Source of the DNA: Escherichia coli
GTDB lineage: Bacteria; Pseudomonadota; Gammaproteobacteria; Enterobacterales; Enterobacteriaceae
Assembly: GCF_030013205.1 (NCBI RefSeq)
Contig: NZ_CP122648.1
DNA: 64,000 nucleotides
Strand: one strand, 5' to 3'
Shown: positions 1 through 64,000 of the stretch, in pieces
Layout of the letters: each line of letters begins with the position of its first letter
Position numbering within the stretch: the first letter of the stretch is position 1
Notes under the pieces: generated by a model
What the model was told of the DNA's origin: nothing
The model's input: only the letters and a program-made list of their open reading frames with translations
The model's database searches: none
Program-made: the position numbers and the translations under genes

Positions 1-1207
1 TGCCCGTTGTCGAAAGCCAACTGGTCAGATTGCTGCCGATGGTGGTTGTGATGCCGGTTTTTTTACCATCGCCAACAATCAATGCACCTACGCCGCTGGC
101 ATCTTTTTTCAGTGCAGCGGTGAGTTTGTCGGCATCCAGCTCCAGTTTGCCATCGCTGGGATCGGTCGTGATACCAATCTGCGCCAACGTTTTATAGTTG
201 GAAGAACTAACGGTATTACTCAGCATCGATTTCAACTGCGTCTGAATCGTCCGCAGCGTGGAGTCGCCGAGCAGTGCGCCATTGCTAGAACTCTGGCTAT
301 CAGCTCCCGCATCTACGGCGGTGTATTTGGTCAGGCTGCTGAAGGTATCTATTAGCGAGTTATAGGCATTCACCCAGTCTTTAATCGCCGTTTGCGCTTT
401 GGAGGTGTCCTGAGTGATGGTCAGCGTCTGGTTGCCCGTGGTGACATCGTTCAGGTTCAGGGTGATGTTTTCCAGCGCGTCGCTGATGGTGTTGCTGCTG
501 TTCTCGATGGCGACGTTGTTGACCGTCAGCTGCGCATTCTGAGCGGCGACCGAGACCTCCATGCCGTTGCTGCTGGCACTGGCGTCATAGCCCATAAAAC
601 TTTGTAGCGCATCATCACCGCTAACCGAGAGTGTCATCGCATTGTCAAGGCCGGTGTCATTTGATGTAACTGACAGACGATATTCACCGTTACCCACGTT
701 AATGATGCTCGCGCTAACACCCGCTTTTGCGTTGTTGATGGCATCACGGATCCCGCTTAACGATGAGTTAGCCGCGCTGATATCAATGGTAATCGGATCT
801 TTGTCGCCGCCTTGTTGAATGGTGAGTTTGCTGTCGCTGGTGGCGATCGCCGTTTTCGTATCATCTCTGGTGGTGCGCGTGGTCAGGGTTTGCGCCTGCG
901 CCAGATGGGTGACGCTGATGGTGTATTTCCCGGCGATGGCGTTACCCGCGGTGGTGGCACTGAACGCGGTGGTGCTGCTGGTAGTGCTGGTGGCGGAAAA
1001 AAGATCGGCTTTAGACAATGCAGTATTGGCGGTCTGGAAAGTCGTCAGCGCGCTTTTCAGCGTACCGTAGGCGCTAAGTTTAGCGGTAAACGACGATTGC
1101 TGATTTGAAATAGGGGTTAGCGTCGCTTTTTGCGCGGCGGTGAGGCTATCAAGGATTGAACTTAAATCCAGGCCTGACCCGACTCCCAGCGATGAAATAC
1201 TTGCCAT
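1..1207 (-). CDS. fliD: flagellar filament cap protein FliD, N-terminal part (3' end lies beyond window start)
   Basis: Reverse-strand translation from ATG at 1205-1207 reads MASISSLGVGSGLDLSSILDSLTAAQKATLTPISNQQSSF..., which I recognise as FliD; frame stays open to position 1. Confidence 0.93.
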   Translation of the reverse strand, partial: MASISSLGVGSGLDLSSILDSLTAAQKATLTPISNQQSSFTAKLSAYGTLKSALTTFQTANTALSKADLFSATSTTSSTTAFSATTAGNAIAGKYTISVTHLAQAQTLTTRTTRDDTKTAIATSDSKLTIQQGGDKDPITIDISAANSSLSGIRDAINNAKAGVSASIINVGNGEYRLSVTSNDTGLDNAMTLSVSGDDALQSFMGYDASASSNGMEVSVAAQNAQLTVNNVAIENSSNTISDALENITLNLNDVTTGNQTLTITQDTSKAQTAIKDWVNAYNSLIDTFSSLTKYTAVDAGADSQSSSNGALLGDSTLRTIQTQLKSMLSNTVSSSNYKTLAQIGITTDPSDGKLELDADKLTAALKKDASGVGALIVGDGKKTGITTTIGSNLTSWLSTTG

Positions 1208-1250
1208 GCGATTTCCTTTTATCTTTCGACACGTAAAACGAATACCGGGG

Positions 1251-1277
1251 TTATCGGCCTGAATTGCGCAAAGTTTA
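1251..1277 (-). promoter_or_regulatory. sigma28 (FliA) class 3 promoter for fliD
   Basis: Minus-strand reading gives TAAA-N15-GCCGATAA, a perfect flagellar sigma28 consensus, about 45 nt upstream of the fliD ATG. Confidence 0.7.
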
Positions 1278-1369
1278 CGTTTAATTGTTTTTTTTAATAG
1301 CGGGAATAAGGGGCAGAGAAAAGAGTATTTCGGCGACTAACAAAAAATGGCTGTTTGTGAAAAAAATTC

Positions 1370-1396
1370 TAAAGGTTGTTTTACGACAGACGATAA
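1370..1396 (+). promoter_or_regulatory. sigma28 (FliA) class 3 promoter for fliC
   Basis: TAAA at 1370-1373, 15-nt spacer, CGATAA at 1391-1396 (gaCGATAA vs GCCGATAA consensus), about 75 nt upstream of fliC ATG. Confidence 0.7.
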
Positions 1397-1472
1397 CAGG
1401 GTTGACGGCGATTGAGCCGACGGGTGGAAACCCAATACGTAATCAACGACTTGCAATATAGGATAACGAATC

Positions 1473-3260
1473 ATGGCACAAGTCATTAATACCAACAGCC
1501 TCTCGCTGATCACTCAAAATAATATCAACAAGAACCAGTCTGCGCTGTCGAGTTCTATCGAGCGTCTGTCTTCTGGCTTGCGTATTAACAGCGCGAAGGA
1601 TGACGCCGCAGGTCAGGCGATTGCTAACCGTTTTACTTCTAACATTAAAGGCCTGACTCAGGCTGCACGTAACGCCAATGACGGTATTTCTGTTGCACAG
1701 ACCACTGAAGGCGCGCTGTCCGAAATCAACAACAACTTACAGCGTATCCGTGAACTGACGGTTCAGGCTTCTACCGGGACTAACTCTGATTCGGATCTGG
1801 ACTCCATTCAGGACGAAATCAAATCCCGTCTGGACGAAATTGACCGCGTATCCGGTCAAACCCAGTTCAACGGTGTGAACGTACTGGCGAAAGACGGTTC
1901 GATGAAAATTCAGGTTGGTGCGAACGACGGCCAGACTATCACGATTGATCTGAAGAAAATTGACTCAGATACGCTGGGTTTGAATGGTTTTAACGTGAAT
2001 GGTTCCGGTACGATAGCCAATAAAGCGGCGACCATTAGCGACCTGACAGCAGCGAAAATGGATGCTGCAACTAATACTATAACTACAACAAATAATGCGC
2101 TGACTGCATCAAAGGCGCTTGATCAACTGAAAGATGGTGACACTGTTACTATCAAAGCAGATGCTGCTCAAACTGCCACGGTTTATACATACAATGCATC
2201 AGCTGGTAACTTCTCATTCAGTAATGTATCGAATAATACTTCAACAAAAGCAGGTGATGTAGCAGCTAGCCTTCTCCCGCCGGCTGGGCAAACTGCTAGT
2301 GGTGTTTATAAAGCAGCAAGCGGTGAAGTGAACTTTGATGTTGATGCGAATGGTAAAATCACAATCGGAGGACAGGAAGCCTATTTAACTAGTGATGGTA
2401 ACTTAACTACAAACGATGCTGGTGGTGCTACTGCGGCTACGCTTGATGGTTTATTCAAGAAAGCTGGTGATGGTCAATCAATCGGGTTTAATAAGACTGC
2501 ATCAGTCACGATGGGGGGAACAACTTATAACTTTAAAACGGGTGCTGATGCTGGTGCTGCAACTGCTAACGCAGGGGTATCGTTCACTGATACAGCTAGC
2601 AAAGAAACCGTTTTAAATAAAGTGGCTACAGCTAAACAAGGCACAGCAGCTGCAGCTAACGGTGATACATCCGCAACAATTACCTATAAATCTGGCGTTC
2701 AGACGTATCAGGCGGTATTTGCCGCAGGTGACGGTACTGCTAGCGCAAAATATGCCGATAATGCTGACGTTTCTAATGCAACAGCAACATACACAGATGC
2801 TGATGGTGAAATGACTACAATTGGTTCATACACCACGAAGTATTCAATCGATGCTAACAACGGCAAGGTAACTGTTGATTCTGGAACTGGTACGGGTAAA
2901 TATGCGCCGAAAATAGGGGCTGAAGTATATGTTAGTGCTAATGGTACTTTAACAACAGATGCAACTAGCGAAGGCACAGTAACAAAAGATCCACTGAAAG
3001 CTCTGGATGAAGCTATCAGCTCCATCGACAAATTCCGTTCATCCCTAGGTGCTATCCAGAACCGTCTGGATTCCGCGGTCACCAACCTGAACAACACCAC
3101 TACCAACCTGTCTGAAGCGCAGTCCCGTATTCAGGACGCCGACTATGCGACCGAAGTGTCCAACATGTCGAAAGCGCAGATCATCCAGCAGGCCGGTAAC
3201 TCCGTGTTGGCAAAAGCTAACCAGGTACCGCAGCAGGTTCTGTCTCTGCTGCAGGGTTAA
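1473..3260 (+). CDS. fliC: flagellin FliC, 595 aa, conserved N/C termini with long variable central domain
   Basis: ORF translation begins MAQVINTNSLSLITQNNINKNQSALSSSIERLSSGLRINSAKDDAAGQAIANRF and ends ...SVLAKANQVPQQVLSLLQG, the conserved flagellin termini; central region is T/A/G/N-rich and unlike the K-12 allele. Confidence 0.96.
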   Translation: MAQVINTNSLSLITQNNINKNQSALSSSIERLSSGLRINSAKDDAAGQAIANRFTSNIKGLTQAARNANDGISVAQTTEGALSEINNNLQRIRELTVQASTGTNSDSDLDSIQDEIKSRLDEIDRVSGQTQFNGVNVLAKDGSMKIQVGANDGQTITIDLKKIDSDTLGLNGFNVNGSGTIANKAATISDLTAAKMDAATNTITTTNNALTASKALDQLKDGDTVTIKADAAQTATVYTYNASAGNFSFSNVSNNTSTKAGDVAASLLPPAGQTASGVYKAASGEVNFDVDANGKITIGGQEAYLTSDGNLTTNDAGGATAATLDGLFKKAGDGQSIGFNKTASVTMGGTTYNFKTGADAGAATANAGVSFTDTASKETVLNKVATAKQGTAAAANGDTSATITYKSGVQTYQAVFAAGDGTASAKYADNADVSNATATYTDADGEMTTIGSYTTKYSIDANNGKVTVDSGTGTGKYAPKIGAEVYVSANGTLTTDATSEGTVTKDPLKALDEAISSIDKFRSSLGAIQNRLDSAVTNLNNTTTNLSEAQSRIQDADYATEVSNMSKAQIIQQAGNSVLAKANQVPQQVLSLLQG

Positions 3261-3303
3261 TCGTTGTAACCTGATTAACTGAGACTGACGGCAACGCCAA
3301 ATT

Positions 3304-3403
3304 GCCTGATGCGCTGCGCTTATCAGGCCTACAAGTTGAATTGCAATTTATTGAATTTGCACATTTTTGTAGGCCAGATAAGGCGTTTACGCCGCATCCG
3401 GCA
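3304..3403. repeat. REP/BIME element (two inverted REP units) in fliC 3' region
   Basis: gcctgatgcgctgcgcttatcaggcctac ... gtaggccagataaggcgtttacgccgcatccggca, typical E. coli REP palindromes. Confidence 0.75.
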
Positions 3404-3433
3404 ACATAAAGCGCAATTTGTCAGCAACGTGCT

Positions 3434-3457
3434 TCCCCGCCACCGGCGGGGTTTTTT
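3434..3457 (+). terminator. rho-independent terminator downstream of fliC
   Basis: GC hairpin ccccgccaccggcgggg followed by tttttt. Confidence 0.7.
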
Positions 3458-3499
3458 CTGCATGGAATTTACCGGTAACCCCCAAATACCCCCTCATTT

Positions 3500-3560
3500 C
3501 ACCCACTAATCGTCCGATTAAAAACCCTGCAGAAACGGATAATCATGCCGATAACTCATA
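3500..3560 (+). promoter_or_regulatory. fliA promoter region (expected class 2 FlhDC-dependent plus sigma28-type -10)
   Basis: GCCGATAA sigma28 -10 match at 3547-3554, 25 nt upstream of the fliA GTG; no consensus TAAA at the canonical 15-nt spacing, so exact architecture is uncertain. Confidence 0.4.
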
Positions 3561-3579
3561 TAACGCAGGGCTGTTTATC

Positions 3580-4299
3580 GTGAATTCACTCTATACCGCT
3601 GAAGGTGTAATGGATAAACACTCGCTGTGGCAGCGTTATGTCCCGCTGGTGCGTCACGAAGCATTGCGCCTGCAGGTTCGACTGCCCGCGAGCGTGGAAC
3701 TTGACGATCTGCTACAGGCGGGCGGCATTGGGTTACTTAATGCCGTCGAACGCTATGACGCCCTACAAGGAACGGCATTTACAACTTACGCAGTGCAGCG
3801 TATCCGTGGCGCTATGCTGGATGAACTTCGCAGCCGTGACTGGGTGCCGCGCAGCGTGCGACGCAACGCGCGTGAAGTGGCACAGGCAATAGGGCAACTG
3901 GAGCAGGAACTTGGCCGCAACGCCACGGAAACTGAGGTAGCGGAACGTTTAGGGATCGATATTGTCGATTATCGCCAAATGTTGCTCGACACCAATAACA
4001 GCCAGCTCTTCTCCTACGATGAGTGGCGCGAAGAGCACGGCGATAGCATCGAACTGGTTACTGATGATCATCAGCGAGAAAACCCGCTACAACAACTGCT
4101 GGACAGTAATCTGCGCCAGCGGGTGATGGAAGCCATCGAAACGTTGCCGGAGCGCGAAAAACTGGTATTAACCCTCTATTACCAGGAAGAGCTGAATCTC
4201 AAAGAGATTGGCGCGGTGCTGGAGGTCGGGGAATCGCGGGTCAGTCAGTTACACAGCCAGGCCATTAAACGGTTACGCACTAAACTGGGTAAGTTATAA
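3580..4299 (+). CDS. fliA: flagellar sigma factor sigma28 (FliA), 239 aa, GTG start
   Basis: Translation from GTG 3580 reads (M)NSLYTAEGVMDKHSLWQRYVPLVRHEALRLQ...; ORF-track N-terminal extension trimmed to the conserved start. Confidence 0.93.
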   Translation: MNSLYTAEGVMDKHSLWQRYVPLVRHEALRLQVRLPASVELDDLLQAGGIGLLNAVERYDALQGTAFTTYAVQRIRGAMLDELRSRDWVPRSVRRNAREVAQAIGQLEQELGRNATETEVAERLGIDIVDYRQMLLDTNNSQLFSYDEWREEHGDSIELVTDDHQRENPLQQLLDSNLRQRVMEAIETLPEREKLVLTLYYQEELNLKEIGAVLEVGESRVSQLHSQAIKRLRTKLGKL

Positions 4300-4344
4300 C
4301 GTCAGTAAATGCCGCACTTTAATTTTGACTACCAGGAGTTCTTA

Positions 4345-4896
4345 ATGATGGTGCAGCACCTGAAAAGACGGCCATTAAGCCGCTATCTTAAAGACTTTAA
4401 ACACAGCCAGACTCATTGCGCGCATTGCCGTAAATTACTCGACCGCATTACCCTCGTTCGCGACGGCAAAATAGTGAATAAAATCGAGATTTCCCGCCTG
4501 GACATGCTGCTTGATGAAAATGGCTGGCAAGTGGAACAAAAATCATGGGCGGCATTGTGCCGATTCTGCGGTGATTTACATTGCAAAACGCAAAGTGATT
4601 TTTTCGATATTATCGGTTTTAAGCAATTTCTTTTTGAGCAAACTGAAATGAGCCCAGGTACGGTGCGTGAATATGTCGTTCGTCTGCGCCGTTTGGGTAA
4701 TCATCTACACGAGCAAAATATTTCCCTCGATCAGCTGCAGGACGGTTTCCTTGATGAAATCCTCGCCCCGTGGCTGCCCACCACCAGCACCAACAATTAC
4801 CGCATTGCGTTACGGAAGTATCAACACTATCAGCGTCAAACGTGTACCGGACTTGTGCAGAAATCCTCCAGCCTGCCTGCTTCTGATATATATTAA
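4345..4896 (+). CDS. fliZ: flagellar regulatory protein FliZ, 183 aa
   Basis: MMVQHLKRRPLSRYLKDFKHSQTHCAHCRKLL... recognised as FliZ; ORF-track start at 4309 trimmed. Confidence 0.9.
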   Translation: MMVQHLKRRPLSRYLKDFKHSQTHCAHCRKLLDRITLVRDGKIVNKIEISRLDMLLDENGWQVEQKSWAALCRFCGDLHCKTQSDFFDIIGFKQFLFEQTEMSPGTVREYVVRLRRLGNHLHEQNISLDQLQDGFLDEILAPWLPTTSTNNYRIALRKYQHYQRQTCTGLVQKSSSLPASDIY

Positions 4897-4983
4897 ATAA
4901 GAATAAGATGTAGCGGAGTTGTTTTTGTGTTTACAAACAATGGCTCTACACTGCAAACAGACATAACAACATTCGGGGTGAAT

Positions 4984-6875
<1,892 letters not shown>

Positions 6876-6889
6876 CTCCGGAAACGCTC

Positions 6890-7558
6890 ATGCAAGAAAG
6901 TATACAGCTGGTTATTGATTCCTTGCCGTTCCTGCTGAAAGGGGCTGGGTATACGCTGCAACTCAGTATCGGCGGCATGTTTTTTGGCTTACTGCTAGGG
7001 TTTATTCTCGCGCTGATGCGCCTTTCGCCAATCTGGCCCGTGCGCTGGCTGGCGCGTTTTTATATCTCTATTTTTCGTGGTACGCCGCTCATCGCCCAAC
7101 TGTTTATGATCTATTACGGCTTGCCGCAGTTTGGCATCGAACTAGATCCCATTCCGTCAGCAATGATTGGTCTGTCGCTAAACACTGCCGCCTATGCTGC
7201 CGAAACGCTGCGCGCCGCCATTTCTTCTTTTGATAAAGGTCAGTGGGAAGCTGCTGCCAGTATTGGTATGACGCCGTGGCAGACCATGCGTCGCGCGATT
7301 TTGCCACAGGCGGTGCGGGTGGCGTTGCCGCCGCTGTCGAACAGCTTTATCAGCCTGGTAAAAGATACGTCGCTGGCCGCGACAATCCAGGTGCCGGAGC
7401 TGTTCCGTCAGGCGCAGTTGATTACCTCGCGCACGCTGGAAGTGTTCACCATGTACCTGGCGGCTTCGCTCATCTACTGGATCATGGCGACAGTATTATC
7501 GACGTTGCAGAACCATTTTGAGAATCAACTTAATCGCCAGGAGAGAGAACCAAAATGA
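6890..7558 (+). CDS. tcyL: L-cystine ABC transporter permease TcyL (YecS), 222 aa
   Basis: Polar amino-acid ABC permease sequence MQESIQLVIDSLPFLLKGAGYTLQLSIGGMFFG... Confidence 0.92.
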   Translation: MQESIQLVIDSLPFLLKGAGYTLQLSIGGMFFGLLLGFILALMRLSPIWPVRWLARFYISIFRGTPLIAQLFMIYYGLPQFGIELDPIPSAMIGLSLNTAAYAAETLRAAISSFDKGQWEAAASIGMTPWQTMRRAILPQAVRVALPPLSNSFISLVKDTSLAATIQVPELFRQAQLITSRTLEVFTMYLAASLIYWIMATVLSTLQNHFENQLNRQEREPK

Positions 7559-8307
7559 GTGCCATTGAAGTTAAGAACCTGGTGAAAAAATTCCACGGTC
7601 AGACGGTGCTGCACGGTATCGACCTTGAGGTGAAGCCTGGCGAAGTAGTGGCAATTATCGGTCCAAGTGGTTCCGGCAAAACCACGTTGCTACGCAGCAT
7701 AAATCTGCTGGAACAACCGGAAGCGGGAACCATCACCGTTGGCGATATCACCATTGATACTGCACGTTCATTAAGTCAGCAAAAATCGCTGATTCGCCAG
7801 TTGCGTCAGCACGTCGGGTTTGTCTTCCAGAACTTTAATTTGTTTCCGCATCGTACGGTGCTGGAAAACATTATTGAAGGGCCGGTGATCGTCAAAGGCG
7901 AACCGAAAGAAGAGGCCACGGCGCGCGCTCGCGAGCTGCTGGCGAAAGTTGGGCTGGCAGGTAAAGAAACCAGCTATCCACGTCGTTTGTCTGGCGGTCA
8001 ACAGCAGCGTGTCGCGATTGCGCGAGCGCTGGCTATGCGTCCTGAGGTGATTTTGTTTGACGAGCCAACGTCGGCGCTGGATCCAGAGCTGGTGGGCGAA
8101 GTCCTGAACACCATCCGCCAGCTGGCGCAGGAAAAGCGCACGATGGTGATTGTGACGCACGAAATGAGCTTTGCCCGGGATGTTGCGGACCGGGCGATCT
8201 TTATGGATCAGGGGCGGATAGTCGAGCAGGGGGCCGCAAAAGCGTTATTTGCCGATCCCGAGCAGCCTCGCACCCGCCAGTTCCTCGAGAAGTTTCTGCT
8301 GCAATAA
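7555..8307 (+). CDS. tcyN: L-cystine ABC transporter ATP-binding protein TcyN (YecC), 250 aa
   Basis: Walker A GPSGSGKTT, ABC signature LSGGQQQRV, Walker B ILFDEPTSALD; start overlaps tcyL stop. Confidence 0.93.
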   Translation: MSAIEVKNLVKKFHGQTVLHGIDLEVKPGEVVAIIGPSGSGKTTLLRSINLLEQPEAGTITVGDITIDTARSLSQQKSLIRQLRQHVGFVFQNFNLFPHRTVLENIIEGPVIVKGEPKEEATARARELLAKVGLAGKETSYPRRLSGGQQQRVAIARALAMRPEVILFDEPTSALDPELVGEVLNTIRQLAQEKRTMVIVTHEMSFARDVADRAIFMDQGRIVEQGAAKALFADPEQPRTRQFLEKFLLQ

Positions 8308-8535
8308 TAAGAAAAAATCAGCCCCGACGATTCACCTGTCGGGGCGGGACGCCATTTCAAGCGTAATAAAAGTGCTTAACAAATCAGCATAACTCATTAA
8401 AACATAAGAGAATGCGATGGCTTGCAAAAGTAATTCATTGCCTGAATAATATAAATTATATATAAATCTTATTTATGTGATAGTTTGAATTATCATTATA
8501 AATGATACTCACTCTCAGGGGCGTTGCGGTTTACT

Positions 8536-9258
8536 ATGCAGGATACGGATTTTTTCAGCTGGCGTCGCACGATGCTGTTGCGTTTTCAGAGGATGGAGGC
8601 CGCAGAAGAGGTCTACCATGAAATAGAGCTTCAGGCTCAGCAGCTGGAGTACGATTACTATTCGTTATGTGTTCGCCACCCGGTACCATTCACGCGACCT
8701 AAAGTGGCTTTCTACACCAATTACCCTGAGGCGTGGGTTAGTTATTATCAGGCAAAAAACTTTCTCGCAATTGATCCGGTGCTGAATCCTGAAAACTTTA
8801 GTCAGGGCCATTTAATGTGGAATGATGACTTATTCAGCGAAGCTCAGCCGTTATGGGAAGCCGCGCGCGCGCATGGTTTACGCCGCGGTGTCACTCAGTA
8901 TTTAATGCTGCCAAATCGGGCGCTGGGCTTTTTGTCCTTTTCCCGTTGCAGCACGCGCGAAATACCCATTCTTAGTGATGAACTGCAATTAAAAATGCAG
9001 TTACTGGTGCGCGAAAGTCTGATGGCTCTAATGCGTTTAAATGATGAAATAGTGATGACGCCAGAGATGAATTTCAGCAAGCGCGAAAAAGAAATTCTGA
9101 AATGGACGGCGGAAGGGAAGACATCAGCAGAGATAGCGATGATTTTGTCAATCTCTGAGAATACGGTCAATTTCCATCAGAAAAACATGCAGAAAAAAAT
9201 CAATGCACCGAATAAGACCCAGGTTGCCTGTTACGCGGCCGCTACTGGCTTAATTTGA
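8536..9258 (+). CDS. sdiA: LuxR-family quorum-sensing regulator SdiA, 240 aa
   Basis: MQDTDFFSWRRTMLLRFQRMEAAEEVYHEIELQAQQLEYDYYSLCVRHP... with C-terminal HTH; ORF-track start trimmed. Confidence 0.92.
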   Translation: MQDTDFFSWRRTMLLRFQRMEAAEEVYHEIELQAQQLEYDYYSLCVRHPVPFTRPKVAFYTNYPEAWVSYYQAKNFLAIDPVLNPENFSQGHLMWNDDLFSEAQPLWEAARAHGLRRGVTQYLMLPNRALGFLSFSRCSTREIPILSDELQLKMQLLVRESLMALMRLNDEIVMTPEMNFSKREKEILKWTAEGKTSAEIAMILSISENTVNFHQKNMQKKINAPNKTQVACYAAATGLI

Positions 9259-9285
9259 TCGCTTTTCTTTCTGCGTGCCAGATGC

Positions 9286-9324
9286 AAAAACCGGCTGAAA
9301 GGCACGCTCTCAGCCGGTTTTATA
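9286..9324. terminator. bidirectional rho-independent terminator between convergent sdiA and yecF
   Basis: hairpin aaaaccggctga...tcagccggtttt with flanking A/T runs. Confidence 0.6.
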
Positions 9325-9549
9325 TTACTGACGGTAGGCTTGTTTAATTTGCTTAACCGTTTTGGAAAATACTGCAGCCTGGGTTTCGTCTTCGATCAGC
9401 GCAAGCTGTTTTTCCATCTTTAACATCACGCGGCCCGCGTCAGCTTGTCCCATCGCCTGCAGCATCAGCGTCAGCATCGCTTTCAGGCAGGAGACTTCAT
9501 TTGCCAGTTCTTGATTATTCTCGGCAGTAGAAAAATCAGGCGTACTCAT
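9325..9549 (-). CDS. yecF: small protein YecF (DUF2594), 74 aa
   Basis: [74 protein letters not shown]. Confidence 0.85.
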
Positions 9550-10007
9550 TTATTTTCCTCGTCATGTTGCAATGAAAATTTGCGGTGAAAAATGTTAAGG
9601 CGGCGGAGTATACCATAAGCTTTGCTAAAAATAGCAGTGGTTGTTTTTTGAGCGTGATATCGGCAGTGCTATAAAATACGTTAATATAATGACCAATAAA
9701 TATTTTTATCATGAATGTTTTTTGCCCGTATTGTTCGGGTTAATTAATGTTACATATTCAGCGGGCTGATTTTCATTTTTGCTGAATAAAGTCAATTTTT
9801 GTCACATTTCATCGTAGGGCTTACTGTGAAACGATCCCGGAAGCCGTTGGTGACGGGCGTGACCATAACTGTGGACAATCGAATTTACAAAAACGAGAGA
9901 AAAATCGAATACCCACCATTTTTAACGTTTCAAAGTTGCAATAAAAACCGCTAATATACGAATGACTAACTATCAGTAGCGTTATCCCTATTTCTGGAGA
10001 TATTCCT

Positions 10008-10664
10008 TTGATCAACGTTCTACTTGTTGATGACCACGAACTGGTGCGCGCAGGGATACGACGCATTCTGGAAGATATAAAGGGTATAAAAGTCGTCGGT
10101 GAGGCATCGTGCGGTGAAGACGCCGTTAAGTGGTGCCGGGCAAATGCCGTTGACGTGGTGCTAATGGACATGAGTATGCCGGGCATTGGCGGTCTTGAGG
10201 CGACGCGTAAAATCGCGCGTTCCACAGCTGATGTCAAAATCATCATGCTTACCGTCCATACAGAAAACCCTTTACCAGCGAAAGTCATGCAGGCCGGTGC
10301 TGCGGGCTACCTCAGCAAAGGCGCGGCTCCGCAGGAAGTCGTGAGTGCGATCCGTTCTGTCTATTCAGGGCAGCGTTACATTGCTTCTGACATCGCTCAA
10401 CAAATGGCGTTAAGCCAGATCGAACCAGAAAAAACAGAAAGCCCATTTGCCAGTTTGTCTGAACGTGAATTGCAGATTATGCTGATGATCACCAAGGGCC
10501 AGAAGGTCAATGAGATCTCAGAACAGCTCAATCTCAGTCCGAAAACGGTGAACAGCTACCGCTATCGTATGTTCAGTAAACTAAACATTCATGGCGATGT
10601 TGAGCTGACTCACCTGGCAATTCGCCATGGTCTGTGTAATGCGGAGACATTATCAAGTCAGTGA
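10008..10664 (+). CDS. uvrY: response regulator UvrY (BarA/UvrY two-component system), 218 aa, TTG start
   Basis: (M)[43 protein letters not shown]... receiver plus LuxR-type HTH. Confidence 0.93.
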
Positions 10665-12493
10665 GTGATCAGTTTGACGCAAAAGCGTTTTTAAAAACCG
10701 TAACCAGCCAGCCAGGCGTTTATCGCATGTATGATGCTGGTGGTACGGTTATCTATGTCGGCAAAGCGAAAGACCTGAAAAAACGGCTTTCCAGCTATTT
10801 CCGTAGCAACCTCGCTTCGCGCAAAACCGAAGCGCTGGTCGCCCAGATCCAGCAAATTGATGTAACGGTTACTCATACAGAAACCGAAGCGCTGTTGCTG
10901 GAACACAACTACATCAAACTCTATCAGCCGCGTTACAACGTTTTGCTACGCGATGATAAATCTTATCCTTTTATCTTCCTGAGTGGCGATACCCACCCGC
11001 GTCTGGCGATGCATCGTGGTGCGAAGCATGCCAAAGGTGAATATTTCGGCCCGTTCCCGAATGGCTATGCCGTACGTGAAACACTGGCGCTACTGCAAAA
11101 GATATTCCCCATTCGCCAGTGCGAAAATAGTGTTTATCGCAATCGCTCGCGTCCGTGTCTGCAATATCAGATAGGGCGCTGTCTGGGACCGTGCGTTGAA
11201 GGACTGGTGAGTGAAGAAGAATACGCTCAGCAGGTCGAGTATGTGCGCCTGTTTTTGTCTGGCAAAGATGATCAGGTGCTTACGCAACTCATTAGCCGTA
11301 TGGAAACTGCCAGCCAGAATCTGGAGTTTGAAGAAGCGGCACGTATTCGCGACCAAATTCAGGCGGTGCGACGCGTCACCGAAAAACAGTTTGTGTCCAA
11401 TACCGGCGACGACCTTGACGTTATTGGTGTGGCGTTCGATGCGGGCATGGCTTGTGTCCACGTATTGTTCATTCGTCAGGGTAAAGTGCTCGGCAGCCGC
11501 AGCTATTTCCCGAAAGTGCCGGGCGGTACGGAACTGAGCGAGGTGGTGGAAACCTTCGTAGGTCAGTTCTATTTACAAGGCAGCCAGATGCGCACCTTAC
11601 CGGGTGAGATCCTGCTCGATTTTAATCTTAGCGATAAAACGCTGCTCGCCGATTCCCTTTCAGAACTGGCGGGACGCAAGATTAATGTTCAAACTAAACC
11701 TCGCGGCGATCGGGCGCGTTATCTGAAACTCGCGCGCACCAATGCGGCGACGGCCTTAACCAGCAAACTTTCGCAGCAATCTACCGTTCACCAGCGGCTG
11801 ACCGCGCTTGCCAGCGTGTTGAAATTGCCGGAAGTGAAGCGGATGGAGTGCTTTGACATCAGCCATACCATGGGTGAACAAACCGTCGCTTCCTGTGTGG
11901 TGTTTGATGCCAACGGCCCGCTGCGTGCGGAGTATCGGCGCTATAACATTACTGGCATCACGCCGGGCGATGATTACGCGGCGATGAATCAGGTGCTGCG
12001 TCGGCGTTATGGTAAAGCTATCGACGACAGTAAGATCCCGGATGTGATCCTTATTGACGGCGGCAAAGGCCAGCTTGCGCAGGCGAAAAATGTTTTCGCC
12101 GAACTGGATGTCTCATGGGATAAAAATCATCCGCTGCTACTTGGTGTTGCCAAAGGAGCAGATCGTAAGGCTGGGCTGGAAACGCTGTTCTTTGAGCCGG
12201 AAGGTGAGGGATTTAGTTTGCCGCCAGATTCTCCCGCGCTGCATGTTATCCAGCATATTCGCGATGAATCACACGATCACGCGATTGGCGGGCACCGTAA
12301 AAAACGGGCGAAGGTCAAAAATACCAGTTCCCTGGAAACCATTGAAGGCGTCGGGCCAAAACGTCGGCAAATGTTGTTGAAATATATGGGCGGTTTGCAA
12401 GGTTTACGTAACGCCAGCGTCGAGGAAATTGCAAAAGTGCCGGGTATTTCGCAAGGTCTGGCAGAAAAGATCTTCTGGTCGTTGAAACATTGA
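10661..12493 (+). CDS. uvrC: excinuclease ABC subunit C UvrC, 610 aa
   Basis: [54 protein letters not shown]-terminus; GTG start overlaps uvrY stop (GTGA). Confidence 0.95.
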
Positions 12494-12549
12494 TGTCTCT
12501 GTAGCAACATAGGGGTAATCTTACTGACAACAGATAGTTACCCGTCATT

Positions 12550-13098
12550 ATGCAATTTAATATCCCTACGTTGCTTACACTGTTCCGTGTCATCCTTATC
12601 CCATTCTTTGTATTGGTCTTTTATTTGCCTGTCACCTGGTCGCCGTTTGCCGCCGCGCTCATTTTCTGCGTCGCGGCGGTGACTGACTGGTTCGATGGTT
12701 TTCTGGCACGCCGCTGGAATCAGAGTACCCGGTTTGGTGCTTTCCTTGACCCTGTCGCAGATAAAGTTCTCGTGGCTATCGCCATGGTGCTGGTAACCGA
12801 GCATTACCACAGCTGGTGGGTGACCTTACCGGCAGCAACGATGATCGCCCGTGAAATTATTATTTCTGCGCTACGCGAATGGATGGCGGAGTTGGGTAAA
12901 CGCAGTAGCGTGGCTGTCTCCTGGATTGGGAAAGTGAAAACCACTGCCCAGATGGTGGCGTTAGCCTGGCTGCTGTGGCGTCCGAACATTTGGGTTGAGT
13001 ACGCCGGTATTGCACTTTTCTTTGTGGCTGCGGTACTGACTCTGTGGTCAATGTTGCAATATTTGAGCGCTGCGCGTGCAGATTTGCTTGATCAGTGA
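12550..13098 (+). CDS. pgsA: CDP-diacylglycerol--glycerol-3-phosphate 3-phosphatidyltransferase PgsA, 182 aa
   Basis: [27 protein letters not shown]... with CDP-alcohol phosphatidyltransferase motif region. Confidence 0.93.
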
Positions 13099-13148
13099 TC
13101 GTTTCGGCGCAATTTTCAGCAAACGATCAAAAGTGGTGAAAAATATCG

Positions 13149-13176
13149 TTGACTCATCGCGCCAGGTAAGTAGAAT
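13149..13176 (+). promoter_or_regulatory. putative sigma70 promoter of the tRNA Gly-Cys-Leu operon
   Basis: TTGACT (13149-13154), 16-nt spacer, TAGAAT (13171-13176), A/T-rich upstream; about 75 nt before tRNA-Gly. Confidence 0.55.
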
Positions 13177-13249
13177 GCAACGCATCGAACGGCGGCACTG
13201 ATTGCCAGACGATAATAAAATCAAGTGATTAACTGATTGCTTGATGAAT

Positions 13250-13325
<76 letters not shown>

Positions 13326-13379
13326 GTTTAAAAGACATCGGCGTCAAGCGGATGTCTGGCTGAAAGGCCTGAAGAATTT

Positions 13380-13453
13380 GGCGCGTTAACAAAGCGGTTA
13401 TGTAGCGGATTGCAAATCCGTCTAGTCCGGTTCGACTCCGGAACGCGCCTCCA
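13380..13453 (+). tRNA. cysT: tRNA-Cys (anticodon GCA)
   Basis: ggcgcgttaacaaagcggttatgtagcggattGCAaatccgtctagtccggttcgactccggaacgcgcctcca. Confidence 0.95.
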
Positions 13454-13465
13454 CTTTCTTCCCGA

Positions 13466-13552
13466 GCCCGGATGGTGGAATCGGTAGACACAAGGGATTT
13501 AAAATCCCTCGGCGTTCGCGCTGTGCGGGTTCAAGTCCCGCTCCGGGTACCA
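13466..13552 (+). tRNA. leuZ: tRNA-Leu (anticodon TAA), long variable arm
   Basis: gcccggatggtggaatcggtagacacaagggattTAAaatccctcggcgttcgcgctgtgcgggttcaagtcccgctccgggtacca. Confidence 0.95.
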
Positions 13553-13595
13553 TGGGAAAGATAAGAATAAAATCAAAGCAATAAGCAGTGTCGTG

Positions 13596-13620
13596 AAACC
13601 ACCTTCGGGTGGTTTTTTTG
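13596..13620 (+). terminator. rho-independent terminator after tRNA operon
   Basis: hairpin aaaccacc-ttcg-ggtggttt followed by ttttt. Confidence 0.7.
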
Positions 13621-13747
13621 TGCCTGCAACTTGTCGTTACACCCTCCTTAATTTTTAATCACCGGCAAAGCCACTCAAAAAGTATCTCTGTTACGGACCG
13701 ACATGTAAGATAGGTGCTGGCGAGTTGAGATCCACAAGGAAAAGCGT

Positions 13748-14413
13748 ATGAAAACGGGACCGTTAAACGAAAGTGAGTTGGAATGGCTGGACGATATTCT
13801 GACCAAATACAACACTGACCACGCCATTCTTGATGTGGCGGAGCTGGACGGTTTATTGACGGCGGTGTTGAGTTCTCCGCAAGAGATTGAACCGGCACAG
13901 TGGCTGGTTGCCGTGTGGGGTGGGGCTGACTATGTGCCACGCTGGGCGTCAGAGAAAGAGATGACGCGCTTTATGAACCTGGCTTTTCAGCATATGGCCG
14001 ATACCGCAGAGCGTCTGAACGAATTCCCGGAGCAGTTTGAGCCGTTATTCGGCTTGCGAGAAGTCGATGGCAGCGAGCTGACGATTGTTGAGGAGTGGTG
14101 CTTTGGCTATATGCGGGGCGTGGCACTTTCTGACTGGTCAACGTTACCCGATTCGTTAAAACCAGCGCTGGAGGCGATTGCGCTGCACGGTACTGAGGAA
14201 AACTTCGAGCGGGTAGAGAAGATGTCGCCAGAAGCGTTTGAAGAGAGCGTAGATGCCATTCGACTGGCGGCGCTTGATTTACATGCATACTGGATGGCGC
14301 ATCCGCAGGAAAAAGCTGTTCAGCAACCGATCAAAGCAGAAGAGAAACCGGGTCGTAACGATCCTTGTCCGTGCGGCAGTGGTAAGAAATTTAAGCAGTG
14401 CTGCCTGCATTAA
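13748..14413 (+). CDS. yecA: UPF0149/SEC-C motif protein YecA, 221 aa
   Basis: C-terminal metal-binding motif [14 protein letters not shown]-terminus [22 protein letters not shown]. Confidence 0.9.
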
Positions 14414-14462
14414 GAGGTCAAATTGGGTGTCAGCGTTAATTCTGGCACCCAATAAGATCTAA

Positions 14463-15674
14463 TCACCCCACTTCTGGTAACAAGCCTGCTGCAATCAAAA
14501 ATTGCACGCTAATCACAGCAATACCACAGAGAAACACCACCACCAGCGCCGGACGACCACCTTTCACCCGGTAACCCGCCTGAGGATTGTGCTTTCTGCT
14601 TTGCCAGGTCAACAGCGAAGGGATAATCAATGCCAGTACCGCCAGCGCCACACCGGCGTAACCCAGCGCCATCACAAATCCTCGGGGATAAAACAGTGCA
14701 AACGCCAACGGCGGCAGAAAGGTAATTGCACCAGTTTGCAATCGTCCACCAACGGTATTTGAACGCTGAAACAAATCTGCCAGATAATCAAATAAACCTA
14801 ACGCAACGCCGAGAAATGACGTGGCGAGGGCTAAATCAGCAAATAAATGCACCGCCAGCTCAACATGCGGAGAGGCCACCATTTCGCGTAATGCCTGTAA
14901 CAGCCCGTTTAATCCGGCATGATTAGCCAGCAATCCCATAAAGGTTGTTGAATCAATGCTGCCAAGCGTCGCCACCTGCCAGAAAATATATGCCACCAGG
15001 GGGATCGCACTACCGATTATAAACACCCAGCGTAGCTTACGAATGTTGCCATCCATATAGCTGACAATACTCGGCACGCTACCGTGAAAACCAAACGAGG
15101 TAAAAATCACCGGGATTGCAGACAGAGCCAGCCCCTGTTGCAACGGCAGGGTTAAAAGATTCACTTTGTGAATATGCGGTAGCAGCAATACCAGCATCAC
15201 CACCAGAAAAATAATTTTGGCGCTGAACAGAAAACGGTTAAACAAATCGACCAGCGATGTCCCGACACAAACCACGCCACCGGCAACAAAAGTGAACAAC
15301 AGCACGCCAGCGGTTGCCGACATTGAAATACCTGTCCAGTCGCTGATGCTGGAGGCCAACAATTCACCGGCACCGCTGATGTATGCCGCAGTCAGAGCAT
15401 ACATTAAGAACATCATACTGAAGCCCGTCAGCCACTGACCGTAGCGTCCCAGATAGCGTTTTGCCAGCGTGCCCAGGCCGGTATCTGCCGGGACATGCTG
15501 GTACACCTCCAGCAGTAATAGCGCCGTGTAGCACATCAACGCCCAAAGCCCAATCAACAAGATTAACGTGACGCTAAAACCAACACCTGCAGCAGCCAGC
15601 GGCATTGCCAGCATGCCTGCGCCAATTGTGGTTCCCGCCACGATAAAAACACTTCCCAGAGTTCTGTTTTTCAC
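14463..15674 (-). CDS. tyrP: tyrosine-specific transporter TyrP, 403 aa
   Basis: [60 protein letters not shown]...; polytopic HAAAP-family permease. Confidence 0.93.
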
Positions 15675-15765
15675 GCTTTCTTCTGTCCTGACGATCTTTA
15701 TGAGTGATATCTGCGGCGCAGGTTAAGGCATAACGGCTGCTTCGTCAAACCGGCGTTACATATGG

Positions 15766-15783
15766 TGTAAACATAAATGTACA
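15766..15783. promoter_or_regulatory. putative TyrR box upstream of tyrP
   Basis: TGTAAA-cataaa-TGTACA, close to TyrR consensus TGTAAA-N6-TTTACA, about 100 nt upstream of tyrP start; second weaker half-site-like sequence immediately upstream. Confidence 0.55.
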
Positions 15784-15865
15784 ATAAAATGCGTTCAGTC
15801 CTGCGCTGGCGCAAAGTCTTGGTAAGCGGCAATCGCTACGCTAGCCTTTTTTTTGAGGAGGAACG

Positions 15866-16105
15866 ATGGACTCTATTCACGGTCATGAAGTGTTAAATAT
15901 GATGATTGAATCAGGTGAGCAATATACGCATGCCAGTCTGGAAGCTGCGATTAAAGCGCGTTTTGGTGAACAGGCACGTTTTCACACTTGCTCGGCAGAA
16001 GGGATGACAGCGGGAGAGCTGGTAGCGTTTCTGGCAGCAAAAGGCAAATTTATACCTTCGGAAGAAGGTTTTTCGACCGATCAGAGTAAGATTTGCCGTC
16101 ACTGA
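15866..16105 (+). CDS. yecH: small protein YecH (DUF2492), 79 aa
   Basis: MDSIHGHEVLNMMIESGEQYTHASLEAAIKARFGEQARFHTCSAEGMTAGELVAFLAAKGKFIPSEEGFSTDQSKICRH. Confidence 0.85.
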   Translation: MDSIHGHEVLNMMIESGEQYTHASLEAAIKARFGEQARFHTCSAEGMTAGELVAFLAAKGKFIPSEEGFSTDQSKICRH

Positions 16106-16142
16106 TTTGAAACGGCGGCAGTAAACCTGCCGCCGGAGAACA

Positions 16143-16640
16143 TTAGTTTTGTGTGTCGAGGGTAGAGAGTTCTTTGTCGATAAAATACAAACCTTCGCCG
16201 CTTTTGCCTGCCAGGCTTAATTTATCAATAATCGATTTGAACAGTTTCTCTTCTTCATGCTGCTCAGAAACATACCATTGCAGGAAATTAAAAGTTGGGT
16301 AGTCCTGATTGGTCATTGCAGCATGAGCCAGTTCGTTAATTTGCTGGGTGATTAATTGTTCGTGTTTATAGGTTTCCTGGAATAATTCATCAAGTGAGGA
16401 ATATTCAGCAAACGGAGATTCAACGGTATTAATACGCGGTAAATTGCCGGTATCAGTCAGATAATCAAACAGACGCTGCATATGCGTCATCTCTTCCTGG
16501 GCGTGACGGCGCAGGAACGCGGCAGCACCTTCGAAGGTATGATAGCTGCACCAGGCGCTCATTTGCTGATAAAGCAGTGAAGAGTACAGTTCCAGGTTCA
16601 TCTGCTCATTAAGTTTTTCAATCATTTCTGGTTTCAGCAT
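16143..16640 (-). CDS. ftnA: ferritin FtnA, 165 aa
   Basis: [61 protein letters not shown] ferritin ferroxidase residues; ORF-track start trimmed. Confidence 0.93.
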
Positions 16641-16811
16641 GATAGTGCTCCACAAAGGTTATATTTGTTGCTGTGGCGTCACTATAATTTGTTATTTTAT
16701 TATTTGCAAAAGGTAAAATATAAACTTCATTTATTAAAAATACGAATGGGAATAAAACGCATTACCGCTATTTATTTAATCAGCGAAGATCCCCCTCGCT
16801 GATTAAAACAT

Positions 16812-17135
16812 TTAGAGAAAGACAGGGAAGGCGGAATGATGGCACTGATATGACAAAGTGAATTCCGTATTCAAACATAAGGAACCCGCAAAGAGGCTAC
16901 AGTTGCCTACTGGCTGACCAAAGGGGATAGCGTGGGTATAGCCTTCCTGCTGGCATGCGCGATCGGCGATCCCGCGACTGACATAACGATCGGTACGGGC
17001 ATGCTGCAAAAAAGCCTGATCATAAACCAACCGAACAATACCTGTTGCCGCGTCAACTTCGCCCACATGAGCCTGGCGAGTAACTGTGCACCCCGCCAGC
17101 GTTATTAATGAAAGAGTCAGAATCAGAAGTCTCAT
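16812..17135 (-). CDS. yecR: lipoprotein YecR, 107 aa
   Basis: MRLLILTLSLITLAGC lipobox signal then mature domain. Confidence 0.85.
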   Translation of the reverse strand: MRLLILTLSLITLAGCTVTRQAHVGEVDAATGIVRLVYDQAFLQHARTDRYVSRGIADRACQQEGYTHAIPFGQPVGNCSLFAGSLCLNTEFTLSYQCHHSAFPVFL

Positions 17136-17298
17136 GGTCCAGCCAGAAGAGTAAAAGAAAGCAGTATTTTACGCGTTACAGCGCTGCGACAATGGCCGGA
17201 AAAGACGCCTGGCAGGCGCTATTTCTCGCCATCTGTATGTGTCAGAAAGGGGGGGCTGCTTTTTGATTATCATTTTTATAACATTAAAGGGGTATTTA

Positions 17299-17314
17299 TG
17301 TGATTTGCATCACA
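17299..17314. promoter_or_regulatory. CRP binding site upstream of azuC
   Basis: TGTGA-tttgca-TCACA, perfect CRP half-sites with 6-nt spacer, about 85 nt upstream of azuC ATG. Confidence 0.6.
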
Positions 17315-17396
17315 TAAAGATTGATTTTTGTGATGGTTGTCATATTATAAGCGCAAAGACAATAACACCTGTATAACAAATGGTCGGAGTGCCGCG

Positions 17397-17483
17397 ATGA
17401 AACTGCGCAAAATCCTGAAAAGTATGTTCAACAACTATTGCAAAACGTTCAAAGACGTACCACCAGGCAATATGTTCCGATAA
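17397..17483 (+). CDS. azuC: small membrane-associated protein AzuC, 28 aa (absent from supplied ORF track)
   Basis: atgaaactgcgcaaaatcctgaaaagtatgttcaacaactattgcaaaacgttcaaagacgtaccaccaggcaatatgttccgataa = MKLRKILKSMFNNYCKTFKDVPPGNMFR, followed directly by a terminator. Confidence 0.75.
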   Translation: MKLRKILKSMFNNYCKTFKDVPPGNMFR

Positions 17484-17484
17484 C

Positions 17485-17512
17485 AAAAAACCTGCTCCGG
17501 CAGGTTTTTTTG
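17485..17512 (+). terminator. rho-independent terminator after azuC
   Basis: aaaaaacctgc-tccgg-caggttttttt. Confidence 0.75.
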
Positions 17513-17597
17513 TGTCCTGGTGACGGTGGATGTGACTATCGCTGAAGATGTGAAGCCGCTACTATAACGGCTTTCAAAATGCTATCAGGAGTTTACG

Positions 17598-17849
17598 ATG
17601 TCCCAGCCGCTGAATGCCGATCAGGAACTGGTTTCTGATGTGGTTGCTTGCCAGTTGGTTATCAAACAAATTCTGGATGTTCTCGATGTAATCGCGCCCG
17701 TTGAAGTTCGTGAAAAAATGTCCAGCCAGCTGAAGAATATCGACTTTACTAACCATCCCGCCGCCGCAGACCCGGTCACCATGCGGGCAATCCAAAAAGC
17801 CATCGCGCTGATTGAACTCAAGTTTACCCCACAGGGCGAATCCCATTAA
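17598..17849 (+). CDS. yecJ: small protein YecJ (DUF2766), 83 aa
   Basis: [83 protein letters not shown]. Confidence 0.85.
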
Positions 17850-17928
17850 AAAAACCGCGGCTTCAAAAAGATGAGGCAGCGGTTTCTCAAAAACTTCATC
17901 GGCGCAATGCATTAGCGCCGATGTATGA

Positions 17929-18432
17929 TCAATGCAGCTGATGCGACACGACATTCAGAACATGTTGGTCGGTCTGCACAGGGCACATACCCGCAAGTTT
18001 CGCACTGCGCACTTCATCAAGAATGGTTTGCAGCAACAGGCCATCATGCTGCTGTTCTTTTTCCAGATCGCGCAGGAAATTGACGGTTGAATCATCATTC
18101 AGTTCTTTCGCTTCATCGGCTAACTGCGCCAGCGTGCTTGAACGTTGCTCGTATTCTTCCATCGTTTTTTGGAACAGTTCTTCCAGAGAGTTCAGTTTTT
18201 CACCGGGAACATCAATGGCTTTAACGATGGGGGTAGCGCCGACACTCTTCATAAAGTTAAACATGCGCATCATTTGGGTCACGTTACTCTGTGCCTGGGC
18301 GCGAAGGAAAGTGGCGGTGCCGTTCAGACTCTGTTCAGAACACCAGTTACTCAGGTGAAGGTAGAGATTGGATGCGTAAAACTCGCGGTTCATTTGAGAG
18401 TTGAGTTTGAGAAGCATTCCAGCGGTTGCCAT
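17929..18432 (-). CDS. ftnB: ferritin-like protein FtnB, 167 aa
   Basis: [61 protein letters not shown], paralogous to FtnA. Confidence 0.9.
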
Positions 18433-19228
18433 ACCTAATATCCTTATATCCAGAAGTGGAGAGGTGCAAGATAAATCAAAACACCATAATTACTGTTTGC
18501 AGAATAATTCCTTTCTGCCGGTCCGAAATGTGATCGTGGAGTCAATTCTGACGATGATCTGAAATAAGAATAACGTCTGAGCGGGTATAAGAAAATGCTT
18601 AAATCATCAAGTTTATATATTTTTACATTTCATTGATGAAATCAATGTAACTGCAATGAATTTTAATGATAGTGCTTTTTGTATCTTGTTGATATTAATC
18701 GATGAATTTGAATTCATGATGAAGTGATGATTTTATAAAACGTTTTTTCATTTTTGCGAGATGGCTCTCATTATACGTGTTCTGTTAATTAATGAGCACA
18801 GTGATAATTAATGGCGAAATGAATGACGCGCATTTTCCACATCTTTGAGTTGTGGTTATTACACCATTTCAAAAACTCAACGCCAGGTAATGCGGCCTGT
18901 TGACTGGTTAAAAAGAAGACATCCCGCATGGGTACCAAAGACAACAAGGATTTCCAGGCTAATCTTATGGATTAATCTGCTGTGCACTAGCCAATTTGTC
19001 AGACAAATTGGCTTTTCCTTATGTCTTTTCCCGCTAAATTTATGCACGTTCTCACTGTAATTCTGCGATGTGATATTGCTCTCCTATGGAGAATTAATTT
19101 CTCGCTAAAACTATGTCAACACAGTCACTTATCTTTTAGTTAAAAGGTAATGCTTTGTTTTCCGATTAATTTAACGAATGTCATTCGTTTTTGCCCTACA
19201 CAAAACGACACTAAAGCTGGAGAGAACC

Positions 19229-20218
19229 ATGCACAAATTTACTAAAGCCCTGGCAGCCATTGGTCTGGCAGCCGTTATGTCACAATCCGCTATGGCGGAG
19301 AACCTGAAGCTCGGTTTCCTGGTGAAGCAACCGGAAGAGCCGTGGTTCCAGACCGAATGGAAGTTTGCCGATAAAGCTGGGAAGGATTTAGGGTTTGAAG
19401 TTATTAAGATTGCCGTGCCGGATGGCGAAAAAACATTGAACGCGATCGACAGCCTGGCTGCCAGTGGCGCAAAAGGTTTCGTTATTTGTACTCCGGACCC
19501 GAAACTCGGCTCTGCCATCGTGGCGAAAGCGCGTGGCTACGATATGAAAGTCATTGCCGTGGATGACCAGTTTGTTAACGCCAAAGGCAAGCCAATGGAT
19601 ACCGTTCCGCTGGTGATGATGGCAGCGACCAAAATTGGCGAACGTCAGGGCCAGGAACTGTATAAAGAGATGCAGAAACGTGGCTGGGATGTCAAAGAAA
19701 GCGCGGTGATGGCGATTACCGCCAACGAACTGGATACGGCTCGTCGCCGTACTACGGGGTCTATGGATGCGCTGAAAGCTGCAGGATTCCCGGAAAAACA
19801 AATTTATCAGGTACCTACCAAATCTAACGACATCCCGGGGGCATTTGACGCTGCCAACTCAATGCTGGTTCAACATCCGGAAGTTAAACATTGGCTGATC
19901 GTCGGTATGAACGACAGCACCGTACTTGGCGGCGTACGCGCGACGGAAGGTCAGGGCTTTAAAGCGGCCGATATCATCGGTATCGGTATTAACGGTGTGG
20001 ATGCGGTGAGCGAACTGTCTAAGGCACAGGCAACCGGCTTCTACGGTTCCCTGCTGCCAAGCCCGGACGTACATGGCTATAAATCCAGCGAAATGCTTTA
20101 CAACTGGGTAGCAAAAGACGTTGAACCGCCAAAATTTACCGAAGTTACCGACGTGGTATTGATCACGCGTGACAACTTTAAAGAAGAACTGGAGAAAAAA
20201 GGTTTAGGCGGTAAGTAA
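19229..20218 (+). CDS. araF: L-arabinose-binding periplasmic protein AraF, 329 aa
   Basis: MHKFTKALAAIGLAAVMSQSAMAENLKLGFLVKQPEEPWFQTEWKFADKAGKDLGFEVIKIAV...; ORF-track start trimmed. Confidence 0.94.
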   Translation: MHKFTKALAAIGLAAVMSQSAMAENLKLGFLVKQPEEPWFQTEWKFADKAGKDLGFEVIKIAVPDGEKTLNAIDSLAASGAKGFVICTPDPKLGSAIVAKARGYDMKVIAVDDQFVNAKGKPMDTVPLVMMAATKIGERQGQELYKEMQKRGWDVKESAVMAITANELDTARRRTTGSMDALKAAGFPEKQIYQVPTKSNDIPGAFDAANSMLVQHPEVKHWLIVGMNDSTVLGGVRATEGQGFKAADIIGIGINGVDAVSELSKAQATGFYGSLLPSPDVHGYKSSEMLYNWVAKDVEPPKFTEVTDVVLITRDNFKEELEKKGLGGK

Positions 20219-20287
20219 TTTGCCGGAAAAATTCCCCTCTGCATGATGCAGAGGGGGTGTGAACGACCAGTGATTCACGGAGACGTT

Positions 20288-21802
20288 ATGCAACAGTCTA
20301 CCCCGTATCTCTCATTTCGCGGCATCGGTAAAACGTTTCCCGGCGTTAAGGCGCTGACGGATATTAGTTTTGATTGCTATGCCGGTCAGGTTCATGCGTT
20401 GATGGGTGAAAATGGCGCAGGAAAATCAACTCTCTTAAAAATCCTCAGCGGCAACTATGCGCCAACCACGGGTTCTGTAGTGATTAATGGGCAGGAAATG
20501 TCCTTTTCCGACACGACCGCAGCACTTAACGCGGGTGTGGCGATTATTTACCAGGAACTGCATCTCGTGCCGGAAATGACCGTCGCGGAAAACATCTATC
20601 TCGGCCAGCTGCCGCATAAAGGCGGCATTGTGAATCGCTCATTGCTGAATTATGAGGCGGGTTTACAACTTAAACATCTTGGTATGGATATTAACCCGGA
20701 CACGCCGCTGAAATATCTCTCCATTGGTCAGTGGCAGATGGTTGAAATCGCCAAAGCGCTGGCGCGTAACGCCAAAATCATCGCCTTTGATGAGCCAACC
20801 AGCTCCCTCTCTGCCCGTGAAATCGACAATCTTTTCCGCGTTATTCGTGAACTGCGAAAAGAGGGGCGGGTGATCTTATACGTTTCTCACCGTATGGAAG
20901 AAATATTTGCCCTCAGCGATGCCATCACCGTCTTTAAAGATGGGCGTTATGTCAAAACCTTTACTGATATGCAGCAGGTTGACCACGACGCCCTGGTGCA
21001 GGCGATGGTCGGGCGCGACATCGGTGATATCTACGGCTGGCAACCGCGTAGTTATGGCGAGGAGCGCCTGCGTCTTGATGCTGTGAAAGCACCAGGCGTG
21101 CGTACGCCAATAAGTCTGGCGGTTCGCAGTGGAGAAATTGTCGGTCTGTTTGGTCTGGTCGGGGCAGGGCGTAGCGAATTAATGAAAGGCATGTTTGGCG
21201 GTACGCAAATTACCGCCGGTCAGGTTTATATCGACCAACAGCCGATCGATATTCGTAAACCGAGCCACGCCATTGCCGCAGGCATGATGCTCTGCCCGGA
21301 AGATCGCAAAGCCGAAGGCATTATTCCTGTGCACTCCGTTCGCGACAATATCAACATCAGTGCCAGACGTAAACATGTGCTCGGCGGTTGTGTAATCAAC
21401 AACGGTTGGGAAGAAAACAATGCCGATCACCACATTCGTTCGCTCAACATCAAAACGCCGGGCGCGGAGCAACTGATCATGAATCTCTCAGGCGGAAATC
21501 AGCAAAAAGCCATTCTGGGCCGCTGGTTATCGGAAGAGATGAAGGTCATTTTGCTGGATGAACCTACGCGCGGCATTGATGTTGGCGCTAAGCACGAAAT
21601 ATATAACGTAATTTATGCGCTGGCGGCGCAGGGTGTGGCGGTGCTGTTTGCCTCCAGCGACTTACCTGAAGTCCTCGGCGTTGCCGACCGGATTGTGGTG
21701 ATGCGGGAAGGTGAAATCGCCGGTGAATTGTTACACGAGCAGGCAGATGAGCGTCAGGCACTGAGCCTTGCGATGCCTAAAGTCAGCCAGGCTGTTGCCT
21801 GA
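20288..21802 (+). CDS. araG: L-arabinose ABC transporter ATP-binding protein AraG, 504 aa
   Basis: Duplicated ABC ATPase: Walker [10 protein letters not shown] and GLVGAGRSE, signatures [12 protein letters not shown] and [15 protein letters not shown]-track start trimmed. Confidence 0.94.
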
Positions 21803-21816
21803 GTAAGGAGAGTATG

Positions 21817-25169
<3,353 letters not shown>

Positions 25170-25175
25170 GTGCGG

Positions 25176-25604
25176 TTAATCTCCCGTAAGTGGAACTAAC
25201 AGCACATCGACCTCACTTGAGGCAATCACTCTTTTCGCCGAGCAGGATGCTCGCGAAAAGAAACTGTGATTGTGATTACCGCAAATCACCAAATCGAAAT
25301 GATATTTGCGACAAACTTCCAGAATATGTTCGCTTAACTCACCGTAGGCAATAAACGTCTTGTCAACGGGATACCCCGCATCCTGAATTAACTTATCAAG
25401 AAAGCTTTGCGTTTCTTCCTGCATCACGCTGCGTAAATCTTCAAGCATCGGCGCAGCTAATTGATTGTACATTTCCGGGTCGGACGCGAGAGTAATTAAA
25501 CTGATGTGTCCCTTTACTGGCCTGGCGATAGATACCGCTTTTGCCAGCAGTTGCTGACTTTCCGGTGTAACCGCAACGGCGACAAGAATATTGCTATAGC
25601 TCAT
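25176..25604 (-). CDS. uspC: universal stress protein UspC, 142 aa
   Basis: MSYSNILVAVAVTPESQQLLAKAVSIARPVKGHISLITLASDPEMYNQLAAPMLEDLRSVMQEETQSFLDKLIQDAGYPV... Confidence 0.9.
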   Translation of the reverse strand: MSYSNILVAVAVTPESQQLLAKAVSIARPVKGHISLITLASDPEMYNQLAAPMLEDLRSVMQEETQSFLDKLIQDAGYPVDKTFIAYGELSEHILEVCRKYHFDLVICGNHNHSFFSRASCSAKRVIASSEVDVLLVPLTGD

Positions 25605-26384
25605 AACCTGTTCCTTATTCTGTGAACTTCAGGTGACATTAAAGCTTTACTCCTAATGGAGAAACGACGCAATCCCAACTCAGTCAAACAGGTAAATATT
25701 AGTCTGATTATTAGTAAAGACAATTAATCAATCACTCTCGGTGATCATATGATTTCAACTGTAATTATAAGAAAATAATGTACTGATTCTCCATATTAAA
25801 CAAGTGGTTAATACATGTAAAACATTTTATTAACATTAAGTTGATTGTTGCCTTTCTTTGTATTTAATTAGTTTGTTGTGCGGTAAATGTCTGTTTAAAA
25901 ATAGCTTATCTGGTATTGCATTAAAGCAATTATTTATGGCAGATGATTATTTACGGTGAGTTATTTTAACTGTGCGCAACATCCCATTTCGATTATTCCT
26001 GTTTCATTTTTGCTTGCTAGAGTCGCGAAAAACTTTTTAACAGATTGAAATACACCCAAAACAAAAGTATGACTTATACATTTATGTTAAGTAATTGAGC
26101 GTTTTGTGTGATCTGTATCACACATTATTGAAAATCGCAGCCCCCCTCCGTTGTATGTGAGTGTAGTGACGAGTAAAGTTGCGTCGATTTAGGAAAAATC
26201 TTAGATAAGTGTAAAGAACCCCTTCTATTTGTGAGGACTTATTAAATCCAAAAAAGGGGCTCTGCCTGTTGCAGCTTATCGCAACTATTCTAATGCTAAT
26301 TATTTTTTACCGGGGCTTCCCGGCGACATCACGGGGTGCGGTGAGACCGCATAAAAATAAAGTTGGTTATTCTGGGTGGGAATA
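25605..26384 (+). promoter_or_regulatory. flhDC upstream regulatory region and long 5' leader (AT-rich), no IS element present
   Basis: 780-bp AT-rich intergenic segment preceding flhD; by established knowledge this region carries the class 1 promoter and multiple regulator and sRNA target sites; individual sites not resolved here. Confidence 0.5.
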
Positions 26385-26735
26385 ATGCATACCTCCGAGT
26401 TGCTGAAACACATTTATGACATCAACTTGTCATATTTACTACTTGCACAGCGTCTGATTGTTCAGGACAAAGCGTCCGCAATGTTTCGTCTCGGCATAAA
26501 TGAAGAAATGGCGACAACGTTAGCGGCACTGACTCTTCCGCAAATGGTTAAGCTGGCAGAAACCAATCAACTGGTTTGTCACTTTCGTTTTGACAGCCAC
26601 CAGACGATTACTCAGTTGACGCAAGATTCCCGCGTTGACGATCTCCAGCAAATTCATACCGGCATCATGCTCTCAACACGCTTGCTGAATGATGTTAATC
26701 AGCCTGAAGAAGCGCTGCGCAAGAAAAGGGCCTGA
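26385..26735 (+). CDS. flhD: flagellar master regulator subunit FlhD, 116 aa
   Basis: [70 protein letters not shown]...; alternative upstream ATG at 26376. Confidence 0.93.
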
Positions 26736-26737
26736 TC

Positions 26738-27316
26738 ATGAGTGAAAAAAGCATTGTTCAGGAAGCGCGGGATATTCAGCTGGCAATGGAATTGATCACC
26801 CTTGGCGCTCGTTTGCAGATGCTGGAAAGCGAAACACAGTTAAGTCGCGGACGCCTGATAAAACTCTATAAAGAACTGCGCGGAAGCCCACCGCCGAAAG
26901 GCATGCTGCCATTCTCAACCGACTGGTTTATGACCTGGGAACAAAACGTTCATGCTTCGATGTTCTGTAACGCATGGCAGTTTTTACTGAAAACCGGCTT
27001 GTGTAATGGCGTCGATGCGGTGATCAAAGCCTACCGTTTATACCTTGAACAGTGCCCGCAAGCAGAAGAAGGACCGCTGCTGGCATTAACCCGTGCCTGG
27101 ACATTGGTGCGGTTTGTTGAAAGTGGATTACTGCAACTTTCCAGCTGCAACTGCTGCGGCGGCAATTTTATTACCCACGCTCACCAGCCTGTTGGCAGCT
27201 TTGCCTGCAGCTTATGTCAGCCGCCATCCCGGGCAGTAAAAAGACGTAAACTTTCCCAGAATCCTGCCGATATTATCCCACAACTGCTGGATGAACAGAG
27301 AGTACAGGCTGTTTAA
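26738..27316 (+). CDS. flhC: flagellar master regulator subunit FlhC, 192 aa
   Basis: [70 protein letters not shown]... with C-terminal Cys cluster. Confidence 0.95.
27247..27273 (+). promoter_or_regulatory. sigma28 class 3 promoter of motA-motB-cheA-cheW, located inside the 3' end of flhC
   Basis: TAAA (27247-27250), 15-nt spacer, GCCGATAT (27266-27273); one mismatch to TAAA-N15-GCCGATAA. Confidence 0.6.
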
Positions 27317-27375
27317 CTGATACGGTGTGGCGCAACATTCCAGCAGCGGTAACGACGTACCGCTGCTTTTTTTTG
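27281..27375 (+). ncRNA. candidate 5'UTR-derived sRNA (MotR-like) ending at an intrinsic terminator upstream of motA
   Basis: Predicted sigma28 start about 8 nt after the -10, then hairpin agcagcggtaacgacgtaccgctgct plus T8 at 27342-27375, about 65 nt before the motA start; boundaries inferred, not measured. Confidence 0.35.
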
Positions 27376-27442
27376 CCCCAATCGCGCGTTAACGCCTGAC
27401 GACTGAACATCCTGTCATGGTCAACAGTGGAAGGATGATGTC

Positions 27443-28326
27443 GTGCTTATCTTATTAGGTTACCTGGTTGTTCTCGGTACAGTTTTCGGCGGTTATTTGA
27501 TGACCGGTGGAAGCCTTGGAGCACTCTATCAACCCGCTGAACTGGTGATTATTGCCGGTGCAGGGATTGGGTCATTTATCGTCGGCAATAATGGCAAAGC
27601 GATTAAAGGCACGCTGAAGGCGCTGCCGTTGCTGTTTCGTCGCTCCAAATACACCAAAGCAATGTATATGGATCTGCTGGCTCTGCTTTATCGGTTGATG
27701 GCGAAATCGCGGCAGATGGGGATGTTTTCGCTGGAACGTGATATTGAAAATCCCCGTGAGAGCGAGATCTTCGCCAGCTACCCACGCATCCTTGCGGATA
27801 GCGTCATGCTTGATTTTATCGTCGATTATCTGCGTCTGATTATCAGCGGTCACATGAACACCTTCGAAATCGAAGCCCTGATGGATGAAGAGATTGAGAC
27901 GCACGAAAGCGAAGCAGAAGTCCCGGCGAACAGTCTGGCGCTGGTCGGGGACTCACTTCCGGCGTTTGGTATTGTCGCGGCTGTGATGGGGGTCGTTCAC
28001 GCGTTAGGTTCAGCCGATCGTCCTGCCGCCGAGCTGGGGGCGCTTATCGCACATGCGATGGTGGGGACTTTCCTCGGTATTTTATTGGCTTACGGATTTA
28101 TTTCCCCATTAGCGAGTGTTTTACGTCAGAAAAGCGCCGAAACCAGCAAAATGATGCAGTGCGTCAAAGTCACACTGCTTTCTAATCTGAACGGTTACGC
28201 ACCGCCTATCGCCGTTGAGTTTGGTCGCAAAACGCTCTATTCCAGCGAACGTCCATCGTTTATTGAACTGGAAGAGCATGTGCGTGCGGTGAAAAATCCG
28301 CAACAACAGACGACAACCGAGGAAGC

Positions 28327-28330
<4 letters not shown>
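27443..28330 (+). CDS. motA: flagellar motor stator protein MotA, 295 aa
   Basis: [55 protein letters not shown]... Confidence 0.95.
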
Positions 28331-31222
<2,892 letters not shown>

Positions 31223-31242
31223 ATGAGTAAAAAGGTAACAAT

Positions 31243-31746
31243 ATGACCGGTATGACGAATGTAACAAAGCTGGCCAGCGAGCCGTCAGGCCAGGAATTTC
31301 TGGTATTTACCCTTGGTGATGAAGAGTACGGTATTGATATCCTGAAAGTGCAGGAGATCCGTGGCTACGATCAGGTAACACGGATTGCGAACACGCCAGC
31401 GTTTATCAAAGGCGTCACGAATCTGCGCGGCGTTATTGTGCCGATTGTCGACTTACGAATTAAGTTCAGCCAGGTGGATGTGGACTATAACGACAACACG
31501 GTAGTTATCGTCCTGAATTTCGGACAGCGGGTGGTCGGCATCGTGGTTGACGGCGTTTCAGACGTGCTTTCATTGACGGCGGAGCAAATTCGTCCGGCAC
31601 CGGAATTTGCCGTGACGCTTTCAACAGAATATCTCACTGGACTGGGCGCACTGGGCGACCGGATGTTGATTCTGGTGAACATCGAAAAACTGCTGAACAG
31701 CGAAGAGATGGCGCTGTTAGATAGCGCGGCGTCAGAAGTGGCGTAA
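31243..31746 (+). CDS. cheW: chemotaxis coupling protein CheW, 167 aa
   Basis: [72 protein letters not shown]... Confidence 0.95.
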
Positions 31747-31774
31747 TTCTCCCGATTTCCTCAATTGCAATGAA

Positions 31775-31801
31775 CCCGATGACCTGCGCATCGGGTTTTT
31801 T
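31775..31801 (+). terminator. rho-independent terminator after cheW
   Basis: hairpin cccgatg-acctgcg-catcggg followed by ttttttt. Confidence 0.65.
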
Positions 31802-31802
31802 A

Positions 31803-32510
31803 TTGTGCACAGAAAACCCCCAGCTAGGCTGGGGGTTCCGGAAAGCTTTCAGCTTTGAGCCAGTTATTAAAACCCCTTTTGATTTGTTAAAACACCTTGC
31901 GGTCTGGCAACTGCAAGTGTCAAACAAGAAATCAAAAGGGGGTCCCAATGGGGAACGAAAAGAGCTTAGCGCACACCCGATGGAACTGTAAATATCACAT
32001 AGTTTTTGCGCCAAAATACCGAAGACAAGTGTTCTACAGAGAGAAGCGTAGAGCAATAGGCAGTATTTTGAGAAAGCTGTGTGAGTGGAAAAGCGTACGG
32101 ATTCTTGAAGCTGAATGCTGTGCAGATCATATCCATATGCTTGTGGAGATCCCGCCCAAAATGAGCGTATCCGGCTTTATGGGATATCTGAAAGGGAAAA
32201 GCAGTCTGATGCTTTACGAGCAGTTTGGTGATTTGAAATTCAAATACAGGAACAGAGAGTTCTGGTGCAGAGGGTACTACGTCGATACGGTGGGTAAGAA
32301 CACGGCGAAGATACAGGATTACATAAAGCACCAGCTTGAAGAGGATAAAATGGGAGAGCAGTTATCGATTCCCTATCCGGGCAGCCCGTTTACGGGCCGT
32401 AAGTAACGAAGTTGGATGCAAATGTCAGATCGTGTGCGCCTGTTAGGGCGCGGCTGGTAAGAGAGCCTTATAGGCGCATTTGAAAAACCTCCGGCTATGC
32501 CGGAGGATAT
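31803..32510 (+). mobile_element. IS200-like insertion sequence (IS200/IS605 family), about 0.7 kb, boundaries approximate
   Basis: Single tnpA gene flanked by subterminal hairpins (cccccagc-tag-gctggggg at 31817-31835; cctccggc-tat-gccggagg at 32488-32506); extra DNA between the cheW terminator and the tar promoter; no terminal inverted repeats or target duplication seen, as expected for this family. Confidence 0.65.
31948..32406 (+). CDS. tnpA: IS200-type Y1 (HuH) transposase TnpA, 152 aa
   Basis: MGNEKSLAHTRWNCKYHIVFAPKYRRQVFY...CCADHIHMLVEIPPKMSVSGFMGYLKGKSS...RNREFWCRGYYVDTVGKN: HuH motif (HIH) and catalytic Tyr region typical of IS200 TnpA; ORF-track start at 31897 trimmed. Confidence 0.92.
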   Translation: MGNEKSLAHTRWNCKYHIVFAPKYRRQVFYREKRRAIGSILRKLCEWKSVRILEAECCADHIHMLVEIPPKMSVSGFMGYLKGKSSLMLYEQFGDLKFKYRNREFWCRGYYVDTVGKNTAKIQDYIKHQLEEDKMGEQLSIPYPGSPFTGRK

Positions 32511-32543
32511 TTATTTCAGTTTCGCGGCGGGTGGCATCAGCAA

Positions 32544-32570
32544 TAAAGTTTCCCCCTTCCTTGCCGATAA
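32544..32570 (+). promoter_or_regulatory. sigma28 class 3 promoter of tar-tap-cheRBYZ
   Basis: Perfect TAAA-N15-GCCGATAA (TAAA 32544-32547; GCCGATAA 32563-32570), about 30 nt upstream of tar ATG and downstream of the IS200-like element. Confidence 0.75.
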
Positions 32571-32601
32571 CGAGATCAACTTGTTTTCAGGAAGGTGCCT
32601 T

Positions 32602-34263
32602 ATGATTAACCGTATCCGCGTAGTCACGCTGTTGGTAATGGTGCTGGGGGTATTCGCACTGTTACAGCTTATTTCCGGCAGTCTGTTTTTTTCTTCCCTT
32701 CACCATAGCCAGAAGAGCTTTGTGGTTTCCAATCAATTACGGGAACAGCAGGGCGAGCTGACGTCAACCTGGGATTTAATGCTGCAAACGCGCATTAACC
32801 TGAGTCGTTCAGCGGTGCGGATGATGATGGATTCCTCCAATCAACAAAGTAACGCCAAAGTTGAATTGCTCGATAGCGCCAGGAAAACATTGGCCCAGGC
32901 CGCGACGCATTATAAAAAATTCAAAAGCATGGCACCGTTACCTGAAATGGTCGCTACCAGTCGTAATATTGATGAAAAATATAAAAACTATCACACAGCG
33001 TTAACTGAACTGATTGATTATCTTGATTATGGCAATACTGGAGCTTATTTCGCTCAGCCAACCCAGGGAATGCAAAATGCAATGGGCGAAGCGTTTGCTC
33101 AGTACGCCCTCAGCAGTGAAAAACTGTATCGCGATATCGTCACTGACAACGCAGATGATTACCGATTTGCCCAGTGGCAACTGGCGGTTATCGCGCTGGT
33201 GGTGGTATTGATTCTGCTGGTGGCGTGGTACGGCATTCGCCGTATGTTGCTTACACCGCTGGCAAAAATTATTGCTCACATTCGCGAAATCGCCAGTGGT
33301 AACCTGGCGAATACCCTGACCATTGACGGGCGCAGTGAAATGGGCGACCTGGCGCAGAGCGTTTCACATATGCAACGCTCTTTGACTGACACCGTCACTC
33401 ATGTGCGTGAAGGTTCAGATGCCATCTATGCCGGTACCCGTGAAATTGCGGCGGGCAACACCGATCTTTCCTCCCGTACTGAACAGCAGGCATCTGCGCT
33501 GGAAGAAACTGCCGCCAGCATGGAGCAGCTCACCGCGACAGTGAAGCAAAACGCCGATAACGCCCGCCAGGCCTCGCAACTGGCGCAAAGTGCCTCCGAT
33601 ACTGCCCAGCACGGCGGAAAAGTAGTGGATGGTGTAGTGAAAACGATGCATGAGATCGCCGATAGTTCGAAGAAAATTGCCGACATTATCAGCGTTATCG
33701 ATGGTATTGCCTTCCAGACTAATATCCTCGCGTTGAATGCCGCTGTTGAAGCCGCGCGTGCGGGTGAACAGGGCCGTGGTTTTGCCGTGGTGGCGGGCGA
33801 AGTGCGTAATCTTGCCAGTCGCAGCGCCCAGGCGGCAAAAGAGATCAAAGCCCTCATTGAAGACTCCGTCTCGCGCGTTGATACCGGTTCGGTGCTGGTC
33901 GAAAGCGCCGGGGAAACAATGAACAATATCGTCAATGCTGTCACTCGCGTGACTGACATTATGGGCGAGATTGCATCGGCATCGGATGAACAGAGCCGTG
34001 GCATCGATCAAGTCGCATTGGCGGTTTCGGAAATGGATCGCGTCACGCAACAGAACGCATCGCTGGTGCAGGAATCAGCTGCCGCCGCAGCTGCGCTGGA
34101 AGAACAGGCCAGTCGTTTAACGCAAGCGGTTTCCGCGTTTCGTCTGGCAGCCAGCCCACTCACCAATAAACCGCAAACACCATCCCGTCCTGCCAGTGAG
34201 CAACCACCGGCACAGCCACGACTGCGAATTACTGAACAAGATCCAAACTGGGAAACATTTTGA
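32602..34263 (+). CDS. tar: methyl-accepting chemotaxis protein II Tar (aspartate/maltose receptor), 553 aa
   Basis: [60 protein letters not shown]...; HAMP and conserved MCP signalling domain; ORF-track upstream extension trimmed. Confidence 0.95.
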
Positions 34264-34308
34264 CGAGTTTTTACTAACGCGGTCATTGCCGCCTGATGGG
34301 GAGCGTTG

Positions 34309-35910
34309 ATGTTTAATCGTATTCGAATTTCGACCACGCTGTTTTTAATTTTGATTCTCTGCGGGATCTTGCAGATTGGCAGTAACGGCATGTCTTTTTG
34401 GGCATTTCGCGACGATTTGCAACGACTGAATCAGGTCGAGCAGAGCAATCAGCAACGTGCGGCATTAGCGCAAACTCGGGCGGTAATGTTACAGGCCAGT
34501 ACCGCGCTGAACAAAGCGGGCACTCTGACGGCGCTTAGCTATCCGGCGGATGACATTAAAACGTTGATGACGACGGCGCGCGCCAGTCTGACGCAATCCA
34601 CCACGCTGTTTAAAAGTTTTATGGCGATGACTGCGGGCAATGAGCACGTCAGGGCGTTGCAAAAAGAGACGGAGAAAAGTTTTGCCCGCTGGCACAACGA
34701 TCTCGAACATCAGGCGACCTGGCTTGAAAGTAATCAACTTTCGGATTTCCTCACTGCGCCGGTGCAGGAATCACAGAATGCGTTTGACGTTAACTTTGAG
34801 GCCTGGCAGCAGGAGATCAACCATGTGCTGGAAGCTGCCAGTGCGCAAAGCCAGCGTAACTATCAGATTTCGGCGCTGGTGTTTATCAGCATGATTATTG
34901 TTGCGGCGATCTACATCAGCAGTGCGCTGTGGTGGACGCGCAAGATGATTGTTCAACCACTGGCCATTATCGGTAGCCATTTTGACAGCATTGCTGCGGG
35001 TAATCTGGCGCGTCCGATTGCGGTATATGGTCGCAATGAGATCACCGCCATTTTTGCCAGTCTGAAGACCATGCAGCAGGCTTTGCGTGGGACGGTAAGT
35101 GATGTGCGTAAGGGAAGCCAGGAGATGCACATTGGTATCGCGGAGATTGTCGCAGGCAATAACGATCTCTCAAGTCGTACCGAACAGCAGGCGGCATCGC
35201 TGGCACAAACGGCCGCCAGTATGGAGCAATTAACCGCCACGGTAGGGCAAAACGCCGATAACGCGCGCCAGGCGTCGGAACTGGCAAAAAATGCCGCGAC
35301 AACGGCGCAGGCGGGCGGTGTTCAGGTCAGTACCATGACTCACACCATGCAGGAGATCGCCACCAGCTCGCAAAAAATTGGCGACATTATCAGCGTTATC
35401 GACGGCATTGCTTTCCAGACCAATATTCTGGCCCTGAATGCGGCAGTGGAAGCGGCTCGCGCCGGAGAGCAGGGGCGTGGTTTTGCGGTAGTGGCAGGTG
35501 AAGTGCGCAATCTTGCCAGCCGTAGCGCGCAGGCAGCAAAAGAGATCAAAGGGCTGATCGAAGAGTCAGTCAATCGTGTCCAGCAGGGGGCGAAACTGGT
35601 GAATAACGCCGCCGCGACCATGACTGATATTGTCAGTTCGGTGACCCGCGTGAACGACATTATGGGAGAAATTGCTTCGGCCTCGGAAGAACAACGGCGG
35701 GGGATTGAGCAGGTTGCACAGGCTGTCAGCCAGATGGATCAGGTGACTCAGCAGAACGCCTCCCTGGTAGAAGAAGCGGCGACGGCAACGGAACAACTGG
35801 CGAACCAGGCTGACCATCTTTCGTCGCGTGTGGCGGTATTTACCCTTGAAGAACATGAAGTAGCACGACATGAGTCGGCGCAATTACAAATTGCGCCAGT
35901 GGTATCCTGA
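34309..35910 (+). CDS. tap: methyl-accepting chemotaxis protein IV Tap (dipeptide receptor), 533 aa
   Basis: [56 protein letters not shown]... with MCP signalling domain. Confidence 0.94.
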
Positions 35911-35928
35911 AGTGATTGAGAAGGCGCT

Positions 35929-36789
35929 ATGACTTCATCTCTGCCCTGTGGGCAAACGTCTTTATTGTTACAGATGACCGAGCGCCTGGCGCTTTCCGAC
36001 GCGCATTTTCGGCGGATAAGTCAATTGATCTATCAACGAGCCGGGATCGTTCTGGCTGACCATAAACGCGACATGGTTTACAACCGACTGGTTCGTCGTT
36101 TGCGTTCGCTGGGGCTGACGGATTTCGGCCATTACTTGAACTTGCTTGAATCTAATCAGCACAGCGGTGAGTGGCAGGCGTTTATCAATTCGCTGACCAC
36201 GAATCTGACGGCTTTTTTCCGTGAGGCGCATCATTTTCCTCTGCTCGCGGATCACGCCCGGCGTCGTTCTGGCGAGTATCGCGTATGGAGCGCGGCGGCT
36301 TCGACCGGCGAAGAGCCGTACAGCATTGCGATGACGCTGGCTGACACATTGGGCACCGTGCCCGGACGCTGGAAAGTGTTTGCCAGTGATATCGACTCCG
36401 AAGTGCTGGAAAAAGCCAGAAGCGGTATTTATCGCCATGAAGAGTTGAAAAACCTGACGCCGCAGCAACTGCAACGGTATTTCATGCGAGGGACGGGACC
36501 GCATGAAGGGCTGGTACGCGTGCGTCAGGAGCTGGCGAACTATGTTGATTTTGCCCCGCTGAATTTACTGGCGAAACAGTACACCGTGCCGGGGCCGTTT
36601 GATGCGATCTTCTGTCGTAACGTCATGATCTACTTCGATCAAACTACCCAGCAGGAGATTTTGCGCCGCTTTGTTCCGCTCCTTAAACCCGACGGATTGC
36701 TGTTTGCGGGTCACTCTGAAAACTTTAGCCACCTTGAGCGCCGCTTCACGCTGCGTGGTCAGACGGTGTATGCGCTAAGTAAGGATTAA
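35929..36789 (+). CDS. cheR: chemotaxis protein methyltransferase CheR, 286 aa
   Basis: [63 protein letters not shown]... Confidence 0.95.
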
Positions 36790-36791
36790 CG

Positions 36792-38245
<1,454 letters not shown>

Positions 38246-38255
38246 GGATGCGACT

Positions 38256-38900
38256 ATGATGCAACCATCAATCAAACCTGCTGACGAGCATTCAGCTGGC
38301 GATATCATTGCGCGCATCGGCAGCCTGACGCGTATGCTGCGCGACAGTTTGCGGGAGCTGGGGCTGGATCAGGCCATTGCCGAAGCGGCGGAAGCCATCC
38401 CCGATGCGCGCGATCGTTTGTACTATGTTGTGCAGATGACCGCCCAGGCTGCGGAGCGGGCGCTGAACAGTGTTGAGGCGTCACAACCGCATCAGGATCA
38501 AATGGAGAAATCAGCAAAAGCGTTAACCCAACGTTGGGATGACTGGTTTGCCGATCCGATTGACCTTGCCGATGCCCGAGAACTGGTAACAGATACGCGG
38601 CAATTTCTGGCAGATGTCCCCGCGCATACCTGCTTTACTAACGCGCAACTGCTGGAAATCATGATGGCGCAGGATTTTCAGGATCTCACCGGGCAGGTCA
38701 TTAAGCGGATGATGGATGTCATTCAGGAGATCGAACGTCAGTTGCTGATGGTGCTGTTGGAAAACATCCCGGAACAGGAGTCGCGTCCAAAACGTGAAAA
38801 CCAGAGTTTGCTTAATGGACCTCAGGTCGATACCAGCAAAGCCGGTGTGGTAGCCAGTCAGGATCAGGTGGACGATTTGTTGGATAGTCTTGGATTTTGA
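38256..38900 (+). CDS. cheZ: CheY-P phosphatase CheZ, 214 aa
   Basis: [71 protein letters not shown]...; ORF-track start trimmed. Confidence 0.94.
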
Positions 38901-38908
38901 TTTGTATT

Positions 38909-38973
38909 GCCTGATGTGGCGTGACTACGTCATATCAGGCGGTCGGATAACGCGATGACGCCGCATCCGACAA
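38909..38973. repeat. REP/BIME-like palindromic element between cheZ and flhB
   Basis: gcctgatgtggcgtgactacgtcatatcaggc followed by ggtcggataacgcgatgacgccgcatccgacaa. Confidence 0.65.
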
Positions 38974-39101
38974 ACGCATACTATGCTTGATGTGTGGCAG
39001 CAAAAGCCCTAAATCCCGCCTGTTTTGCCCCTTACTCAAACCATTGAACGCTTTGCGCTCTGGCATCATTTACGCTTAATACTCTTTCCAGGATTGGCGA
39101 C

Positions 39102-40250
39102 GTGTCTGACGAGAGCGACGACAAAACAGAAGCCCCCACACCTCACCGACTAGAAAAAGCGCGGGAAGAGGGGCAAATCCCGCGTTCCCGTGAACTGACT
39201 TCACTGCTGATTTTGCTGGTGGGCGTTAGTGTTATCTGGTTTGGCGGTGTGTCGCTGGCCCGTCGATTGTCGGGCATGCTCTCCGCTGGGCTGCATTTTG
39301 ATCACAGTATTATCAATGACCCGAATCTGATCCTCGGGCAAATTATTCTGCTGATCAGAGAAGCCATGCTGGCGCTGCTGCCACTGATTAGCGGCGTGGT
39401 GCTGGTGGCGCTCATTTCTCCGGTCATGCTGGGAGGGCTGGTATTTAGCGGCAAATCCTTGCAGCCGAAGTTTTCCAAACTCAACCCGCTACCGGGCATT
39501 AAACGGATGTTCTCGGCACAGACTGGCGCGGAGTTGCTTAAAGCAATTTTGAAAACCATCCTGGTTGGCAGCGTGACGGGATTTTTTCTCTGGCATCACT
39601 GGCCGCAGATGATGCGCTTAATGGCCGAGTCTCCGATTACCGCCATGGGTAATGCGATGGATCTGGTAGGGCTGTGCGCGCTGCTGGTGGTACTTGGTGT
39701 TATTCCGATGGTGGGATTTGACGTCTTTTTCCAAATCTTCAGCCACCTGAAAAAGCTGCGTATGTCGCGGCAGGATATTCGTGATGAGTTCAAACAAAGC
39801 GAAGGCGACCCCCATGTTAAAGGGCGGATCCGTCAGATGCAGCGAGCGGCTGCACGGCGTCGGATGATGGCCGATGTGCCGAAAGCGGATGTCATTGTCA
39901 ATAACCCGACCCACTATTCGGTAGCGTTGCAGTATGACGAAAACAAAATGAGCGCACCGAAAGTGGTCGCTAAAGGTGCAGGGCTGGTCGCGCTGCGCAT
40001 TCGTGAAATTGGCGCTGAAAATAACGTCCCTACGCTTGAAGCGCCGCCGCTGGCGCGAGCGCTGTATCGACATGCGGAGATCGGTCAACAAATCCCGGGT
40101 CAACTGTACGCCGCAGTGGCGGAAGTGCTGGCCTGGGTCTGGCAACTGAAACGCTGGCGTCTGGCTGGTGGACAGCGCCCTGTACAACCTACTCATCTTC
40201 CGGTGCCGGAAGCCCTGGATTTTATTAACGAGAAACCGACCCATGAGTAA
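39102..40250 (+). CDS. flhB: flagellar export apparatus protein FlhB, 382 aa, GTG start
   Basis: (M)SDESDDKTEAPTPHRLEKAREEGQIPRSRELTSLLILLVGVSVIWFGG... and NPTH autocleavage motif (NNPTHYSVAL). Confidence 0.94.
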   Translation: MSDESDDKTEAPTPHRLEKAREEGQIPRSRELTSLLILLVGVSVIWFGGVSLARRLSGMLSAGLHFDHSIINDPNLILGQIILLIREAMLALLPLISGVVLVALISPVMLGGLVFSGKSLQPKFSKLNPLPGIKRMFSAQTGAELLKAILKTILVGSVTGFFLWHHWPQMMRLMAESPITAMGNAMDLVGLCALLVVLGVIPMVGFDVFFQIFSHLKKLRMSRQDIRDEFKQSEGDPHVKGRIRQMQRAAARRRMMADVPKADVIVNNPTHYSVALQYDENKMSAPKVVAKGAGLVALRIREIGAENNVPTLEAPPLARALYRHAEIGQQIPGQLYAAVAEVLAWVWQLKRWRLAGGQRPVQPTHLPVPEALDFINEKPTHE

Positions 40251-42321
40251 TCTGGCCGCGATGCTGCGCCTGCCCGCAAACCTGAAATCGACACAATGGC
40301 AGATCCTTGCCGGACCGATTTTGATCTTGCTGATTTTGTCGATGATGGTGCTGCCATTGCCTGCATTCATTCTCGACCTGCTGTTTACCTTTAATATCGC
40401 CTTGTCGATCATGGTGTTGCTGGTGGCGATGTTTACCCAGCGCACGCTTGAGTTTGCTGCGTTTCCGACGATTCTGTTGTTTACCACGTTGTTGCGTCTG
40501 GCACTTAATGTGGCTTCAACCCGTATCATTTTGATGGAAGGGCATACCGGCGCGGCGGCGGCTGGGAAGGTGGTCGAAGCGTTCGGTCACTTCCTCGTTG
40601 GTGGCAATTTCGCTATCGGTATCGTGGTGTTCGTCATTCTCGTGATCATCAACTTTATGGTCATTACCAAAGGTGCCGGGCGTATTGCGGAAGTGGGCGC
40701 GCGCTTTGTTCTCGATGGTATGCCGGGTAAGCAGATGGCGATTGACGCCGACCTTAACGCCGGATTGATTGGTGAAGATGAGGCGAAAAAACGCCGCTCC
40801 GAAGTGACTCAGGAAGCCGATTTTTACGGTTCAATGGACGGGGCAAGTAAGTTTGTTCGCGGCGATGCCATCGCCGGGATCCTCATCATGGTCATAAACG
40901 TTGTCGGTGGGTTGCTGGTCGGCGTGCTGCAACATGGCATGAGCATGGGACACGCCGCGGAAAGTTATACGCTATTGACCATTGGCGACGGTCTGGTGGC
41001 ACAAATTCCGGCGTTGGTGATTTCTACCGCCGCGGGGGTCATCGTTACGCGTGTCAGCACCGATCAGGATGTTGGCGAGCAGATGGTGAATCAGCTTTTC
41101 AGTAACCCAAGCGTTATGTTGTTAAGCGCCGCCGTGCTCGGTTTACTCGGCCTGGTGCCTGGAATGCCGAACCTGGTATTTTTGCTGTTCACTGCCGGAT
41201 TGCTGGGACTGGCCTGGTGGATCCGCGGACGTGAACAAAAAGCGCCTGCCGAACCAAAACCAGTAAAAATGGCAGAGAATAATACCGTTGTCGAAGCGAC
41301 GTGGAACGATGTACAACTGGAAGATTCTCTGGGAATGGAAGTGGGTTATCGACTGATCCCGATGGTCGATTTCCAGCAGGATGGTGAGTTGTTGGGCCGT
41401 ATACGCAGTATCCGCAAGAAATTTGCCCAGGAGATGGGGTTTCTGCCGCCGGTGGTGCACATTCGTGACAATATGGATCTGCAACCTGCCCGCTATCGCA
41501 TTTTGATGAAAGGCGTAGAGATTGGCACTGGCGATGCCTATCCGGGGCGCTGGCTGGCAATTAACCCAGGTACCGCTGCCGGGACGTTACCTGGTGAGGC
41601 GACCGTCGATCCGGCATTTGGCCTGAATGCTATCTGGATTGAAAGTGCGCTTAAAGAACAGGCGCAGATTCAGGGGTACACCGTGGTTGAGGCCAGCACG
41701 GTGGTGGCAACGCATCTTAACCACCTCATTAGCCAGCATGCCGCAGAGCTGTTTGGTCGTCAGGAGGCGCAACAGCTGTTGGATCGCGTCGCCCAGGAGA
41801 TGCCAAAGCTGACGGAAGATCTCGTTCCTGGCGTCGTCACGCTCACCACACTGCATAAAGTGCTGCAAAATCTCCTCGATGAAAAAGTACCGATTCGCGA
41901 TATGCGCACCATTCTCGAAACGCTGGCGGAACATGCGCCCATCCAAAGCGATCCACATGAATTAACCGCCGTCGTGCGCGTGGCGTTGGGACGGGCGATT
42001 ACCCAGCAGTGGTTTCCTGGCAAAGATGAAGTCCATGTTATTGGCCTTGATACGCCGCTGGAACGTTTGTTACTACAGGCGTTGCAGGGTGGGGGCGGAC
42101 TGGAGCCAGGGCTGGCGGATCGTTTGCTGGCGCAAACTCAGGAAGCGCTATCCCGTCAGGAGATGTTGGGTGCGCCGCCTGTATTGTTGGTGAACCACGC
42201 GCTGCGACCATTATTGTCTCGTTTCCTGCGCCGCAGCCTGCCGCAGTTAGTGGTGCTGTCGAATCTGGAACTATCTGATAACCGACATATCCGCATGACG
42301 GCGACAATTGGCGGTAAATGA
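40243..42321 (+). CDS. flhA: flagellar export apparatus protein FlhA, 692 aa
   Basis: MSNLAAMLRLPANLKSTQWQILAGPILILLILSMMVLPLPAFILDLLFTFNIALSIMVLLVAMFTQRTLEF...; start overlaps flhB stop; ORF-track start trimmed. Confidence 0.95.
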   Translation: MSNLAAMLRLPANLKSTQWQILAGPILILLILSMMVLPLPAFILDLLFTFNIALSIMVLLVAMFTQRTLEFAAFPTILLFTTLLRLALNVASTRIILMEGHTGAAAAGKVVEAFGHFLVGGNFAIGIVVFVILVIINFMVITKGAGRIAEVGARFVLDGMPGKQMAIDADLNAGLIGEDEAKKRRSEVTQEADFYGSMDGASKFVRGDAIAGILIMVINVVGGLLVGVLQHGMSMGHAAESYTLLTIGDGLVAQIPALVISTAAGVIVTRVSTDQDVGEQMVNQLFSNPSVMLLSAAVLGLLGLVPGMPNLVFLLFTAGLLGLAWWIRGREQKAPAEPKPVKMAENNTVVEATWNDVQLEDSLGMEVGYRLIPMVDFQQDGELLGRIRSIRKKFAQEMGFLPPVVHIRDNMDLQPARYRILMKGVEIGTGDAYPGRWLAINPGTAAGTLPGEATVDPAFGLNAIWIESALKEQAQIQGYTVVEASTVVATHLNHLISQHAAELFGRQEAQQLLDRVAQEMPKLTEDLVPGVVTLTTLHKVLQNLLDEKVPIRDMRTILETLAEHAPIQSDPHELTAVVRVALGRAITQQWFPGKDEVHVIGLDTPLERLLLQALQGGGGLEPGLADRLLAQTQEALSRQEMLGAPPVLLVNHALRPLLSRFLRRSLPQLVVLSNLELSDNRHIRMTATIGGK

Positions 42322-42713
42322 TGAGAACCTTATTAGCAATATTATTGTTTCCGCTGCTGGTGCAAGCCGCCGGGGAGGGGATGTGGCAGGCGAGTAGTGT
42401 GGGCGTTACGCTGAATCACCGTGGTGAGTCGATGTCGTCAGCGCCTCTTTCTACTCGACAACCTGCTGCAGGATTGATGACGCTGGTGGCGTGGCGTTAT
42501 CAGCTTATCGGCCCGACACCTGCAGGACTGCGGGTTCGCTTGTGTTCGCAATCTCGTTGTGTCGAATTAGAAGGGCAAAGTGGAACCACCGTGGCCTTTT
42601 CCGGTATACCGGCGATAGAACCGTTGCGATTTATCTGGGAAGTACCTGGCGGTGGGCGGTTAATTCCGCCGCTAAAGGTACAACGGAATGAAGTGATTGT
42701 GAATTATCGTTAA
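42321..42713 (+). CDS. flhE: flagellar protein FlhE, 130 aa (alternative ATG at 42318)
   Basis: MRTLLAILLFPLLVQAAGEGMWQASSVGVTLNHRGESMSS signal peptide protein; start overlaps flhA stop. Confidence 0.9.
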   Translation: MRTLLAILLFPLLVQAAGEGMWQASSVGVTLNHRGESMSSAPLSTRQPAAGLMTLVAWRYQLIGPTPAGLRVRLCSQSRCVELEGQSGTTVAFSGIPAIEPLRFIWEVPGGGRLIPPLKVQRNEVIVNYR

Positions 42714-42716
42714 TGA

Positions 42717-42751
42717 TAAAAAAGCCGATGTCTGCCATGACATCGGCTTTT
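42717..42751. terminator. bidirectional terminator between convergent flhE and argS
   Basis: aaaagccgatgtc-tgcca-tgacatcggctttt, symmetric hairpin with A and T runs on both sides. Confidence 0.7.
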
Positions 42752-42765
42752 GCCGTATAACGCGA

Positions 42766-44499
42766 TTACATACGCTCTACTGTCTCAATACCCAGCGTAT
42801 CCAGACCCAGTTTCAGCGTCTTCGCCGTCAGTTGTGCCAGTTTCAGACGGCTGTTACGCACTTCTTCGTTTTCTGCGCTGAGGATCGGGCAGTGCTCGTA
42901 GAAGCCAGAGAACAGACCAGCCAGATCGTACAGGTAAGCACACATCACATGCGGCGTGCCTTCACGGGCAACCACGGTGAGGGTTTCTTCAAACTGCAGC
43001 AGGCGAGCTGCCAGTTGCGCTTCACGATCTTCACGGATGATAACCGGAGCTGCAGCCAGTTGCTCTTCGTCAATTTCTGCTTTACGGAACACGGACAATA
43101 CACGCGTGTATGCATACTGCATGTATGGCGCGGTATTACCCTCAAACGCCAGCATGTTGTCCCAGTCGAAGATGTAGTCCGTGGTGCGGTTTTTGGAGAG
43201 ATCCGCATATTTCACCGCACCAATACCAACCGCGTTAGCCAGTTTTTCCAGCTCGTCGGCTGGCATATCCGGGTTCTTTTCTGCCACCAGACGACGTGCA
43301 CGCTCCAGGGCTTCATCCAGCAGATCGGCCAGTTTCACTGTACCACCCGCGCGGGTTTTGAACGGTTTGCCGTCTTTGCCCAGCATCATGCCGAACATGT
43401 GGTGTTCCAGCGGTACGGATTCCGGTACATAGCCTGCTTTACGGACGATAGCCCACGCCTGCATCAGGTGTTGATGCTGACGGGAGTCGATGTAATACAG
43501 CACGCGATCGGCATGCAGTGTTTCATAACGATATTTCGCACAGGCGATATCAGTGGTGGTGTAGAGATAGCCACCATCTTTCTTCTGAATGATCACGCCC
43601 ATCGGTTCGCCTTCCTTGTTTTTGAACTCATCAAGGAATACGACGGTCGCGCCTTCACTTTCTACTGCCAGACCTTTGGCTTTCAGGTCCGCCACGATAC
43701 CCGGCAGCATTGGGTTGTAGAGACTTTCACCCATGACGTCATCGCGGGTCAACGTCACGTTCAGACGATCGTAGGTGATCTGGTTCTGCGTCATGGTGAT
43801 GTCGACCAGTTTGCGCCACATCTCGCGGAAATATTCGTCACCGCTTTGCAGTTTGACTACGTAGTTACGTGCACGCTCGGCAAACTCTTCATCTTCGTCG
43901 TAATGCTTTTTCGCATCGCGGTAGAAACCTTCAAGGTCAGCCAGCTCCATTTCACCGGCGTTTTCTTGCTGCTGCTTTTCCAACCACGCAATCAGCATAC
44001 CGAACTGAGTACCCCAGTCGCCGACGTGGTTCGCGCGAATCACTTTGTGACCGAGGAACTCCAGAGTACGCACTGCCGCGTCACCAATAATGGTAGAGCG
44101 CAGGTGACCGACGTGCATCTCTTTCGCCACGTTCGGAGCGGAGTAGTCAACCACAATGGTCTGTTTTTCTGGCGTAGCAACACCGAGACGATCGGACGCC
44201 AGCGCCTGCTGAACATGATCAGCCAGGAAGGCTGGATCAAGAAAAATGTTGATAAAGCCTGGACCGGCGATCTCAACTTTGCTGGCGATACCGTTAAGAT
44301 CCAGATGAGTCAGCACCTGCTCTGCTAATTGTCGCGGTGCCATACCCAGTTTTTTAGCAACTGCCATCATGCCGTTAGCCTGATAGTCGCCGAACTGAAC
44401 TTTTGCTGACTGACGAACCTGCGGTTCGCAATCCGCAGGCGCGCCTGCCGCAATCATGGCCTGACGGACTTTTTCTGAGAGAAGAGCCTGAATATTCAC
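42766..44499 (-). CDS. argS: arginine--tRNA ligase ArgS, 577 aa
   Basis: [63 protein letters not shown]..., class I HIGH-type motif HVGH. Confidence 0.96.
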
Positions 44500-44714
44500 C
44501 GGAATACCTTACATTGATGAAGCGAGCAAAAATTGCCCGCACCAGTTAAAGAAATTAGGGCGGGAGTATACTGCAAATGGCTGTTTTCGTCAGCAACGTG
44601 CGCGTGGCGTATTGCCGTTTTCACTATTGCATCAGAAGCGGCGTGAAATCAGCGGTTGGTTGGCGCAGGGCAACAGGGTAAATTAACGCTTTTACTGAAA
44701 GACGAAGAGTGATT

Positions 44715-45281
44715 ATGGCGAACTGGCAATCTATCGACGAGTTGCAGGATATTGCATCGGATTTACCGCGATTTACCCACGCATTAGATGAACTTTCCCG
44801 CCGTCTGGGGTTGGATATCACTCCGCTGACTGCCGATCACATTTCCTTGCGTTGCCATCAAAACGTCACCGCTGAACGCTGGCGTCGCGGGTTTGAACAG
44901 TGCGGCGAGCTTTTGTCAGAAAATATGATCAATGGCAGACCGATTTGTCTGTTTAAATTGCATGAACCGGTACAGGTTGCGCACTGGCAGTTTTCCATTG
45001 TGGAGCTACCGTGGCCCGGGGAAAAACGTTACCCGCACGAAGGTTGGGAACATATTGAAATCGTTCTGCCGGGCGATCCAGAAACGCTGAATGCCCGTGC
45101 GCTGGCATTGCTTTCTGATGAAGGACTCAGCCTGCCGGGGATCTCAGTTAAAACCAGTTCGCCAAAAGGTGAGCATGAGCGATTACCGAACCCGACGCTG
45201 GCGGTCACCGATGGCAAAACGACCATTAAATTTCATCCGTGGTCCATTGAAGAGATCGTTGCCAGCGAGCAGTCAGCGTAA
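44715..45281 (+). CDS. yecM: VOC-family protein YecM, 188 aa
   Basis: MANWQSIDELQDIASDLPRFTHALDELSRRLGLDITPLTADHISLRCHQNVTAERWRRGFEQCGELL; start codon assignment uncertain (ATG at 44709 also possible). Confidence 0.85.
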   Translation: MANWQSIDELQDIASDLPRFTHALDELSRRLGLDITPLTADHISLRCHQNVTAERWRRGFEQCGELLSENMINGRPICLFKLHEPVQVAHWQFSIVELPWPGEKRYPHEGWEHIEIVLPGDPETLNARALALLSDEGLSLPGISVKTSSPKGEHERLPNPTLAVTDGKTTIKFHPWSIEEIVASEQSA

Positions 45282-45285
45282 TTAA

Positions 45286-46041
<756 letters not shown>

Positions 46042-46087
46042 TTTTTACCGTTGCATCATGTCGCCCAATATGATGCTTGCTCGTACC

Positions 46088-46121
46088 AGGCCCCTGCAAT
46101 TTCAACAGGGGCCTTTTTTTA
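46088..46121 (+). terminator. rho-independent terminator after cutC
   Basis: aggcccctg-caatttcaa-caggggcct followed by ttttttt. Confidence 0.7.
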
Positions 46122-46426
46122 TCCCTGAATAGTATAAAAAATGAACGATTACCGCGATCTGTTGAGCGGGTGACAGTGCACATAGCGTTGTGCTAAAAAT
46201 TTTTATATATTCATATTAATTATGTAATTTAAATTACTAAAACTGACAAATATGTATTCTAAATAACAACTGGGTTATTCCTTAGCAATTAATGATTACA
46301 TTGTAATAAATCATATTCTTTATCGATTATTTCAGGCAGTGTTGTGCCGAATTATGCAAGCGGTCAATTCGTTGTATATTTAATTATACAATGATTTCGG
46401 TGTTCTGGAATTAATTAGAGGAATCT

Positions 46427-47527
46427 ATGCGAGGGAAAAAACGCATTGGGTTAATGTTTTTGCTGATAGCGGTTGTGGTTGGTGGCGGCGGGTTATTGCT
46501 GGCGCAAAAAGCCTTACATAAAACGTCGGATACAGCATTTTGCCTTTCCTGCCACTCGATGAGTAAACCTTTTGAGGAATATCAGGGAACTGTCCACTTT
46601 TCGAACCAGAAAGGGATACGTGCGGAATGTGCCGATTGCCATATTCCAAAGTCAGGGATGGATTATTTATTTGCTAAATTAAAAGCATCTAAAGATATTT
46701 ATCATGAATTTGTTAGCGGCAAAATAGACAGTGACGATAAGTTCGAAGCGCATCGTCAGGAAATGGCCGAAACAGTATGGAAAGAATTAAAAGCCACTGA
46801 CTCTGCAACGTGCCGTAGTTGCCATTCTTTTGATGCCATGGATATTGCCTCGCAAAGTGAATCTGCGCAGAAAATGCATAACAAAGCACAAAAGGGCGGC
46901 GAAACCTGTATCGATTGTCATAAAGGCATTGCTCATTTTCCGCCAGAAATAAAAATGGATGACAACGCGGCGCATGAGCTGGAAAGTCAGGCCGCTACTT
47001 CAGTGACTAATGGCGTACATATTTATCCTTTCAAAACTTCTCGCATAGGCGAGCTGGCTACCGTGAATCCTGGTACCGATCTCATCGTCGTTGATGCCAG
47101 TGGCAAACAGCCGATCGTTCTGTTGCAGGGTTATCAAATGCAGGGCAGTGAAAACACGCTCTACCTGGCGGCAGGTCAACGGCTGGCACTAGCCACATTA
47201 AGTGAAGAAGGTATCAAGGCGCTCACGGTAAACGGGGAATGGCAGGCTGACGAATACGGCAATCAATGGCGTCAGGCGTCTTTACAGGGTGCGCTTACCG
47301 ATCCCGCATTAGCGGACCGTAAACCGCTATGGCAATACGCTGAAAAACTTGACGATACCTATTGCGCTGGTTGCCATGCCCCTATTGCCTCCGACCATTA
47401 CACCGTCAATGCATGGCCGTCCATTGCCAAAGGAATGGGGGCGCGAACCAGCATGAGCGAAAACGAACTGGACATTTTGACGCGGTACTTCCAGTACAAC
47501 GCCAAAGATATTACCGAGAAACAGTGA
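46427..47527 (+). CDS. torY: NapC/NirT-family pentahaem c-type cytochrome TorY, 366 aa
   Basis: Five CxxCH haem motifs (CLSCH, CADCH, CRSCH, CIDCH, CAGCH); N-terminal membrane anchor [26 protein letters not shown]. Confidence 0.93.
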
Positions 47528-47551
47528 TCCTCGTTGATCAGGGAGGAAGTT

Positions 47552-49981
47552 ATGACATTAACAAGACGTGAATTTATTAAACACAGCGGTATTGCCGCTG
47601 GGGCGCTGGTGGTGACATCGGCTGCACCGCTACCCGCATGGGCAGAAGAGAAGGGTGGCAAAATCCTCACCGCGGGCCGTTGGGGAGCGATGAACGTAGA
47701 AGTGAAGGACGGCAAGATTGTTTCTTCAACAGGCGCGCTGGCGAAAACTATACCGAACTCCTTACAGTCTACGGAGGTGGATCAGGTACACACCACGGCG
47801 CGTATTCAGCATCCGATGGTGAGAAAAAGCTATCTCGATAATCCACTGCAACCGGCGAAAGGTCGTGGCGAAGATACCTATGTACAGGTGAGCTGGGAAC
47901 AAGCATTAAAACTGATTCATGAGCAACACGATCGTATTCGTAAAGCTAACGGACCATCGGCCATTTTTGCCGGATCTTACGGCTGGCGATCTTCTGGCGT
48001 GTTGCATAAAGCGCAAACCTTACTGCAACGTTATATGAACCTTGCGGGCGGTTATTCCGGGCATAGCGGCGATTATTCAACCGGTGCGGCACAGGTGATC
48101 ATGCCGCATGTGGTGGGTTCCGTGGAGGTGTATGAACAGCAGACCTCCTGGCCGCTGATTCTGGAAAACAGCCAGGTTGTGGTGCTGTGGGGGATGAACC
48201 CGCTGAATACCTTGAAAATTGCCTGGAGCAGTACCGATGAGCAAGGGCTGGAATACTTCCATCAGCTGAAAAAATCTGGCAAACCCGTGATTGCCATTGA
48301 TCCTATCCGCTCCGAAACCATCGAGTTCTTTGGCGATAACGCGACCTGGATCGCGCCGAATATGGGGACCGACGTGGCGCTGATGTTAGGGATTGCGCAC
48401 ACCTTGATGGTACAAGGTAAGCACGATAAGGCCTTCCTGGAAAAATACACCACCGGCTACCCGCAGTTTGAAGAGTATCTGGCAGGCAAGAGCGATAATA
48501 CGCCGAAGAGCGCGGCCTGGGCGGCGGAAATTTCTGGCGTACCGGAAGCGCAGATAGTCAAACTCGCTGAACTGATGGCGGCGAATCGCACAATGCTGAT
48601 GGCAGGCTGGGGAATTCAGCGCCAGCAATATGGTGAACAGAAACACTGGATGCTGGTGACGCTGGCGGCAATGTTAGGGCAGATTGGTACACCGGGCGGC
48701 GGTTTTGGTTTCTCTTATCATTACTCCAACGGTGGCAACCCGACGCGTGTTGGCGGCGTGCTGCCGGAAATGTCTGCGGCGATTGCCGGACAGGCCAGCG
48801 AGGCCGCTGATGATGGCGGAATGACGGCGATTCCTGTTGCCCGTATCGTCGATGCGCTGGAAAATCCTGGTGGTAAATATCAGCATAACGGTAAAGAACA
48901 AACGTATCCGAATATCAAAATGATCTGGTGGGCGGGTGGCGGTAACTTTACCCATCACCAGGATACTAATCGTCTGATTAAAGCATGGCAGAAACCGGAG
49001 ATGATCGTCGTTTCTGAATGCTACTGGACCGCAGCTGCTAAACATGCAGATATCGTATTACCGATCACCACATCGTTTGAGCGCAATGACTTAACGATGA
49101 CCGGTGATTACAGCAACCAGCATATTGTGCCGATGAAGCAGGCTGTCGCTGCGCAATTTGAAGCGCGTAACGATTTTGACGTGTTTGCCGATCTTGCTGA
49201 ATTACTCAAACCTGGCGGAAAAGAGATCTATACCGAAGGTAAAGATGAGATGGCGTGGCTGAAATTTTTCTATGATGCCGCTCAGAAAGGTGCCCGTGCG
49301 CAACGCGTGACTATGCCGATGTTTAATGCCTTCTGGCAGCAAAATAAACTGATCGAAATGCGCCGCAGCGAGAAGAACGAACAGTACGTTCGTTATGGTG
49401 ATTTCCGCGCCGATCCGGTGAAAAATGCGCTGGGTACGCCAAGCGGCAAAATTGAGATTTACTCCAAAACGCTGGAAAAATTTGGCTATAAGGATTGCCC
49501 GGCACACCCAACCTGGCTTGCGCCTGATGAGTGGAAGGGTACCGCCGACGAGAAGCAGTTGCAGCTTCTGACCGCACATCCGGCACATCGTTTACACAGT
49601 CAGCTTAACTATGCGGAACTGCGCAAAAAATATGCGGTTGCCGATCGTGAACCGATCACTATTCACACCGAAGATGCTGCTCGCTTTGGTATTGCGAATG
49701 GCGATCTGGTGCGTGTCTGGAACAAACGTGGTCAGATTCTGACAGGCGCGGTGGTGACTGACGGGATCAAAAAAGGCGTGGTATGCGTGCATGAAGGTGC
49801 ATGGCCAGATCTGGAAAATGGCTTGTGTAAAAACGGCAGTGCGAACGTGTTAACGGCGGATATCCCCAGCTCTCAGCTGGCAAATGCCTGTGCCGGTAAC
49901 TCTGCGCTGGTGTATATCGAAAAATATACGGGTAACGCACCGAAGTTAACGGCGTTTGATCAGCCAGCTGTTCAGGCATAA
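47552..49981 (+). CDS. torZ: molybdoenzyme TMAO/N-oxide reductase TorZ (BisZ), 809 aa, Tat signal
   Basis: [31 protein letters not shown] twin-arginine signal followed by DMSO-reductase-family body; ORF-track start trimmed. Confidence 0.93.
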
Positions 49982-49987
49982 GACGTG

Positions 49988-50012
49988 AAAAGCGCCCGGA
50001 AACGGGCGCTAA
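49988..50012. terminator. bidirectional terminator between convergent torZ and cmoB
   Basis: agcgcccg-gaaa-cgggcgct hairpin. Confidence 0.55.
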
Positions 50013-50015
50013 TCT

Positions 50016-52163
<2,148 letters not shown>

Positions 52164-52215
52164 ACAAACTCCCTTTAAAATGGCCGATGGCACCTGTCTA
52201 TGATAGGTGGCAAAT

Positions 52216-53034
52216 TCAGAAAAGAGAAGATTGCTGTGGAATAGCCGGAACTGCTCCGATCTCTGGAAGCGTTTTACGTAAGTCTTCCCACAGGATATGT
52301 ACCAGTTCCGGGGCCTGGGCAATATCTGGCGTATGTAAAAAAAGATAAGGCGTAGTGGTCTGATGCCACTGCGCTAATTTTTGTAACCAGACCTGAAATA
52401 ATTCCCGGTTTTGCGTCATATCATCACTACCGATAAAACGGATCAGCGGATTTGTCGCCGTCAGTACAGCATGTACCGGAACTTTAGGTTTTTTTCGTTG
52501 AGCGTCGCGAATAGCTTCACTGTGTGGACGTGCTGCATGAACCGGGCGGCTGTCTAAAATCACCCGATTAACGCCGCGCTGATGTAAACCGCGATTAAGC
52601 GTTTGTTCCTCTTCCCCTTTGGCGAAAAACTGTGGATGGCGGACTTCCACACCATAATTAAATTCGCCGGGAAGAGAATCGAGAAAATGCCAAAGCGCAG
52701 GCAGATCCCGTGGGCCAAATGTGGCAGGCAGTTGCAGCCAGTATTGCCCAATGCGCGGCGCTAACGGTGACATGCGGGTCAAAAATTCAGTCACTAAATC
52801 ATCGCAATGCCGTAATGCTGCCTGATGCGAAATGGTCGCCGGAAACTTAAAACAGAAGCGAAAATTATCTGTGGGTTGCTCACGCCAGCGCAGGACAACC
52901 TCGGATTTCGGCAGGGCGTAAAGCGTGGTATTGCCCTCCACACAGTTAAAGTGGCGGGCATACTCTTCAAGGCTGGTGATCCCCAACCGCACCCATTTAG
53001 GATGCGACCATTGCGGCAGACCGATGTAAATCAT
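52216..53034 (-). CDS. yecE: DUF72-family protein YecE, 272 aa
   Basis: [53 protein letters not shown]... Confidence 0.88.
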
Positions 53035-53597
53035 AATGCGTTGAGGATCTCTTCCACACTGCGCACACGGGCGATGCGTGGGTAGATATGGTTGATGCTG
53101 TTATTGTGCTGCTCGGCGCTGGCGGCGCTGCAGGCGTCTTCGGCAATCACCAGATTAAAACCGAGTTCCCAGGCATTGCGGGCGGTGGATTCAACACCGA
53201 TATTGGTCGAGATCCCACATAATACTATTGTATCGATACCCCGGCGGCGTAATTGCAACTCCAGATCCGTACCGTAAAACGCACCCCATTGACGTTTGAT
53301 GATTTCGATATCGCTGTCGGTTGCACCTAATGCAGCAGGATGTTGCCACCAGTTTTCGGGTAACACTTTAGCGGGGGAAGGGGCATCAACCGGCTGTTTT
53401 AATGCTTCGGCGTAATCGGCAGACCAGCCAACGCGCACCAGAAACACGGGCTGACCGCTGGCGCGAAATTTTGCCGCCAGCTTCCCGGCGCGATTAACCA
53501 CCTCATCGGCAGTATGTGGACCACCGGCAAAAGGTAAGATGCCTTCTTGTAAATCGATCACCACCAGCGCAGTGGTTTTAGCATTAAGTTCAAGCAT
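53031..53597 (-). CDS. yecD: isochorismatase-family hydrolase YecD, 188 aa
   Basis: [58 protein letters not shown]...; ORF-track start trimmed. Confidence 0.88.
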
Positions 53598-53906
53598 GCT
53601 GACTCCTGACAAAACAAAATCGTGCCTCACACCTTAATGCGATTAGCCGATGGCGGAACGACAAATTTTGTTAATTTTTATGAGTTCGGGCAACACCTTT
53701 ATAGCAAACTGGCGTAGAGTCTGATTTCAGGCCCGATATAAAGTGGTAACGAGGCGTTCCAGCGCGGGCCAGGCTCTTACGGTGCGGCAGAATTTCCAGT
53801 ATAATAGCCGCCTTTTTTCATTCAGTTGTGACATACAGCTAACGCTGCGACTTGGTCACCTGCGCAGCAGGGGGCATCCGCCGGCAGCTAAGTTAAGGGA
53901 TATCTC

Positions 53907-55679
53907 ATGCGTACAGAATATTGTGGACAGCTCCGTTTGTCCCACGTGGGGCAGCAGGTGACTCTGTGTGGTTGGGTCAACCGTCGTCGTGATCTTGGTA
54001 GCCTGATCTTCATCGATATGCGCGACCGCGAAGGTATCGTGCAGGTATTTTTCGATCCGGATCGTGCGGACGCGTTAAAGCTGGCCTCTGAACTGCGTAA
54101 TGAGTTCTGCATTCAGGTCACGGGCACCGTACGTGCGCGTGACGAAAAAAATATTAACCGCGATATGGCGACCGGCGAAATCGAAGTGCTGGCGTCCTCG
54201 CTGACTATCATCAACCGCGCAGATGTTCTGCCGCTTGACTCTAACCACGTCAACACCGAAGAAGCGCGTCTGAAATACCGCTACCTCGACCTGCGTCGCC
54301 CGGAAATGGCTCAGCGCCTGAAAACCCGCGCTAAAATCACCAGCCTGGTGCGCCGTTTTATGGATGACCACGGTTTCCTCGACATCGAAACTCCGATGCT
54401 GACCAAAGCCACGCCGGAAGGCGCGCGTGACTACCTGGTACCTTCTCGTGTGCACAAAGGTAAATTCTACGCACTGCCGCAATCCCCGCAGTTGTTCAAA
54501 CAGCTGCTGATGATGTCCGGCTTTGACCGTTACTATCAGATCGTTAAATGCTTCCGTGACGAAGACCTGCGCGCTGATCGTCAGCCTGAATTTACTCAGA
54601 TCGATGTGGAAACTTCTTTCATGACCGCCCCGCAAGTGCGTGAAGTGATGGAAGCGCTGGTGCGTCATCTGTGGCTGGAAGTGAAGGGCGTGGATCTGGG
54701 TGATTTCCCGGTAATGACCTTTGCGGAAGCAGAACGCCGTTATGGTTCTGATAAACCGGATCTGCGTAACCCGATGGAACTGACCGACGTTGCCGATCTG
54801 CTGAAATCCGTTGAATTCGCGGTATTTGCGGGGCCGGCGAACGATCCGAAAGGCCGTGTTGCCGCTCTGCGCGTTCCGGGCGGTGCGTCGCTGACCCGTA
54901 AGCAGATCGACGAATACGGTAACTTCGTTAAAATCTACGGCGCGAAAGGTCTGGCTTACATCAAAGTTAACGAACGCGCGAAAGGTCTGGAAGGTATCAA
55001 CAGCCCGGTAGCGAAGTTCCTTAATGCAGAAATCATCGAAGCCATCCTGGATCGTACTGCCGCGCAAGATGGCGATATGATTTTCTTCGGTGCCGACAAC
55101 AAGAAAATTGTTGCCGACGCGATGGGTGCACTGCGCCTGAAAGTGGGTAAAGACCTTGGTCTGACCGACGAAAGCAAATGGGCACCGCTGTGGGTTATCG
55201 ACTTCCCGATGTTTGAAGACGACGGTGAAGGCGGCCTGACGGCAATGCACCATCCGTTCACCTCACCGAAAGACATGACGGCAGCAGAACTGAAAGCTGC
55301 ACCGGAAAATGCGGTGGCGAACGCTTACGATATGGTAATCAATGGTTACGAAGTGGGCGGTGGTTCTGTGCGTATCCATAATGGTGATATGCAGCAGACG
55401 GTGTTTGGTATTCTGGGTATCAACGAAGAGGAACAGCGCGAGAAATTCGGCTTCCTGCTCGACGCCCTGAAATACGGTACTCCGCCGCACGCAGGTCTGG
55501 CATTCGGTCTTGACCGTCTGACGATGCTGCTGACCGGCACCGACAATATCCGTGACGTTATCGCCTTCCCGAAAACCACGGCGGCGGCGTGTCTGATGAC
55601 TGAAGCACCGAGCTTTGCTAACCCGACTGCACTGGCTGAGCTGAGCATTCAGGTTGTGAAGAAGGCAGAGAATAACTGA
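53907..55679 (+). CDS. aspS: aspartate--tRNA ligase AspS, 590 aa
   Basis: [73 protein letters not shown]...; class II synthetase. Confidence 0.96.
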
Positions 55680-55796
55680 TATGACTCAAATACACGAAAT
55701 CATTCGCGTTGCATCGAGGCGGCAACTGAGTGAACTCCCATGAGCATAGATAACTATGTGAATGGGATGAGCGAAGGCAGTCAACGAAGAGGCAGC

Positions 55797-56249
55797 GTGA
55801 AGGATAAAGTGTATAAGCGTCCCGTTTCGATCTTAGTGGTCATCTATGCACAAGATACGAAACGGGTGCTGATGTTGCAGCGGCGTGACGATCCCGATTT
55901 CTGGCAGTCGGTAACCGGCAGCGTGGAAGAGGGGGAAACCGCGCCGCAAGCTGCCATGCGCGAAGTAAAGGAAGAGGTCACCATTGATGTTGTCGCTGAA
56001 CAACTGACCTTAATTGACTGTCAGCGCACGGTAGAGTTTGAAATTTTTTCACATTTACGTCATCGCTATGCGCCGGGCGTGACGCGTAATACGGAATCAT
56101 GGTTCTGTCTTGCGCTTCCGCACGAGCGCCAGATCGTTTTCACTGAACATCTGGCTTACAAGTGGCTTGATGCGTCTGCTGCGGCGGCGCTCACTAAGTC
56201 CTGGAGCAACCGGCAGGCGATTGAACAGTTTGTAATTAACGCTGCCTGA
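55797..56249 (+). CDS. nudB: dihydroneopterin triphosphate diphosphatase NudB (Nudix), 150 aa, GTG start
   Basis: (M)[60 protein letters not shown]udix box; ORF-track start trimmed. Confidence 0.9.
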
Positions 56250-56277
56250 ACAGGCAGGGCTATCTGGAGATATTTTT

Positions 56278-57018
56278 ATGGCAGGTCATAGTAAATGGGC
56301 CAACACCAGACATCGTAAAGCTGCGCAGGATGCTAAGCGCGGTAAAATCTTCACTAAAATCATTCGTGAGCTGGTAACCGCGGCTAAGCTGGGCGGTGGT
56401 GATCCGGACGCTAACCCGCGTTTGCGTGCAGCAATTGATAAAGCACTGTCTAACAACATGACCCGTGACACTCTGAACCGCGCAATTGCACGAGGTGTGG
56501 GCGGTGATGATGATGCAAACATGGAAACCATCATCTACGAAGGTTACGGTCCTGGCGGCACGGCAATCATGATTGAATGTCTGTCTGACAACCGCAACCG
56601 TACCGTTGCTGAAGTGCGTCATGCATTCAGCAAATGTGGCGGTAACCTCGGTACTGATGGTTCCGTAGCTTATCTGTTCAGCAAAAAAGGCGTGATCTCC
56701 TTCGAGAAAGGCGATGAAGACACCATCATGGAAGCAGCGCTGGAAGCAGGTGCTGAAGACGTTGTGACCTATGATGACGGCGCAATTGATGTCTACACTG
56801 CATGGGAAGAAATGGGTAAAGTGCGCGACGCTCTGGAAGCGGCAGGTCTGAAAGCAGACAGCGCGGAAGTTTCCATGATCCCGTCCACCAAAGCTGATAT
56901 GGATGCAGAAACCGCACCGAAACTGATGCGTCTGATCGATATGCTGGAAGATTGCGACGACGTGCAGGAAGTCTACCATAACGGTGAAATCTCTGATGAG
57001 GTTGCAGCGACTCTCTGA
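56278..57018 (+). CDS. yebC: YebC/PmpR-family transcriptional regulator, 246 aa
   Basis: [73 protein letters not shown]. Confidence 0.94.
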
Positions 57019-57052
57019 TGGGGCCTGCTAAACAGCAAAACGGAGACGCGTG

Positions 57053-57574
57053 ATGGCTATTATTCTCGGCATTGACCCGGGTTCGCGCGTGACCGGCTAT
57101 GGCGTCATCCGCCAGGTAGGCAGGCAACTCTCCTACCTGGGTAGCGGATGCATACGCACCAAAGTGGATGATTTACCGTCTCGTCTGAAGCTCATCTATG
57201 CGGGCGTGACGGAAATCATTACCCAGTTCCAGCCTGATTATTTCGCCATTGAACAAGTCTTTATGGCGAAGAACGCTGACTCAGCCCTGAAACTGGGGCA
57301 GGCACGCGGCGTGGCGATTGTGGCGGCGGTGAATCAGGAATTGCCGGTATTTGAATATGCGGCACGTCAGGTAAAGCAAACGGTGGTAGGTATTGGTAGT
57401 GCTGAAAAAAGCCAGGTGCAGCATATGGTCCGCACCTTGCTGAAACTGCCCGCTAATCCACAAGCGGACGCCGCCGATGCGTTAGCTATCGCGATTACCC
57501 ATTGTCACGTCAGTCAGAATGCGATGCAGATGAGCGAATCGCGGCTGAACCTGGCGAGAGGGCGACTGCGTTAA
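57053..57574 (+). CDS. ruvC: Holliday junction resolvase RuvC, 173 aa
   Basis: [86 protein letters not shown]. Confidence 0.95.
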
Positions 57575-57575
57575 G

Positions 57576-58178
57576 TTATACCGCCTCGGTCAGTTCCGGC
57601 TGAGGCGTTTCTACTCCCTCCGCATGAATCAACACCAAACCCGGATGATGCCACAAACTGGCTGGCGTGACGGTTTTACGCTCCCACGGAATAGAACCCA
57701 GGAACCAGAATTTCCAGAAAGTGAGTTTTGCATTCGGATTGCTATTTAACAATTCTCCAAACGTCTCTATTTCACCCACCGGAATACATAGCGCCTCTTT
57801 ATAAATATCAAAAACAAATTTTGAACAGAACTGGCGCGAAGATTCGTATTTAAAACCGGTGTGGTAAAGTTTGCGTAGCCGGGAGGGAACCTGTTCAACA
57901 ATTCGTTGTTTTTGTTGTTCTGTAAGCCCGGCGTCTAATCGCTTTATAGCATAGCGTTGATTAGAAGAACGTTTAATAAAACGAGATAGCGTGGTGATGG
58001 TTGAAAGGGGAACCCGGCTTTCTGCAACCAGGAAGTCTTCACCGTTATGACCGATAATGATCCCGACGTGATTACTCCAGCAATTTGATGCAGCTGATAT
58101 TTGACCAAATAAGGCAGCACCTATACATGTAAAGACGATATCACCAATTTCATATTCAGCAGGATAATTAATATTCAC
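57576..58178 (-). CDS. yebB: uncharacterized protein YebB, about 200 aa (start uncertain; ORF extends to ATG at 58211)
   Basis: ...[71 protein letters not shown]... convergent with ruvC. Confidence 0.8.
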
Positions 58179-58383
58179 GTTGTCATTCCATTGAAATAGA
58201 TACGAATACACGTAATAGCATAAAAAATTTATTTTTTCAGGAGTCGCAATGTATATTTTTATTACGCATTTCTTCGCTGAATATGTAATATTTAAATATT
58301 TGCTTCCAATATAACCTGTAGAATAAATTATACTGCGCCATTTTTCAGATCATCGGGACGCCTCGCAAGTTTTCTTCATCCTT

Positions 58384-58403
58384 CGCTGGATATCTATCCA
58401 GCA
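58384..58403. promoter_or_regulatory. LexA (SOS) box upstream of ruvAB
   Basis: cgCTGGatatctatCCAGca, palindromic CTG-N10-CAG operator about 50 nt upstream of ruvA start. Confidence 0.7.
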
Positions 58404-58452
58404 TTTTTTTATCATACAGCATTATCTTTGATTCATTACGCAGGAGCGTCAT

Positions 58453-59064
58453 GTGATAGGCAGACTCAGAGGCATCATCATTGAAAAACAACCCCCGCTG
58501 GTGTTAATTGAAGTGGGCGGCGTAGGCTATGAAGTGCATATGCCGATGACCTGTTTTTATGAACTCCCTGAAGCGGGTCAGGAAGCGATCGTTTTCACCC
58601 ACTTTGTGGTGCGTGAAGACGCGCAATTGCTGTACGGTTTTAACAATAAACAAGAGCGCACGTTGTTCAAAGAGTTGATCAAAACCAACGGCGTCGGCCC
58701 GAAGTTGGCGCTGGCGATCCTCTCCGGAATGTCAGCGCAGCAGTTCGTTAATGCCGTTGAGCGTGAAGAAGTGGGGGCGCTGGTGAAACTGCCGGGTATT
58801 GGCAAAAAAACCGCCGAACGCTTGATTGTTGAAATGAAAGACCGATTTAAAGGTTTGCATGGCGATCTCTTTACGCCAGCCGCCGACCTGGTACTCACGT
58901 CTCCTGCCAGCCCGGCGACCGACGATGCTGAACAGGAAGCGGTTGCTGCGCTGGTGGCGCTGGGCTATAAACCACAAGAAGCAAGCCGCATGGTGAGCAA
59001 AATCGCTCGCCCTGACGCCAGCAGTGAAACATTAATTCGCGAAGCCCTACGCGCCGCGTTATGA
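58453..59064 (+). CDS. ruvA: Holliday junction branch migration protein RuvA, 203 aa, GTG start
   Basis: (M)[74 protein letters not shown]. Confidence 0.95.
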
Positions 59065-59069
59065 GGTAA

Positions 59070-60083
<1,014 letters not shown>

Positions 60084-60213
60084 GTCGGATCGGTCGCTCG
60101 CGGCGCATCCGACACTGGCAGTGTTGCCTGATGCGCCGCCGTTCGCGTCTTATCAGGCCAGCCAGAGATAGCGAACCGTAGGTCGGATAAGGCGCTCGCG
60201 CCGCATCCGACAA
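60084..60213. repeat. REP/BIME cluster (three REP units) between ruvB and znuB
   Basis: gtcggatcggtcgctcgcggcgcatccgaca; gcctgatgcgccgccgttcgcgtcttatcaggcc; gtaggtcggataaggcgctcgcgccgcatccgacaa. Confidence 0.75.
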
Positions 60214-60230
60214 ATGTGTTCAGCGACAGA

Positions 60231-61016
60231 TTAGCTGGCCTGCTTTTTCATCATACTGATAATAAATAACAGTGCCGCACATAGCACCACCGACGGACCT
60301 GCAGGTGTATCATAAAATGCGGAAAAGGTTAAACCGCCAGTCACTGCCACCATCCCCACCAAAACAGCGATACCAGCCATCTGTTCCGGCGTGCGGGCAA
60401 AGCGACGCGCAGTAGCTGCAGGAATAATTAGCAACGAAGTAATAATCAACGCGCCGACAAATTTCATCGCTACACCAATCGTCAATGCCGTCACCAGCAT
60501 CAACAACAATTTCACGCGCTGTAATTTCACACCATCAACAAACGCCAGATCCGGGCTAATCGTCATCGACAGCAAATTGCGCCATTGCCAGAACAAAATC
60601 GCCACCACGATGACCACGCCAATTGCAATAGAGATGAGATCTTCTGGTGTCACTGCCAGCAAATCACCGAACAGGTAAGCCATCAAATCAACACGAATAT
60701 TAGACATCAGACTAACGACCACCAGGCCCAGCGACAGGGCACTGTGCGCCATAATCCCTAATAACGTGTCGATCGCCAGCTGTGGACGCTTCTCCAGCCA
60801 TACCAGACCGCCCGCCAGCAGCAGCGTAACGGCAATTACCGCATAGAATGGATTCACGTCCAGCAACAAACCAAACGCGACGCCAAGTAATGAGGCATGA
60901 GCCAGCGTATCACCGAAATAAGACATACGACGCCAGACCACAAACGAACCCAGCGGACCCGCGGCACAGGCGAGCATGATCCCGGCTAACCAACCGGGAA
61001 ATAATAATTCAATCAT
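60231..61016 (-). CDS. znuB: zinc ABC transporter permease ZnuB, 261 aa
   Basis: [70 protein letters not shown]... Confidence 0.94.
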
Positions 61017-61768
61017 GAGCGATCATTTCCCCGACGCAAAACAATTCGTCCCTGTAAATCGTGACGATGATTATGATGATGGCGATAGATACCCAGTTGT
61101 TCAGCACCACGAGGACCAAACATAGAAATAAACTCCGGATGCAGGGAAACAACTTCCGGTGTACCGGAACAACAAATGTGGTGATTCAGGCAAAGCACTT
61201 CATCGGTTTTTGCCATTACCAGATGCAGATCGTGAGAGACCATTAAAACGCCACAATCCAGTTCGCGACGCAACTGGTCAATAAGGTCATATAACGCCAC
61301 CTGACCATTCACATCAACGCCTTGAGTGGGTTCATCCAGCACTAATAATTGCGGTCGATTTAACAATGCTCGCGCTAACAATACACGCTGTGTTTCGCCA
61401 CCCGAGAGCTTTTGCATCGGTGCGTTAATCAGATGCCCGGCCTGGACACGTTTCAGTGCAGGCAAAATATCTTCTTTATGTGTGCCAGGGCGTAAGCGTA
61501 AAAAACGGTTTACGGTAAGTGGCAACGTGGTGTCGAGATACAGCTTCTGCGGTACATAGCCGATGCGCAGTTTTCCGTTGCGCTTGATAACCCCTTCATC
61601 GGGTGTTACCAGCCCGAGCACTACCCGTACCAGTGTCGACTTACCTGCGCCATTTGGCCCAAGTAAAGTCAAAATTTTTCCAGGTTTAAGTTCCAGCGAC
61701 ACATCAGAGAGGACGCGGCGTTGGCCAAAAGAAACCGAGACATTTTCCAGGGAAACCAGACTTGTCAT
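61013..61768 (-). CDS. znuC: zinc ABC transporter ATP-binding protein ZnuC, 251 aa
   Basis: Walker [10 protein letters not shown], signature LSGGETQRV, Walker [13 protein letters not shown]; stop overlaps znuB start. Confidence 0.95.
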
Positions 61769-61794
61769 GTTAATTTTAGTCTTGCAGTAGTCAT

Positions 61795-61814
61795 GAAATG
61801 TTATAATATCACAC
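61795..61814. promoter_or_regulatory. Zur box in divergent znuCB / znuA promoter region
   Basis: gaaatgttataatatcacac (reverse complement gtgatattataacatttc), AT-rich palindrome typical of the Zur operator, between znuC start and znuA start. Confidence 0.7.
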
Positions 61815-61846
61815 TTCTCATATTCATTACGATGATTGGTCGCATT

Positions 61847-62779
61847 ATGTTACATAAAAAAACGCTTCTTTTCGCAGCATTATCCGCCGCTCTCTGGGGC
61901 GGTGCAACACAGGCCGCAGATGCTGCCGTTGTCGCTTCGCTTAAACCCGTTGGGTTCATCGCTTCTGCCATTGCTGATGGGGTAACAGAAACGGAGGTTT
62001 TACTACCTGACGGCGCTTCAGAACATGATTATTCACTGCGTCCATCAGATGTAAAACGCTTACAGAACGCGGACTTAGTCGTTTGGGTTGGCCCGGAGAT
62101 GGAAGCGTTCATGCAAAAACCGGTAAGTAAATTACCTGAAGCGAAACAGGTAACGATTGCGCAGCTAGAGAATGTGAAACCGCTGCTGATGAAAAGTATT
62201 CACGGCGATGATGATGATCACGACCACGCGGAAAAAAGTGACGAAGATCACCATCACGGCGATTTCAACATGCATCTTTGGCTTTCCCCAGAGATAGCGC
62301 GGGCTACAGCGGTTGCAATCCATGGAAAATTAGTGGAACTTATGCCGCAAAGTCGAGCCAAACTTGACGCCAACCTGAAGGATTTTGAGGCACAATTAGC
62401 CTCAACCGAAAAGCAGGTTGGTAACGAGCTCGCGCCGCTCAAGGGGAAAGGTTATTTCGTTTTTCACGATGCTTACGGCTATTTCGAAAAACAGTTCGGA
62501 CTGACACCGCTTGGTCATTTTACCGTTAACCCTGAGATTCAACCTGGCGCGCAGCGTTTACATGAAATAAGAACACAGTTGGTTGAGCAAAAAGCAACCT
62601 GCGTTTTTGCTGAGCCACAGTTCAGGCCAGCGGTCGTTGAGAGCGTCGCACGAGGGACATCCGTTCGTATGGGAACGTTGGATCCCCTGGGGACGAATAT
62701 CAAACTGGGTAAAACAAGCTATTCAGAATTCCTGAGTCAATTAGCCAACCAGTATGCGAGCTGCCTGAAAGGAGATTAA
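61847..62779 (+). CDS. znuA: zinc-binding periplasmic protein ZnuA, 310 aa
   Basis: [23 protein letters not shown] signal peptide; His/Asp/Glu-rich loop [28 protein letters not shown]-track start at 61721 trimmed. Confidence 0.94.
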
Positions 62780-62794
62780 TGAGGAAGTGATTAC

Positions 62795-64000
62795 GTGCAA
62801 CAGATAGCCCGCTCTGTCGCCCTGGCGTTTAATAATTTACCGCGACCACACCGCGTTATGTTGGGGTCGCTCACCGTTCTTACTCTGGCCGTCGCTGTCT
62901 GGCGGCCCTATGTTTATCACCGCGATGCCACGCCAATTGTCAAAACCATTGAGCTGGAACAGAACGAAATTCGTTCGCTCTTACCTGAAGCCAGTGAGCC
63001 GATTGATCAAGCTGCACAAGAAGATGAAGCCATTCCCCAGGATGAACTGGATGACAAAATCGCCGGTGAAGCGGGCGTGCATGAATATGTTGTTTCCACT
63101 GGCGATACGCTAAGCAGCATTCTCAATCAGTATGGTATTGATATGGGTGATATCACCCAACTGGCTGCTGCCGACAAAGAATTGCGTAACCTGAAAATCG
63201 GTCAACAACTCTCCTGGACATTAACCGCGGACGGCGAACTGCAGCGCCTCACCTGGGAAGTGTCTCGTCGTGAAACCCGAACCTATGACCGTACTGCCGC
63301 TAACGGTTTTAAAATGACCAGCGAAATGCAGCAAGGAGAGTGGGTCAACAATCTGCTGAAAGGTACCGTCGGGGGAAGCTTTGTTGCCAGCGCCAGAAAC
63401 GCCGGTTTAACCAGCGCCGAAGTGAGCGCAGTGATTAAAGCCATGCAGTGGCAAATGGATTTCCGCAAACTGAAAAAAGGCGATGAATTTGCGGTGTTAA
63501 TGTCACGAGAAATGCTTGATGGTAAACGTGAGCAAAGCCAACTGCTGGGCGTACGTTTGCGTTCAGAAGGTAAAGATTATTACGCAATCCGCGCTGAAGA
63601 TGGCAAATTCTACGATCGTAACGGTACTGGTCTGGCGAAAGGATTCTTGCGATTCCCGACGGCGAAACAGTTCCGTATCTCGTCTAACTTTAACCCACGT
63701 CGTACTAATCCGGTGACCGGCCGCGTTGCGCCACACAGAGGTGTTGATTTCGCCATGCCACAAGGTACGCCAGTGCTTTCAGTGGGTGACGGTGAAGTGG
63801 TGGTTGCCAAACGCAGTGGCGCAGCAGGTTATTATGTGGCTATTCGTCATGGTCGCAGCTACACCACGCGTTATATGCACTTGCGCAAGATTCTGGTGAA
63901 ACCGGGACAGAAGGTGAAACGTGGCGACCGTATCGCGCTTTCCGGTAATACCGGACGTTCAACCGGGCCGCATCTGCACTATGAAGTATGGATAAACCAG
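62795..64000 (+). CDS. mepM: murein DD-endopeptidase MepM (YebA), N-terminal 402 codons; 3' end beyond window
   Basis: GTG start; (M)QQIARSVALAFNNLPRPHRVMLGSLTVLTLAVAVWRPYVYHRDATPIVKTIELEQ... through LysM and M23 peptidase region ...GPHLHYEVWINQ; open to window end, so absent from ORF track. Confidence 0.9.
   Translation, partial: MQQIARSVALAFNNLPRPHRVMLGSLTVLTLAVAVWRPYVYHRDATPIVKTIELEQNEIRSLLPEASEPIDQAAQEDEAIPQDELDDKIAGEAGVHEYVVSTGDTLSSILNQYGIDMGDITQLAAADKELRNLKIGQQLSWTLTADGELQRLTWEVSRRETRTYDRTAANGFKMTSEMQQGEWVNNLLKGTVGGSFVASARNAGLTSAEVSAVIKAMQWQMDFRKLKKGDEFAVLMSREMLDGKREQSQLLGVRLRSEGKDYYAIRAEDGKFYDRNGTGLAKGFLRFPTAKQFRISSNFNPRRTNPVTGRVAPHRGVDFAMPQGTPVLSVGDGEVVVAKRSGAAGYYVAIRHGRSYTTRYMHLRKILVKPGQKVKRGDRIALSGNTGRSTGPHLHYEVWINQ

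Follow-up and report, generated by a model that had tools for sequence, protein, structure and literature searches.

Natural Tar-Tap hybrid chemoreceptors in Escherichia coli and the weak direct repeat that very probably gives rise to them

That the homologous parts of the neighbouring chemoreceptor genes tar and tap of Escherichia coli can recombine into hybrids is already known from laboratory genetics. In 1987, Slocum, Halden and Parkinson reportedly described laboratory tar-tap fusions formed by recombination between the tar/tap homologies. These fusions, said to be spontaneous deletions selected in K-12, resemble the genes considered here in the two partners, their orientation, the use of the homologous C-terminal regions and the product, where a Tar N-terminus is followed by a Tap C-terminus and the intervening DNA is deleted. 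They differ in that the present cases are found in wild isolates, with four mapped crossovers and one class that is widespread. Another close parallel is given by the molecules reportedly engineered by Weerasuriya, Schneider and Manson in 1998, Tar-Tap (Tarp) and Tap-Tar (Tapr). Like the natural hybrids, Tarp combines the sensing domain of Tar with a cytoplasmic domain from Tap, devoid of NWETF. However, the joints of Tarp and Tapr are said to be in the linker after TM2, whereas the natural joints are located about 90-150 residues downstream, thereby keeping the HAMP domain and the first methylation helix of Tar.

More generally, homeologous recombination is exemplified by rhs- or rrn-mediated rearrangements and by E. 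coli x Salmonella crosses, which are limited by mismatch repair. As in these systems, direct repeats at the tar-tap locus are associated with deletions, exchange takes place within perfectly identical islands, and events are infrequent, as is the case at 15-25% divergence. In contrast with rrn or rhs copies, the tar/tap repeats measure just about 0.2-0.5 kb and have diverged much further, and their product is an in-frame, functional-looking chimera instead of a simple loss.

Another natural route to the loss of Tap function has been described at this locus. According to the accounts in PMC3559539 and PMC12623472 of the two studies cited there, tap is lost in phylogroup B2/uropathogenic E. coli (Lane et al., 2006; Borziak et al., 2013). 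In the coordinates of the window, that is, the whole stretch of 64 kb analysed here, the B2-type deletion covers 34432-35805 (1374 bp). It lies wholly within tap, leaves tar intact and has a 4-nt CAGG microhomology. Like the hybrids, it removes Tap function in nature; unlike them, it makes no use of the tar/tap repeat. Being internal to tap, with its 4-nt microhomology, it was rejected as a product of this repeat. About 1,100 genomes cover less than 80% of a tar-tap query, and B2-type loss of tap explains most of them. Reports of tar-tap fusions in natural isolates, or of a crossover map, were not found in the literature searched, the full text of the key papers (Borziak 2013, Lane 2006) lying outside that search. 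Natural and recurring hybrids with mapped crossovers would be a modest addition to this picture, and involve no new kind of element or mechanism.

In the region 32400-36000, the window is 100% identical by megablast to ETEC4079 (NZ_CP122643.1), where the RefSeq annotation gives the gene order cheW, IS200C transposase, tar, tap, cheR. The genes and their homologous parts are as follows.

32602-34263, + strand: tar, methyl-accepting chemotaxis protein II, 553 aa (ORF and translation, RefSeq annotation of NZ_CP122643.1).
34309-35910, + strand: tap, methyl-accepting chemotaxis protein IV, 533 aa (ORF and translation, RefSeq annotation of NZ_CP122643.1).
33652-33850, + strand: repeat copy in tar, where the MCP signalling core is most conserved, 82.9% identical to the tap copy.
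35353-35551, + strand: tap copy of the repeat, offset by 1701 bp from the tar copy.
33643-33942 (partner 35344-35643), + strand: homology block D1, 75% over 300 nt at a spacing of 1701, from an independent repeat search.
33433-33617 (partner 35134-35318), + strand: homology block D2, 74% over 185 nt at a spacing of 1701, from the same independent search.

The mechanical ORF of tar begins at 32497, that is, 35 codons upstream of the annotated start. Both proteins have the domain organization of E. coli MCP-II and MCP-IV. In Tar, Pfam profiles identify TarH (1-169), HAMP (212-262) and MCPsignal (325-482, E 1e-62); in Tap, the same domains are found at 1-169, 209-260 and 323-480 (E 4e-56 for MCPsignal). 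The order cheW-tar-tap-cheR and the presence of NWETF on Tar alone complete the identification, Tar ending in ...DPNWETF and Tap in ...IAPVVS. At full length the two proteins are 47% identical. The repeated segment, corresponding to about residues 351-416 of Tar, is spanned by the matches of both proteins to MCPsignal (PF00015). The MCP signalling core forms the hairpin tip that touches CheA and CheW, and its strong conservation is textbook knowledge.

The first-pass annotation had described the two segments as near-identical in sequence and similar at the DNA level, and had proposed a pairwise nucleotide alignment as a check. This alignment is gapless, with 165 of 199 nucleotides identical, in a direct repeat of which the copies, said to be about 1.7 kb apart, are offset by exactly 1701 bp. 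The copies have the same orientation on one replicon and both begin at codon phase 0, in frame. The DNA similarity is thereby confirmed and is far above chance. "Near-identical" is appropriate for the protein, with 62-63 of 66 residues conserved (about 95%) and 97-100% Tar/Tap identity in the stretch around the segment, but not for the DNA, at 83%. Similarly, identical runs of about 20 nt had been announced; a single one exists in the segment, where the longest exact run has 21 nt and is followed by one of 16 nt and two of 11 nt. In the whole window, the only two copies of the 21-mer cgacattatcagcgttatcga lie at 33681 and 35382. Across the whole tar/tap homology, the longest runs of identity are 21, then 18, then 16 nt.

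Recombinant products of this repeat are found in nature. In a megablast search of 5,426 complete E. coli genomes, the first hybrid was observed in ET474, where the tar-tap region is reduced from 3491 to 1790 bp. Between cheW and cheR, this genome has a single gene, annotated "tar", of 1608 bp and 535 aa. This is the size predicted for an in-register Tar-Tap fusion, resulting from an exact deletion of 1701 bp. A whole-hybrid megablast is unfit for counting such genes, because separate tar and tap matches are joined in normal genomes as well, with 5,380 genomes reaching at least 80% coverage. Hybrids were thus counted with a chimera of sequences outside the homology, tar 33000-33400 joined to tap/cheR 35700-36100. 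This tar 5′/tap 3′ junction was retrieved from three of the 5,426 complete genomes (ET474, PEC389 and ETEC4088), or about 0.06%, and in each of them the cheW-cheR interval contains one 1608-bp gene annotated "tar". ET474 and PEC389 are identical across 4.6 kb. With a chimeric query for the reciprocal tap-tar junction, the product expected of a tandem duplication, none of the 5,426 complete genomes was retrieved. The earlier proposal that the repeat is a substrate for recombination, yielding tar-tap hybrids or a deletion, is therefore supported by these natural fusions, to which many draft assemblies can be added. An identity too low or too fragmented for recombination had been put forward as what would speak against it; hybrids exist even though the DNA is only 83% identical and fragmented, with no run above 21 nt, and it is this limited identity that would make the events rare.

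Crossovers were mapped from the informative sites that switch from tar-type to tap-type. Four junction classes were distinguished, all of them deletions of 1701 bp exactly in register.

33681-33701 (partner 35382-35402), + strand: class A crossover, in a 21-nt exact island; ET474, PEC389 and many draft assemblies.
33546-33563 (partner 35247-35264), + strand: class B crossover, in an 18-nt exact island, the second-longest run; ETEC4088 and others.
33506-33518, + strand: class C crossover, at 33511-33518 in contig L009 and at 33506-33509 in contig L010.
33481-33491 (partner 35182-35192), + strand: class D crossover, in an 11-nt identity island; contig L008.

In ET474, the sites switch cleanly between 33680 and 33702, within the 21-nt run, and the two contigs of class C differ at the single site 33510. 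Recombination had been predicted at the flagged segment. This holds for the commonest class, A, which crosses within the very 21-nt run quoted at the time; the sites of classes B, C and D are upstream, in block D2, which the earlier reading had missed and which contains three of the four natural crossover sites. Each crossover interval is confined to a short stretch of exact identity, 4-21 nt long, and the crossovers favour the long identity islands (summed run lengths 58, P ~0.004 versus random positions in the homology).

Outside the complete genomes, the exact class A protein (ET474-type) is encoded on 71 contigs and the exact class B protein (ETEC4088-type) on 28. A protein search gave more 535-aa hybrids, and the contigs encoding them, Logan contigs of 22-35 kb, yielded classes C and D. 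Within the index of the public assembly collection, class A occurs in 140 blocks, on contigs of which some exceed 1 Mb, and its context is always cheA-cheW-hybrid-cheR-cheB. Because class A is essentially one haplotype, with 0-7 SNPs in 4.4 kb, its many occurrences are best counted as one event that spread and not as many events. For class B, the 18-nt junction is flanked by Tar and Tap alleles in three or more different combinations, which suggests that this junction is recurrent, later allelic exchange being an alternative explanation. The wild isolates bearing hybrids come from pig, frog and human sources.

The origin of the similarity itself was considered with a null model, where the codons of both real proteins were redrawn independently according to local codon usage over the whole-codon segment 33649-33846. 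The DNA identity expected under this model is 74.2 ± 2.4%, as compared with 82.3% observed (P ~0.001). The longest run has a mean of 12.7 nt under the same redraw versus 21 nt observed, and runs of at least 21 nt have P ~0.03. Most of the tar/tap DNA similarity is thus forced by the protein, and a modest excess at silent sites is left over. In the columns of the segment, DNA identity is 82.8% for tar-tap, 80.8% for tar-tsr, 79.3% for tap-tsr and 77.8% for tar-trg. Over the whole cytoplasmic homology, tar-tsr (76.6%, with a longest run of 28 nt) exceeds tar-tap (70.5%), and, where the two proteins of a pair have the same residue, the codon is also the same in a fraction of 0.56 (tar-tap) or 0.57 (tar-tsr) of cases. 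Since unlinked paralogues are about as similar as tar and tap, the tandem position adds nothing to the similarity. As judged from these sequence comparisons, the similarity would correspond to passive conservation of a paralogous coding core, under purifying selection on the MCP signalling core, and it has no function of its own as DNA.

The identity above that expected from the proteins and local codon usage might also be attributed to ongoing gene conversion between the tandem copies, a concerted evolution that would keep the cores alike, and the tar base is indeed present at some polymorphic sites of tap in other strains. Such paralogue-matching sites are, however, expected by chance at two-fold degenerate positions. 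Moreover, in the comparison with tsr and trg, the tandem pair is not more alike at silent sites than unlinked paralogues, tar being about as close to tsr as to tap in the segment and closer overall. Identical codons are used at just 34 of the 62 identical residues of the segment, and no identical tract is longer than 21 nt. Gene conversion was rejected as the cause of the similarity because the unlinked tsr and trg are comparably similar, and we consider it very improbable. Still harder to believe is that the hybrids would result from assembly collapse of two similar genes, the repeat being too diverged and fragmented ever to recombine. It is true that the class A junction coincides with a shared 21-mer, where assemblers working at k=21 can jump. 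A Tar-Trg "hybrid" also illustrates the risk, as it is confined to low-coverage metagenome SPAdes contigs, where its parts join within a run of 22 shared nucleotides, and as none of the 5,426 complete genomes contains it; these contigs were set aside as a possible assembly artefact. However, the Tar-Tap fusion is present on three finished circular chromosomes, and class A recurs throughout the public collection, in part on contigs larger than 1 Mb. Classes C and D are carried by Logan contigs, whose assembly with k=31 precludes chimeras across runs of 21 nt or less. In addition, the same kind of fusion was reportedly obtained genetically in 1987. The finished chromosomes and the k=31 contigs make it unlikely that the hybrids are artefacts.

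Overall, it is very probable that the protein-constrained paralogous cores of tar and tap act incidentally as a weak homeologous direct repeat, which rarely deletes 1701 bp. In such a model, shared ancestry, protein constraint and codon bias would have left two in-frame homology blocks 1701 bp apart, with 74-83% DNA identity and islands of 11-21 identical bases. As a side effect, these blocks would serve as a weak direct repeat, able to pair in register on rare occasions, and the exchange would be resolved in one of the longer identity islands. Exactly 1701 bp would be lost, from the 3′ part of tar through the spacer into the 5′ part of tap. The single gene remaining would combine the sensor, HAMP domain and first methylation helix of Tar with the hairpin, second methylation helix and tail of Tap. 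Whereas the genomes show the repeat and its cause, as well as the products with their junctions, for the enzymology we infer either RecA-dependent homeologous exchange or replication slippage. RecA/RecBCD recombination in E. coli is said, following Shen and Huang in 1986, to have a minimal efficient processing segment of about 23-27 bp of perfect identity, and the longest tar/tap run, 21 nt, is below this size. At a divergence of 17-26%, strong opposition from mismatch repair is also expected. Classical homologous recombination is thus not the sole candidate, and perhaps not the best one. Short identity and mismatch-repair rejection agree with the rarity of the hybrids (3/5,426).

Consequently, RecA-independent short-homology events, such as replication slippage, template switching or single-strand annealing, may be envisaged at islands of 8-21 nt, in place of an exchange over the whole 200-500-bp homeologous block. 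We regard this possibility as rather unlikely, although several observations go in its direction. Every crossover interval is an exact island of 4-21 nt, the longest being below the size reportedly needed by RecA. Out-of-register tar-tap fusions occur as singletons at apparent microhomologies (P0017, 771 aa; P0018, 688 aa; P0028, 680 aa), and, together with the B2-type tap deletion and its mere four nucleotides, they indicate that illegitimate deletion is active at the tar-tap locus. On the other hand, the hybrids that persist are all exactly in register, and the preference of the crossovers for the longest islands fits equally well, or better, with flanking homeology guiding the pairing. The efficiency of slippage is also reported to drop steeply with the distance between repeats, here 1.7 kb, and Slocum and colleagues reportedly ascribed their fusions to recombination between homologies. 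The persistence of in-register products might also be due, in part, to selection of intact receptors and not to a preference of the mechanism. At the level of the junctions, RecA-mediated homeologous pairing and RecA-independent slippage or annealing would both fit the data.

Whatever the enzymology of the exchange, the composition of the products can be described. All three Pfam domains, TarH, HAMP and MCPsignal, are retained in the hybrids, which end in ...IAPVVS, without NWETF. Depending on the class, the switch from Tar to Tap occurs between about residues 294 and 367 of Tar. From the position of the junctions, the first methylation helix would be at least partly of Tar origin, and the second methylation helix and the tail would come from Tap. 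The hairpin tip would derive from Tap in classes B-D. In class A it is assignable to neither parent, because the junction is inside the nearly invariant core. As for the phenotype, we infer that Tap-mediated dipeptide and pyrimidine taxis would be lost in strains bearing a hybrid. Judging from published work, aspartate and maltose sensing should be kept, dipeptide taxis should disappear and adaptation should resemble that of a low-abundance receptor. According to the work of Slocum and colleagues in 1987 and of Weerasuriya and colleagues in 1998, Tar-Tap molecules reportedly retain the ligand specificity of Tar and detect less sensitively. They are also said to be poor at clockwise signalling and to need help from NWETF-bearing receptors for adaptation. 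The likeness to the engineered Tarp predicts aspartate sensing, poor clockwise signalling and poor unaided adaptation.

It may be asked whether the natural Tar-Tap hybrids are recurrent, lineage-stable and possibly adaptive variants rather than accidents. We consider this improbable, though some hints can be mentioned. At least four crossover sites are known in E. coli and the 18-nt site is reused on several allele backgrounds; class A has reached 140 or more blocks of the public collection, with pig, frog and human sources. Apart from these, a Tar-N/Tap-C receptor of the same 535-aa design is apparently fixed in an enterobacterial lineage, and a different tar::tap-tail fusion is apparently fixed in E. 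fergusonii. If the adaptive reading were true, the homeologous core would act as a joint in evolution, by which a two-receptor locus is repeatedly turned into one aspartate/maltose sensor having an adaptation tail of the low-abundance type.

At the scale of the strain, one deletion would remove Tap dipeptide/pyrimidine taxis and change that half of the aspartate receptor which serves adaptation and signalling. Repertoires of chemoreceptors established from genomes are affected as well, since the hybrids carry a plain "tar" annotation. The hybrids also illustrate, cleanly and on a small scale, how a homeologous exchange is resolved in the longest islands of identity. In a wider perspective, when neighbouring paralogues share a strongly conserved protein core, this core provides them with an inherent way of swapping domains and losing genes.

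The common loss of tap has no connection to the tar/tap repeat. The tar-tap query was covered over less than 80% of its length in about 1,100 of 5,425 genomes, and all four of the listed records of this kind (4/4) have one form, an internal deletion of 1374 bp in tap. Relative to contig L002 (strain Ecol_276), the deletion corresponds to window 34432-35805; it has a microhomology of 4 nt (CAGG) and is accompanied by a second lesion, the loss of 1 bp at 34395. Tar is left intact and tap is reduced to a pseudogene of roughly 150 bp. Most of the remaining genomes with such coverage are assumed to have the same form. The deletion agrees with what has been published on B2/UPEC strains, which have lost Tap.

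Receptors that appear to combine parts of Tar and Tap are also encoded outside E. coli, by the following genes:

L011/L012:6001-7608 and L007:130-1737, gene of a 535-aa receptor (proteins P0135, P0084)
L015:3001-4566, E. fergusonii 'Tar' gene (proteins P0072, P0073, P0162)

The first belongs to an enterobacterium whose cheB is about 82% identical in DNA to that of E. coli, and its cluster comprises 14 members, only from metagenome assemblies. The protein resembles Tar as far as about residue 360, and Tap from about residue 420 to its end (...AVPVVS); the gene lies between a fimbrial operon on its 5′ side and cheRBYZ-flhBA directly 3′. The receptor has the appearance of a Tar-Tap fusion that has become fixed in its lineage, with the joint within the invariant core. 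In E. fergusonii, where the neighbouring che genes show only about 80% DNA identity to E. coli, the 3′ region of tar is followed by the last five tap codons, and the protein (519-521 aa, ending ...AFRLTAPVVS) therefore lacks the NWETF tail. Here cheR starts 19 nt 3′ of the gene, and a fimbrial usher/SCPU operon is found upstream in place of cheA-cheW.

Singleton variants at the locus were observed in E. coli/Shigella: P0017 (771 aa), P0018 (688 aa), P0028 (680 aa), P0027, P0029 (578 aa), and P0030 (579 aa). Read from the proteins, some are in-frame but out-of-register tar-tap fusions, in which, for example, Tar ...QVALAV is followed by Tap AVYGRNE..., or Tar ...RNLAS by Tap LKTMQQ.... Others are tandem duplications internal to Tar: P0029 repeats a 25-aa part of the hairpin core, and P0030 the TM2 region.

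In GCA_907172595.1, which carries the class A hybrid (a 1608-bp tar-tap fusion between cheW and cheR), cheR is divided between one ORF of 210 aa and another of 89 aa (L019:4127-4986), which indicates a frameshift or indel directly 3′ of the hybrid. In the window strain, an IS200C-family element separates cheW from tar:

roughly window 31770-32509, IS200C-family insertion, whole
window 31948-32406, tnpA of the element

The cheW-tar spacer is 855 nt long, versus 144 nt in other strains, and most other genomes begin to match from window 32510. A sigma-28-type tar promoter motif (TAAAGTTT ... GCCGATAA, ~32544-32570) is kept 3′ of the insertion. It is the insertion, too, that gives the mechanical tar ORF (start 32497) a spurious N-terminal extension of 35 codons.

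Finally, a cluster of 15 members joins Tar to Trg:

L013:6001-7611 and L014:895-2505, Tar-Trg hybrid genes, 536 aa (proteins P0051, P0149)

These genes are preceded by flhDC-motAB-cheAW and followed by the trg neighbours ydcI-ydcJ-mdoD, and the junction falls within a 22-nt stretch (tar coordinates 33506-33527) that is the longest run of identity between tar and trg. They were seen only in low-coverage metagenome contigs, with none in the 5,426 complete genomes searched, which argues that they are at least as likely to be k=21 assembly chimeras as real genes. If real, the Tar-Trg hybrid would imply an inversion of roughly 0.5 Mb.

Follow-up and report, generated by a model that had tools for sequence, protein, structure and literature searches.

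An intact torYZ operon downstream of an AT-rich, probably H-NS-silenced spacer in an Escherichia coli chromosome

The region 46427-49981 of the 64,000-nucleotide stretch of Escherichia coli DNA analysed here (the window) is, very probably, an ordinary and intact chromosomal torYZ operon, the third TMAO/S-oxide reductase system of the species, expressed at a low level because of H-NS silencing of the spacer which precedes it. The window DNA belongs to the E. coli chromosome and is 100% identical to that of porcine O139:H1 strains; the RefSeq annotation of the identical DNA reports torY and torZ. With the corresponding family models also matched, the description of the region as an ordinary, complete accessory respiratory system, given in a previous reading of the sequence alone (the sequence-only reading), was sustained. 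The operon is already known, having been described since 2000, annotated in RefSeq and found in essentially every E. coli. The gene order is cutC/MicL, spacer, torY, torZ and convergent cmoB. Gene integrity, family membership, composition, the MicL RNA, synteny, selection and spacer conservation were all analysed directly; H-NS binding and low expression are drawn from the K-12 literature.

torY (46427-47527, + strand) is an ORF of 366 amino acids, preceded by a ribosome-binding site, AGAGGAA, at 46417-46423. Its product is a membrane-anchored pentahaem c-type cytochrome, a quinol dehydrogenase of the NapC/NirT-TorC type. Residues 6-174 match PF03264 (NapC/NirT) with an E-value of 8.9e-70. A hydrophobic N-terminal segment (residues 9-26) serves as predicted membrane anchor, and the tetrahaem domain has four CxxCH motifs, at residues 39, 68, 129 and 161; a fifth haem motif, CAGCH, is found at residue 313, within a C-terminal extension of the TorC/TorY/DorC type, so that the pentahaem nature attributed to TorY at first sight is matched by five motifs. 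The TorC model TIGR02162 aligns to the protein from end to end (residues 5-365), but the scores fall below the cut-offs of both TorC equivalogs (308 vs 478 bits for TIGR02162, 251 vs 455 for NF011606), which indicates a paralogue of TorC, rather than TorC proper. No solved structure related to TorY was found by sequence.

torZ, formerly bisZ (47552-49981, + strand), is predicted to encode a periplasmic, Tat-exported bis-MGD N-/S-oxide reductase. Its start was placed at the ATG at 47552, and not at the TTG at 47534 reported in the mechanical ORF list: the ATG is preceded by the ribosome-binding site AGGGAGGAAG (47540-47549) and opens a frame of 809 amino acids, exactly the length of K-12 TorZ. 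The gap between the two genes is 24 nt. The molybdopterin domains PF00384, PF01568 and PF18364 are all present, and a score of 1257 bits against TIGR00509 (cut-off 1018) assigns the protein to the BisC/TorZ/DorA subfamily of S/N-oxide reductases; the TorA equivalogs NF011682 and TIGR02164 are matched below cut-off (850 vs 909 and 811 vs 1465 bits, respectively). The Tat signal model TIGR01409 is matched at residues 3-31 with 27.1 bits (cut-off 16.7), and the signal displays a TRREFIK motif followed by an AWA-EE cleavage context. With TIGR01409 and TIGR00509 both above cut-off, the proposal that TorZ is a molybdoenzyme of the Tat-exported type appears well founded, as far as family models can tell. 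Tyr143 and Trp145 (within SYGW), as well as Ser176 (within DYSTGAAQ), are aligned to the corresponding motifs in DMSO reductase and MtsZ; according to the literature, the serine is the Mo ligand and the Tyr/Trp active-site pair is found in S-oxide-competent enzymes.

Both genes are full length, as previously claimed: no internal stops were found and both products align to their K-12 counterparts without gaps, TorY with 358 identical residues out of 366 (98%, 8 substitutions) and TorZ with 797 out of 809 (98.5%, 12 substitutions). None of these changes falls in a haem motif, the Tat motif or the active-site motifs. An identity of at least 99% to this locus is reached by only 18 of 5425 genomes. 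An unusually divergent torYZ allele was ruled out, as the same degree of divergence from K-12 (96-99%) is seen in the flanking genes, argS to yecE; the divergence is thus a lineage effect. torZ and cmoB are convergent and 34 bp apart; in the gap, a GC-rich hairpin, AGCGCCCG-GAAA-CGGGCGCT (49991-50010, no strand assigned), was located by alignment with K-12. It is probably a terminator shared by the two genes, with a better T-run on the cmoB side; the consensus terminator scan did not call it. The REP/BIME element of about 130 bp that follows torZ in K-12 is absent here.

Of 5426 complete E. coli genomes, 5425 carry the locus, and in 5307 at least 80% of its length is found at a single location; about 2% are without a contiguous copy, for example through IS5 insertion or truncation. 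The dN/dS ratios, 0.16 for torY and 0.05 for torZ, are similar to those of neighbouring housekeeping genes. Purifying selection and near-universal presence together indicate that the operon is not decaying. Low native expression and the small fraction of genomes in which the locus is not contiguous are what would be expected of a silenced relic drifting to pseudogenisation, but such a fate is highly improbable, given these dN/dS values, the presence of both full-length ORFs here and in about 98% of genomes, the integrity of every catalytic and haem motif, and the conservation of the regulatory DNA above the neutral rate.

Synteny was evaluated on 25 species-representative loci, collected by requiring the MicL terminator to match one exact pattern; this sample includes only three Escherichia species and misses the E. 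coli representative. In all three Escherichia loci the terminator is followed by a spacer of 295-308 bp, with a GC content of 26-31%, and then by torY, with torZ present wherever the locus extends far enough. In 19 of the 22 loci from other genera, convergent cmoB is found directly after 40-230 bp of 42-65% GC. Among the genera sampled, Escherichia is therefore the only one in which the block formed by the spacer and torYZ, about 3.9 kb long, separates the MicL/cutC terminator from cmoB. This arrangement would fit an old horizontal acquisition in which only the leader and the 5' third of torY have escaped amelioration; the GC content of torZ (52%) is genome-typical, so that composition offers no proof of a foreign origin. 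Alternatively, torYZ may have been lost from the other genera, instead of being gained in Escherichia. The leader accompanies the operon, in a block which is specific to Escherichia and under purifying selection.

The DNA upstream of torY had been described as extremely AT-rich over the whole interval 46042-46426, 385 bp long and with an overall GC content of 33.2%. The description holds for 46121-46426 (306 bp, 29.7% GC), but not for the first 79 nt (46.8% GC), which correspond to MicL-S and to the cutC terminator and are not torY promoter DNA. The lowest 200-bp window of the upstream region has a GC content of 24.5%, vs 50.4% for the whole 64-kb window; 306-bp windows equally AT-rich account for 0.4% of all those in the 64 kb, and three other regions reach similar values. 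From composition and alignment, 46121-46426 (+ strand) was defined as the cutC/MicL-torY spacer, which includes the torYZ regulatory region. Neither ORFs of at least 20 amino acids wholly contained within it nor RNA families other than MicL (Rfam, E ≤ 1) were detected.

The start of the upstream region is occupied by the small RNA MicL, which had been overlooked in the sequence-only reading. MicL (45813-46120, + strand) was identified by Rfam model RF02654, matched from position 1 to 308 with 368 bits (gathering threshold 56) and an E-value of 4.6e-112. Its start lies inside cutC and it is separate from torYZ. MicL is a sigma-E-dependent repressor of lpp, whose transcript ends were taken from PMC4102768; in the window, sigma-E promoter elements, GGAACTT (45780-45786)-N16-TCCAA, are found upstream of 45813. 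The processed end of the RNA, MicL-S, together with the cutC terminator, spans 46041-46120, with a GC content of 47%. micL is annotated at the homologous place in K-12, with 305 of 308 identical positions for MicL and 80 of 80 for MicL-S. MicL-S is a well-characterised regulatory RNA and does not belong in a torY promoter fusion.

The spacer is 94% identical to that of K-12, with 18 substitutions and two single-base indels. Its conservation was evaluated on an alignment of five sequences, from the window, K-12 and three other Escherichia species. In the proximal 231 bp (46196-46426), 84% of the columns are invariant, against 67% of the 4-fold degenerate positions in torYZ (p = 1.6e-8), while the figure is 51% in the poorly conserved distal 75 bp (46121-46195). 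Across Escherichia species, conservation of the proximal 230 bp or so of the spacer therefore exceeds the neutral rate, and this stretch provides a defined target in the search for a natural inducer. Its conserved blocks lie at 46196-46247, 46286-46325, 46330-46348 and 46366-46399.

Some candidate signals were evaluated within the spacer. A sigma-70 promoter of torYZ, GTGACA-18-TAAAAA, has been predicted from a SELEX peak, rather than from a mapped start (PMC3946193), and its sequence is present here at 46170-46199 (+ strand). Its -35 hexamer reads GTAACA in two Escherichia species and is deleted in E. whittamii; this lack of conservation makes the identification doubtful, and the element was not adopted as the torYZ promoter. 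A perfect 7-bp inverted repeat, TTGTATA-N6-TATACAA (46372-46391, no strand assigned), precedes the torY ATG by 36-55 bp and is a candidate for an operator or promoter element; it overlaps a candidate -10 hexamer, TACAAT (46387-46392), and lies in a conserved block, of which 46366-46382 and 46390-46399 are invariant in all five sequences. As an operator it was not taken to be significant, since the two perfect 7-bp inverted repeats observed compare with a mean of 0.49 in shuffles of this AT-rich DNA, 12% of which reach two; in addition, one arm varies in two species, and the repeat was kept as a candidate only. Resemblances of spacer palindromes to TyrR, FNR or CusR/HprR boxes were rejected on account of unsuitable spacing or conservation; in the FNR study no site is predicted within the spacer, and its Table S6 has no entry for torY or torZ. 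A consensus scan of the + strand of the spacer called no promoter matching at least 9 of 12 positions; the same scan also missed the MicL terminator, which has a 9-nt loop, and the torZ/cmoB hairpin, and is thus uninformative for promoters and terminators.

The proposal that the operon is silenced or poorly expressed finds support in published experiments (H-NS ChIP-chip, SELEX and expression data), all of them on K-12. H-NS ChIP-chip regions are reported at 1955116-1956791 under anaerobic and at 1954944-1958210 under aerobic growth (PMC3688515 Table S3, U00096.2 coordinates). Mapped on the window, these correspond approximately to 45792-47467 and 44373-47639, respectively, and cover the spacer and torY. 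For the conversion between K-12 sequence versions an offset of +1976 was assumed. Genomic SELEX located sites for both H-NS and the RpoD holoenzyme in the cutC-torY spacer of K-12 (PMC3946193), and the K-12 list of sigma-70 ChIP-seq peaks from anaerobic growth contains none in the spacer. An FNR peak within torZ (0.195 to 0.400) and a 2-fold O2-dependent change of torZ are both reported only for a delta-hns/delta-stpA mutant. Expression of torYZ in K-12 is described as constitutively low (Gon et al. 2000, as cited in PMC1805755), and a strain relying on torYZ only does not respire TMAO unless the operon is overexpressed. Exposure of a uropathogenic strain to HOCl, copper or paraquat induces torZ 4-fold, 6-fold and 3-fold, respectively.

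Most likely, a filament of H-NS, together with StpA, would nucleate on the AT-rich spacer and occlude the promoter and the sites for transcription factors. Expression of torYZ would then need relief of silencing, and HOCl, copper and paraquat, in addition to anaerobiosis once H-NS is absent, would be its reported mild inducers. By analogy with K-12, we infer that this strain is subject to the same silencing; the AT-richness which H-NS silencing presupposes at the sequence level is present here. The link between the AT-rich leader and published H-NS occupancy is one use of the present check.

Promoter regions rich in AT are common, and repression is not proved by H-NS binding alone. The spacer might accordingly hold an ordinary weak promoter, with low torYZ expression resulting from poor promoter sequence or a missing activator and H-NS binding being incidental. 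The + strand of the spacer has no strong sigma-70 consensus, in vitro binding to the spacer requires nothing beyond the RpoD holoenzyme, aerobic and anaerobic cultures of the H-NS/StpA-deficient strain differ only 2-fold in torZ, and the conserved proximal blocks suggest sites for specific factors, rather than bulk silencing. This explanation is nevertheless considered unlikely: the H-NS regions over spacer and torY are extended (>1 kb) under both growth conditions, the same ChIP study associates extended H-NS regions with low RNAP occupancy, and FNR binding in torZ appears only when H-NS and StpA are missing.

Under H-NS silencing of the leader, torZ could still be served by a promoter of its own in the 3' end of torY, independent of the silenced DNA. 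A sigma-70 ChIP-seq peak labelled torZ (U00096.2 1955110-1955119, about 47464-47473 in the window) precedes the torZ ATG by some 80-88 bp and is located at the border of the anaerobic H-NS region, with higher occupancy under anaerobic growth, and a TTGACG hexamer is found at 47477-47482. An acceptable -10 hexamer is missing 16-19 bp downstream of TTGACG, however, no promoter is called there by the consensus scan, and the peak could reflect RNAP trapped at the H-NS boundary or a spurious intragenic site; the odds are against such a promoter.

As to function, homology suggests that TorY, in the inner membrane, would oxidise quinol and hand electrons through its five haems to TorZ. The latter would fold in the cytoplasm, around its bis-MGD molybdenum cofactor, before export by the Tat system; in the periplasm, it would reduce N-oxides, such as TMAO, and S-oxides, such as DMSO and biotin sulfoxide. 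It is conceivable, at somewhat less than even chance, that TorYZ mainly acts in the repair or scavenging of periplasmic S-oxides (methionine or biotin sulfoxide) under oxidative stress, and not as a respiratory TMAO reductase. The closest solved structure is that of a methionine sulfoxide reductase, MtsZ/TorZ of H. influenzae, the Tyr/Trp pair of S-oxide-competent enzymes is kept in TorZ, torZ responds to HOCl, copper and paraquat in the uropathogenic strain, and at native expression the torYZ-only strain does not grow on TMAO. Against these observations, overexpressed torYZ is quoted as giving the best anaerobic growth on TMAO (Gon et al. 2000, through a secondary source), and a published phylogeny sets E. 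coli TorZ in a BisC-related group, outside that of H. influenzae TorZ/MtsZ. The repair role and the N-/S-oxide respiratory system favoured here diverge on physiological role only.

A more speculative proposal, to which a low probability is assigned, is that the proximal spacer (46196-46426) holds sites for a specific regulator or anti-silencer responding to oxidative or copper stress; TorYZ would then be dedicated to periplasmic S-oxide repair, perhaps with a torZ-only promoter inside torY. In this case torYZ would gain a physiological inducer and a role, and would no longer be merely a redundant respiratory enzyme.

Comparison with known systems places torYZ next to acquired loci of the hlyE type, silenced by H-NS and endowed with masked FNR sites: its AT-rich leader is similarly located inside an extended H-NS region, and hlyE and torZ are named together in the FNR study, with FNR binding and anaerobic regulation observed solely on a delta-hns/delta-stpA background. 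torYZ differs from such loci in being core to E. coli, in its largely genome-like coding GC content and in the purifying selection acting on it; it is not, therefore, a recent island. Rhodobacter DorA (4DMR, 1EU1) shares its fold with TorZ over the whole length (E about 1e-249), and the SYGW and DYSTGAAQ motifs, the latter with the Ser bound to Mo, are conserved; DorA belongs, however, to another organism and to a dorCDA operon, which has a chaperone and separate regulators. Among solved structures, the best relative of TorZ is H. influenzae MtsZ/TorZ (7L5I, E 8.7e-300, residues 37-806). The H. influenzae TorYZ system is likewise encoded by an operon of two genes, about 25 bp apart, its pentahaem TorY also being 366 aa long, but its enzyme prefers methionine sulfoxide, is induced under oxygen limitation and, in the published phylogeny, falls in a group separate from the BisC-related E. 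coli TorZ.

Within E. coli, torCAD similarly combines a pentahaem cytochrome of the NapC/NirT type with a Tat-exported bis-MGD reductase, and TorY and TorZ strongly match TorC and TorA models, respectively, yet below the equivalog cut-offs. No torD, torR, torS or torT was found within about 3.5 kb on either side of torYZ. According to the literature, TorZ has the active-site Tyr and reduces S-oxides, while TorA does neither, and torCAD is induced by TMAO via TorR, whereas torYZ expression is constitutively low (PMC1805755). The closest system is K-12 torYZ itself (yecK-bisZ; b1873-b1872; Gon et al. 2000), which shares with the operon described here the locus, the gene order, the protein lengths and the AT-rich spacer; the substitutions in proteins and spacer, and the REP/BIME element after torZ, are lineage differences.

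The window, which is part of the E. coli chromosome, carries torY at 46427-47527 (plus strand, 366 aa) and torZ at 47552-49981 (plus strand, 809 aa), separated by 24 nt. A gap of 385 bp divides torY from cutC (45295-46041, plus strand), which is preceded by yecM and by argS, the latter on the minus strand; downstream, cmoB and cmoA are convergent with torZ. Several porcine O139:H1 and ETEC genomes match the region 45900-50100 at 100% identity, and RefSeq labels their DNA there as cutC, torY, torZ and cmoB. In a mechanical ORF list torZ begins at TTG 47534; AGGGAGGAAG stands in front of the ATG at 47552, and translation from this ATG yields 809 aa, as in K-12 TorZ. The sequence-only reading had described both genes as intact, which is confirmed by gapless, full-length alignments to the K-12 proteins, with 358/366 identities for TorY and 797/809 for TorZ. 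The 34-bp torZ-cmoB gap (49982-50015) contains a single GC-rich hairpin (49991-50010), whereas K-12 carries there about 130 additional bp of REP/BIME-type repeats.

According to the K-12 annotation, the sRNA MicL spans the 3' end of cutC; its 308-nt transcript starts within cutC, from a sigma-E promoter (PMC4102768). The Rfam model is matched over its full length at 45813-46120 (plus strand, 368 bits against a gathering score of 56), the sigma-E elements GGAACTT and TCCAA are found at 45780-45807, and the processed end, MicL-S (46041-46120, plus strand), is identical to K-12 at 80/80 positions. The initial 79 nt of the interval 46042-46426, claimed to be extremely AT-rich, are therefore MicL-S plus its terminator, with a GC content of 46.8%. 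The claim holds for the remaining 306 bp, 46121-46426, hereafter the spacer, where GC is 29.7%, falling to 24.5% in the lowest 200-bp window; the 64 kb as a whole have 50.4%, and only 0.4% of their 306-bp windows are equally AT-rich. If a promoter fusion began at 46042, as had been proposed, it would carry a strong terminator. Three other segments, 18423-18926, 25559-26159 and 58023-58460, match the torY leader in AT-richness (minimum 306-bp GC of 27-31%).

Published K-12 coordinates were transferred by using an offset of +1976 between versions of the MG1655 sequence, which is consistent with the authors' peak labels. The H-NS ChIP-chip regions of Myers et al. (2013, PMC3688515), 1955116-1956791 under anaerobic and 1954944-1958210 under aerobic conditions, refer to version U00096.2 and, once converted to the current one, correspond to window positions ~45792-47467 and ~44373-47639; they therefore extend over the 3' end of cutC, MicL included, across all of the spacer and over almost the entire torY. 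In the same study, extended H-NS regions (>1 kb) go with low RNAP occupancy, the spacer has no entry in the anaerobic sigma-70 peak list, and torZ is named among the genes whose FNR binding and regulation are unmasked without H-NS and StpA: an FNR ChIP-chip peak "within torZ" is significant only for the delta-hns/delta-stpA mutant (from 0.195 to 0.400), and a 2-fold O2-dependent change of torZ is restricted to that mutant. For the torY-cutC spacer, Shimada et al. (2014, PMC3946193) list a site of the RpoD holoenzyme and one of H-NS, and a 2025 study reports modest torZ induction by HOCl (4-fold), copper (6-fold) and paraquat (3-fold; PMC12096835). These K-12 data bear directly on the operon and support, when carried over to this strain, the suggestion that it may be silenced or poorly expressed.

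A published K-12 sigma-70 ChIP-seq peak labelled 'torZ' falls at window ~47464-47482, within the torY 3' end, at a distance of about 80-88 bp upstream of the torZ start codon and on the border of the anaerobic H-NS region. No matching -10 was found downstream of the TTGACG at 47477-47482, and the peak could represent either a torZ-only promoter or trapped RNAP. A published K-12 IHF ChIP-chip region (U00096.2 1956449-1957477, window ~45106-46134) overlies cutC and MicL and ends at the MicL terminator.

When the window is aligned with K-12 and E. whittamii, 84% of the columns of the proximal spacer (46196-46426) are invariant, against 67% of the torYZ 4-fold degenerate sites (p = 1.6e-8), while the distal part (46121-46195) is 51% invariant, under the neutral level, and holds a 13-bp indel. 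The published prediction of a torYZ promoter, GTGACA-18-TAAAAA at 46170-46199, is doubtful, since its -35 falls in the unconserved distal part. Invariant blocks include TTTCAGGCAGTGTTGTGCC (46330-46348) and 46366-46399. Within the latter lie TTGTATA-N6-TATACAA (46372-46391), which is a perfect inverted repeat, and TACAAT, a possible -10. Both are only candidates, such repeats being statistically not unusual at the spacer composition.

A scan of species-representative genomes with the pattern of the MicL terminator recovered 25 loci, two of which end at the terminator match. In 19 of them (11 Citrobacter, Salmonella enterica subsp. diarizonae, 2 Raoultella, a Klebsiella MAG, 2 Enterobacter, Lelliottia and Huaxiibacter) a convergent cmoB follows directly, after 40-230 bp of 42-65% GC. 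A spacer of 295-308 bp and 26-31% GC followed by torY was found in only three loci, all from Escherichia, including E. whittamii, with torZ present wherever the locus reaches that far. Spacer and operon (~46121-50010) therefore behave as one block of ~3.9 kb, specific to Escherichia among the sampled genera. This fits an old acquisition, but loss of the block in other genera, with no gain in Escherichia, could also account for the distribution, and the GC content of torZ, 52%, is genome-like.

The junction 3' of cutC/MicL varies among genera. The remaining locus, from Pseudenterobacter timonensis (L024, 1-3245), has unrelated genes past the terminator: neither cmoB nor torY, but a convergent GCS2-family gene, a cold-shock-domain gene, a GNAT acetyltransferase and a GMC-oxidoreductase fragment. 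Among the cutC-cmoB spacers of loci L003, L004, L006, L011, L012, L023 and L025, several Citrobacter and Salmonella ones are set apart from their relatives by a GC-rich, hairpin-like insert of ~55 bp, CACCCCGGTCACGTAGTTATCTACGCTCCCGGGG, which looks like a small repeat element.

The block is maintained under purifying selection and is not decaying. Compared with K-12, torY has a dN/dS of 0.16 and torZ one of 0.05, within the neighbours' range (cutC 0.13, cmoB 0.02). Of 5426 complete E. coli genomes, 5425 have the block, and in 5307 at least 80% of it lies in one place. Near-identical genomes (at least 99%) are few, 18, a lineage effect, since the flanking genes are equally diverged. A contiguous torYZ copy is missing in ~2% of the complete genomes; two matches, H25 and H45, are natural disruptions, one by an IS5-family insertion and the other by truncation of torZ.

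TorY has a hydrophobic N-terminal anchor and five CxxCH motifs (residues 39, 68, 129, 161, 313), and matches the NapC/NirT family (PF03264, E 9e-70). The TorC equivalog model covers it end to end at 308 bits, under the 478 cut-off, as expected of the TorY paralogue; a sequence search detected no solved relatives of TorY. TorZ contains all three molybdopterin-oxidoreductase domains, passes the Tat signal model (27.1 against 16.7 bits; motif TRREFIK) and the S/N-oxide reductase subfamily model TIGR00509 (1257 against 1018 bits), and does not reach the TorA equivalog cut-offs. Among solved structures, the nearest to TorZ is H. influenzae TorZ/MtsZ (7L5I, E 8.7e-300), with Rhodobacter DMSO reductases next. 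E. coli TorZ keeps SYGW (Tyr143, Trp145) and DYSTGAAQ (Ser176); the active-site Tyr has been associated with S-oxide reduction, TorA being without this activity (PMC5122715).

The sequence-only reading is usefully corrected on two points, the overlap with MicL-S and the narrower extent of the AT-rich DNA; the Escherichia-specific block, its purifying selection and the conserved 230-bp regulatory segment are small additions. The system is, as had been judged, ordinary and complete: a known, annotated and near-universal E. coli operon, whose leader is already placed under H-NS by published work.
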